DNA of 64,000 nucleotides from Octopus vulgaris (lineage: Eukaryota): positions 73,594,001 through 73,658,000 of the forward strand of contig OX597824.1 in NCBI GenBank assembly GCA_951406725.2, read 5' to 3'. The notes below the pieces were generated by a model. That model saw nothing but the letters and a program-made list of their open reading frames with translations, was not told the origin of the DNA and did not search any database. Made by a program: the position numbers and the translations under genes. Positions 1-64,000 of the stretch are shown in pieces. Position 1 is the stretch's first letter, and each line of letters opens with the position of its first letter.

Positions 1-2294
1 TGGGTTGGACGGTTCGACCGGGGATCTGGGAAGCCAGAAGGCTGCACCAGGCTCCAGTCTTATCTGGTAATGTTTCTACAGCTGGATGCCCTTCCTAACG
101 CCAACAACTCCGTGAGTGTAGTGGGTGCTTTTTACGTGCTACCTGCACAGGTGCCAGGCGAGGCTGGCAACGGCCACGGTCGGTTTGGTGCATTTTATGT
201 GCCACCGGCACGGAAGCCAGTCGAGGCGACGCTGGCATCGGCCATGAGACGGATAGTGCTTTTTACGTACCACCAGTCCAGGGGTCCTGGCTGGTTCAAT
301 TCGATTTCGATTTCCCCAACATGTCTTCGCAAACAAAGGGGGTTGGCATGGGTGCCTGTCGTCGGATGAGGTTCTATATCGACTTCGCTTGCCTCAACAG
401 GTCTTTGTGTCCAAGGGAGGAAAGGCATGCATAAGTGGGCTGGGCTCACTTGTCCTGCCTGGTCTTCTCACGTACAGCATATTTCCAAAGGTCTCGGTCG
501 CTGGTCATTTCCTCAGTGAGGCCTAAAGTTTGAAGGTCGTGCTTCACCACCTCGTCCCAGGTTTTCCTGGGTCTACCTCTTCCACGGGTTCCCTCAACTG
601 CTAGGGATTGGCACTTTCTCACACACCTATCTTCATCCATTCTCGCCACATGACCATACCAGCGCAATCGTCTTTCTTGCACACCACAACTGATGCTTCT
701 TAGGTACAACATTTCTCTCAAGGTACTAACGCTCTGTTGAGTATGTACACTGACTTTACACATCCATCGGAGCATACTGGCTTCATTCCTCACGAGCTTA
801 CGCATGTCCTCAGCAGTCACGGCCCATGTTTCACTGCCATGTAGCATGGCTGTTTGTACACATGCATCATACAGTCTGCCTATTACTCTGAGTGAGAGGC
901 CTTTAGTCACCAGCAGAGGTAAGAGCTCCCTAAACTTTGCCCAGGCTATTCTTATTCTTTCAGCGCACCCACCCCCACTACTGACTTGGTCATCTAGATA
1001 ACGGAAGCTATCAACTACTTCTAGTTTTCCCCCTGGAAAGTGACGGAAGTTGTTTTCTGCAGATTTTCGGAGGTTAATGCTCCCGAGCATCTGCCACATA
1101 CAAAAACTATCTTCCCAGTTAGCCTACCTTTGACATTGCTGCACCTCTTATGTGTCCATAGCTTACACTGGGTACATCTTATAGAGTTTCTACTTACACC
1201 TTTTCTACAGATTGTGCAGGGTCATCTTCCTGAAGATATTTGTGGATTGTCTACCTTCCTACTTATTAGTACTTTGGTTTTAGCTAGGTTGACTCTAAGG
1301 CCCCTCGATTCTAAACCCTCCTTCCACACCTGGAACTTCTCCTCCAGTTCTGATAGTGACTCAGCAATTAGAGCAAGGTCGTCAGCATCGAGGAGCTCCC
1401 AGGGTCAACCTGTCTTGAATTCCTCCGTAATTGCCTGGAGGGCTATGATAAATAGGAGGGGGCTGAGTACTGAACCCTGGTGGACCCCAACCTCTACTTT
1501 GAATTCTTCTGTGTACATGTTGCCAACCCTAACCTTACTTACGGCATCTCTGTACATGGCTTGCACAGCCCTCACCAGCCATTCATCTATCCCTAGTTTC
1601 CTCATTGACCACCAGATAAGGGATCGGGGGACCCTATCAAAGGCTTTCTCCATGTCAACAAAAGCCAGGTACAGGGGCTTATCTTTGGCTTGGTATTTCT
1701 CCTGCAGCTGCCTTACCAGGAATATAGCATCAGTGGTACTTTTCCCTGGCACGAACCCAAACTGCATCTCATCTAAACTAACTCTCTCTCTAATTAGTTG
1801 GGCTATGACCCTCTCCGTAACCTTCATTACCTGATCCAACAGCTTGATACCTCTGTAATTATTTGTATCTAGGGCATCACCTTTACCTTTGTAGCAGTTG
1901 ACTAGTATGCTGCTACACCAGTCATTGGGTATGACTCCTTCATGTATCACCTGGTTGACTATACGGGTGACTAGGTTATAGCCGACACTGCCAGATATTT
2001 TGAGCATCTCTGCAGTAATTCCTGATGGGCCTGGGGCTTTCCCTGTCTTCATGCTTCTAATTGCTTTAACTACCAAAGAATTTTCAACTCGGATGGCTGG
2101 TCTCTCTGTTGGGTTGACATTCAGCAGACTCTCTTTATCCCATTCATTTTCTTTATTCAGCAACCTTTCATAGTGGCATCTCCAAACCTCTCTCTTTGCA
2201 TCCTCATTTAGTGCAAGTGAACCATCATCCATGTGAACACACTTCTCTCCTACCACATCACGATTCTCTCCCACACACTGTCTTGCAACACGAA
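1..2294 (-). mobile_element. 5'-truncated RTE-clade LINE: interrupted reverse transcriptase ORF plus 3' UTR running off the window start
   Basis: Minus ORFs 1405-2319 (KAPGPSGI, NYRGIKLL, QFGFVPGKST, FVDMEKAFD, GVHQGSVLSP) and 446-1099 (LRWYGHVARM, RGRGRPRKTW, DRDLW). A stop precedes the ADD motif. Bases 1-445 match the (GAT)n-tailed dispersed repeat. Confidence 0.93.
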
Positions 2295-2640
2295 GGTAAG
2301 AAGTTTGCTTCTCAACCACATGCTTCTGGGTTCAGTGCCACTGCATGGCACATTGGGCAAGTGTCTTCTATAATCTCAGGCCAACCAAAGCCTTGTGAGT
2401 GGATTTGGTAGGCAAACTGAAAGAAGACTGTCGCTCGTGCGCGTGTATGTATCTGTATATTTGTGTTCGTCTCCCAATCATGTCCCTGTAACTCAGCAGT
2501 TCAGCAAATGAAACTGATAGAAAAAGTGCTAGGCTTCAAAAATAAGTCCTAGAGTCAATTTGTTTCACTAAAACCCTTCAAAGCAGTGCTCCAGAACGGT
2601 TGCAGTCAAAGGACTGAAACAAGTAAAAGAATAAAAGAAG
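2295..2640 (+). mobile_element. tRNA-type SINE family A, 5'-clipped copy abutting the LINE
   Basis: Matches the 11999-12406 copy (gggttcagt B-box, gaaacaagtaaaaga tail). Confidence 0.8.
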
Positions 2641-2649
2641 ATGAGATTG

Positions 2650-3500
2650 TACCCTAGTTGAAAACGATGACTGATCTGTTAAATTGTATAAGATCTGTAT
2701 TCAAGATAATGATCACAACAAATCTGTAGCCAAAATATTTGTTGTGACACGTTTGTATTTTCAAGACAAATGCCATAATGCTGCTGTATTCCAGATAAAT
2801 GATATGACAAATAGATTAATATTCAAGATGATTGCTATGACCAATCTGTATTTATGTTATGTATTATGACCTCTATTGTTGTATTTAGGAATGGTCATTT
2901 TGCCAGTTTAGCCAATAAAAACACACGCACTATATATTTGGTGTTACTTTGCTTCAGCGTTATTTATTTTTTACATTAATCTTAATCTTATTTCGGCCAG
3001 AGTTCTTTCATCACACTCCAGTGACCGCATCAGTGGTCCTTTGCTTTCTACTTTCTTATTTGTGTGTCTCTCCTTACTAACGGTCAGCCATTTTGTATTT
3101 TGTATTTCTATTGTATGTGTCTTCATTTGCACATGCGTATACCCCTATATGTGTCTATGTTTAGTTAGTGTGTGTGTTTGGGGAAGTGCCTGTAATATTT
3201 GTATCTCCTGTTTATATGACCTCTGTATTCAATATAATGATCACAACAGATCTGTAGCCAAATATTTGCTGTGACATCTGTATTTTTATGACAAATACTT
3301 TGATGTTGATGTATTCCAGATAAATGATGTGATTTGTATTCAAGATGAGTGCTATGACTGATCAGTATTTATGTTAAATATGACACCAGTATTCAAGATA
3401 ATGATAACAGATCTGTAGCCAAAATGTTTGCTTGTGACACATCTGTATTTTCAAGTCAACTCATTTGTTATAGCTGCATTAATAAGCCAGGATAGATTCT
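2650..3500. repeat. Degenerate ~30-bp satellite (tgacagatctgtattcaagataa-like), with further patches at 4950-5160, 5390-5460, 6900-6980 and 7620-7670
   Basis: Recurrent atctgtattcaagat and gatctgtagccaaa words. Interrupted by an insertion at 2875-3214 with a tatgacctct duplication. Confidence 0.65.
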
Positions 3501-3512
3501 ATGACACAGCTG

Positions 3513-3790
3513 TCATCATCATCATCATCGTTTAACATCCGCTTTCCATGCTAGCATGGGTTGGACGATTTGACTGAGGGCTGGTGAAACAGATGGCTGC
3601 ACCAGGCTCCAATCTTGATCTGGCAGAGTTTCTACAGCTGGATGCTTTTCCTAACGCCAACCACTCTGAGAGTGTAGTGGGTGCTTTTATGTGCCACCGG
3701 CACGGGGGCCAGTCAGGTGGTACTGGCAATGACCTCACTCGAATGTTTTTACACATGCCACTGGCACAAGTACCAGTAAGGCGACGCTGA
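3513..3790 (-). mobile_element. RTE 3'-tail copy with (GAT)n tail; others near 16075-16289(+), 24443-24631(+), 37501-37760(-), 46941-47230(-), 51618-51876(-)
   Basis: Same sequence as the LINE 3' UTR at 1-240 (ctacagctggatgcccttcctaacgccaaccactc), ending in cgttaaacgatgatgatg. Confidence 0.85.
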
Positions 3791-5159
3791 AATACAATGA
3801 CAGACCTGTATGCATGATAAATATTATGATATATGAAAGTGGTGAGCTGGCAGAATTGTTAGCAAGCTGGGCAAAATGCTTAGTGCATTTCATCCATCTA
3901 TACATTCTGAGTTCAAATTCTGCTGCAGTCAACTTTGTCCTTCATCCTTTCAGGGTCAATAAAATAGTACCAGATGAGCACTGAGGGGTCGATGTAATTG
4001 ACTTACTTCCTCCCTCAAACTTGGCTGGCCTTGTGCCAAAATTTGAAACTAATTTTATGATACCTGTATTTAGGATAAATGTTATGACAAATCTGTGTTA
4101 TTGATATGCTAAAGTGTTGCCCATGATATGACAGGTAACACTCCAGTTTATCTTTAATACTGTTGCCACCATAGCTAATAACAGTAATTATGGTAAACAT
4201 GCAATAATTATAATTCAACTTGTATCAAATTTCTTGGTGCTTATACAAAATGATGAAATGAATACCAATTTGCAAAAGAAAAATATTTATTACTTTAAAA
4301 TAAAATTAAATATTGTATATTTGCAATAAATATATGCTGTTATTTTTCTAAATATTCTCAAGATAATTGCACTCAGAAAGTTATAAGATACTTGTCCTGC
4401 ATCTCTTATGTTAACTTCCTTAGTAGCTCTCTCTTATTTTCTCTTCCTCTCTGTCCATATGATTTTAAGTGTAACTGGAGAAATCAACCAACCACCACCA
4501 CCACCATCATCATCATCACCATCATCAACATTTGACATCTGTTTTCTATGCTGGCAGGGGTTGGATGGTTTCACTGGAACTGGTAAGGCCAGGGCATGCA
4601 CCAGGCACCATTGTCTGTTCTGGCATGGTTTCTACAGCTGGATGCCCTTCTTGAGACCAATCAATCCACAGTTTACTGGGTGCTTGTTATGTAGAACCAG
4701 CTCTAGTGCTTTTAACGTGGATCAACACCAGTACTTTTAATGTGGCACTAGCACCATTGTTTTTTATGTGTCACCAGCACTGGTATCGATCCTGCTGTGG
4801 CGGACATGTGTTGTTTAGTACAGCAATGCACCAGATATCTTGGTCCTTAGTCATCTCCTGTATAAGGCTTAGCATCTTGAGATTGGCCTTCAATACTTCA
4901 TGGAGAAATCAATCACCCATGTTGATGAATATTTATATCAGTTATTTTTTTAGAGATGTGTTTTGACAGATTTGTATTTAAAATAATTGTTATGACTGGT
5001 GAATGATATAATATCTGTATTCAAGATAAAAGTTATGATAGATCTCTATTTCAAGATAAATGCTATACTATCTGTGTTCAAGATGAAGAAAGCTGTAATA
5101 GATATGTATTTTGATGTACATGATATCACAGATCTACAGCCAAGATAATTTCTTTGACA

Positions 5160-5389
5160 GGTGGCGAGCTGGCAGAAACGTTAGCACACTGGGCGAAATG
5201 CTTAGTGGTATTTCATCTGCCGTTACAGTCTGAGTTCAAATTCCGCCGAGGTCGACTTTGCCTTTTATCCTTTCGAGGTTGATAAATTAAGTACCAGTTA
5301 TGCGCTGGAGTCAATGTAATCGACTTAATACCTTGTCTGTCCTTGTTTGTCCCCTCTGTGTTTAGCCCCTTGTGGGTAGTAAAGAAATA
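5160..5389 (+). mobile_element. SINE family B (ggcggcgagctggcagaaacgttagc... with gagttcaaattcc B-box)
   Basis: High similarity to copies at 13280, 16396, 34682, 45905, 54904 and 63321. Confidence 0.85.
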
Positions 5390-6443
5390 GGTCTATGTAG
5401 AAGCAAAACATCATAAAAGATATGTGTACAAAATGACTGTTATGATAGATCTGTTGACATCATAGTTGTCAATGTCCCCATCATTGTCAATGCTACTACC
5501 ACTGTCATTATTATTTTAACATCTACTTTTGTACGCTTGCATGAGTCGGACAAAGTATTTAGGGGCAGAGTTTTTATATGCTTTTGTTACAAATCCCCAC
5601 TTGTCTCCAAGCAATGTAGTGATTTCCCAGTTGACTGAACAAACAAACAGTCTGGATGTGTTTATGTGAAGAAACAAATGTCACGGTATAAATCAGCCTC
5701 TTGTTGACAAAGATCGGGCAATATGTCAAAACATGTCAAGGAGCCTGAACATGCTTTCATGGTGTACTACAAGCAAATAACAATGTTAGAAAAGCTATTG
5801 TTTACTGTCAGTGAATGAACATAATTGGAGTGGAAATATGATCTCACATGGGTGTGCGCATGCACGCACACACACACAAACACACACACACACCATCATT
5901 GTTTAACGTTTTCTTTTCCATGTTTGGATTGATCAAATAGGATTTGTTGGGGTGCAGATATTCTGCAGTCGTAGCCCCTCTGGCACCAACCCTCATCTGC
6001 TTCCAAGCAAAATAATATTTCCCCATGACCAGACATGTTTTTACAGAATAATTGGAAATGGAGGATATTGCCTGAATGATGGTGATGCTTGTTTACAGCT
6101 ATCATGTGATGTCAAGGCAACAGCACAGTAACAAACATGTTCTCACACACACATAGAGCAAGCTTCTTTCAGTTTCCATCTATCAAATCTGCTCACAATG
6201 TTTTGGTCAGTTCAAAGCCATAATAGAAGATGCATAGTGGGACTGAACCTGGAACCATGAGGTTGAGAAGCATACTTCTTATCACACTTCTTTCAGTTTC
6301 CGCCTACCAAATTCACTCATAAGACTTTGGTTACCTTGGGACTATATAATAAAAGACACCTGTCCAAGGTGCTTTGCAATGGAACTGAACTTGAAATCCT
6401 GTGGTTAGAAAATGAATTTCTTAGCCACACAGCCATGCCTATA

Positions 6444-6854
6444 CCTCTTTTATTCTTTTACTTGTTTCAGTCATTTTGACTGTGGCCATGCTGGAGCACT
6501 GCCTTTGGTCGAGCAAATCGACCCTAGGACTTCTTCTTTGTAAGCCTAGTACTTATTCTATCGGTGTCTTTTGCCAAACCGCTAAGTTACAGGGACGTAA
6601 ACACACCAGCATCGGTTGTCAAGTGATGTTGGGGTCACAAGCACAGACACACAAACATATACACACATACATATATGTACATACATATATATGATGGGCT
6701 TCTTTCAGTTTCTGTCTACCAAATCCACTCACAAGGCTTTGGTCGGCCCGAGGCTATAGTAGAAGACACTTGCCCAAGGTGCCACATAGTGGGACTGAAC
6801 CCTGACCCATGTGGTTCGTAAGCAAGCTACTTACCACACAGCCACTCCTCCGCC
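6444..6854 (-). mobile_element. SINE family A, full length
   Basis: Reverse complement of the 11999-12406 copy, with an internal (CA/TA)n tract. Confidence 0.88.
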
Positions 6855-7677
6855 TCTGCATTGATAATAAATGCAATGTCAATTTTTATATCCAAAGTAA
6901 ATGTTATATTAGATCTGTAATCATAATAACTGACACTACAGATAGATCTGTATCTTAGATGAATGCTATGACAAATATATTTTTTCTTCTTCCTCTGTCA
7001 TGCTGCTTTCACAGATACCCATGACTCTCTGTCACCATCTAATTCCATTATCATGAATTTGAATGGGGAGCTTGAGTCATAGTGAATCTGATAGAATCAT
7101 TAGCATGCCGGGCGAAACGCTTAGCGGTATTTCGTCTGCCGTTACATTCTGAGTTCAAATTCTGCCGAGGTTGACTTTGCCTTTCGTCCCTTTGGGGTCG
7201 ATTAAATAAGTGCCATTTATGCACTGGGGTCGATATAGTTGACTTAATCCATGTGTCTCTCCTTGTTTGTCCACTCTGTATGTAGCCCCATGTGGGCAAT
7301 AAAGAAATAAATTAGTAGATTACACAACCATGGATGCTGCCCCTATGGATGCCTTGAAGTTACTGACCATTGATCTTCTAGGATTCCTCTGCTTAGTTTC
7401 AGTGTAAGAAGCATTGTTGGCTCATTTGAGCTCTTCTACTACTTCTTCACAATCTGCCATGCTGCAGTCCCATGACTTCACTGTATCCCTGGCAGGGTGG
7501 CTGTATGGGTGCTAAACTTTGCCAAAGAGCAACCCGTTACTATGCAGGGCAAGGTCATCACTCTGTGAGGTATTTTCAAAATACCCACATACCCACAGAT
7601 ATATATATATATATTGAAGTTTGATATACTTTGACAGATTTGTACTTATGGTATATGCCATGAGAGATCTATAGAAA

Positions 7678-8011
7678 GAGACCCATCAGTCTTGAATGAC
7701 CATGAGATTGCACCTAGAAAGTTACTCTCCGAGGCACAACTCCGGGCAAGGTTGTTCGTGGAAGGCCAGCAGTCGCCCCTGCATACCAGCCTCCCCTCTC
7801 CACACCACTGATGTTATCCAAGGGAAAGGCCAACGCCGATACAGCTTAGCACGAGTGATGTCGTATCTCATTTCTACAGCTGAGTTTACTGGAGCAACAT
7901 GAAATATAGTGTCTTGCTCAAGAACACAACACGCAGCCCGGTCCGTGAATTGAACTCACAACCTCACGATTGTAAGCTCAATGCTCTAACCACTGAGCCA
8001 TGCGCGTTCAC
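7678..8011 (-). mobile_element. tRNA-type SINE family D with CORE-like centre; others at 39044-39375(+), 46295-46620(-), 48925-49149(-)
   Basis: A-box tggctcagtgg and B-box gagttcaattc, then tgtgttcttgagcaagacact...ctcagctgtagaaatg. Confidence 0.8.
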
Positions 8012-8687
8012 CGAGGGATATATACTCAAGGTGAATGATATGTCAGAATCTATTTATGGTTGTTTCGTTAAAGATCATTGCTTACTCATTTACTGGAGTA
8101 TTAGCTGTCACATAATAAGTAACTTTAGAATTATACTTTTTGCTACCATGGGAAAATACCAGAAAATATGGCATACATACAGTTACTATAATTAAACTGT
8201 TATAGAATTTCTTGGTGCTTATACAAAATTATGAATTGAAAACTTTCAAAACAAAAGTATTTATTACCTTCAAAAATGAAATCAAATATCATGTATTTCT
8301 CATTTGTATATTAGCAATAAATATGTCATTATTCTTCTAAATTTTATCAACATGATAAAATTTCTACATCATTGAAAACCTCTCTTTGCAAAATTTGAAT
8401 TCCTCCTCCTCCCTTGCTGCTGCTCCTCCTTCTTTTCTGTCTATGATTCTCTGTGCTCTGTGTCTCTGTTAAGTATTCCTTTACTCATTGCCTGCACTAA
8501 GCCTAGTATGTACATTCAACTTGCACCTCTTATGTTCTCTCAGTATCTCTCTTTTACTGTCCCTCACTCTTCTCTATATTAAGTAAAGCATGACTGGATA
8601 AACCAACCAACCAACCAACCAACATTTATATTGTGTATTATCATATAGAAATTATCTAATTAATGTTTTTTTAAATTTTATTTCCAG

Positions 8688-8819
8688 CCCAGGCCTCCAT
8701 GGAAGATCTACAAATCCAGCCACATCAACTCATTGTCCATTCTTACAGATCTCCACATTTCTGTGACTTCTGTGGAGAAATGCTTTTTGGCTTGGTGAAA
8801 CAGGGACTCAAGTGTGATG
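8688..8819 (+). CDS. PRKD1: PKD exon: first part of the C1a zinc finger
   Basis: tttccag acceptor, G|gtaagc donor. Encodes (x)[43 protein letters not shown](G). Confidence 0.96.
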
Positions 8820-9609
8820 GTAAGCAAACTTACCTACCTGCTTACCTACTTACCTATCCACTTACCTATCTACTTACCTACCTACCTACCTACCTACCTA
8901 CCTACCTACTTACTTACCCACCTTCCTACCTACCTAACTACCTACTCACTTACCTACCTGCATACCTATCCACTTATTATCCTACCTACCTGCCTACTTA
9001 CCTTCCCACCTATCTGCCTCCTTACCTACCTATTTACCTACCAATCTACTTACCTACCTACCTATCCACTTATTACCTACCTACCTGCCTACTTACCTTC
9101 CTACCTGTCTGCCTCCTGACCTTCCCACTTATCTGCTGCCTTACCTACCTAGATGTATTGTAGGCAACTGATCCTAATGTTTTAAGTTTCAAATTTAGTT
9201 AATGGAGTTTCTTCTATAAGAAAAATCATTATTTTATTTTTTAATATTGTTTAACTCTATTTGCTTATTTATTTAACTATTATTGTTAACCTGAAGAGTG
9301 ACTATAATTTTAAATTGAATTGATTTTCGATTAAATTTAAATTTAATTGTAATTCAAATTTAATTATAGCCATGAAACATTCGTAGTTTTTTATATATTG
9401 ATTATTCATTTTTATACTTTTTGTGATCTAGCTATATGTTTTATAAAAATATCTTTTATTTTTTATTTATGATTTGGTTTATGTCTATCATTGTTTGAAT
9501 TGCATAATAGTGTTTTTTTATCTAATTTATATATTATATATTTATATTGTGAAATTTGATTTAATACTAAATTGAATTTTTCCCTGTAAGTTTGGAGTTA
9601 TACTCCCTG

Positions 9610-9665
<56 letters not shown>

Positions 9666-10275
9666 TAGATAGATAGATAGATATAGTAAAAAAAAATAGA
9701 GAAAAAGAAAACAAACAAACATTTGAATATGGTACAAGCAATGTATTAATAAGACACTCAGTGAAGGAAAAGATTAGAAGTTTTATGTTTCGAGCATAGC
9801 TCTTCTTTAGAAACAGGAAAGTCCAAGACATGTGGTTACATTTTAGAAGTAAGTGACCGGAAGTAGGAATGAAGAGAAAATGCTTTCTGGAACAGGAAAG
9901 TGCATAAATGGCCAGAACACATATGTGCACATGTGTGTGGTAGTGTGTGATATGTGTGGAATCATGTGGTGTGCGTGTGCACGTGTGATGTGCATATGCG
10001 TGTGTGGTGTGCATGTGCACATGTGGTGTGCGTGTGCGTGTGTGGTGATAACTGTGTGGTAGCATATGTGTGTGGTATTAACTGTGTTTGTGTATGTAGT
10101 CTGTGTGCATGTGTGTGGTAGGATCTGTGTGGTAAGTAACTTGTTTAAAAACCACATGGTTCAGGGTTCAGTACCACTGTGTGGTACTTTGGGCAAGTGT
10201 CTTCTACTATAGCCTTGGGTTGACCAAAGCCGTGTGAGTGGATTTGGTAGACAGAAACTGAAAGAAGCCTGTCGC

Positions 10276-10309
<34 letters not shown>

Positions 10310-11051
10310 TTATATGTTTGTGTGTCTGTGTTCGTCCCCCCAACATTGCTTGACAACTGATGCTGGTTCGGCAAAAGAGACTGATAGAATAACTACTAGG
10401 CTTACAAAGAATAAGTCCTGGGGGTTGATTTGCTCGACTAAAGGCAGTGCTCCAGCATGGCCACTGTCAAATGACTGAACAAGTAAAAGAGTTAAAGAGT
10501 AACTTGTGAAGTAAGCACAGTGGTGTCACTTGGCACATTGCTTCATGAAGGTCACTGCTAGCTCTCACTTTGCACTCAACCATGTTCTGCTGTCTGTTGG
10601 TGTGCCACAGAACTAGTGCAGGAACTTTTTGATACAACCTCGTACATGTATTTCAATTCAAGAAATTCTGTTTTATGCTGGTTCCAGTGCTTTTGTTTCA
10701 CTATATGAGCTTTTTTTTTCCTTTACCTGTTGAGGTATTAAAAAAGAAAAGATGACCAGAACTGTATTACATAATAATGTGGTTTAAACAATTCACATCC
10801 CTGACTTGCATTTTTTTCTTCAAGTTCTGGGAGAAATTTGTCGCTTCCCTCCACAATCACCACTACCACCACCACCACCATGACCACCACCACCACCACT
10901 GCCACCACCAAGCTTCAAATGTAATTATGGCAAGGCTTAAAGAGAATTAAGTTTGTTTGTCAGGAATGTGGCACCACTAGAGAAACCCAAAAATATCCAG
11001 TGTTTAGTGGTGACATGGCGCCATTAACACCACCGCCATCGTCACCACCAT

Positions 11052-11093
<42 letters not shown>

Positions 11094-11532
11094 AACCACC
11101 ACCACCACTACTACCACTGTCACTACCATGGCCACTACCACTTGAACAGCAACCACCAAATGCATCACAACCACCAACATTACCGCTACAGCCATCACTG
11201 CCACCATCATTATTTATACGACTATTACTGCTGTTGTTATTACCACTGTCACTATTGGTACTACCACCAACACCACCACATTTATGACTGCTTTCAATAC
11301 TAACACTACCACTACAACCACAACCACCACCATCGCCACCACTGCTGCTGCTGCTGTTATTATTGCCATTAAAAAATGGAGAAGAGAACAAAAACACATT
11401 AAAAATGTCCTATAGTCCTCAAAAAAAAATGTAATGGTCATGGGTGGAATACTTTTGATCTACTTGTGCTAGACTGACCTAGGGTTAAACAAGTGTTTTT
11501 AATTCTGCTGCTGCTGCCACGATGACCACCAT

Positions 11533-11564
<32 letters not shown>

Positions 11565-12169
11565 TACTGCTGCCGCTGCTAAATAATAATCATAATAATA
11601 ATAATTAATTCATTTATTGGTCACAAGGGCTGACAAAAATTAATTAAAACATAAAGGGACAAAACACAGGATGAAAGTTACAAAGGGTTTTGTCCGTTTG
11701 CAAAAAAACCTTCTAAAAATTCCAGAGATAACAACGAAAATATTACTCGTGGAAAAACCCATAAAAGCCATGGGAGCCTGGTCAAAAGGGGGGTAGAGAG
11801 CCCCTTTCTCTTTTTAGAATACCTTTTTCTACTACAGGTGTATCCTCAGAATTGGTCCATTTATAATGATATATAATGGTTTTAAGTTTTTTGCTCAAGA
11901 CCAGCAATTTTGTAGGGGAAAGGGTTGGTCGTTTACATTGACCTTATTGCTCTACAAGTACTTATTAACTCCCAAAAGTATGTAAAAAAAAAAAGTAAGG
12001 CGCAGGAGTGGCTGTGTGGTAAGTAGCTTGCTAACCAACCACATGGTTCCGGGTTCAGTCCCACTGCGTGGCATCTTGGGCAAATGTCTTCTGCTATAGC
12101 CCCGGGCCGACCAATGCCTTGTGAGTGGATTTGGTAGACGGAAACTGAAAGAAGCCTGTCGTATATATG

Positions 12170-12201
<32 letters not shown>

Positions 12202-12513
12202 CGTTTGTGTTTGTCTACCTAGCATTGCTTGACAACCGATGCTGGTGTGTTTACGTCCCCGTCACTTAGCGGTTCGGCAAAAGATTCCGATAGAATAAGT
12301 ACTGGGCTTACAAAGAATAAGTCCCGGGGTCGATTTGTTCGACTAAAGGTGGTGCTCCAGCATGGCCGCAGTCAAATGACTGAAACAAGTAAAAGAGTAA
12401 AAGAGTAAAGTAAAGTCAACTTTGACAGAATTTGAACTAAGAACCTAAACAATCAGAAGAAATGCCACCAAGCATTTTGTTTGATGCGCGAATGATTCTG
12501 CAATCTTGCTACC

Positions 12514-12558
<45 letters not shown>

Positions 12559-15500
12559 ATAATAATAATTCCTTTCCAGGATTTTTGTGGGGAGGGTGAC
12601 AATTGATCACATTGACCCCAGTACTTGACTGGTACTTAATTTATCGACCTTGGCGGAATTTGAACTCAGAATGTCAGGACAGATGAAATGCCATTAGACA
12701 TTTCACCCAGCGTACTAACAATCCTGCCAGCTTGCCACCTTACTACTACTACTAATAATGATAATGATAATAATTGCTGTGTGTTAAGAAGCTTGCTTCC
12801 CAACCACATGGTTCCAGTGCAGTTGTCTCTCTTGCACACCACAATGGATGCCTCTAATGCCCAACTTTTCTCTTGTTAAGATAAAATCCTTTTGTATATA
12901 GGAAGTCGGATAGGGGAAGAAGTGTTGAGATAACTTGATTAGATACAGGGTGTCCCAAAAGTCACTGATGTGTTTCAATTTTTAGTAACTTCCTTAATGT
13001 TACAAATGAATGCATGAAATTTTGATACAATATAAAGGACATTATGGAAATTAATATGCACAAGTCGAATTTTACAACACCACTACATCACATATGAAAA
13101 ATGACATCGATTAAATGGCATTAACCTTTTTGTGACCATATTTCTGTTGAAATACACTGACAATGTTTCAGTTAATTTTGAAAATAATGAAGAATTTATT
13201 GAAATAGCCTTGTTGTTATTTAACTGGAGTTTGGAACATGAATCAACCATGGATGGTTTTAATTTAGATCACCTTAACCTATTTCTTTATTACCCACAAG
13301 GGGCTAAACATAGAGGGGACAAACAAGGACAGACATAGGTATTAAGTCAATTACATCGACCCCAGTGCGTAACTGGTGCTTAATTTATCGACCCTGAAAG
13401 GATGAAAGGCAAAGTTGACCTCGGCGGAATTTGAACTCACAACGTAACGGCAGACGAAATACCGCTAAGCATTTCGCCCGGCGTACTAACGTTTCTGCCA
13501 GCTCGCCGCCTTATTTAGATCACCTTAACCGTTTAGCATTTAAACCTGCCATTGCTGGCCCAGATATTCTACATGTTTTATGGTCAAACTGACCAGATCT
13601 AGCCTCTCACACCTACCCTATAATGTAATTCTAAAAATAAACAATTACATCATTGAAATCCCAAAGCCATGAGATAATCATGATTAACCCTTTCAATGCC
13701 AACCTGGCTGAAACTGCCTCTAGCTCTGTAGTCATCATCATCGTTCGACCGTGGTCAAGACAATGGAATTTACTATGTTATGCCAGACTTCACGGTCCAT
13801 CATAGCATTACGGAGGTCCTGTTGCTGGATGCCTGTATCCCTGAAGATTACATTAGGGTAGGAGAGTGTGCGCCCTCTGGTATCGCAAGCAGATGGCTTC
13901 CAGAGGAGAAGAGTAGAAATTACCTCGTTTTCAGCTCTACAACAATGTCCAGCAAACTGTAGCACTAATGTCTTGTTTTCAAAAGTTCTCATTTAAAATC
14001 TTCCACCAAATCATAGTCACAATTTATGTTCCTAACACTAGCTTAATGATAACTAAGTTATTTTGCTAATTTCTTTGTCATATTTAAAATTAGTTGAAAG
14101 AAACACAGAGCATCTCAATAAAAATGGAGTAACAAAATGGTTTATTCAATGGTTAATTCAAAACACCGAATACATAAGCATTGCATTCAGCAGGTTAATC
14201 TGAACACTAAAGGGTTAAAACAGTGGATTTGTATCATAGAACCAGGGATGATCTCAGGCAGTTTGGTATCAAAAGGGTTAACCCTTTAGCATTTAAACTG
14301 GTCATATCTGGCCAAAATATGTTGTTATATATTCGAACCAACCAAATCCAGCCTCACACACCTACCCTACAATGTCATTCTAAAAATAAACAATCACATC
14401 ATTGAAATCTCTAAGTTGAAATAATGCATGATTAATTCATTTGACTGACTTATCTGAATACTGAAGGGTTAAACTACTTGTTAAATCTCTATCTTCAGAT
14501 TGTGGAGAACGGTTGATGGTTTTAAACCAGAACTATAGCCATGTAGAGAATTTCTATTTTATAATAGACATGGTTTCATATTACAAATAGACATATTAAT
14601 AATTTGGAATATCCAAAAGAGATACATTAATTATATGTTCTAATTGTTTTGTTTAGGATGTGGCTTGAATTTCCATAAACGATGTGCCTATAAGATCCCC
14701 AATAATTGCAGCCTAGAGAAACATCGGAGACCTTCTACTGGAAGCGTTAAATCAGAAGTAGCCTCAGACTCCCAAGTAAGTACTTATTTTTCTGTTTGTC
14801 TGTCTCTCTTTCTCTTTTTTTTTTTAAATGTCTATTTTTCGCTCAGCTTTTCTGATGATAACCAGAAAACCACAAGTGTTGGCGAAAGATTGTTATATAC
14901 AGTACTCTGTCTTTCTATTTTTCACTCTCTTGCTATCTCCCTTGCTCTCTTGCTCCCTCTCGCTTCTTCTCTCCCTCTTTCTTTCTTTCTCTATCTCTCT
15001 CTCTCTCTCCCTCTCTCACCACTTTTTGCTCAAGCCTTCTGAAGATAACCACAAAATATTCTCAAGATTGTTATATATAGTGCTCTCTCTCTCCCTCTCT
15101 CTCTTTCTCTTGCTCTCATACTCTTTGTCTTTCGCTTTTGCTCTCATTCTCTTTCTTGCTTTTTGCCCCTCCCTCCCTCTCTCCTACTACTTCTCTGGCT
15201 ATTTTCTCCTTCCATTTTTTTTACTCAGTCTTTCTGAAAATAGTCACAATTGTTGTCAAAAGATTCTTATATGTACTACAAGCATTTCTATTTTGTATTG
15301 CTTTTCTCTTATAATACATATTTTATAGAAGGCGTCGCATTTGGAGAAACGTTAGCATGCCAGACAAAATGCTAAGTGCTATTTTGTCTGTCTTTACATT
15401 CTGAATTATAAATTCCGCCGAGGTTAAATTTGCCTTTCATCCTTTTGGGGTCGATAAGTTAAATACCAGTTGCATACTGGGGTTGATCTAATCGACTGGC

Positions 15501-18242
15501 CTCCTCCCCAAAAATTTCAGGCTCTTGTGCTTACAGCAGAAAAGAATACATGTTTTATGGAAGGCTTCGCATTGGGAGAAATATTAGCATGCCAGGCAAA
15601 ATGCTTAGCGGTATTTCATCTGTCTTTACATTCTGAGTTCAAATTCTGCTGAGGTCGACTTTGCCTTTCATCCTTTTGGGCTCGATTAAATAAGTACCAG
15701 TTACGCACTGGGGTTGATATAATCGACTTAATCTGTTTGTCTGTCCTTGTTTGTCCCTTCTGTGTTTGGCCCCTTGTGGGTAGTAAAGAAATAGGTATTT
15801 CATCTGTCTTTACATTCTGAATTATAAATTCCGCCGAGGTCAAATTTGCCTTTCATCCTTTTGGGGGTCGATAAATTAAATACTAGTTGCATACTGGGGT
15901 TGATCTAATCAACTAGCCTCCTCCCCCAAATTTCAGGCTCTTGTGCCTAGAGCAGTCAAGAATACATATTTTATGATTACAAAATAACACAGGTTCATCA
16001 TTGTGGTTGTGTTATTATCACCACCACTACAGTCACCTCTGCCACCTCTATTTTTTCTTATTCTTACCTATAAAAAGTACCCTGGCACATAAAAAGCACC
16101 CTTGGCACGTAAAAAGCAGCCACAACACTCATGGAGTGGTTGGCATTAGGAAGGGCATCCAGCTGTGGAAACACTCTCAGATCAGACTGGAGCCTGAGGC
16201 AGCCTCCTGGCTTCCCAGACCCCGGTTGAACCGTCCAACCCATGCTAGCATGGAAAACGGACATTAAACGATGATGATGATGATGATGCACTCTGTTGTT
16301 TCAAAGAAAAATCAAAAGCTGGTATTCCCTCTCTATGTCATCCTGTCTCCATGCTGTTAACTATGGGTAGGTGTTAATTACAAGTATACAGAAAAGGTGG
16401 CGAGCTGGCAGAAACGTTAGCACGCCAGGTGAAATGCTTAGCAGTATTTCATCTGCCGCTACGTTCTGAGTTCAAATTCCGCCGAGGTCGACTTTACCTT
16501 TCATCCTTTCGGGGTTGATTAAATAAGTGCCAGTTATGCACAGGGGTCGATATAATCGACTTAATCCATTTGTCTGTCCGTGTTTGGACCCTTGTGGGTA
16601 GTAAAGAAATAGGTATTTCATCTGTCTTTACATTATTCTGAGTTCAAATTCTGCCAAGGTTGACTTTGCCTTTTATCCTTTTGGTGGTCAATAAATTAAG
16701 CATCAGCTGCATACTGGGGTCGATCTAATTGACTGGCCCCTTCCCCCAAAATTTGGGGCTCTTGTGCCTAGAGTAGAAAAGAATCATTAACATGCAGGGT
16801 TTTATGCTTAGTGGCATTTCATCCATCTTTACATACTGGGTTCAAATGTCATGGGGGTCAACTTCGCCTTTCATCCTTTCGGAAGTTAATAAAATAAGTA
16901 CCAGTTGAACACTAAGGTCAATTTAATCAACTTAGCCCCTCTGCCCCAAAATTACTGGCCTTGTGCAAAAATTTGAAACCAAGTATACAGAAACCTTGTA
17001 TAAGGAAAAAATACAATTATGAAAAGTGAAAGCAGTACAATCACCAGGCGAGTTTATTAGGAGTTTGCTTCCATCACCATCACTTGTAAGAGCAATCTCA
17101 ATTACCAGTCAAATTCACTCAATCCACAGGATAGTTGTAGATATATTATGTCTCAGAAAAGAACCAGACAAGATGGTCATGTCTGGAATGTCTTTGATTA
17201 TTGAACTGCTAGGTCAGGTCATACAACACCACCACCACTTCCTGTTATAGCTCAAAGCCAATGAAGGAGGTTCTACATGGTCACTCAATCTGCTAGAAAT
17301 AGCTGCCAAGTCTCCCTCAAATTGCACCTAATGGCTTTAAAATATGTGATGGAAATATTTCCTCATCTGCCCATTGTAGCCTTTAGGTGTTACAAAAATA
17401 TAGGTACAATAAATAAAAGTAACCATACCCCTAATTGCAATAAAAAAACCCACGGAGTTGCAAGAGAAAGCCCTGTTCATTGTGCAACATCATAAGTCAA
17501 TTCCATCACAAATTACAACAGAAATGTTATGATCTATACAGAAAGTTTGGGCCTGTAATGATTCCCATTTAGTGTACACAGCAGAATGCATCAAACACAA
17601 CTTGTTTTATGTTAGTTGTACAACAGAAAGCTTAAATGAATGCGCATAGGTATAAGATCTGGCCCAATAACAGTATATTTCATTTCATCTAGTTTCGGCT
17701 CACGAGCTGTGGCCATGCTGGGGCACCGCCATTCAAAACAATGTGTTACGCTTACTGCACCTAGGTTTCCCAAGCAGTCACCCATCTAAGTACTGATTAG
17801 GCTCGACGTTGCTTAACTTCGGTGATCGGACGAGAATCGGTGCTTTCAGGGTGATATGGCCGTAAACTTTGATAGAACTTTCAAACATTTTACATCAAAC
17901 AACTGTAAATTTGGCAAATATTTGAAAGTATGCATTCTCAGAAAGTATTGTGACTGTACTGAACTTTCAGTTCTCAAGCCACATGGAAATAAATATATTT
18001 GTGAGTTACTAGCACCAGGCTCTTGAGGGATGAATAAAATGACAGGAAAATTCTATCAGATGTATACAAAACATTTTTGACCAAGTGGCTGAGTGTCCTC
18101 TGTCCTTTTTGTTTTCCTTTTTTTTTTTAAATCTAAGAAGAATGTAGAATTGTCCAGTTTTCGAATTTCTGCACTTATGAGTGGATTTGGTAGACAGTAT
18201 GTGTGTGCGTGTGTGTGTGTACACACACACATACATAAACAT

Positions 18243-18285
<43 letters not shown>

Positions 18286-18434
18286 ATGAAGGATCATGGG
18301 TAAAGCCAAAACAATGTGAAGTAAATGCAAGTTAAATCACAAGAAAACAAATATGTGAATTAATGTAGACTTACCTTGTATTCAATATTTCAGGGTTTTG
18401 ACCCCATTTTCAAGAAATTGATGAATGTTGCTGA

Positions 18435-18491
<57 letters not shown>

Positions 18492-18608
18492 ATGTGTGTA
18501 TATATATATATATATATGTGTATGTATGTGTGTATGTGTGTATATATATATATATGTGTGTGTGTATGTGTGTATATGTATATGTGTGTGTATATATGTG
18601 TATGTGTG

Positions 18609-18663
<55 letters not shown>

Positions 18664-18674
18664 GTATGCATGTT

Positions 18675-18710
<36 letters not shown>

Positions 18711-18750
18711 CATGTTTGTGTGTATATATATATATATATGTATGCATGTT

Positions 18751-18794
<44 letters not shown>

Positions 18795-20094
18795 CATGTT
18801 TGTGTATATATATACACACACACTGAAAGAAGCCTGTGAGTGAACTTACCTTGTATTCAGTATTCCGGGGTTATGACCCCATTTTCAAGAAATTGACGAA
18901 TGTTACTGATGCATATATATATATATACTGAAAGAATCCTGTGAGTAGATTTGGTAGACAAAAATTGAAAGAATAAGTACCAGGCTTATAAAAAGTGATT
19001 ACTGGGGTTGATATATTTGACTTAAAATTATTGAAGGCAGTGCCCCAGCATGGCCACAGTCTAATGACTGAAACAAGTAAAAAATAAAAGATAAAACTAC
19101 ACTCACACATATCTACATTTATATAATAAATGCACACATACACATGCATGTGCACATACACAATTTTACATGGTTCTACTTCTAATATTGTTTTAATGTT
19201 TCTCTTCCTTTTTTTCTTTTTCATTTTTCTTTATAAAACCAGTCTTTAATTGTCCCAACCTTGGGTCCACCCTTGTCTCCGAGCTTCGATGGCCGCAACA
19301 ACAGGTCAAAATCGTGGAGTGGCCGGCCAATATGGATTGACAAGCATTATGCAGATAGGATAAAGGTGCCACATACGTTCAATGTGCACAACTACACAAA
19401 GCCGACCGTCTGCCAGTACTGCAAGAAACTGCTGAAGGGACTCTTCCGTCAGGGAATGCAGTGCAAAGGTCAGTAGTAATATGTCTATGTAATCTATATG
19501 TATAAAGCTGAAGCTGGCTGTGCGAGGCAGGTTTTGTAGCTTTTAACTAATACTATCTCTTTTGAAACCCTACGGTGCGAGTTGACCAAAATTGAGAGTA
19601 TGATAGAAGAAGGCTTGCTCTTCATTCCGTACAAGAAAAAATTCAAATTGGACCATGTTAAGACCAAAAGTTATTTACATCAAAAAGGTGCTTTTTTTCT
19701 ATGAAAATCCCTATTTTTTACGATTTTTTTACTGCTGTTTCGCAATTTTTCGATGTATTTCAACCAGAAAAATGTTCACTTAAAGAGAGTAACAAGCTAC
19801 ATAATGCAAAATTTTTACTTTTCAAAAATTCCAATTCTAAAGGGTTGAAAAGAAAACAAACCCGAGCAATGCCGGGCAATACTGCTAGTATACAATAAAT
19901 ATGTAGGTCTGTATAATGCAATGTAATGTTGTGTAGTTTATATACCCAGATTGTCGTCTTCTTGTGATACTTACTCATACATACAGATGTGTGTACACAC
20001 ACATATGTATACATCCATATACATGAACATATATCTATGTATATGTGATTATATTTTTTGTGTGTGTCTATATATTTATGTATACACACACACT

Positions 20095-20143
<49 letters not shown>

Positions 20144-22598
20144 GTATATCTATATGTATATAAAAATTATCATCACATTGAATGTCCATCTTCCATGCAG
20201 TAGGTTACTGTGTCTGTTTTGGCAGGGAGTCTATGGCTGGATGCCCTTCCTAACACTAACCACTCTTCAGAGTGGACTCAGTGCCTATTATGTGGCACTA
20301 GCACAGGTGAGGTTAGATTTGGCATGATATTTACAGCTTGATGCCCCTCCAAATGCCAACCATGTTACCAAGTGGACTGGATGCTTTTGACATGACACCA
20401 GCACTTGCAGGGTAACCAAGTAACTCACAAGACAAGGAATTTTGAGAGGGGCAAAGCATTTAGGGAGGGGAACTTGTGTCAGAAGTTGAAAGGCTGGTGT
20501 TTGACAACAAGACATATAAGTATATATATATATATATATATATATATAATGCTGGCCATTGATAAAATTTTTTTCGAAAAATTTCATCCTATATTAGATG
20601 TATATATATAAGTATTCCAAACGAGTTTGGATTAATATTGAGATATATAGAAATATATTTCGATAGTTGTAAATTCTACTTACTTAATTATTTTGTCCAT
20701 TATAATTTTGTTGTTTTTTAATTGTAATTGCTATGTAGTTGAAAAGTTAATACTCACACTCATAATACATAGGCATTTGAATTAATTGTTTTACAATCCA
20801 GCCGTCCTTTCACACACACAGAATTTCATCTGTCTTTAAACCTTAGCTCTGATGAGACTTTATATAAGCGAATTGAATTGTTTATATATCAAAAATGTAT
20901 ATAAGTCAAAACAAATCGTTGGATATTTTGGTTTCTTAAATCAATTGTTGTTCATATATCATCATCATCGTTTAACGTCCGTTTTCTGTGCTAGCACGGG
21001 TTAGGGGAACTTGTGTTAAAAGATGAAAGATTAGAATGTGACAGAGAGACAGAGAGGTAGAAACATATGTCTTGCTATAATGGAGGAGGTGATCTGGTGT
21101 CAGATGAAGATTAGAGTGTGACAACGAAATAGAGAGGCAGGAATAAGACCAAAAGACAGTTACTCAGAGAGAGAGAGAAAGAGAGAGAGAGCTAGCTACT
21201 AATAGTTTCATGCATTAATAACATGCCTTGTGTCTCCAAGCAGTCTTTGGGCTTTGAGCACATGGCCTGTATACATACATACATATATATATATAATATG
21301 CATATGAATAATAAGGGTTCATATCAAAAGACAGATGATGATACAAAATGGTAGAAGAAAGCTTTTCTCTCATTAGCTAGTTGCAAAGTAAAACGGGTGA
21401 AAGCTTTCTTCTCACAAGCCATTAGAACTCTTGTTTGAGTCTTGCGTAAACATAAGCGTTAGTTCACAGTAAGTCACAGTAAATCAAGAGCATTTACATG
21501 GTGAGAATAAGGAAGATCATCTTCAAAGAATAAATGTAATGAAAAAGAAAGGAATAACAAGCCAATCAAATTTTCATTTTCCCTCTTAAACCTTCACAAA
21601 AGTGTTTTTATACCCAAAGTATCTGAACTATTAAATAATTTAATGGGGCAATTCAAAATCTTTCTTCTTGTTCATCTTGGTATTTAATCTTCTAACAGCA
21701 TTTCTATAACCTTCATCTTTGAATGTGTGTGGTGAGGGTGTTACATTGATCTGCAGCTTGGTAGGAATTATTTTTAAGACTTGGTTAATGCCATCCATGT
21801 GTCGAGAGATGCAGTTTTGTATAAATGTTATACTTAGCTAATTTCTTTCTGAATTGCCTATCCCACTCACCATTAAAAAAAAGTTGGTAACATCTCCATC
21901 AATTCTAATGCTGCTTGCACTGCCTTTCATACATTTATAGTTTGTTGGCCATAAACTAAATTTCTAATGGTTGCAGTAGAATTGTGTCAGTGACCAAGTT
22001 GCAGTTTTGTAACAAAAATTTCGACACCTCAAGAAATAAATTAAAAGTGAATTTAACAGCTTTTGTATGTTTTTAGATAGCTAGAAAGGTTGTTCCATGA
22101 TGTAACTGCTTCAATTCCAATGGCATGGTCTCCGATTAACTCATTGGTAGTCAACTACAACTCTATAAATTTTTTATAGCTTTTTTTTTATATATTCATT
22201 TTCTTTTTTCTTGTTTTTTTTTTCTTTTTTTTTTTTGCTTATTTTAACATCCTATGTAAGAAATTCGATAATGGGATTACATCTATCATTCCTGATGGCA
22301 ACCATTTAAGGTTTGAAATGAGGGTATGGAAGTGTGAAACACTGAAGAAATAAATACATACATACATACATACATACATACATACATACATACATAGACA
22401 CACACACAGATATATACATATATACATACATTACACATACAAATACATACATCTATATATAATGTAAAATATATATATACATCATCATTGTCTTCACTCC
22501 AGACACTCTCACACACTGCTCCTCGCATCCCATCCACCTACCTATTCAATATTTTGTATGTATGTATGTATATATATATATATATATATATACATACA

Positions 22599-22638
<40 letters not shown>

Positions 22639-22680
22639 GGCAGTGCATCAGCATGGCCGCAGCTCTGAGCTGAAACTTTA

Positions 22681-22732
<52 letters not shown>

Positions 22733-24100
22733 ATAAATATTAGGGAATAAATCCAAATTTACAGGAAAAAAATCAGATTTAGGATTAAATCCAATTTTAT
22801 AGTAAAATATTATAAAATATTATTAGAGACAAAACCACTATTTTGCAAAACAAACAAGGAAAGACTTAATCAATACATAAAATTTTAATAAATAGTCTCT
22901 TCTTTTTTTTTTTAAAATATAATAGAGAGAGAGAGAGAGAGAATGTGCATCATACCCATTTCTCACTCAGGTATACAGGTAGTGTATGTTAAGAATGAGC
23001 CACCATCATTGTCTTCACTCCAGACACTCTCACACACTGCTCCTCGCATCCCATCCACCTACCTATTCAATATTTTCTTCCTCAGTGAGATAATGTTTAC
23101 ATTTTTGCCTTAATTTCATTTGTTTTGCTTTTTTATTTATTTTTTTTTTTTATTTCTGTTATTTCTCTTTCCAGATTGCAAGTTTAATTGCCACAGGAAA
23201 TGTGCCAATAATGTTCCAAATGACTGTTCTGGAGACATGATAAGTATGGACACTGGAAGTAAGGATCTTTTAAATAAATACATACATACATACATAAATC
23301 AGCATGTCTAGATATGTAGATATATGCATGAAAAGGTGTACATAAAACAAAACATACAGATCTGCACATATACATATACATACATACATGCATGCATACA
23401 TACATAGATACATATATACATATATACATACATACATGAGCATGTCTAGATATGTAGATATATGCATGAAAAGGTGTACATAAAACAAAACATACAGATC
23501 TGCACATACATACACATGCATACATACATACATAGATACATATATACCTATATACATACATGCATGCATACATACATACATACATACATACATACATACA
23601 TAAGCATGTCTAGATATGTAGATATATGCATGAAAAGGTGTACATAAAACAAGACATACAGATCTGCACATACATACACATGCATACATACATACATAGA
23701 TACATATATACCTATATACATACATGCATGCATGCATGCATACATACATACATACATACATACATACATACATACATAAGCATGTCTAGATATGTAGATA
23801 TATGCATGAAAAGGTGTACATAAAACAAAACATACAGATCTGCACATACATACATAGATACATATATACCTATATACATACATACATACATGAGCATCTC
23901 TAGATATGTAGATATATGCATGAGAAAACATACATAAAACAAACCATACAAATCTGCACATACACATGCATACATGCATACCTGTTTTTGATGTTGAAAT
24001 TCCAATGGAGGAGCCTTGGATCTAGGTTAGAAACTGGCTCTTTCTCTATTAGCAAGAAATCTTGAAATAAAACTGAATAATGACATACTTGTATGCATGT

Positions 24101-24137
<37 letters not shown>

Positions 24138-27100
24138 GGAAAAGTTTTGAATATGCAAATAAAGCTCCTATTCCATTATGCTGACCACAGTCTAATGATG
24201 CTGACTGGTGAACCAGTCTTTTGGGGTTGCATTGAGCTGTATCGATACAATGTAGGATAAAATATAAATAATAATAATAAGGGCACTCAGAGAGTGCAAA
24301 CCTCTGCCAAGGCAATACCAACATCCTCTCAACGATTAGCCAGAGATGATTTTTAAAATGAGAATATCTTAAATAACGTCGACTGCTCTCACAAACGAGA
24401 ATACTAAAAATGAACCCAACTTCTCTCAAAAATTAACTAAAAGGTGGCACGTAAAAAGCACCCACTACACTCACGGAGTGGTTGGCGTTAGGAAGGGCAT
24501 CCAGCTGTAGAAACATTGCCAGATAAGACCGGAGCCTAGTGCAGCCTTCTGGCTTCCCAGATCCCTGGTCGAACCGTCCAACCCATGCTAGCATGGAGAA
24601 CGGACGTTAAACGATGATGATGATGATGATGCACTTGACAGAGTAATCTAATTGCTAAAGGGTTAACTCATTTGATACCAGCCCTTTTGAGACTACTCCT
24701 GATTACATGATACCAACTTTCTGTATTAAGGTGATCTTAATTAAAAACCTTCCATCAAAATTTCATGTTTAACATACTAGTGACATAGTCATTTAACTAA
24801 TTTCTTCATTATTTTCAAAATTAAGACAATATGTTGCCACAGAAATATACTCAGCTGGCAAAAATGAGTAGTACTTGTATTTTGAAGGGCCAGCCTTGTC
24901 ACATTCTGTGACACTCTGAATCTCCCTGAGAACTACATTAAGGGCACTTAAAGTTACAACACCAACTTTCCAGATGCTGGTGGGCCAAAACCTCTTATAA
25001 TCCCACTAATTTATGAGCAAGAAATTAAAATTCCTGTGGCTACCAGACTAGTTTCCTGCGTGGCCTTGTTTCACAGTACCATGCACAGTACAGTATTAAT
25101 AAACTTGTATCATTTAGATGTCTTGCAAACAACTTGCACATGCAAGTGCTACCAGTTAAAAAATCCGTATACCGGAAGCTAGCAAGTGTATGGGGTCATC
25201 AGGAGAGAATGCGCGCCGTTTCGGGGCCTACCTCTCGACGGCATCAATGCGCACCGGCCCCCCTCACTGATATGAGGCCCCGCTTGCTAGATCAGCTAGT
25301 TATGAAGAACTCAATATACTTCTAGCCATCGCTCATCGTCTCATTAAATTAAATTAAAGCTAATACTTGTTTAACCCTTTAGCATTTAATCCAGACATAT
25401 CTGGCCCAAATATTCTACCTGTTTTATGTTAAAATTGACTACATCTGACCTCTCATACCTACTCTACAATATCATTCTAAAAATATACAAGCACACCATT
25501 GAAATCTTGAAGCTACAAGATAATACATGATCAATTCAAAGCAATGAAAATAAATAAACATTACATTTGACAAAGAAATCTGATTGCTAAAGGGTTAAGT
25601 TTATGGTAGTGAGCTAGCAGAATCATTAGCACACCAGGTAAAATGTTTAACGACATGTCATCTGTCTTTTTGTTCTGAGTTCAAACTCCACTGCGGTTGA
25701 CTTTTGGGGTGGGGGGTCAATAAAATAAGCACCAATTGAGCACTGAGGTTGATGTAATTAACTTACCCCCTCCACAAAACTGCTGGCCTTGTGCTAAAAT
25801 TTGAATGCAATATTTGTTTAATTTAGATATAACCACCTCTGGTTTTCAAACATCAGTAATCTAGAGAAGCTTTGGAATCAAAGATACCAGAAAATTGATG
25901 CTGTTCCAGAATAAACAATAACTATCGTAGAACTTCTTATAATATGATACTGTATCAGCTACAATCAATATCTGAATTCAGTTAACTGAATTTTATATTA
26001 TCACAAATGTTAATCCAAGCTCTTTCTTTTATTACAGGTTTTTCAGAATCTATTGAAAACTCTGAGAATGAAGGTCCAAGTGAGACTGAATCTGCAGAGA
26101 TGGGTGATGATGATGATGAAGGAGAAAAGAAACCTCCATTGAGGTGAGATGCCATCATTGGCATTAAATCAGTTTTAACATTAAAGCATTTTTGAGAAGC
26201 TGCCTCTTTGTGTCACCTTCAAAGATTATGAAAGGACTTGATAGTGTCGAGATGAATGCAGTGCAGCAGAAGTGTCTAGAGATGCAAGAAGCTGAGACAC
26301 AATACATCAAACTTTTGAGTACACACAAACACACACACAGAGGTTTGGCCAAAAGTCACCCGACAGTAAATCAAAATTCCATAAATACTTAATATTCAAA
26401 ATTTTATTTATCCATTTGGAAAAATGGTGTCGCTCAGGAAGGACTTCGGTTTGAACAATTTTCATGATGTATCATATTTAGATGTTTTTTATTAAATTCA
26501 TTCAGTAGTTAAGCATAAATAAATCTTAAGAATTAAATGGTTTTGATTTACTGTCAGGTGACTTTTGGCCAACCCTGTATATGTATTTCGTTTTTGGATT
26601 TGGTTTGCAAGATTCTTTATATGAGTTCGTGTGTTGAAGCATATTCTGTTGTGTCTGGGGAGAGTCATTTTCTTTTTGTGCCTTATTATGTAATACACTC
26701 ACCGGTAAAATTTCCACTTTTTTCTTATTTTTATTGTCCTAAAATTTTCGTTGCGTCTTGCAACCTTTTCAATAGTTTTGACTCCTACTGTATATGTATT
26801 AATATTAATAAAGAGTATACTGTATATGTATTAATATTAATAAAGACTTGTGCATCCATAAAATTTATTCTATAGTTATATACAGTATATTATAGTGACC
26901 TACACGTATTTCTGCTACAGCAACTACTCATTCAACAAATCTGATCATATTTATGCGATGGAGGAAATTAAATGTTAAAATGGATTATGGTTTTTATTCT
27001 TCATGCTGCTATACAATTTGTTTCATACAAAAGGACTCATATATTCATGATAGAAAATCAGAAAAGTTAAATCTGTACTCCTGTTTAAAATTGGCAGGAC

Positions 27101-27956
27101 TCCAAGAACAAATTATTACAATATGATTACTAAAGGAAAATCTATGTACTGCTAACGTCTTTTTTAGTTTTTATCCTAGCTACTGACAAGTACAAATCTG
27201 ACTTTTCTGGTTTCCTATTATGAATATCTGAGTCCTTTTGTATGAAACAATTGTATAGTAACATGAATGATAAAAATCATAATCCATTTTAACATCTAAT
27301 CTCCTGCATTGCATAAATACGAAAGAAATTGTCGAACTATGTATAAATTTTCATATCTATACAAATTTTCATATCTATACAAATTTTGATTAGCAAATTC
27401 AATCGTAAAGTATGAAGAAACAGCATTAGAAATCTTTGGAAATTACTCCCATTAAAGGACGAACTTACATTCATCCATTAAAAAAATATATATTTATTTA
27501 AGAATATATATAATATATAAAGTGTGGCTGTGTGGTAAGTAGCTTGCTTACCAACCACATGGTGCCAGGTTCAGTCCCACTGTGTGGCACCTTGGGCAAG
27601 TGTCTTCTACTATAGCCTTGGGCCGACCAAAGCCTTGTGAGTGGATTTGGTAGATAGAAACTGGAAGAAGCCTGTTGTCGTGTGTATATGTATATGTGTA
27701 TATATATTTGTGTGTCTGTGTTTGTCCCCCCAACGTCACTTGACAACTGGTGCTGGTGTGTTTATGTCCCCGTAACTTAGCGGTTCAGCAAAAGAGACCA
27801 ATAAAATAAGAGACCTTGTACTTACAAGGCTTACAAAGAATAAGCTCTGGGGTCGATTTGCTCAATTAAAGGCACTGCTCCAGCATGGCTGCAGTCAAAT
27901 GACTGAAACCAGTAAAAGAGTAAAAGAGATATATATAGAAAGACAGAGAGAGAGAG

Positions 27957-28000
<44 letters not shown>

Positions 28001-28671
28001 ACACATATACCTGACAGTAAATCAAAATTCCATAAATACTATCTGTAATTCTGTCTTGACTCGAATGGGAAAATGTGCTGCTCAATAAGGACTTCAGTTC
28101 ATGATGTTTCATATTTAGATGCTTTTATTAAATTCATTCAGTTGTTGAACATAAATAAATTTTGGAATTAAATGGCTTTGATTTGCTGTCAGGTGACTTT
28201 TGACCAACTCTGTAAATACACAACATCACCCCACCACTACCACCACCACCACCACCACATCTGTGCTATGGGCATTTTTATAGTTTAATTTTATCATGCA
28301 CATACTATATATGTGTGTGTAATATATATTCTTGAAGGGATCAACTCTTTGTCCTTTTAGCACCAAAACCGTCAATTGATAAATCAGTCCAGTTGTCTTA
28401 TAAAAATTAATCATCTTGGTTTTTTAAAAATTTTTTAATAAATTCCTCTTTATTTTTTTCATTTATCTATTTTTAATCATTCTTGGCCTAAACTAACTGC
28501 CTTCTGTTCTTCAGCCCTACACAGAGTACAAATATTCCTCTGATGCGTGTCATACAGTCAGTGCGGCATACCAAAAAGGCTGGCTCACAGATCCTAAAAG
28601 AAGGTTGGATGGTACATTTCACAGACAAAGATGCAGCGGTAAGTTTCCTTTGTTTTGTTCACTAAGCTTCC

Positions 28672-28706
<35 letters not shown>

Positions 28707-31014
28707 ATGTGTGTATAGGATGATGAAGATTGGGCACATAGCATCTGCAATGCTCTAAGATGCTCACTGTCCTGTATCGGTCAGGCAATGCGATCAGTGA
28801 GCATTCCACTTTGCAATATAGAGGGCACTTATGGAGGGTAAACTATTAATGTCCTCGAGAAAACTCTAGATGTTCACAAGGACAAAACTGTGTAGTCTGT
28901 TCAAAAAGACTTCCAAATCAGGTACTACTCAGGATTGTGGAGGCGCAATGGCCCAGTGGTTAGGGCAGCGGACTCGCAGTCGGAGGATCGCGGTTTCGAT
29001 TCCCAGACCGGGCGTTGTGAGTGTTTATTGAGCGAAAACACCTAAAAGCTCCACGAGGCTCCGGCAGGGGATGGTGGTGATCCCTGCTATACTCTTTCAC
29101 CACAACTTTCTCTCACTCTTACTTCCTGTTTCTGTTGTACCTGTATTTCAAGGGGCCGGCCTTGTCACTCTCTGTGTCACGCTGAATATCCCCCGAGAAC
29201 TATGTTACGGGTGCACGTGTCTGTGGAGTGCTCAGCCACTTACACATTAATTTCATGAGCAGGCTGTTCCGTTGATTCGGATCAACCGGAACCCTCATCG
29301 TCATAACAGACGGAGTGCTTCCACTACTCAGGATAGCTTCCAGAAATCGTTATCCTGGTAATGCTTCTGAATGATACACCTGTTTCAAGACAAATTCTGC
29401 AGATATTGATGTGACATCAAGCAGGACTATTGGAGGTGCTCATATTGCAAACAAAACTTTAATTCTTGCACTCATACATTTCTGAGTATTGCTGACTTGT
29501 GGAGTTACATAAGAACCACATATTGTTAGCCACTAAGGAACATGCTCAACTGGTTAAGGTCAAGCAACTGACAAGCAAATCTGTGGTATTGAGCAGAATA
29601 TTTGCTGTAGTCCATCTTTTATACCAAGCAATGTACATGATGACACTTCCAATCAGTTAAGATCAGAAGCCATGAGAGCCACTGCCTGGTACTGCATTAT
29701 CATTATCATTATCATCGTTGTCGCCGCCGCTGCCGTTATTTTTTTTTTTTCCGCAACACTTAGCTAACAGGAATAATTGTCTCATGAAACTGAATGTGTT
29801 TTTGTGAGTTCCACCTCAAATTTTAGGTTCAAATCCTGTTTAGGTTGCTGACTTGGCTTTTTGTCTATCTGGAGAGGAATAAAATTTATATATTTGTGAC
29901 CTTGCGTAAATTGAACCAGAGAAGAAGCTTCTAACTACATCCATCACCACACCCATCACCATCAACATCATTATCACATGCCAGTAAGGGAGTCTCTGCA
30001 TGGTTAATAAATTTGCTAGAAACCACAACCGAATCTTTCTCAAATCACACTCGAGAGCCTTTGAAAAAGTTGCATTGTATATCCTGGTTTTGGCTTCTTT
30101 GTGTGCAGGAAAATTACTGGACAGACATGGATAGGCTGTCTTGGAACATATGTAGGTCGTGTCAGGGCTGACCTGGGGCTAAATCACCAACACCACCACC
30201 ATCACTGTGGCCACAACAACAACAACAACAACACTATTATCATTAACACCAACACCAACATCTCTAATGTGAATCCTCTGATCCAATTACTGCCACAGCT
30301 GTCACCACCTCCACCACAATCATTAATACCATCATTGATACCAGCACCAATACCACCAACACCATGATCACCAATACCAGCATCATCGCCAATATCAATG
30401 TTACAACCCATACCAATACCAACACCACCACCTATACCATCACCACCACCTATACCATCACCACCATCATCACCTTCACCAATACCACCATCTCCACCAG
30501 TATTACTCCCGCTACCACCACCACTACTACCAATACCGGCATTGCCATCACCATCAATACCAACACTGCTACGACCATTGATACCAACACCACTAATACC
30601 AACACAAATACCACCACATTCACAACCTTATCACTAATGCCACTACTATCATACCATCACTTCAACAACCACCACTACCACCACCACAACACGAATAACA
30701 ACAAAGAAGTACCCCTTCTACTGTTGCTACTACTACTACTACTACCACCACCACCACCATTATTATTTTCATTATTCTTCCTAATTTGAATGAATCAATG
30801 GCTTATTGTTGTCTTCGTTAAGTCTTTTGTGAATGAAATAATAGACAAAGCTGTACACATGCACACACGCACTCACACACACACACACAAATGTATACAT
30901 ACATATGTAAGTAGTGTGTGCATTATTTCTATATCTGCATTCATTCATCTATCTATCTATCTATCTATCTATCTATATATTGTGTGTGTTGTGTATATAA
31001 ATGTATGTGTATGC

Positions 31015-31048
<34 letters not shown>

Positions 31049-31164
31049 ATGCACACACATACATACATACATACACACATACACACACACCACACATTTT
31101 TCATTTCTCAAATGTTTTTGATCTAATCTAATATAGATATCTAATGTGTGTGTTTGTAAATGTT

Positions 31165-31195
<31 letters not shown>

Positions 31196-32056
31196 GTCTG
31201 TGTGTGTGTGTGTGTGTATTAAATATCATACAAAATAAATTCTTGATTTATTCATATTATCTCAGCTGCCATAGAAGGTAAATTATTCACTTGGTGGCAT
31301 TCGGTACTAACTCCAAAGGAATCAAGAATTCTCCAAAACTGGTTAACAATTATGGGAAAGACAATCTGATTTGCTTGTCTAGAGACAAAAGGACAGCTGT
31401 GTACATGTGTTCCTGTGGAAGAAGGTGTCATCAACATAGTAGCTGCTCTCCCTTATCTTAAATAGAATGAGGCTCTTAGACATATGTGAAAAAAGCACAA
31501 CACATTTACAGCCTAGGGATTTGCATAGATGAGATAAAAATGAGATAAGAGTAACATCTTCAAGTGGATAGTGGCATGAATATGAGCAACTAAGATGCTT
31601 AAAGGTATATTCAATAAAAAATACCAAATCATTATCATTATTATCGTTTAAAGTCCGATTTCCATGCTGGCATAGGTTTGACGGTTTGACTGAGGACTGG
31701 TGAGACAGAGGCTGCACCAGGTTCAGTCTGGTCTGGCAAAATTTCTACAGCTGGATGCCTTTCCTAATGCCAAACACTCCGAGAGTGTAGTGGGTGCTTT
31801 GTTGTCCCCTGTTTTTATCTATTCTGCATTTTGACTAGAAAAACTAGTCTAAATCATCAAATATTGTCAGTGTTGCAGATTTTCTCTGTTTCCCTCTCCT
31901 AGAGAGATGTTGTGACAACAGAATGGCCACTCGCTGCCAGTAGGCCAACTTCGCACCTGGACACCAACCCAGCTATTTTCACATCTCTGCACATACATGC
32001 ATACACATACACACATGCGTGTATATATGTTCATACATACACACACGTATATACAG

Positions 32057-32092
<36 letters not shown>

Positions 32093-33741
32093 ACGTATAT
32101 AAAACTCTGTGTGTGTGTGTAAACCCACATAACTTCTGTGTGTTCACAACCGATTTTCTCCAAATTGGGAACATACATTACTTATGTTCCAGAGATGGTT
32201 TTAGACTCTTAAGATTTTTCACATAATATGTAATGGGGCCTCTGGGAACAGAAAATCCTCTTTCCTGGAGTATGTTTGACTACTGTGGAGAAGGGAGGTA
32301 ACTCTTTGTGCAATAACGTTCAGAAATTGATTATTTCCCTTATATCCAATGCACTTAATCCACAAGGTAAAACTTTTTCCATTAGTGTCATCTTAAGTTC
32401 AATGTATGTGTTTTTTAAAATTTTCTAAGATATTGATATTATTTAAATTTTCTTTGTTGACATTTCATTATTAATGTACAATTAGGCGCAGGAGTGGCTG
32501 TGTGGTAAGTAGCTTGCTAACCAACCACATGGTTCTGGGTTCAGTCCCACTGCGTGGCATCTTGGGCAAGTGTCTTCTGCTATAGCCCCGGGCCGACCAA
32601 TGCCTTGTGAGTGGATTTGGTAGACGGAAACTGAAAGAAGCTCGTCGTATATATGTATATATATATGTGTGTATGTTTGTGTGTTTGTGTGTCTGTGTTT
32701 GTCCCCCTAGCATTGCTTGACAACCGATGCTGGTGTGTTTACGTCCCCGTCACTTAGCGGTTCGGCAAAAGAGACCGATAGAATAAGTACTGGGCTTACA
32801 AAGAATAAGTCCCGGGGTCAAATTGCTCGACTAAAGGCGGTGCTCCAGCATGGCCACAGTCAAATGACTGAAACAAGTAAAAGAGTAAAAGAGTAATTGT
32901 CATCTTAGTTTATTACGTCATATTTCTTGGCATAATGTCTCGAAAGTAGAGATCCTCTGTTGGTGGAAAAATGGTCGTAGCAAAGAAATTGGAAAGAAGG
33001 AGACCAGATGAATTGTAACAGGCGACTTCAATTAGACAATCACAAAATGCTGCATGTACATCTACTGCAAGAGCAATGGAAAGTGCTGAATAACATTGTA
33101 TTCACCTGACCAGGTGTTCAGCATGGTAGCGGCAGTGCCCACAACCACAAAGGAGAGTGTATCTGCTGAGAGCTTTTTGTGCATTCAAAAATCGCATACT
33201 CCGCACCCACTTTTCCATGACAAGGTTAGGACTTTGAATCTTCCAAACAGATGCATGACATGTCTGTCAAATTAGCTTTCCATTTACTCCACGAATATTT
33301 TGTCAATGTTGCACCTCCTTGTATCACATGTTTCAACTTAACTGTACCATATATACAAACTGTGCCATTTAAATCCTGAGCAACGCTGAGTATGCCTGCT
33401 AGTATGTGCGTGTGTATGTATGTGTATATTTATATATATATGTATGTATGTATGTAGTAGAAGAAATAAGGTACTCAGAAATCTGGATGGTTTTACATTT
33501 ACAGATATTTATTATGTCACATGTTTTTATAAATCATATATTAGTGCTTGTGTCCACTCTAGTGGAGTCTTCAGATTCCACAAGAGTGGATGCAAGCGCC
33601 AATATATGAGTTATAAAAGCATGTGACATATTAATAAATGTCTGTAAATATAAAACTATCCAGATTTCTGAGTACCTAATTTCTTCTAATATATAATACC
33701 TGTACATCATCTCCAAACCTTAATATATATATATATGTATG

Positions 33742-33779
<38 letters not shown>

Positions 33780-36700
33780 GATATATATTATATACTTTTG
33801 TATATGTATAGATAAATTTACATATATACATCAGTGCACGCACACGCGCACACACACACACGTACGCGTGTAAATAGTGAAAAGCATTCTTTAATGTAAC
33901 ATATTTTTTTTTTCCCATTTTCCATTTTCCTATTTAATTTTCCCTTCACTGCTTCCAAACAGTAGTTTTAGGCTGTTTAATTCAGAGCCATCTCTGTTTG
34001 GTGCTTGATATTATTAACTCTCTATTATTAAACCAGTCGATCTATCAATCATCAAACTGATGAACTTTGCGATCACTGAATTTACATTTAATATATATAT
34101 GAGCATGGCCATGTGGTTAGCGAGTGTGTCTCACAACCACATGGTTCCAGACTCCTGGTTCAAACCCACTGAGTGTTACTAGAGTTTGGGTTGACCAATT
34201 TGGGCAGTGGAAATTGTGCGGAAATTAAAACTGGATCTAGGGGAAGAGTTCACGAAAAAAACAAAAGACGAAGACAGGTGGTGTACAAAACAAACGGATG
34301 TATTAGTATAACGCTCAGGCATAGAAAAAGTCTTTTACATTTCGAGCCTACGCTCTTCTACAGAAAGGAACACAGAAAAAAACAAGGAGAGAAAAAAAAT
34401 GTGTGTAATGGCTACCTATCTATCATGGCGAATGGATATATATGTATATGTGTGTGTATACATATTCGTTCTCCATCTCTCTTTCTCCCTCTTCCCAGCT
34501 GGAGATGCTATGTATTTCCTCTTCAGGAAAACATCTGTCCTTGTCCCTTTATCATACTTTCACTATATCCTACAGTTCAGGGGGTGCTGTCTTGCAAATA
34601 TCTAGTGACCTCACTAGTGCAGGTGCCATGAGAAAAGCACCCACTATACTTTGTAAAGTAGTGGGTTTCTATCCTCCTTAAAGGCGGCGAGCTGGTAGAA
34701 TAGTTAGCACGCTGGGCGAAATGCTTAGCGGTATTTCGTCTTCTGCTACATCCTAAGTTCAAATTCCGCTGAGGTTGACTTTGCCTTTCATCCTTTCGGG
34801 GTCGATAAATTAAGTACCAGTTATGCACTGTGGTCGATGTCATTGACTTAATCCTTTTGTCTGTCCTTGTTTGCCCCCTCTATGTTTAGCCCCTTGTGGG
34901 CAATAAAGAAATAAGAAACCATGCCATGCATTGGAACACACCAGCGAGATGTGGGTGGTCCTGAACCCTTCATGGAACATAATTATTCTCAAATCAAAAC
35001 TGACAACTTGTCCAGCCCATGCTGGTATGGAAAGTGGTTGATTGATGATCGTTATGATGGTGGTGGTGGTGGTGGCAGTGTCAAAGAGGAAGTATCAGAG
35101 GAGAAAGTTGTGTCGGTTTTATTTAATTTTTGTATCTTTAGGTTCCTTTGTTCAAATAGTGCTGAATCTTGATTTTGGCTTTTAACCTCTTCCTCTTCCT
35201 TTTCCCAGCAACAGCAGTAGCAGCAGCACCACCACCACCACCACCATCCACACCGCCATCACCAATACCATCACCTCCGTTACCATGACCGGTCCCATGG
35301 GTTAATATAGTTCACCTTCTAGATATTGCAAACTGGGATGGATTGATTAAATTTGCTGTAACCCCCTCCCCCTCACACCAATACAAGCAACACGTGACTA
35401 CCATGATATGCCCCACCACCACCACCACCATCACCATCATCATCTGCTAATTTGTGATTGTGTGTCATTGTATGAGAAATCAATAATTATAGTTATGCTT
35501 CAAACATATAAGCACACACACACACACACACACTTGTATGCATACATGTATACACAGTAATATATATACACATGTAGAAGCACACATATACAAAAGTACA
35601 GATGCATTCGTAAAATTTTACACACACACACACACACACATACACACACAAACATAGCACACTCATATAAATATAAGTCCATACACAATTATGTAGATGC
35701 ACACTCAAATAAGCACACATGCAACAAACAAGTGCATATACACTCTCTCTATTTCAGTTATTCTCTATCCCTCTCTCCTCTCACTTTCACTCTTCTCTCC
35801 TTTCTCTCTCTCTCTCTCTCCCCATCTCTCCCTTTCAAATTCCTTGAGACTTCTTGTCTGTAACCATGGATTCCTTGCATAAAAATGTTGATAAATAAAC
35901 CAGGAAAAAGGAAAGACAGAAGTTGTTTTTCAGAAATAAGAGGAATTTTAGTGGTGATTATATTGTCTGGGAGGATGGCTACATCACATGGGGTGGGGGG
36001 ATCTAGCTGTTTCATATGGGAAAGGGCTAGCTGTATTTCATGGGAATGCCAGCTCTATCACATGAGAGACTACCTGTATCACATAGGAGGTTAGTTTTAT
36101 CACATGGGAGACCAGCTGTAACACATGAGAAGTCAGCTGTGTCACATAAGAGATGAGCTATATCACATGGGAGTCTAGCTGTACCACATTGGAGGCAGGC
36201 TGTATCGCATGGTGGCCAAGCTTTATCACATGCTTTTATACCTTGATATCATTACATTTAGGTGTACTGCCCTATTTTAATTTTTCCTGTTGAATATAGA
36301 AAATAATCAATAAATAGATATTTGAAATTAATAGATGCAGACTAATCAGTATGTCTGTTAAACTATGTATGCATGCATATGTATGTATGTGTGTGTATGT
36401 ATGTGTGTATGTATGCATTTATGTATATATGTGTATATACACACACTGTAATATAGTTGCTTATTAATTAGTTACAAGTATGTAATTTTTACTAAAAGAA
36501 AACAAAATCTGCATTGTCTAAAAAATTCTCAAAAATTCCAATTTCAATGCATTTTTATCCAAATGAGGTTTTCAAGATTCTTTTATTATTGAAAATTTCA
36601 ACTACATTATTCAGAAAGCTAATTTTAATTCTGTGAGTTATCATTTTTTAACATCTTATTCCTCTCTCTCTCTTTCTCCCTCCCCTCTCTCTCAAGTTTA

Positions 36701-36819
36701 CAAGTAAGCAAGCTTGACATACTAGCAGAAAACTGCCAGGTGGGTGATGCTTCTGCTTGTATATACTATATATATATATATATATTAAATTAGTATCCAA
36801 CTTTCTCACCCTCATTAGT

Positions 36820-36856
<37 letters not shown>

Positions 36857-37861
36857 AGAGACAGAAAAGAAAGTCTATACATGCACACACACACATACAT
36901 ACACACACACACATGCATATACATACATACTGCATTAGTTTAGTATTGCTTCCTCCACTATACAGTTATCATCTCATCTCTCTATCACTCACTTTCCTGT
37001 CATCCTTTTGGCTCATCGCCATGGAATTTTTCTATTTTGAAGTCCCTCCATCACTCAACTCCAGATGCACTGGTCTCTGCCATCACCCTTCCCTGTCTCC
37101 TGTACGGTCCACCATCATACTCTTCTTTGAACGATTATTGCCCAATACGTTCTATCTTCAAACCTCACTTCCATACCACCTGGCATCATCCTGTCTTGTC
37201 TTTTTCCCCCATCACACTTTTGCTCTTTTTCTCCTGTTATATGTCTTTGCTGGTGCCACATGAAAAGTACCTGTGTTGGTACCATGTAATACACTCTGTA
37301 AAGTGGTTGGCATTAGGGAAGGCATTCGACTGTAGAAAGCAAGACAAAACAGATGACTGGAACTTGGTGCAAGTCCTGTCAAGCCATCAATGCTCGCATG
37401 GAAAATGGATGTTCACTAATGATGATGATCATCATCATCACATCATCGTGATATATATGTATATGTGTGTGTGTGTGTGTATATATATATTTATATATAT
37501 ATCATCATCATCATCATCATCATCATCGTTTAACGTCCGCTTTCCGCGCTAGCACGGGTTGGACGGTTTGACCGGGTCTGGGAAGCCAGGGGCCGCACCA
37601 GGCTCCAGTCTGAATCTGGCAGAGTTTCTACGGCTGGATGCCCTTCCTAACGCCAACCACTCCGTGAGTGGATTGGGTGCTTTTTACGTGCCACCTGCAC
37701 AGGGGCCGGAGGGTCCGGCATCGTCACGATCGGTTCGAGCATTTTAACGTGTCAGCGGCACGGGGGCAACGAGGTCCGGGGTACTTTGGGGATCCAGGGT
37801 ACTTTGGGGATCTGGGGTACTTAGAATGAGTAGGGGGTATGTGGAATTGCTGCAGAAAGCA

Positions 37862-37896
<35 letters not shown>

Positions 37897-38505
37897 TATA
37901 CAGCTGCATATACAGCTGCGTGCGTGCACACATACATGTGAGTACTGTCCAAATCTCTGACCAATCACATACAGCTAGCTGGCATTCAATTGGCGTATCA
38001 AGTTTCGGGCATTTTGATTGGGTTTTGGATAGAAAATTCACAAAAAGTCACTTCTATTGATTTTTTAATGACTTTGCAGGGTGACTGGGGAAATGTAAAG
38101 ATGTGCATAACCACCCTTGGAGAGTTTTGAATGACCATAGAAAGTGTGAGCCCTCTAACTAAAAAATTGTGGATTTGTATAAAGGACACACACGCAGACA
38201 TTTTGCCGTTTATATATAGAGAGATATTGAGGATGATGTGATAATGAACTCTTTGTATACAGTGCTCAGGTGCACTACAATTTGTTTAAAATATTTAAAA
38301 GAAGTGAACAGGCACAGGAGTGGCTGTGTGGTAAGTAGCTTGCTTACCTTGTGGCAAATTAAATGAAATAAAGTAGCTTGCTTACCAACCACATGGTTCC
38401 GGGTTCATTCCCACTACGTGGAACCTTGGGCAAGTGTCTTCTACTATAGCCTCGGGCTGACCAATGCCTTGTGAGTGGAATTGGTAGACGGAAACTGAAA
38501 GAAGC

Positions 38506-38547
<42 letters not shown>

Positions 38548-41500
38548 CCTGTGTGTGTGTATATGTTTGTGTGTCTGTGTTTGTGCCCCCAACATCACTT
38601 GACAATCAATGCTGATGTGTTTACGTCCACGTAACTTAGCAGTTCAGTAAAAGAGACCGACAGAATAAGTACTACGCTTACAAAGAATAAGTCCTGGGGT
38701 CAATTTGCTCGACTAAAAGTGGTGCTCCAGCATGGCCGCAGTCAAATGACTGAAACAAGTAAAAGAGAGAACAGACATGTAAGTCAAGTAAAGAAAGATG
38801 CTAATGAAAGCTAGAGGTACACGCACAATACATGGAATAAAGCACAAAAACAGACAAAAGTGAACATTGATCAAGTCAGAAAGAATAAAAGATGCATAGG
38901 CATGACAAGAATAATGTCTGTGAATTTCAGGAAGCATGGAATTTTTGAAGGGTGCAGCCTCTTGACAGTTAATAATGAATGCAGACCTTCAGTATTAGTG
39001 ATGTTATCTTGATTTTTCTGGATACTTCCTTAAAAGAGGGCAAGTGAAGGTGCATGGCTCAGTGGTTAGAGTGTCGGGGGGGGGTTCATAATCATGAAGT
39101 AGTTTGATTCTCAGACTGGGCTGTATGTTAAGTTCTTGAGCAAGACACTTTATTTTTCATGTTGCTCCAATTCACTCAGCTGTAGAAATGAGTTGCAACG
39201 TCACAGGTGTATTGGCCTTTGTCTTTCTCTTGGATAACAGTGGTGGCTTGGAGAGGGGAGACTGGTATGCATGGGCAACTGCTGGTCTTCTGTAAAAACA
39301 ACTTTGCCCGGACTTGTGCCTTGGAGGAGAACTAGGTGCTCTCTAGGTGCAATCCCATGGTCATTCATGACCAAAGGGGCTAAACATAGAGGGGACAAAG
39401 AAGGACAGACAAAGGGATTAAGTTGATTAGATTGCCCCAAGTGCGTAACTGGTAGTTATATATAAACTCCAAAAGGATGAAAGGCAAAGTCGACCTCGGC
39501 GGAATTTGAACTCAGAACGTAGCGGCAGATGGAATACCGCTAAGCCTTTCGCCCGGTGTGCTAATGATTCTGCCAACTCGCCACCTTATTAAGGTAGCAA
39601 GCTGGCAGAACATTACCATGCTGAGCAAAATGCTTTGTGGCATTCTGAGTTAGAATTCTACTGAGGTTGACTTTACCTTTCATCCTTTCAGGGTTGATAA
39701 AATAAGTTGCAGCCAAGCATTGGGGTTCGATGTAATCGGCTTCCTCCTTCCTCCCAAATTGCTGGCTATTTGCCAATATTTGAAACCAATATTTTGAGAG
39801 AGATTTGTGACAAACTAAAGGATTATCAATCAAGCAGCTAAAATACACACACACACACACACTGTCCTTTAACTGGCCACTTAAGAAGTGTGTGCTTCCT
39901 GTCTTGTGCAGCATTGGGTAGTGGAGATTACCGCTATGCTTCTGAGTTCTTTCCCTTAGATCAGCTGGGTTGCAAGTTTCAGTACTAACCTTATCATCAT
40001 CATCATCATCTTCATTATTTTAATGACCCATTTTTTCCATGCTCACATGGATTGGCAAGAATTTGTTGAGGCAGACTCTCTGTGGCTGGACACCCTTCCT
40101 GATGCTACCCTCATCTGTTTCTAAGTAAAACTTCATTCCAACACCGGTTGTCAAGAAGTGGTGGTGGTGGTGGGGACAAACACAGACTCAAAGACACATA
40201 CACATACATATGTATATGTGTATGTGTGCATATATGTATATGTATGTGTGTGTGTGTGTATAATTAATCCAAAAAAAAATACGAAGAAAAAACACAAGAG
40301 TAAAACAACAATGTGAAGACGTGGTGCATGCAAAGTATTAAAAAATGCTCAAGGAAGGAAAGAGGCTTCTTTCAGTTTCTGACTCCCAAGCCTTTAGTTG
40401 GCCTGATGCTATATAGTAGAAGACACTTGCCAAAGGTCCCACACAGTGGAACTGAACCATGTGGTTGGGAAGTAAGCTTCTTACCACACAACTATGTCTG
40501 CGCCTCTATATCACAATGCTTCAAGCAAACTACCACATTCTTCATAAAATACATTAATCGATTGATACAAAGTTAATATCTGTTACAATTATATTTATCT
40601 TAAACTTCCCATTACTTTTTGTAGCGAAAGCGCCATTACTGGAGACTGGATACGAAGACCATAACTCTTTATCAAAATAAAGAAACAACACGATATTATA
40701 AGGTAACACGTCTTCAGTGTTTTCTGTTCAATTCATTTTTTGAAAATTATTCTTTTCATTTTGTTAGATTTGATTGAAATGTATAAATATTTCTTACTGT
40801 TGGTCTTTTAAAACCATTAAGTTTGAAGAATATTTATAAAATGATTTTCTTGTTTGACTTCGTTTGTTAAATTTAATATTTGTGTGTGTGTATGTGTTTT
40901 TGTGTCTATGTGTGTAAATTTATCTATACATATTTATACATGTATATATTTATATGTTCATATATGTATGCATGTTTATGTATATATGTGTGTTTGTGTG
41001 CTTACTTTTATAAGTGTACATATGTGTGTGTGTGTGTACACTTGCGTCGGAAATTAATTAACACTTCTCAAATTTCTACATTTTCTTACATTTTCTTAAT
41101 TTAATTAACTTATTATCAGAAACGAACTCGTTTATAATCAAAAATTTATTAAAACATATCCCAGCACACCACATAATTGTTATTAATCGTGAAATTTAGT
41201 CAATATCTTGTTGCTCCTCGTTTGGCAGCAATGACAGCTGCTACGCGGGTCGGCATGCTGTCTATGAGTGCGTGCAGGGATGGCCCTCCATGCAGCAAGA
41301 AGTGCCCCAAACAGCTTGTGTCGGTTCCTGTATTGCTGCACATTCAAATCCCTACCCAATCGACTCCAGAGGTTCTCAATAGGGTTCAGGTCAGGTGACT
41401 GGCCAGGCCAGTCCATGACCGTCACCCATGGTCCTTGAAGAAACCGGTTGTGAGCTTGGCTGTGTGGGAAGGCACGTTGTCCTGCTGGAGCACGTACTCC

Positions 41501-44500
41501 TCGCCACCAAAGAGGTATCCCGTACTATCTCAACGTACTTTGCTGCGTTGATGTTGCCTTCGACGACATAGAGCCGCCCAACACCATGCTTCATGGTGAG
41601 AGCAATGCAGTCTTTGTTGAAGCGCTCACCCCTGCGGCGTCGCACATGGACAGGCTTGTCACTGACGAGACTGAATCGCGACTCGTCAGTGAACATCACT
41701 GTCCACCACTGCTGCACGGTCCATGTCTTGTGGGCACGGGCCCAGAGCAGCCGCCTCTTCCAGTTTTGGGCTGTAAGGAGCGGCTTATGGGCGGCCCTAC
41801 AGGATTTTAGACCAGCTTCCAGTAATCTGGTCTTGACGGTGGTTGTAGACAACTGCTTCCCTGTCATCTTTTGCATCTCCTCCGCCAGTTGCTGGCTCGT
41901 TGCCCTTCGGTTGTACAGCGACTTTCGGATCAGCATCCGGTCCTCCCGCTGGGTCGTCAGCCTCTTCCGTCCCCTACCCTTTTTGTCAGCGGCTGATCCG
42001 GTTTCCTCGTATTTCTTAAATAAGCACTGAAGTGTGCGCCTGGCTACACCAAGTTTTCTGGCTATTGCAGCCTCCGACAGCTTCCCACGCCACGAGAGAG
42101 CCTCGTACCGTCTCTCCAAGGTCATGCGAGGTCTTGGGCCCATCTAGGAATGAACGATAAAAACCAGTTATTTTCATTAAAACTATTCATTTGAATAATG
42201 TTATGCTATAACAAAACTGCTATGAGTTATTATTCATTAAACAAAAAAGAAAGAAAGCAGAATTTCTCACCTTATTTGATGTATAACAGAAAGTTTTGTG
42301 AACCAGAAGTGACGTCATCAAGCAGAGTGTAGGAGAATTTGTGAGGAAAAAAAATCTTGCAAATACACAAATCAATTAACCTACGAGCTGTTCAAAACGT
42401 CTTACGCGATGAGAAAATTTAGTACGGTGTGATTTCGGTCCTTGCGAGGCGCTACCTATATCTATTAAACAAAGGAAGATTTGTCTGCATCCGCACTCCA
42501 AGTTGTTGTTGCACTGCTATGTCAACATCATTAGGCTGTAGACTCTCAAACTGCTCTGCAAACAAAGTTACGTCATCGTTCTGCGCAACAGTGAACTCAC
42601 AACAAAGCAATAGTTCGAGATATGGCCACTAGGTGACAGCAAATACCTTCAGTGAAGAGAAAATCAAGGGTGCTAATTAATTTCTGACGGTAGTGTATAT
42701 ATAGTGGTAAGTCAAATGTGTAACAACATATATATATGTCCAGACAATGGTCATGAGTTAAAATGATAAAATAAGAAGAGTAATAAATGAGTGAAAAAAA
42801 TATATATAGTGCATGTGTATATTTGGCAAAAAAAAATGACTTTCCCAAAATACAACAATATCGGTTTCAACACATGAATTCACATCAGGAATCTTGCAAC
42901 ACAGATTGATAACTGTATATATATATATATATATATAAATTAGAGAAAAACCGCTATTATGCAATTCAAATAATGATAGACAAACCAAATCATAAATAAA
43001 AAATAAAATATATTTTAAAACATATAACTAGATCACAAAAAGTACAAAAATGAATACGTATTATATTTTGTTTATTCATTTTTGTACTTTTTGTGATATA
43101 GTTATATGTTTTAAAAAATATGTTTTATTTTTTATTTATGATTTGGTTTCTGTCTATCATTGTTTGAATTACATAATAGTGGGTTTTTTCTAATTTATAT
43201 ATATATTATATTTATATTGTGAAATCTGATTTAATACTAATTTGAATTTTTCCCTGTAAGTTTGGAGTTATACTCCCTAATATATATATGTTTATATTTA
43301 TAAATATATATCTTTATAGGAAATGCCACTGGAAAAGATATCTTCTGTAGAACATGCAAAACCAGAAATCATAGCTGCATTTGGAAAATCTCAGCCACAT
43401 GTGTTTGAGTTTGGGTTCTCTTCAGTTATGTACTACATTGGAGAAGACTGTGGCTATGGAAAGGAAAATGCTGACAGTTTGTTGTCTTCGGCTGAAAGTG
43501 GTGTTGGCTTGGAGCAGGCAAATCACTGGGAAATTGCTATTCGCCAAGCATTAATGCCTGTCACTTCGTCAAATGTCCAAGAAGGTAATGCACCATATTA
43601 AATTTAATGAATTCTCTGTGATATGATGTAATTAGCCATACCCTAAGAAATTATTTTGGAGCTAAACCTTGAAGAAAGTATAGGGGATGGGATTCCAATT
43701 TTAATCAGCTTTGATGCAGTTAGAGATACTCATTCCTTCACATTGCTTGTGTCAAATTGTTTATACATCAAATGCAGACATTAGAGTTTGACTAACATAT
43801 GCAGGAGCCTCTGTGTGGTTGCTATTTCTGCTAGAAATAGCTGCCTAATATGTCTCATTGTACCTAATCATCTTAAGTTAGGAACAATTCATTAGACAGT
43901 TCCTCTCCTTGTAAAATTGCTGGCTTTGTGCCAAAAGTTGAAACCATGCCTGCTTATAGATTTATAATTGTATCAGGTCATCCTATAAGTTCTGTCTGAT
44001 TTTACTTTTTTTTAAATTGAATGAAATTTAATAGTGTTTTAGAATGTCTAATGGAATTTAAAATTATTTTTATGTATTTGTGTACATTTAAACTAATTAA
44101 ATATCATTTTACAGAATAATAGAATTAAAACCCTTTCTAACATGGAAGTTTCTAAAGAGCATTTAAGGCACATAATGCTTTATGAGTACAAAAAAGGAAA
44201 CTCTGCTGCTGAAGCGACTCGAAACATATACTCAGTTTACGGGAAAGAATGCTTGAATGAAAGAACTTGCAGATGGTTTGCAAAATTCAGAAGTGGAGAT
44301 TTCTGCCTTGAAGATGAAGATCGAACAGGACATCCAGTTGAATTTGATGATAAGCTCCTTGAGGCATTACTTGAAGCAAATCCCATAACTGTTCATCATC
44401 ATCTTCAACAACTTGTTAAAGTCCCTAAACTTGGAAAATGGGTGCCTCATGAATTATCCAAAGCAACCCCAAATCCTGAGTTGACATCTGGTCTTATCTC

Positions 44501-47440
44501 CATTCTCATGAACTCATTTTACCCTTTTTGGATAGACTTGTGACTGATGACGGAAAATGGATATTTTATTGAAATGTTAAACATCGTAAATAGTGGCTTG
44601 GTAAAAGGGAAAAATCTCAACCACATCTGAGAAGGGAACTTCATGGAAAAAAGGTTCTTCTCTCTATCTGGTGGGATTTGCAAAGGAGTAATTCACTTTG
44701 AATTGTTACCACCTAATGCAATAATCAATGCTGAAGTCTACTGTCAGCAATTAGAGCGTTAGAACCAAGCTTTCAAGACAAAAAGACCCACTTTAGTGAA
44801 TTGAAAAGGAGTGATGTTTCATCAGGATAGTGCATGACCCCACACTGCAAAATTCACATCACAGAAGATCAAAGAGCATGGCTGGGAAAAAATTCCTCAT
44901 CCACTTATTCTCCTGACCTTGCTCCTTCAGACTACCATTTGTTTCATAGTTTACAGAATCATTTGGGAGACATAACTTTCGCAAGCCAGGAGGAGGTTGA
45001 AACTGACATTTCAGGGTTCTTCGCTTTGAAACCAAATGAGTTTTACATTGATGGGATTAAAAAGCTTCTAAATAGATGGAAGGAAAGTCATAGTAATCAG
45101 GGAAAGTACATTGATGATTAAATTTCAATTAAATATAACATTTGATCACTTGTTTTCTTTATTCAAAATTTGGACAGAACTTGTGAGATGACCTGATAGC
45201 TATATAATTTAAACATTTAAAGCTCCATTTTGTGGAACTGTTCTTGTTAAAGTAAAACAGCTTCTCGTTAATTAAATAACTGTTATTCTTCCATTTGATT
45301 TTGCCATGCTTTTTTTTCCCTTCTTACAGAGAACTATCTTGATTCTATCGATGAAAAGAAGAAAGTAAGTATCGTGATATTCTTTGTTGTGTGTCTTTGA
45401 ATTTCTTAATTTTTATCTCGTTTGGAATCGGGAGAGAGATAGCGAGCGAGTAAGAAAGAGTGTATGTGTGTGTGTGTGTGTGTGTCTGTGCATAAAGTAG
45501 AAATAAAATGGTGTGTTAAAGCATTTGTTGGTATGACATATCTGAGCACTCTTCATGTCTATAGCCTAAACACAACTCTCTCTTTCTTTGTCGCTTATGC
45601 TCTCTCTCTCACTCTCTCTCTCTCTCTCTCTCTCTAACTCATTGACCAGGTGTAGTGCTCAATTCTCATAACAAATTTTCTTTTACCTCTTTTGTCATTT
45701 GAAATCAGCAAACTTTCAGAGTGAGTTTCAATTTTGGCAACATAAAAAAAAAAAGTCTACAGAAGCCAAATCTGAAGAACAGGATGGTTGGGGCTACACA
45801 GGTCATCTTGTGCTTTGCCAAAATGATATGAATAAGCAGTTATGTGTGGCAGGGCTACATTCAAATTTTTGTTTGTTTGGCTTCTTTCTTCACATTTTTA
45901 CCTGTTTCTTTATTGCCCACAGGGGGCTAAACATAGAGGGGACAAACAAGGACAGACAAAGGGATTAAGTCGATTATATCGACCCCAGTGTGTAACTGGT
46001 ACTTATTTAATTGACCCCCGAAAGGATGAAAGGCAAAGTCGACCTCGGTGGAATTTGAACTCAGATCGTAACAGCAGACGAAATACCGCTAAGCATTTCG
46101 CCCACCGTCCTAACGATTCTGCCAGTTCGCACATTGCCTCTCTCAAATGTTTCAAATGAACTTTTTATTGATCATCTAACCACGTGGGACAAAGCTCATG
46201 GTGAATGATACCTTTCCACTCAGAAAAGATGGTCATGGAGATAATAATCTATGTCACTGCATTATAAATATAAACATAACGTACATATGTAAAAAGACCC
46301 CCTTCGGTCATGAATGACCCTGGGATTGCACTTAGAAAGTTCCCGCTTAAGGCAAGGTTGTTTATGGTCTGGACAAGGTTGTTTATGGAAGACCAGCAGT
46401 TGTCCATGCCTACCTTCTCCACACCACTGATGTTATCCAAGGGAATGGCAAATGCCGATACAGCTTGGCACAAATAATGTTGTAACTCATTTCTACAGCT
46501 GAGTGAACTGGAGCAACGTGAAATAAAGTGTCTTTCTCAAGAACACAACACACGACCCAGTCCAGGAATTGAACTCACTACCTCATGATTATGAGCTCAA
46601 CACTCTAACCACTGAACCATACACATACATGAATAGACACATATGCACATGCATATATTACAAACATACATAGAGAATGTCTATGGACCATTAATAAGGA
46701 GGTTGCAAATCCAGTTCCCAAGATATGCTTCCATCTTCATACCTATTATTAGTGGAGCAACAGGAAATATATCAGCCTGACAAGAGCAAAAGTATGGCTA
46801 AACTTGGGATCTTGGAGAGAGAATGCAAATCTTTAATTCCTACCTTACAAATGATCAACATATCAGGGACTATAAAAATTTGCAACACCTTAAGATTTAA
46901 AGGATGATGGTTAACATTACATACGCACATATAATTATATATCATCATCATCATCATCATCATCATCGTTTAACGTCCGCTTTCCATGCTAGAATGGATT
47001 GGACAATTTGACTGAGGGCTGGCGAACCAGATGGCTGCATCAGGCTCCAATCTTGATCTGGCAAAGTTTCTACAGCTGGATGCCCTTCCTAACGCTAACC
47101 ACTTTGAGAGTGTAGTGGGTGCTTTTACGTGCCACCAGCACGGGGGCCAGTCAGGCGGTACTGGCAATATCCTCGCTCAAATGTTTTTACAGGTGCCAGT
47201 AAAGCGACGCTAGTAACGATCACGCTCGAACACACGCACACACACAGATGTGGGCTCATGGTATGTCTAATTAAAAAATAAATTATCTCAGCATAAGTTC
47301 TGTTTAATTTTAGATGATGTTTATAAAGAAAATTTATATTTAATCCAGTTTTCCTCCTCTTTTTCAGGATATAAGTAAAACTTACTCAATATGTGCAGAG
47401 TACGTCCTTGGTTCTGGCCAATTTGGTATTGTTTACGGAG
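8688..47440 (+). CDS. PRKD1: Serine/threonine protein kinase D (PKD), partial multi-exon gene: 10 internal exons, 5' and 3' ends outside the window
   Basis: Exons 8688-8819, 14657-14775, 19243-19468, 23175-23258, 26038-26143, 28515-28638, 40625-40702, 43320-43584, 45330-45364 and 47368-47440 all have AG/GT ends and matching phases. They give one stop-free frame with C1a, C1b, PH and GSGQFG motifs typical of PKD. The symbol denotes the PRKD1/2/3 family. Confidence 0.96.
8826..9150 (+). repeat. Degenerate (CCTA/CTTA)n tetranucleotide array directly after the exon donor
   Basis: Visible tandem repeat. Confidence 0.9.
10125..10500 (+). mobile_element. SINE family A with internal deletion
   Basis: Matches the 11999-12406 copy. 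Confidence 0.82.
10855..11370 (+). repeat. Trinucleotide low-complexity tract (CAC/CTA)n; similar tract at 30185-30760
   Basis: Visible repeats. Confidence 0.85.
11999..12406 (+). mobile_element. SINE family A, young full-length copy inserted in an older family-B copy; others at 27523-27928, 32485-32894, 38310-38767, 62731-63108 (+) and 47863-48196 (-)
   Basis: ggcgcaggagtggctgtgtgg A-box, gggttcagtccc B-box, (gtaaaaga)n tail. Nearly identical to 32485-32894. Confidence 0.9.
13280..13512 (-). mobile_element. SINE family B with 18-bp target-site duplication
   Basis: TSD atttagatcaccttaacc at 13262-13279 and 13513-13530. Confidence 0.92.
13732..13956 (-). mobile_element. 3' fragment of a second RTE-type LINE with no long 3' UTR
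   Basis: Encodes [16 protein letters not shown]...AMMDREVW, then a (GAT)n tail. TSD ctgtag at 13726-13731 and 13957-13962. Confidence 0.8.
14657..14775 (+). CDS. PRKD1: PKD exon: end of C1a and linker
   Basis: tttag acceptor, CAA|gtaagt donor. Encodes (G)[39 protein letters not shown]. Confidence 0.95.
15330..16980 (+). mobile_element. Cluster of tandem SINE family B copies (15330-15962, 16396-16980) around an RTE-tail copy
   Basis: Repeated gagttcaaattc...tttgcctttcatcctttcggggtcgat modules. Confidence 0.85.
17750..17867 (-). rRNA. 5S rRNA-like copy, probably a pseudogene or SINE head
   Basis: Minus strand reads GTTTACGGCCATATCACCCTGAAAGCACCGATTCTCGTCCGATCACCGAAGTTAAGCAACGTCGAGCCTAATCAGTACTTAGATGGGTGACTGCTTGGGAAACCTAGGTGCAGTAAGC. 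This is ~118 nt of metazoan 5S with box A (AGTTAAGC), a mutated box C and a pairable terminal helix. It is solitary, not in an array. Confidence 0.9.
19243..19468 (+). CDS. PRKD1: PKD exon: linker and first part of C1b
   Basis: Polypyrimidine tract plus ccag acceptor, AAG|gtcagt donor. Encodes [75 protein letters not shown](D). Confidence 0.95.
19493..19888 (+). mobile_element. Non-autonomous Helitron
   Basis: A|TC start, subterminal hairpin cccgagcaatgccggg, CTAG|T end, no TSD. Confidence 0.75.
21290..22160 (-). pseudogene. Highly degenerate Penelope-like reverse transcriptase fragment
   Basis: Minus-strand translation across frameshifts gives [35 protein letters not shown], resembling the PLE RT motifs G.amG...anlfm and RYvDD. 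Confidence 0.45.
23175..23258 (+). CDS. PRKD1: PKD exon: end of C1b
   Basis: tttccag acceptor, A|gtaagg donor. Encodes (D)[27 protein letters not shown](S). A same-phase alternative donor exists at 23244. Confidence 0.92.
23296..23980 (+). repeat. Minisatellite of five 115-175 bp units (agcatgtctagatatgtagatatatgcatgaaaaggtgtacataaaac plus variable (CATA)n)
   Basis: Unit starts near 23301, 23439, 23603, 23779 and 23893. Confidence 0.9.
25179..25290 (-). ncRNA. GC-rich structured RNA candidate with hammerhead-like core motifs
   Basis: Nested inverted segments. The minus strand carries gccGTC-gagag, GAAACggc and ctctcCTGATGA, followed by a small hairpin and T6. Confidence 0.4.
25375..25594. 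mobile_element. TTAA-flanked piggyBac-type MITE
   Basis: ttaa|ccctttagca ... tgctaaaggg|ttaa. Confidence 0.8.
26038..26143 (+). CDS. PRKD1: PKD exon: acidic region
   Basis: ttacag acceptor, AG|gtgaga donor, phases 1 and 2 fit both neighbours. Encodes (S)[34 protein letters not shown](S). Confidence 0.85.
26338..26577. mobile_element. Tc1/mariner-type MITE; second partial copy at 28010-28213
   Basis: ~38-bp TIR cagggttggccaaaagtcacctgacagtaaatcaaaa, TA at the right end. Confidence 0.78.
26948..27319. repeat. Long inverted repeat (~130-bp arms, ~110-bp spacer)
   Basis: 26948-27079 is an imperfect reverse complement of 27189-27319. Confidence 0.85.
28515..28638 (+). CDS. PRKD1: PKD exon: pre-PH segment and start of PH domain
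   Basis: cttcag acceptor, GCG|gtaagt donor. Encodes (S)[41 protein letters not shown], with the PKD-typical NIPLMR and KEGWMVH motifs. Confidence 0.95.
28936..29322 (+). mobile_element. tRNA-derived SINE family C, full length with 12-bp TSD
   Basis: A-box tggcccagtgg, B-box ggtttcgattcc. TSD actactcaggat at 28924-28935 and 29323-29334. Confidence 0.9.
32090..33402 (+). mobile_element. Non-autonomous Helitron-like element carrying a SINE A insertion
   Basis: A|TCTAC start followed by a microsatellite. The 3' end cctgagcaacgctgagtatgcctgCTAG|T parallels the 19888 end. Confidence 0.55.
33458..33688. repeat. ~230-bp near-perfect palindrome
   Basis: tagaagaaataaggtactcagaaatctggat ... atccagatttctgagtacctaatttcttcta, loop near 33570. 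Confidence 0.92.
35977..36232. repeat. Diverged 21-bp tandem repeat (gctgtatcacatgggagacca-like), ~12 units
   Basis: Periodic tcacatg core. Confidence 0.85.
40625..40702 (+). CDS. PRKD1: PKD exon: PH domain
   Basis: tttgtag acceptor, AAG|gtaaca donor. Encodes [26 protein letters not shown]. Confidence 0.95.
41039..42695 (-). mobile_element. Tc1-family DD34E DNA transposon, defective
   Basis: TA-flanked imperfect TIRs cacttgcgtcggaaattaattaacac and cactaccgtcagaaattaattagcac. Transposase from ATG 42143 has HTH, GRKR, FTDESRF, then after frameshifts QQDNVPSH...[12 protein letters not shown] with 34 residues between D and E. Confidence 0.93.
41183..42143 (-). pseudogene. Tc1 transposase pseudogene (internal deletion and frameshifts)
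   Basis: ORFs 41391-42143 and 41183-41425. The GGSVMVWG segment is missing after MKHG. Confidence 0.9.
42931..43204. repeat. AT-rich inverted repeat (~125-bp arms, 16-nt loop) just upstream of the PH exon
   Basis: 42931-43056 is the reverse complement of 43073-43204. The same sequence occurs single-armed at 9402-9612. Confidence 0.88.
43320..43584 (+). CDS. PRKD1: PKD exon: C-terminal PH domain
   Basis: tttatag acceptor, G|gtaatg donor. Encodes [11 protein letters not shown]...[18 protein letters not shown]...[29 protein letters not shown]. Confidence 0.95.
43973..45196 (+). mobile_element. mariner (DD34D) transposon, defective
   Basis: TA|tcaggtcatcctataagttctgtc ... gacagaacttgtgagatgacctga|TA TIRs. 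Transposase 44142-45121 has WVPHEL, FHQDSA and [13 protein letters not shown], broken by stops and frameshifts. Confidence 0.94.
45330..45364 (+). CDS. PRKD1: PKD 35-nt micro-exon (PH-kinase linker)
   Basis: Strong polypyrimidine tract plus ttacag acceptor, AAA|gtaagt donor. Encodes (E)[11 protein letters not shown] and bridges phase 1 to phase 0, as the flanking exons require. Confidence 0.82.
47368..47440 (+). CDS. PRKD1: PKD exon: start of kinase domain (Gly-rich loop)
   Basis: ttttcag acceptor, GAG|gtaagt donor. Encodes [24 protein letters not shown](G). Confidence 0.95.
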
Positions 47441-50400
47441 GTAAGTGCGTTATTCTTTAACGATTTCATGGTTGTATTTTTAATCAAGTGTGGTTATTCA
47501 GTCCCCAAGTTAGCTCTGATTCAGTTTTGTACTATCAAAAATGTTCTAGCATGACCATTGTCCAATGACTGTAACCAGTAAAAGGACGAAAGAATTCAAA
47601 GAAATGAAATAGTTTCAATAGTGGGAATAACCACCAAAGAATTATTAAGGAATCTTTTCTGATACGAGGTTCTTTGGGTTATGAAAAGCAATTGCCCTTT
47701 CTTAGTTGTAGTCTCTGGCTTACATTCATATGCTTCTCTATTTTTTTCTGTTTGTTTGGAGGAAGGAACAGTGCTCATGATCCTTGCAGGGTTTCTTAGA
47801 CTTAAGTTAAATTGATGGTATTAATTTTCTCATTCCATATTTCTGTTGAAATACATTACGTTTACTCTTTTACTTGTTTCAGTTATTTAACTGTGACCAT
47901 GCTGGAGCACTGCCTTTAGTCGAGCAAATCGACCCCAGGCATTTTTTTTTGGAAGCCTAGTACTTATTCTATCAGTATCTTTTGCTGAACCGCTAAGTTA
48001 CGGGGACATAAACACACCAGCATCGGTTGTCAAGTGATGTTGGGGGGACAAGCACATACATACATACACACACATATATATACATATATACAACAGGCTT
48101 CTTTCAGTTTCCATCTACCAAATCCATGCAGTGGGACTGAACCCAGAACCATGTGGTTCGTAAGCAAGCTACTTACCACACAGTCTCTCCTACGCCTGTT
48201 ATTTTTTAAAATAATGTATTATTTTATAAAATATTTTTTTAAATAATGAAAAATTTATCAAAATAACTTAGTCAGTATTAAACTGGTGTTTGGTATAGAT
48301 TAACATAAAATATTGAGTGAAGGTTTTAACGTAGATCACTTTGTGCCTGTTACCTTATTTCTGTTGAAATATTTCAATCAATTTGAAAATAATGAAGAAT
48401 TTCGTAAAAATGTCATTGTAAAGCTGGTGTCTAGAATGTTAGCACGAAATTTTGATGGAAGGTTTTGACTTAAATCACTTTTAAACAAGGAATTTGTATC
48501 ATTGATACAGGGGTAATCTCAATTTGGTTGGCATTGATACTGCAAGACAGTTTTTTTCTTTTCTTTTTCTTTTTGCCACTTGGCATTTTATTTAACTCTC
48601 TAATGATTCTGCCAATCTGACCAATAATTGTTTCTAATATATGCACAAAGCCTGGAATATGTATTCTAACAACCCTAGAAGAATAAAAGTCAAAGTTGAC
48701 CTTGGCAGGATTTGAACTTGGAATGTCAAGTACTATAACTAAATACAGCAAGACATATTTCCATTGCTCTAACAGTTCTGCCACTTCATCTAATTATAAT
48801 GATGTAGTGTAAGAACATAGATTTTTCAATTCCCTATGATAGCGGAGTCGATACCAAAGAAATGGAAAAATTGAGTAATACCAGGATCTGGCCAGAGAGC
48901 TGAGGAGACTGTGGAAGACCAAGACAATTATTCCTGCAGTAATAGGTTTCTATGGCGTATGTATTCCCCAGCTGGACGGGACACCAGTCCATCGCAGTGT
49001 TGCTCATTTTTGCCAGCTGAGTGGACTGGAGCAACGTGAAATGAAGTGTTTTGCACAAGAATACAACGCGTCACCCGGTCCAGGAATTGAAACCACAATC
49101 TTATGATCATGATGCTGACACCCTAACCACTAAGCCATGCGCCTCCACTTAATGATAATAATTGCTTTGAATTTTGGCACAAGGCCAGGGGTCAGGCGTT
49201 AACTGAATGCATCAACTCCAGCACTTGGCTGTTGCTTTATTTTATCAACCCACAAAAAGATGAAAGACAAGGATGACTTCATAATAAAAATGGGGAAGAC
49301 AAGATGATTATAATAACTATTTCTAAGGTGGCAAGCTGGTAGAAATGTTAGCATACCAGGCGAAATGCTTAACAATATTTTGTTTGTCTTTATTTTTCTG
49401 AGTTCAAATTCCACTGAGGTTGATGTTGCCTTTCATCCTTTCGGGGTTGATAAATTAAGTACCAGTTGCATACTGGGGTCGATCTGATTAACTGAACCCC
49501 TGCCCAAAAATTTTGGGCCTTGTGCCTAAAGTAGAAAAGAATAATAGCTATTTCTAATTTCGGCATAAAACTAGAAATTTGTGGAGTGAGTGGTTTGTTG
49601 ACTAAATCAATCACAATATTTGACTGGTATCTTTGTCAACCCCAGGAAGATGAAAGGCTAAGTTCACCATAGCAGGATGTGCACTCAGAACATAGAGAAT
49701 CGGATGAAATACTGTGTGGCATTTAGTAAGACAACTTGGCAATTCTGGCAATCCATAAATGACTTAATCAATTTTAAGATTTCACAGCTTGAAGAAAGAA
49801 AAGATTATTAAGGAAAAAAATTATCATATAAAGACATGAATTAAAAAAAAAAAAAAAATACTTGGAAAATTAACAGAAGCAAAATAACAAAAAAAATGAG
49901 AGAGAGAGAGAGAGAGAGAAAGAGAGATTAAGTAGGGTGGCATGTTTTAAGCTTTTTAAGCAGACATTAATTTTTGTGGTGCAAACATCTTCATGTCCAT
50001 GCAAGATTTGATATGATTTGCTTGTAATTACATTGGCTCCCCTTACAGCTTTCTTTATTGCATTGCATGTAATTAATCCCTTAATACTATAAAGATCTCC
50101 CTCTCCTCTCTCTCTCTCTTTCCTGCTGTAGTTGTCTCTTCCTTTCACCAACTCACTCTCTCTCCCTCTGTTTCATTATGTTTATCTTTTTCCTTTCACA
50201 CACACACACACTCTCACTCACACACACACACACACACAAACTCTCTCTCTCAATCTCTTTCTCTCTTGTTATACCTCTACTTTTCACTCTCTCTTTCTCT
50301 TTCTCACATTTTCACACGCACTCTCTCTCTCCCTCTCTCATTATACTTATACCTCTTCTTTTCACTCTCTCTCATATTTACATCTCTTCTTTTCACTCTC

Positions 50401-50959
50401 TCTCTCACTCTCATACTTGCATCTCTTTTCACTCCCTGTCATCACTCTCTCCTCATTTTGGATCTTTCTCTTTGTCTCCTTCTCAGCTCTCTCTCTCTCT
50501 CTCTCCATGCTCCTTTGTCCTTCTTTCACTAACCCTAACCCTAACTAACCAGCTTGTACATTAATCTTCATTGGACCAATATCACACCTTATTACACTAA
50601 CAAACAAATATCTTTAGCTTGGTATCACGTTCACCATGTCTCATTATGTGTCGCCATTCTTTTTTCTTTCCTTTTTTTCTATCTTTCTTTTTCTGTGTGT
50701 GGTGTGTGTCTATATATATGTACTTATACATATACATACATACACACACATATATATATATATATATACATGCATATATATATGTATACATGCATATATA
50801 TATGTCGCCATGATAGATCGTTAGCCACTACACACATTTTTTCCTTTCCTTGTTTCTTTCTGTGGAAGAGCGTAGGCTCAAAATGTAAAAGACTTTTTCA
50901 ATTCTGTTTGTTTTCTACACCACCTGTCTTCGTCTTTTGTTTTTTTCATGAATTCTCCC

Positions 50960-51005
<46 letters not shown>

Positions 51006-51007
51006 GC

Positions 51008-51039
<32 letters not shown>

Positions 51040-51881
51040 AAAAAAAAAACATTTTATATATATATATATAATTTTAAGAAAATCCTACCCAAATATGCAC
51101 ACACACACATACATACACACACTCATATGTGTGTGTGTGTGTGCATATTTGAGTAGGATTTTCTAAAAATGAATATTTTTTCAATTATATAAGATATAAA
51201 AATCTTAAGAAGCAGAATGACACGATTCTTTTGGAAGAGACTTTTCATATTGTGTATGTAAGCACTTCAGCTGTTAAGTTTTCCAAACACACTATGTATA
51301 TCATCATCATTTGCTGCCCACTTTTACATGCTTGCATGGATCATGTGGAGTTTATTCGAAGTCGGTTTTCTGTGACTGGATGCCCTTCCTGTCACCAACC
51401 CTCACTTGTTTTGAAGCAAGGTAATATTTCCCCATTACCAGACATATTCTCAGAGGGTATTGCAGGTGAATGACACTGTTTGTATGACTGTGACACTTAT
51501 TTACAACTATCACACGATGTCACACACACACATACACACTCATATATGTGTGTGCATGTAACACAGCTTTTTTTCAATACAAGAGCTTCTTTCAGTTTCC
51601 ATCTACCAAATCCACTGATCATCATCATCATCTTTTAACGTCTGCTTTCCTTGCTAGCATGGGTTGGACGTGTGACTGAGGGCTAGCGAACCAGATGGCT
51701 GCACCAGGCTTCAATCTTGATCTGGCAGAGTTTCTACAGCTGGATGCCCTTCCTAATGCCAACCACTCCGAGAGTGTAGTGGGTGCTTTTACGTGCCAGT
51801 CAGGCGGCACTGGCAATGACCTTGCTCAAATCTTTTACACATGCCACCGGTGCGGGTGCCAGTAAGGCGATGCTGATAAGG

Positions 51882-52805
<924 letters not shown>

Positions 52806-54903
52806 TGTATATATGTATGCATATATATATGTGTGTGTGTGTGTAACAAGTGAAAGAATGGAGGTATTGGTATTACATTTAATCTTAGGTTACAGCTGTT
52901 TCAAAATCATTTAGCAAGGTGAAAAGCATATAACCATGAATATAAACAATGACTGTGTAAGAAATTGTTTGAATGGCAGAACTCAAAGTAGATAAAGCTA
53001 TCACTAACAGCATGTAGGACACTGAGTTAAAATAACCTTTGGATAGAGAAAAAAGTCAAAGGTGGCCTGTCAAACTCAAATCCATATCTTCTGAGCACAT
53101 GACAGATGTAATACATGCTATTATTTATAGCTTTATCTACTTCAAGTTCCACCACTAAAACAATTTATTTCATATCTCTTCAAGTTTCTAAAAGATATAA
53201 AATTCTTATGATGTAGGCACAGGCATGGCTTTGTAGTAAGAAGCTTGCTTCCCAACCACATGGTTCCGGGTTCAGTCCTACTGTGTTGCACTTTGGGCAA
53301 GTGTCTTCTGCTATAGTCTCGGGCTGACCAAAGCCTTGTGAGCGGGTTTGGTAGACAGAAACTGAAAGAAGCCTTGTCATATATTTGTGTGTGTGTACAT
53401 ATATATATATAACCGAAACAAATAAAAGATAAAGATAAACAACATATAATTCTTGTTGGTATGAGCAAAGCTTCTAAAACAGATATGAAGGCTTGCTCTG
53501 AAGTAATGATAGCACATCCATCATGTCTGCAGAAGGTGTGGGTTCAAGTCAACCAAGCAGCCATTGACATTTTTTTCTATCCAAGGGATATTTTTAACTC
53601 GATATTCTACATGCTGTCAAGGCAGCTAGCTAGTGGGGACAGAAACGTTAGCACACCGGGCGAAATATTTAGCAGTATTTCGTCTGCCGCTACATTCTGA
53701 GTTCAAATTTCGCCACGGTCAACTTTGCCTTTCATCCTTTCGGGGTCGATAAATCAAGTACCAGTTGCGTACTGGTGTCGATCTAATCGACTGACCCCCT
53801 TCCCCAAAATTTCAGGCCTTGTACCTAGAGTAAAAAAGGAATTGTTAGCACGCCAAGCAAAATGCTTAGTGGCATTTCTCCTGTCTTTACATTCTGAGTT
53901 CAAATTCCTCCAAGGTCGACAAGTACCAGTTGAGCACTGGGGTTGATGTAATTGACTTACCACCTCCCTGAAATTGCAGGCCTTGTACCAAAATTTGAAA
54001 CCAGTATTTTACATGCTATTATTTCTAGTTTTATCTTCTTCAAGTATCACCATTTAAGTGATACATTTCATATCTCTTGGAGTTTCTAAATCATGGCAAA
54101 AATTTTATATTCGTGTGTAGGTGTGTTCACCCAAGTACATGGGTATTGATTTTGTTCACTTGCTTTTGGTAAGATGACAAATAGATTGCATGTTACATAG
54201 CTTGCATTAAATTGTAATTGTTTATATTCATGGCTTTATGTGTTCCATCATGTTAAATAATTATAATTGATCTGAGCCATCTGTTATTGAAACAATGGTA
54301 ACCTAAGAATAAATGTATTACCAACATCTCTATTCTGTTAATTGTTGTTATATCATAGTCTGCAATTGACTGTTGCCAACCCCCAACTGTTATCAGATAA
54401 GGTAATATTTCCCTGTGGTCTGACATGTGTTTACTGCAAAAACTGAAAATGAATAACATCGGCTTATTTGAAGGTGATGCTCCTTTATGACCATCATTTG
54501 ATATCAAGACAAGGTGTACATATAAACACACACATGAATGCACATAACACATGCACACAGAAACACACATAGTTATATATACATATGCACGTGTGCATGC
54601 ACACACACACACGTACACACATACACACATGACAGGCTTATTTCAGTTTCCATCTACCAAATCTACTCACAAGGCTTTGGTTGGGCCAGGGCTAGAGTAG
54701 AAAATACCTGCCCAAAGGCCCAAAGTACTGTGCTCTGGAACTGAACCCAAAACCTCATGGTTGGTAAGCAATCTTCTTCACCACACAGCCACACCCGTCT
54801 TCATATATATATTTACATAATCACATACATACACTCTCACTCCCTGACAGGCTCACACAGACACACGTATTTATTCATGCTTTAACATGAATAAAGGCGA
54901 ATA

Positions 54904-55303
54904 AGGCGGCGAGCTGGCAGAAATGTTAGCATGCCGGGCGAAATGCTTAGTGGTATTTCGTCTGCCGTTATGTTCTGAGTTCAAATTCTGCTGAGGTCGA
55001 CTTTGCCTTTCATCCTTTCGGGGTCGATTAAATAAGTACCAGTTACGCACTGGTGTCGATGTAATTGACTTAATCCATTTGTCTGTCCTTGTTTGTCCCC
55101 TCTGTGTTTAGCCCCTTGTGGGTAATAAAGAAATAGGTATTTCGTCTGTCTTTACGTTCTGAGTTCAAATTCTGCCGAGGTCGACTTTGCCTTTCATCCT
55201 TTCGGGTTAGATAAATTAAGTACCAGTTATGCACTGGGGTCGATGTAATCGACTTAATCTGTTTGTCTGTCCTTGTTTGGCCCCTTGTGGGTAGTAAAGA
55301 AAT
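54904..55303 (+). mobile_element. SINE family B dimer
   Basis: Full copy followed at 55135 by a head-less second copy. Confidence 0.88.
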
Positions 55304-56789
55304 AGGTTTCTATCAACCCAATTTCACTCACAGGGCTCGGATTGATTTGGAGCAATGTTGAAAGACATTTGCCCAAGATGCCACTCTGTGGAATCAAACT
55401 TGGAACTTTTATGACTGGTCTCAGATTTGGTCTCAGGTTCAGTCCTACATGAGGTCTCAGGTTCAGTTCTACAGTACAGCTCTTTGGGCAAGTATTTCCT
55501 ACTACAGCCCTTGGCCTACCGAAGCTTTGCAAGTGGATTTAGTAGATGGAAACTGGAAGAAGCATGTCGTGTGTGTGTGTGTGCATGCACGCATGTATGT
55601 ATACATATGTGAGTGTCTATGTGCATGTGAATGTATCTGTATGAGCATATTCGTTAGTGTTTGTGTATATTTGTGATTATGTAGATATATTTATGTAGAA
55701 AGGTGTGGATGTGTGGTGAAAAAGATTGATTACCAACCATGAGCTCTCAGGTTCAATCCCCGAGCACAGCACTTTGGGCAAGTATTTTCTGCTATAGCTC
55801 TAGACTTACCAAATCCTTGCAGGTGGATTTGGTAGATGGAAACTAGAAGAAACCTGTCGTATGCTTGTATGTGTGTGTGTGTGTGTGTGTGTATACATGT
55901 GCATATATGCATGCGTTTATGTGTGTTATGTGTACCCTTTTCTTGATATCAGATGATGGTTATAAAGGAGCATCACCTTCAAACAAGCCGATGTTATTCT
56001 TTTTCAGTCTTTGCAGTAAAAACATTAACTTTGCTGGCTTTTGCTTCAATTACTTTTGAAAATAAAGAAGAATTTAGTAAAATGGCTTTGTCGTTGTTCG
56101 GCTGGTATTTGGAACATAAATTAATGTCAAATTTGATGGACGGTTTTAATTGAGATGACTTTAAACAGGAAGTTTATATTATAGAACCATGGGTGGTTTC
56201 AGACTGATTGGTATCAAAAAGGTTAATGATGCTGTGTCCATCACCCAACACACACGCACACACACACACATGCCAACAGAATAATATATTCTAAATTGCA
56301 AATACGTATGCTCGTGTACAAATGCCTGTAAAATGCAACATTCTCATACATATACATGCATGCACAAACATTATATCATCATCATCATCATCTGTTTTCC
56401 ATGCTAGCATGGGTTGGATGGTTTGATCAAGGCTGGTGAGCTGGAGAGCTACACTGGGTTCCATTCTGATTTCACTCAGCTTCTGGTGGCTGGATTTGAT
56501 CAGCCACTTGAGTGTGTGCTGGTGCTTTTGTGCATGGACCAGCATGGAAGCTTTTTATGAGGACTGGCATGAGGGCACATGCAAAGCAAAACCCCTTCCA
56601 TTCTGATTTCACTCAGTTTCTATGGCTGGATGCCCTTTCCTAATGTCAGCCACTTTACAGAGTGTGCTGGGTGCTTTGTGCATGGACCAGCATGCCACCA
56701 AGGTCGACTTTGCCTTTCATCCTTTCTGGGTCGATTAAATAAGTACCTGGCATGAGGGCACATGCAAAGCAAAACCCCTTCAGCTGAGG

Positions 56790-56832
<43 letters not shown>

Positions 56833-56834
56833 CC

Positions 56835-57220
56835 TTCGAATGTTGGGGGGCTCACAGAAGTAATGATGAAAGACCGAGACTTCTGGAGATATGCTATGAC
56901 TACAAAGACCCGACAAATAAAGTGGGTTCATGGCTCAAGACTGCCTGCTGTACTCACCTTGGATCGTAGGGCAACCTGCTGTGCTTGAGAAGACCTATTG
57001 AGTCAAGTACATCAACATCAAAATAAAAATCAAATGGAAATTGTAGTAATGATAACCATGCCCGTGGCACGTAAAAAGCACCATCCAAACGTGGCTGAGG
57101 CCAGCGCCGCCTTGACTGGCGTCTGTGCTGATGGCACATAAAAAGCACCAACTGATTATGGCCATTGCCAGCCTCCTCTGGCTCCTGTGCCAGTGGCACG
57201 TAAAAAGCACCCACTACACT
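56835..57220 (+). mobile_element. RTE LINE 3' fragment (ORF C-terminus plus UTR)
   Basis: GLTEVMMKDRDFWRYAMTTKTRQIK parallels GLTEEMTSDRDLWKYAVREKTRQDK in the element at 446. Confidence 0.8.
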
Positions 57221-57668
57221 CATATATATATATAAGTAAGCACATAAATGCAAGACAAGGTGGAAAAAATAGTACTCAAATACTGAAAGTAGAATAATAT
57301 GCCTTTTTATTAAAGCTGCAAAAGCACCACAAAAAATGTTACTCAGAGTTTCACATTCCTGTTTGTCAGACAGTTGTGATCAAGACTTGATCACAACCAA
57401 CTCATGAACAGATATGTGAAACTTTAAGAAGAAAAGTGTGTGTGTGTGTGTATACGCATACACACAATGCTGCACAAATGTATGCATATACACTTGCATA
57501 TGTAGCAATGCACATCTATATACACAACTAATGAATGAAAACAGAAGCTTTCACAAAACATATGCATTATAAATACACTTGCATGCACATGTCTAATAAC
57601 ATGCAGATACCTCCTTTACTACTTTTTAAAGTACACACATACATATACACAAATACAAATGTACATGT

Positions 57669-60600
57669 ACACAAGAACACACATACATATACATAAACAC
57701 ATGCACAAACATATGAATACAAATATACATGTATTCATATGTTTGTGCATGTGTTTATGTATATACACACATACGCATACATGTTCCCATTCATGTTCTT
57801 TTACACATTTATCCTTGCATATGCACATGCACACATACACACATATCCACTCTCCCAGCTCACACACACATTAACATGTCCACATGCACATGTACACATA
57901 CATGCATATATGCATTTGCATGCTTGCATACACACATGTTCAAACACATACACTCACATGGACACATGCACACAACCCACACACACACATGTGTACCCAT
58001 GTATACACACACACACACACACACACACAACAACACACACACCACATGCCCTTGGAGCATCTACAGAAATCAGACTAATTCTATGATAGTACAGCTGTTT
58101 GCTTCACTGATTGTTGGGAATGAATTCCTCTTCATCATCTTGAAACAATGTAACTATTGTTTGCACCTTGGTGCACTGTATTTAGTAAAGAAGCTGTTCT
58201 TGCCTGTGGCCTGTTTTGGATTTTTCTGGAGCAGAATTCTGATAGGGAGTGCATGATGTTTGTTTTAGGTCCACCTTGTCTTTTCTCTATTTCACCTTGC
58301 TTTGTCTATATACACTTCACACTTACTGACATGCTCACATATACAAACTCGCTTATACATAATTTATAATTTAACACTCAGGTGTACATTTCATAGACCT
58401 GAGTTTGGGTAGGTGTATATATATATTGCGTGGAGAATAATTCTATACTTCATGACTATCCCCTTCTTCTAAAGATTTATGACTGATGTTTGTCATAAGC
58501 CATAGGATACATACAGCTGAAGTTTATTAAGTTACAACTGTCTCCACTAAACAGGATGCTGGTCTGTCACAGTGTTAACTTTCCAGCTGCTTCTGAAACT
58601 CATTTACAGCTGGGTGGACTGAGTGTGAAGTTTCACTTGAGTTTGGATTGTCTTTCACCATGCTTTGTCTAATTTTGTGAGTTTGATATGTATTGGGTTG
58701 TCCGGAAAGTTTGTGCCGATTTATAGCAGCTTACCTTTCGACTTATTTTAGAACATGGTTGAATCCATAAAATAGGATTTGACTACACCTCCATTTAGAG
58801 CACAGTTTAAGCTATCTTTTCGTGAAAGATGGTTTATGTTCTTATAACCTGTGTTAATTTTGTAACCCTTTAAAATGGAAGATAAGAAAGTTCATTTTTG
58901 GCACTTGATGCTTTGGGAACCAGACAAAAATTGCTGCAGCTCAGCTGGGATGTGTCACCCCACCCTCCATATTCACCAGATATTTCAGGTATCTGCAGAA
59001 TAGTCTTAATGGTAAATATTTCAATTCCTTGAATGACATAAAACGATACCTTGATGAATTCTTTGCCATGAAACCACCTCAATCCTGGGAAGAGGGTGTT
59101 TTCAAGTTAAAGGAAAGATGGAGACACATTGTGCAACAAAATGGTTCATATTTGGTTGATTAAAGATGTAATGGCAAGTATTTATTGACCTTTTTCTTTC
59201 CTTTAAAAATCGGCACAAACTTTCCGGACACAAGAACACACATACATATACATAAACACATGCACAAACATATGAATACAAATATACATGTATTCATATG
59301 TTTGTGCATGTGTTTATGTATATACACACATACGCATACATGTTCCCATTCATGTTCTTTTACACATTTATCTTTGCATATGCACATGCACACATACACA
59401 CATATCCACTCTCCCAGCTCACACACACACACATTAACATGTCCACATGCACATGTACACATACATGCATATATGCATTTGCATGCTTGCATACACACAT
59501 GTTCAAACACATACACTCACATGGACACATGCACACAACGACACACACACATGTGTACCCATGTATACACACACACACACACACACACAACAACACACAC
59601 ACCACATGCCCTTGGAGCATCTACAGAAATCAGACTAATTCTATGATAGTACAGCTGTTTGCTTCACTGATTGTTGGGAATGAATTCCTCTTCATCATCT
59701 TGAAACAATGTAACTATTGTTTGCACCTTGGTGCACTGTATTTAGTAAAGAAGCTGTTCTTGCCTGTGGCCTGTTTTGGATTTTTCTGGAGCAGAATTCT
59801 GATAGGGAGTGCATGATGTTTGTTTTAGGTCCACCTTGCTTTGTCTATATACACTTCACACTTACTGACATGCTCACATATACAAACTCGCTTATACATA
59901 ATTTATAATTTAACACTCAGGTGTACATTTCATAGACCTGAGTTTGGGTAGGTGTATATATATATTGCGTGGAGAATAATTCTATACTTCATGACTATCC
60001 CCTTCTTCTAAAGATTTATGACTGATGTTTGTCATAAGCCATAGGATACATACAGCTGAAGTTTATTAAGTTACAACTGTCTCCACTAAACAGGATGCTG
60101 GTCTGTCACAGTGTTAACTTTCCAGCTGCTTCTGAAACTCATTTACAGCTGGGTGGACTGAGTGTGAAGTTTCACTTGAGTTTGGATTGTCTTTCACCAT
60201 GCTTTGTCTAATTTTGTGAGTTTGATATGTATTGGGTTGTCCGGAAAGTTTGTGCCGATTTATAGCAGCTTACCTTTCGACTTATTTTAGAACATGGTTG
60301 AATCCATAAAACAGGATTTGACTACACCTCCATTTAGAGCACAGTTTAAGCTATCTTTTCGTGAAAGATGGTTTATGTTCTTATAACCTGTGTTAATTTT
60401 GTAACCCTTTAAAATGGAAGATAAGAAAGTTCATTTTTGGCACTTGATGCTTTGGGAACCAGACAAAAATTGCTGCAGCTCAGCTGGGATGTGTCACCCC
60501 ACCCTCCATATTCACCAGATATTTCAGGTATCTGCAGAATAGTCTTAATGGTAAAAATTTCAATTCCTTGAATGACATAAAAAGTTACCTTGATGAATTC

Positions 60601-60769
60601 TTTGCCATGAAACCACCTCAATTCTGGGAAGAGGGTGTTTTCAAGTTAAAGGAAAGATGGAGACACATTGTGCAACAAAATGGTTCATATTTGGTTGATT
60701 AAAGATGTAATGGCAAGTATTTATTGACCTTTTTCTTTCCTTTAAAAATCGGCACAAACTTTCCGGACA
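57669..60769 (+). repeat. Tandem duplication of a ~1.55-kb unit (57669-59227 and 59228-60766)
   Basis: Near-identical copies differing by a few substitutions and a 21-bp indel. Confidence 0.95.
58693..59230 (+). mobile_element. mariner internal-deletion derivative, right TIR clipped by the duplication junction
   Basis: Copy of 60232-60775 lacking the terminal acccaa. Confidence 0.88.
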
Positions 60770-60775
60770 ACCCAA
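60232..60775 (+). mobile_element. mariner internal-deletion derivative (MITE-like) with perfect TIRs
   Basis: TA|ttgggttgtccggaaagtttgtgccgattt ... aaatcggcacaaactttccggacaacccaa|TA. Transposase remnants MEDKKVHFWHLMLWE and WDVSPHPPYSPDI. Confidence 0.92.
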
Positions 60776-61375
60776 TATATTATATGTTGCGTAGAGAATA
60801 ATTTGACACTCCTTGACAGTGTACTTAATCTTAAACTTGGAATGAGCCCTAGGATACATAAAGCCAGAGAACTTAACTTAGTTTCAAAGGCATAGAAAGT
60901 GGGGGGGGGGGGCATACATAAGGGGGGATGCTGAAAAAGTCCCTGGCTTTGGCTAAAAGAAAATACCGAGGATCAGTTAATTATGGTTTTATCGAACATA
61001 TTCCCCTCTCAGATTTACACACTTATTGCAACGGTCCTTCAGTAGCTCACTGACTTTCAAATTTTAGCACAAGGCCTTCAATTTTATGTGCGTGGGAGGG
61101 TCAGCAGATTACATCAATCCAAGTGCTCAAATAGTAAATTATTTTATCAACCACTGAAGGATGAAAGGCAAAGTCAACCTCAGTGAAGATTTCAATTCAG
61201 AACTTAAAGAACCAGAACTAAATGCAAATCATTTTGTCTGATGTTCTAGCAATTCTGCCAGTCCAATATCCTTATAAGAAAACAGTATAATAATAATTTA
61301 GATTCCAGCAAATCAATTCTCTTATTTTGAGCTTCCATCCTTCACTGTATTTATAATTCTTCTTTCTGCCTCCCC

Positions 61376-61414
<39 letters not shown>

Positions 61415-61946
61415 TCACTCTGTCTCTGTCTCTCTCCTTCGTTCTCTGTTGGTTTAACATTGTCCATTCTGTATTGGTGTTGCTGTAGAGGCCAATAATT
61501 CTGATATTGCTTTGTTCAAACAAATACTTCATGCTCAGCTGCTCCTTGTTAGGTTTTAACACAAGCAATTTATACATGTATTTTTTTTTAATTAGGAACC
61601 TGCATTCTTTATACTCACCTCTTTCTCTCTATCTCTACTCTATCCCTCTCTGCCCCCACCCCACTTATATTTACACATCCACACACACACACACACATAC
61701 ATATACATGTGCACATATAAAGAGAAGGAAATGAAATACACAACATTGCAAAGACAAATGAAATAACTTAAAAATCAATACAATGTAATATATATATACA
61801 CATAAATACACACACACACACACACATAAAATACAAGATGGAAGAAGAACACACACACATACATATATATGTATAAATATATGCATATAGATGTTATGTG
61901 TGCATATGTGTATATCTATCTATCTATCTATATATATGCATGTATA

Positions 61947-62036
<90 letters not shown>

Positions 62037-62358
62037 AAATCATACATGTATGTTTATGTATGAATATTTTATATACATTCATGTGTATGTATTATCTATT
62101 CTTTTACTTGTTACATTCAAACAAAACCGACCCCACTACTTATTTTAAGTCAGGTACTCATTCTCTGGGGCTCTTTTGGCTGAATTATTGAGTTACAAGG
62201 ATGTAATCATCAGACCAACGGCAGTTGTCAAGTATAATGCTGGGCAAACACAGAAGTGCACATATATATATATATATACACACCTCTTTCTGTCTCTACT
62301 CTATCCCTCTTTGTTCTCCTTCTCATATTTACACACACAAACACACACATATAAAGAG

Positions 62359-62393
<35 letters not shown>

Positions 62394-62450
62394 TTTCGTT
62401 TATCAATTTGTTTTGCAAGATTACTGATGTGAAATCATGTGTTGAAACAG

Positions 62451-62714
62451 ATATTGATGTATTTTGGGATGGTCATTTTTATTTTTTTATCTTTTTGCTA
62501 AATAAACACAAGCACTAAATATTTGTTCTTCACTCATTTATTACAGTTTTTGTTCTTGTTTTTTCTTTTCCTAACTCATGTCCATTGTCTGGACAATGGA
62601 CATGAGTTAAAATAAGAAAAGAAAGTAGGACAGTAATAAATAAGTGAAGAACAAACATATAGTGCCTGTGTTTATTTGGCAAAAAAAAATGACCATTCCA
62701 AAATACAACAATAT
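62451..62714. repeat. ~260-bp imperfect palindrome of a dispersed AT-rich repeat (single arms near 42740-42910 and 2875-2970)
   Basis: Centre taactcatgtccattgtc-tg-gacaatggacatgagtta. Confidence 0.85.
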
Positions 62715-63320
62715 ATATATATATATATATAGTGGCTGTGTGGTAAGTAGCTTGCTTACAAACCACATAGTTCCGGGTTCAGTCCCACTGCGTGGCACCT
62801 TGGGCAAGTGTCTTCTACTATAGCCTCGGGCCGACCAAAGCCTTGTGAATGGATTTGGTAGACGGAAACTGAAAGAAGCCTGTCATATATATGTGTGTGT
62901 GTATGTCTGTATGTCTGTGTTTGTCTCCCCAACATCACTTGACAACCGATGCTGGTGTGTTTACGTCCCCGTAACTTAGCAGTTCACCAAAAGAGACCGA
63001 TAGGATAAGTGCTAGGCTTACAAAGAATAAGTCCTGGTGGTCGATTTGCTCGACAAAAGTTGATGCTCCAGCATGGCCACGGTCAAATGACTGAAACAAG
63101 CAAAAGAGTTATCTTGAAATAAAATAATAAAGAAGACATTGGCCAATGTAATTCTCAATAATATAAAAGTATGGATGGTCGTGGTTGGAACTCTTTGACA
63201 TAGGTTAACGCCATCATCCTTTAACGTCTGCTTTCCATATTAGTATGACTCAGATGGTTTGACTGAAACTGGTAAGTCAGAGAGCTGTACCAGGTTCCAG
63301 TCTCATTTGGCTTGGTTTCT

Positions 63321-63550
63321 TATTTCTTTATTGCCCACAAGGGGCTAAACATAGAAGGGACAAACAAGGACAGACAAAGGGATTAAGTCGATTAGATCGA
63401 CCCCAGTGTGTAACTGGTACTTATTTAATTAACCCTGAAAGGATAAAAGGCAAAGTCGACCTCGGCGGAATTTGAACTCAGAACGTAGTGGCAGACAAAA
63501 TACCGCTAAACATCTCACCCGGCATGCTAACGTTTCTGCCAGCTTGCCAC
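63321..63550 (-). mobile_element. SINE family B inserted in an RTE-tail element, 10-bp TSD
   Basis: cttggtttct at 63311-63320 and 63551-63560. Confidence 0.88.
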
Positions 63551-63727
63551 CTTGGTTTCTATGGCTGGATGCCCTTCCTAATGCCAACTGCTCCAAGAAT
63601 GTAGAGGGTGCCTTTTACATGTCACCAGCACTGGCCATGACTACAATATCACATGGCTTGATGGGTCTTCTCAAGCTATGATTTCACTTGGTTTGATAGG
63701 TGTATACATCATCACCACCACTACCAC

Positions 63728-63867
63728 CTTCTTCTTCTTCTTCTTCTTCTTCTTCTTCTTCTTCTTCTTCTTCTTCTTCTTCTTCTTCTTCTTCTTCTTC
63801 TTCTTCTTCTTCTTTTTCTTCTTCTTCTCCTCCTCCTCTTCCTTCTTCTTCTTCTTCTTCTTCTTCT
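63728..63867 (+). repeat. (CTT)n microsatellite
   Basis: Visible. Confidence 0.95.
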
Positions 63868-64000
63868 TTAATGCCTGTTTTCCATGATAAGGAACAATGA
63901 CGACAACACTAATGGTCCCACTTCCATCACAGAAGATAGATCTTTCAGGGTCCAGCCTTCTGGATTTTTCCGTCACCAGTCCACTCTTACTCCATTCTTC

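Follow-up and report, generated by a model that had tools for sequence, protein, structure and literature searches.

A HERO-type retrotransposon tail from Octopus vulgaris with a hammerhead-core RNA, a split stem II and predicted self-cleavage

Hammerhead ribozymes with the block order cleavage site, GAAA, CUGAnGA (S-G-C) have been described as type SGC and are active in vitro, with cleavage rates of 0.007-0.19 per min given in the passages of Eckert et al. (2023, PMC10085705) used here. According to these passages, the type (HRIMA-1 and its variants) is known from metatranscriptomes only and not from genomes of known organisms. In its stem II, the strand that follows CUGAnGA is paired with the one that precedes GAAA, and the authors assumed at most 1-2 bases between CUGAnGA and its adjacent stems. 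Within the literature that we searched, the term 'type-SGC' was found solely in that paper. The motif described here shares with type SGC the S-G-C order, the core letters, a pseudoknotted core and a link of a few bases from the stem I strand to the stem II strand. It differs in that those two stem II strands each pair with an upstream strand of their own, with a hairpin between, and in that it resides in animal retrotransposons.

Penelope-like elements with hammerheads in their pLTRs resemble our element in the passages cited (PMC4209133, PMC11167929). They form partial tandems with the hammerhead in the repeated part, their reverse transcription starts internally, and a circular template has been proposed for their more-than-unit copies (PMC4209133). 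For a Penelope element of the same architecture, part of a later study reports that hammerhead cleavage was unneeded in vitro and that RNA which had not been processed was the main template (PMC11167929). These elements have a GIY-YIG endonuclease, a telomerase-like reverse transcriptase (RT) and minimal type I hammerheads, whereas ours combines an R2-like RT, a CCHC motif and a restriction-like endonuclease with a core that is full and non-circularly permuted. Non-LTR retrozymes, in excerpts from PMC7761336 and bioRxiv 10.64898/2026.07.22.740005, use hammerhead-made RNA circles as retrotransposition templates, and a 1.25-kb deletion unit from two sequencing runs (below) would resemble a non-autonomous circle of this kind. 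However, retrozymes are small, non-coding and Penelope-linked and carry type I hammerheads, while here the motif is borne by an autonomous 3.7-kb element.

The HERO clade has a single ORF with an RT and a C-terminal restriction-like endonuclease and no fixed target, as here, and R2-Hero is reported mainly from cephalopods in the sections cited (PMC4640811, PMC7650587, PMC10294476). Those sections do not describe a ribozyme, a tandem structure or a circular template, and passages of two 2026 preprints do not mention HERO. No description of a ribozyme in HERO was found in the openly readable literature that we searched. In the related RLE element R2, a self-cleaving RNA processes the read-through transcript, according to part of PMC13580325.

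A truncated retrotransposon copy in a host intron

The window is the whole 64,000-nucleotide stretch of O. vulgaris DNA that was analysed. A preliminary description, made from its letters alone, had noted a GC-rich structured island. This is really the 3' end of a multi-copy repeat and continues to 25114. The search of the genome (2.8 Gb, 227 contigs) gave 2294 first-look candidates for the repeat; 40 were scored, with top matches 96-98% identical. In this genome's case, an 81% identical protein bears the label Octopus sinensis, which makes an octopus the probable source. The 30 loci that were fetched have a common fixed 3' end and a variable 5' reach. The accompanying guess of a structured retroelement end was borne out by the repeat copies and the upstream ORF: the window holds the 3' end of a 5'-truncated copy of a young, multi-copy, RLE-type non-LTR retrotransposon (Table 1). 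Copies of the motif adjoin the retrotransposon ORF, which is the single ORF upstream of it in the window family, and relatives also carry the motif behind the ORF. Two features that had been listed with the motif do not belong to it. The T6 run is private to the window copy (1/30 loci), and a reading as Pol III terminator or SINE was rejected for that reason. The (attaa)3 stretch (also 1/30) is host flank at the truncation point, and not a plus-strand tail.

Table 1 Features of the element copy and its motif (window positions; paired strands given 5' to 3' on the minus strand).
Feature	Positions	Strand	Remarks
5'-truncated HERO-type copy: last ORF codons and entire 3' UTR	25114-25345	-	last 232 bases of element
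End of the element's single ORF: last codons, with stop codon at 25313-25311	25311-25345	-	
5' strand of outer 8-bp helix	25283-25290	-	25290-25283 pairs with 25186-25179; prolongs helix IIb
5' strand of helix IIb	25278-25281	-	pairs with 25195-25192, immediately 3' of CUGAUGA
Inserted hairpin	25262-25277	-	between IIb and IIa, no linker
5' strand of helix IIa	25256-25261	-	partner 25228-25223
5' strand of stem III extension	25249-25253	-	partner 25214-25210; then 6-nt bulge
Block S: stem III strand 25242-25238, GUC triplet, stem I strand 25236-25231	25231-25242	-	predicted cut 25237/25236
Block G: 3' strand of IIa, GAAA 25222-25219, stem III 3' strand and extension	25210-25228	-	
Block C: stem I 3' strand 25208-25203, CUGAUGA 25202-25196, IIb 3' strand 25195-25192	25192-25208	-	
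3' strand of outer helix	25179-25186	-	
Small hairpin of 3' UTR	25164-25176	-	T6 after hairpin private to window copy
Palindromic hairpin (25147-25132) and element 3' end	25114-25147	-	putative reverse-transcription priming site

An open frame of 1110 codons in one copy (L032) matches RVT_1 (Pfam) with E 7.7e-19, and frames of more than 1100 codons are retained in several copies. The best solved matches of the ORF are R2 proteins, and the nearest structures are those of R2 and LINE-1. By eye, alignment A1 contains what we take to be a CCHC knuckle and PD..D/ExK-type endonuclease motifs. The Penelope hallmarks, a GIY-YIG endonuclease and a telomerase-like RT, were not seen in the ORF, whose sole Pfam match (E up to 0.1) is RVT_1. 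Its RT motif blocks, nearly identical to those of HERO-1_BF and HEROTn, mark the element as HERO, as judged by a by-eye count on one 16-residue block. The element shares 14 of these 16 residues with each of those two, 11 with HERO-1_SP and 9 with HERO-1_HR, against 8 with R5-2_SM, 7 with Utopia-1_LV, 6 with R4_Hmel and 5 with R2_Dan among non-HERO rows. The reference sequences came as text from the supplement of PMC7650587, and the comparison covers this one block.

The window copy lies antisense inside an intron of a plus-strand host gene, with exons at 23174-23257 and about 26040-26143, and would therefore not cut the host transcript. The former exon encodes half a C1 domain (Pfam C1_1, E 8.6e-05, under the curated cut-off), and we presume that the gene is protein kinase D-like. 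Short inverted-repeat elements with matching 14-18-bp ends, MITE-like in appearance, occur at 25371-25598, 24632-24666 and 13525-14439 of the window. Elsewhere in the genome (G000:C29:18.63-18.65 Mb and 20.69-20.71 Mb; loci L003-L007, L009-L011 and L026), a truncated copy has been amplified with its flanks in a larger tandem region, which also holds a 278-bp satellite.

Conservation of the core and the split stem II

All hammerhead-core letters that had been pointed out lie on the minus strand of the window, and the core nucleotides are intact (U16.1 at 25238, C17 at 25237, position 1.1 at 25236; GAAA and CUGAUGA as in Table 1). Stems III (5 bp) and I (6 bp) are in register, and the outer ends pair. 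The block order is indeed none of types I, II and III, being S-G-C instead of CGS, GSC or SCG, and the canonical stem II is missing, as both 10.1 and 11.1 are C. The cut site named in the preliminary description is also the site given by the alignment of relatives, cleavage itself being a prediction. One pairing had to be revised: the partner of the strand before GAAA is not the G-run at 25281-25275; judged by the register seen in relatives, it is the 5' strand of helix IIa. The first G of that strand substitutes for G10.1 in a pair with C11.1.

The folding energy of the window motif is unremarkable (z -0.42; 69/200 shuffles fold equally well), and the other strand gives no signal (z -1.52). 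Energy minimisation folds the window copy into another, rod-like structure. Rfam returned eight weak matches over 24000-26500, none covering the motif, and no match on six relatives. It is conservation in relatives, not folding energy or Rfam, that confirms the motif as beyond chance at the level of sequence.

Using a C-terminal protein alignment, we collected 80 metagenome loci (28-56% identity; the best 80 of 342) and searched them with a descriptor of the form stem III-UH-stem I ... RAAA ... CUGAnGA. The descriptor matched 47 of the 80. After 12 loci with fewer than 150 bases after the ORF were set aside, 45 of the 68 eligible relatives carry the motif behind the ORF in the order site, GAAA, CUGAnGA. 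Control scans of the same 68 matched none on the reverse strand and 3 within the ORF, and each of 20 shuffles gave 0-1 matches. By eye, several of the 23 eligible relatives that miss the descriptor have the core words and a broken stem, and others have nothing. Viral contigs yielded 34 pattern matches, none of them a relative. Between stop codon and motif, a tRNA-like stretch was seen by eye in six relatives (L087, L091, L130, L137, L144 and L153), possibly due to SINE insertions or chimeras.

Removal of identical cores, of L087 (doubtful register) and of loci at least 80% alike left 37 non-redundant loci, the window included. Their cleavage triplets are GUC (14), GUA (12) and GUU (11), never GUG. 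GAAAC occurs in 35 and AAAAC in 2, and the U16.1-A15.1 and G16.2-C15.2 pairs are present in 37/37. N7 of CUGAnGA varies freely (18/9/7/3), the other six letters being fixed by the search. We aligned 24 of these loci without regard to structure and picked nine pairs by eye in IIa, III and I. In these helices 97.2% of cells are paired, against 24-48% in slid controls. The nine pairs show 57 double changes, where shuffles give 14.4 and slid controls no more than 8; these counts are inflated by relatedness and leave out IIb, which is misaligned. Relatives keep the register of the three blocks with covariation in the stems, and the refuting condition of the preliminary description, a loss of register, was not borne out. 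In this comparison, distant families preserve every core letter as well as stems I, III, IIa and IIb.

The canonical 10.1-11.1 pair is possible in 6/37 loci only. The strand before GAAA pairs with a strand that starts 19-25 bases before U16.1, forming helix IIa of at least 4 bp in 33/37 loci (swap control mean 12.5, maximum 20). The first IIa pair is G-C or G-U in 33/35, like the canonical G10.1-C11.1, with the G supplied by the upstream strand. The strand after CUGAnGA pairs with a strand further upstream, giving helix IIb of at least 6 bp in 26/36 (control mean 4.8, maximum 11). Search windows for both helices were picked after inspection of the core, and the swap controls used the same windows. 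Where both upstream strands were called (31 loci), the segment between them folds in 29 as a hairpin almost or entirely without a linker. A GA/GA kink-turn pattern with a 3-nt bulge was counted in 22/37 loci, an uncontrolled figure, and is not present in the window copy. A canonical hammerhead formed across tandem units was rejected, since it would still depend on pairing between the strands after CUGAnGA and before GAAA, and these two strands do not pair.

The RNA is thus opened between A9 and G10.1: A9 leads into helix IIb, and the G for C11.1 is reached through IIb and the hairpin. An unpaired base between A9 and 10.1 is reported for some hammerheads in a passage of PMC4209133, so the position tolerates insertion. 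Two whole helices at this point, opening the molecule inside the CUGAnGA block, were not found described in the papers searched. The split breaks the spacing assumption of Eckert et al., as stated in the passages cited, and activity is therefore not implied by that of type SGC. Because the motif lacks one defining feature of the type, its stem II, we class it as a variant and predict that it works in a type-SGC-like manner. The preliminary description had spoken of a novel-topology self-cleaving RNA. A hammerhead-like RNA conserved in relatives stands, while the S-G-C order had already been published (PMC10085705, in part). As judged from the sequences, the novelty would lie in the split stem II and the host element, not in the strand order. 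Our analyses predict with good confidence that the motif cleaves itself after GUC (25237/25236).

Copy ends, junctions and the likely template

Eight of 17 long loci match the 5'-most piece of the element. Upstream of it, all eight have one and the same junction, beyond which lies the 3' end of another copy; the head-to-tail unit is 3738 nt. Among 30 loci chosen by this junction, 23 reach 5' beyond the predicted cut and none starts at it. A second set of 30 was chosen by an internal ORF piece, blind to upstream content. Counted from the cut, the 5' starts of this set are spread between +724 and positions beyond -728, 12/30 passing the junction into the preceding tail, 9/30 passing the predicted cut and none lying within 10 nt of either. 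The R2 ribozyme is HDV-like, lies at the element's 5' end and sets where insertions begin on that side. Unlike R2, the window family has no copy that starts at the predicted cut (0/30).

The 3' ends peak three bases past the equivalent of 25121. Of 103 copies that were scored (7 were unscored), 28 enter the head sequence by at least 5 bases. In the window, the end extends 7 bases beyond 25121, into sequence that heads full-length copies. Because 3' ends run into the head sequence, priming appears to be internal to a longer template. Of the 30 distant loci whose DNA extends far enough, 8 likewise show a transition from tail to a new ORF start (E 5e-7 to 2e-23). In two of the eight partial tandems, the upstream piece is clearly closest to its own downstream copy (L069, 4 vs 13-34 differences; L031, 11 vs 19-27), and this same-template test was uninformative in the other six. 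No target-site duplication brackets any of the eight; one of about 25 bp is present at a solo copy, L002.

Several other features of the copies were recorded. In L008, L285 and L290, a short duplication of ~158 nt, repeated twice in L008, has its end 21 bases beyond the predicted cut; it may stem from template slippage or mark a small subfamily. The independent insertions L175, L176 and L182 start at +95/+96 from the cut, in the palindromic hairpin, which may reflect a reverse-transcription stall. The element head contains a short purine-rich word repeated 2-6 times at ~20-nt spacing (L067:4584-4800). These repeats are kept in the distant relatives L112, L120, L123, L127, L133, L145 and L153 and are a candidate internal promoter or protein-binding array. 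Copies close together in inverted orientation were seen at L196 (G000:C11:84627500-84634500), where the 5' part is inverted, and at L200/L201.

We also inspected contigs of sequencing runs, none of the runs listed being on record as RNA. Those of X1 and X2, taken by guess to be RNA, belong to one study and show neither ends nor strand. In X1, a 1283-nt contig closes on itself as a 1.25-kb mini-element. Its depth stays flat at 76 where it crosses the cut, the junction and a deletion of 2483 nt, against 30 or less over most of the ORF interior (0-54). Run X2 has the same deletion joint, which is not listed in X4 or the DNA-like X16. From 129 candidates we examined 30 loci, and no genomic source of the deletion unit was among them. 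A self-closing contig would also arise from a long tandem array. Runs X3, X5, X9 and X16 show a 3' pile-up, as expected from truncated copies. One contig of X5 (L067:4396-4470, depth 6) has a joint that resumes two bases 3' of the predicted cut, a single and weak observation. In the genome, internally deleted mini-elements of about 1-1.6 kb keep the junction and the ribozyme region (L173, L176, L177, L178, L179, L183, L185, L188, L190 and L034, from a junction-picked, biased set) and are candidate non-autonomous units.

We favour, with modest confidence, a model in which the RNA of this HERO-type element, cut by the predicted split-stem ribozyme in its tail, is likely circularised and copied round the circle. 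A partial-tandem copy would be transcribed across two ribozymes, and both would cut after GUC. The released 3.7-kb unit (5'-OH, 2',3'-cyclic phosphate) would be ligated without a scar, presumably by RtcB or by the ribozyme in reverse. The element protein would prime reverse transcription at an internal site some 119 nt 3' of the cut. Synthesis would then round the circle for a random distance, giving a fixed 3' end, no 5' end and new partial tandems. Such tandems would be the only copies able to remake the circle, and the window copy would be a short dead end. Taken overall, a circle seems to us the simplest account of the ends, the junctions and the X1 contig, and somewhat probable.

An active ribozyme might instead act on a linear template and trim or limit read-through, with longer copies made from uncut partial-tandem RNA by internal priming or by precise template jumps. 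Penelope provides a precedent, with internal initiation, dispensable cleavage and no reads ending at the cut in the passages cited (PMC11167929), and all DNA evidence of copies passing the cut is compatible with uncut RNA. However, read-through of a finite partial tandem should produce daughters that share a start and a host flank. No 5' flank is shared between independent insertions among 55 flanks, bar loci fetched twice and one near-identical pair (C20). Template jumps should leave scars, and the predicted cut has none, nor any indel, in 108 ORF-picked copies, where C17 differs in 3, like other CpG sites (median 4). A set of 95 aligned copies, biased to high identity, is also free of scars. 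Among the 40 listed matches no two junctions lie 3.7 kb apart, and X1, if it is RNA, holds a self-closing contig. We regard a linear template as unlikely, though a serious possibility.

The scarless site fits clean ligation and fits an absence of cutting equally, and nearly every copy needs RNA that is intact across it. This would suit a hammerhead-derived fold that cleaves barely or not at all and serves as a protein-binding signal setting the start of reverse transcription, as would its short, fairly fixed distance from the priming site and the loss of the canonical first pair of stem II. Yet in all 37 loci H17 is C, A or U, with G absent, so that a position constrained by chemistry alone follows the pattern of active hammerheads. 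The pair that substitutes for G10.1-C11.1 is also kept, and a binding signal would not be expected to hold this pattern while the stems change freely, which leaves a non-cleaving fold quite improbable in our judgement. An origin of the match by chance or misalignment within a GC-rich 3' UTR would agree with the ordinary folding energy, the silence of Rfam and the choice of helix windows after the fact. It is refuted by the counts in relatives (45/68 against 0-3/68 in controls), the swap controls on identical windows and the covariation, and we consider it negligible.

The circular reading can be extended to HERO as a widespread, R2-like lineage without any 5' end, in which a split-topology hammerhead makes circular units, TPRT rolls round them, and deletion derivatives persist as expressed non-autonomous RNA circles. 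We hold this wider proposal tentatively, at a little short of an even chance. The motif would represent a naturally occurring hammerhead architecture of a sort that is barred by design from published search patterns. It would also bring non-circularly permuted ribozymes from anonymous metatranscriptome RNAs to animal genomes, with thousands of candidate copies. The element would offer a testable case of a circular template in an R2-like lineage unrelated to Penelope, with intact young copies, and internal priming on such a template would bear on R2-type gene-writing tools.
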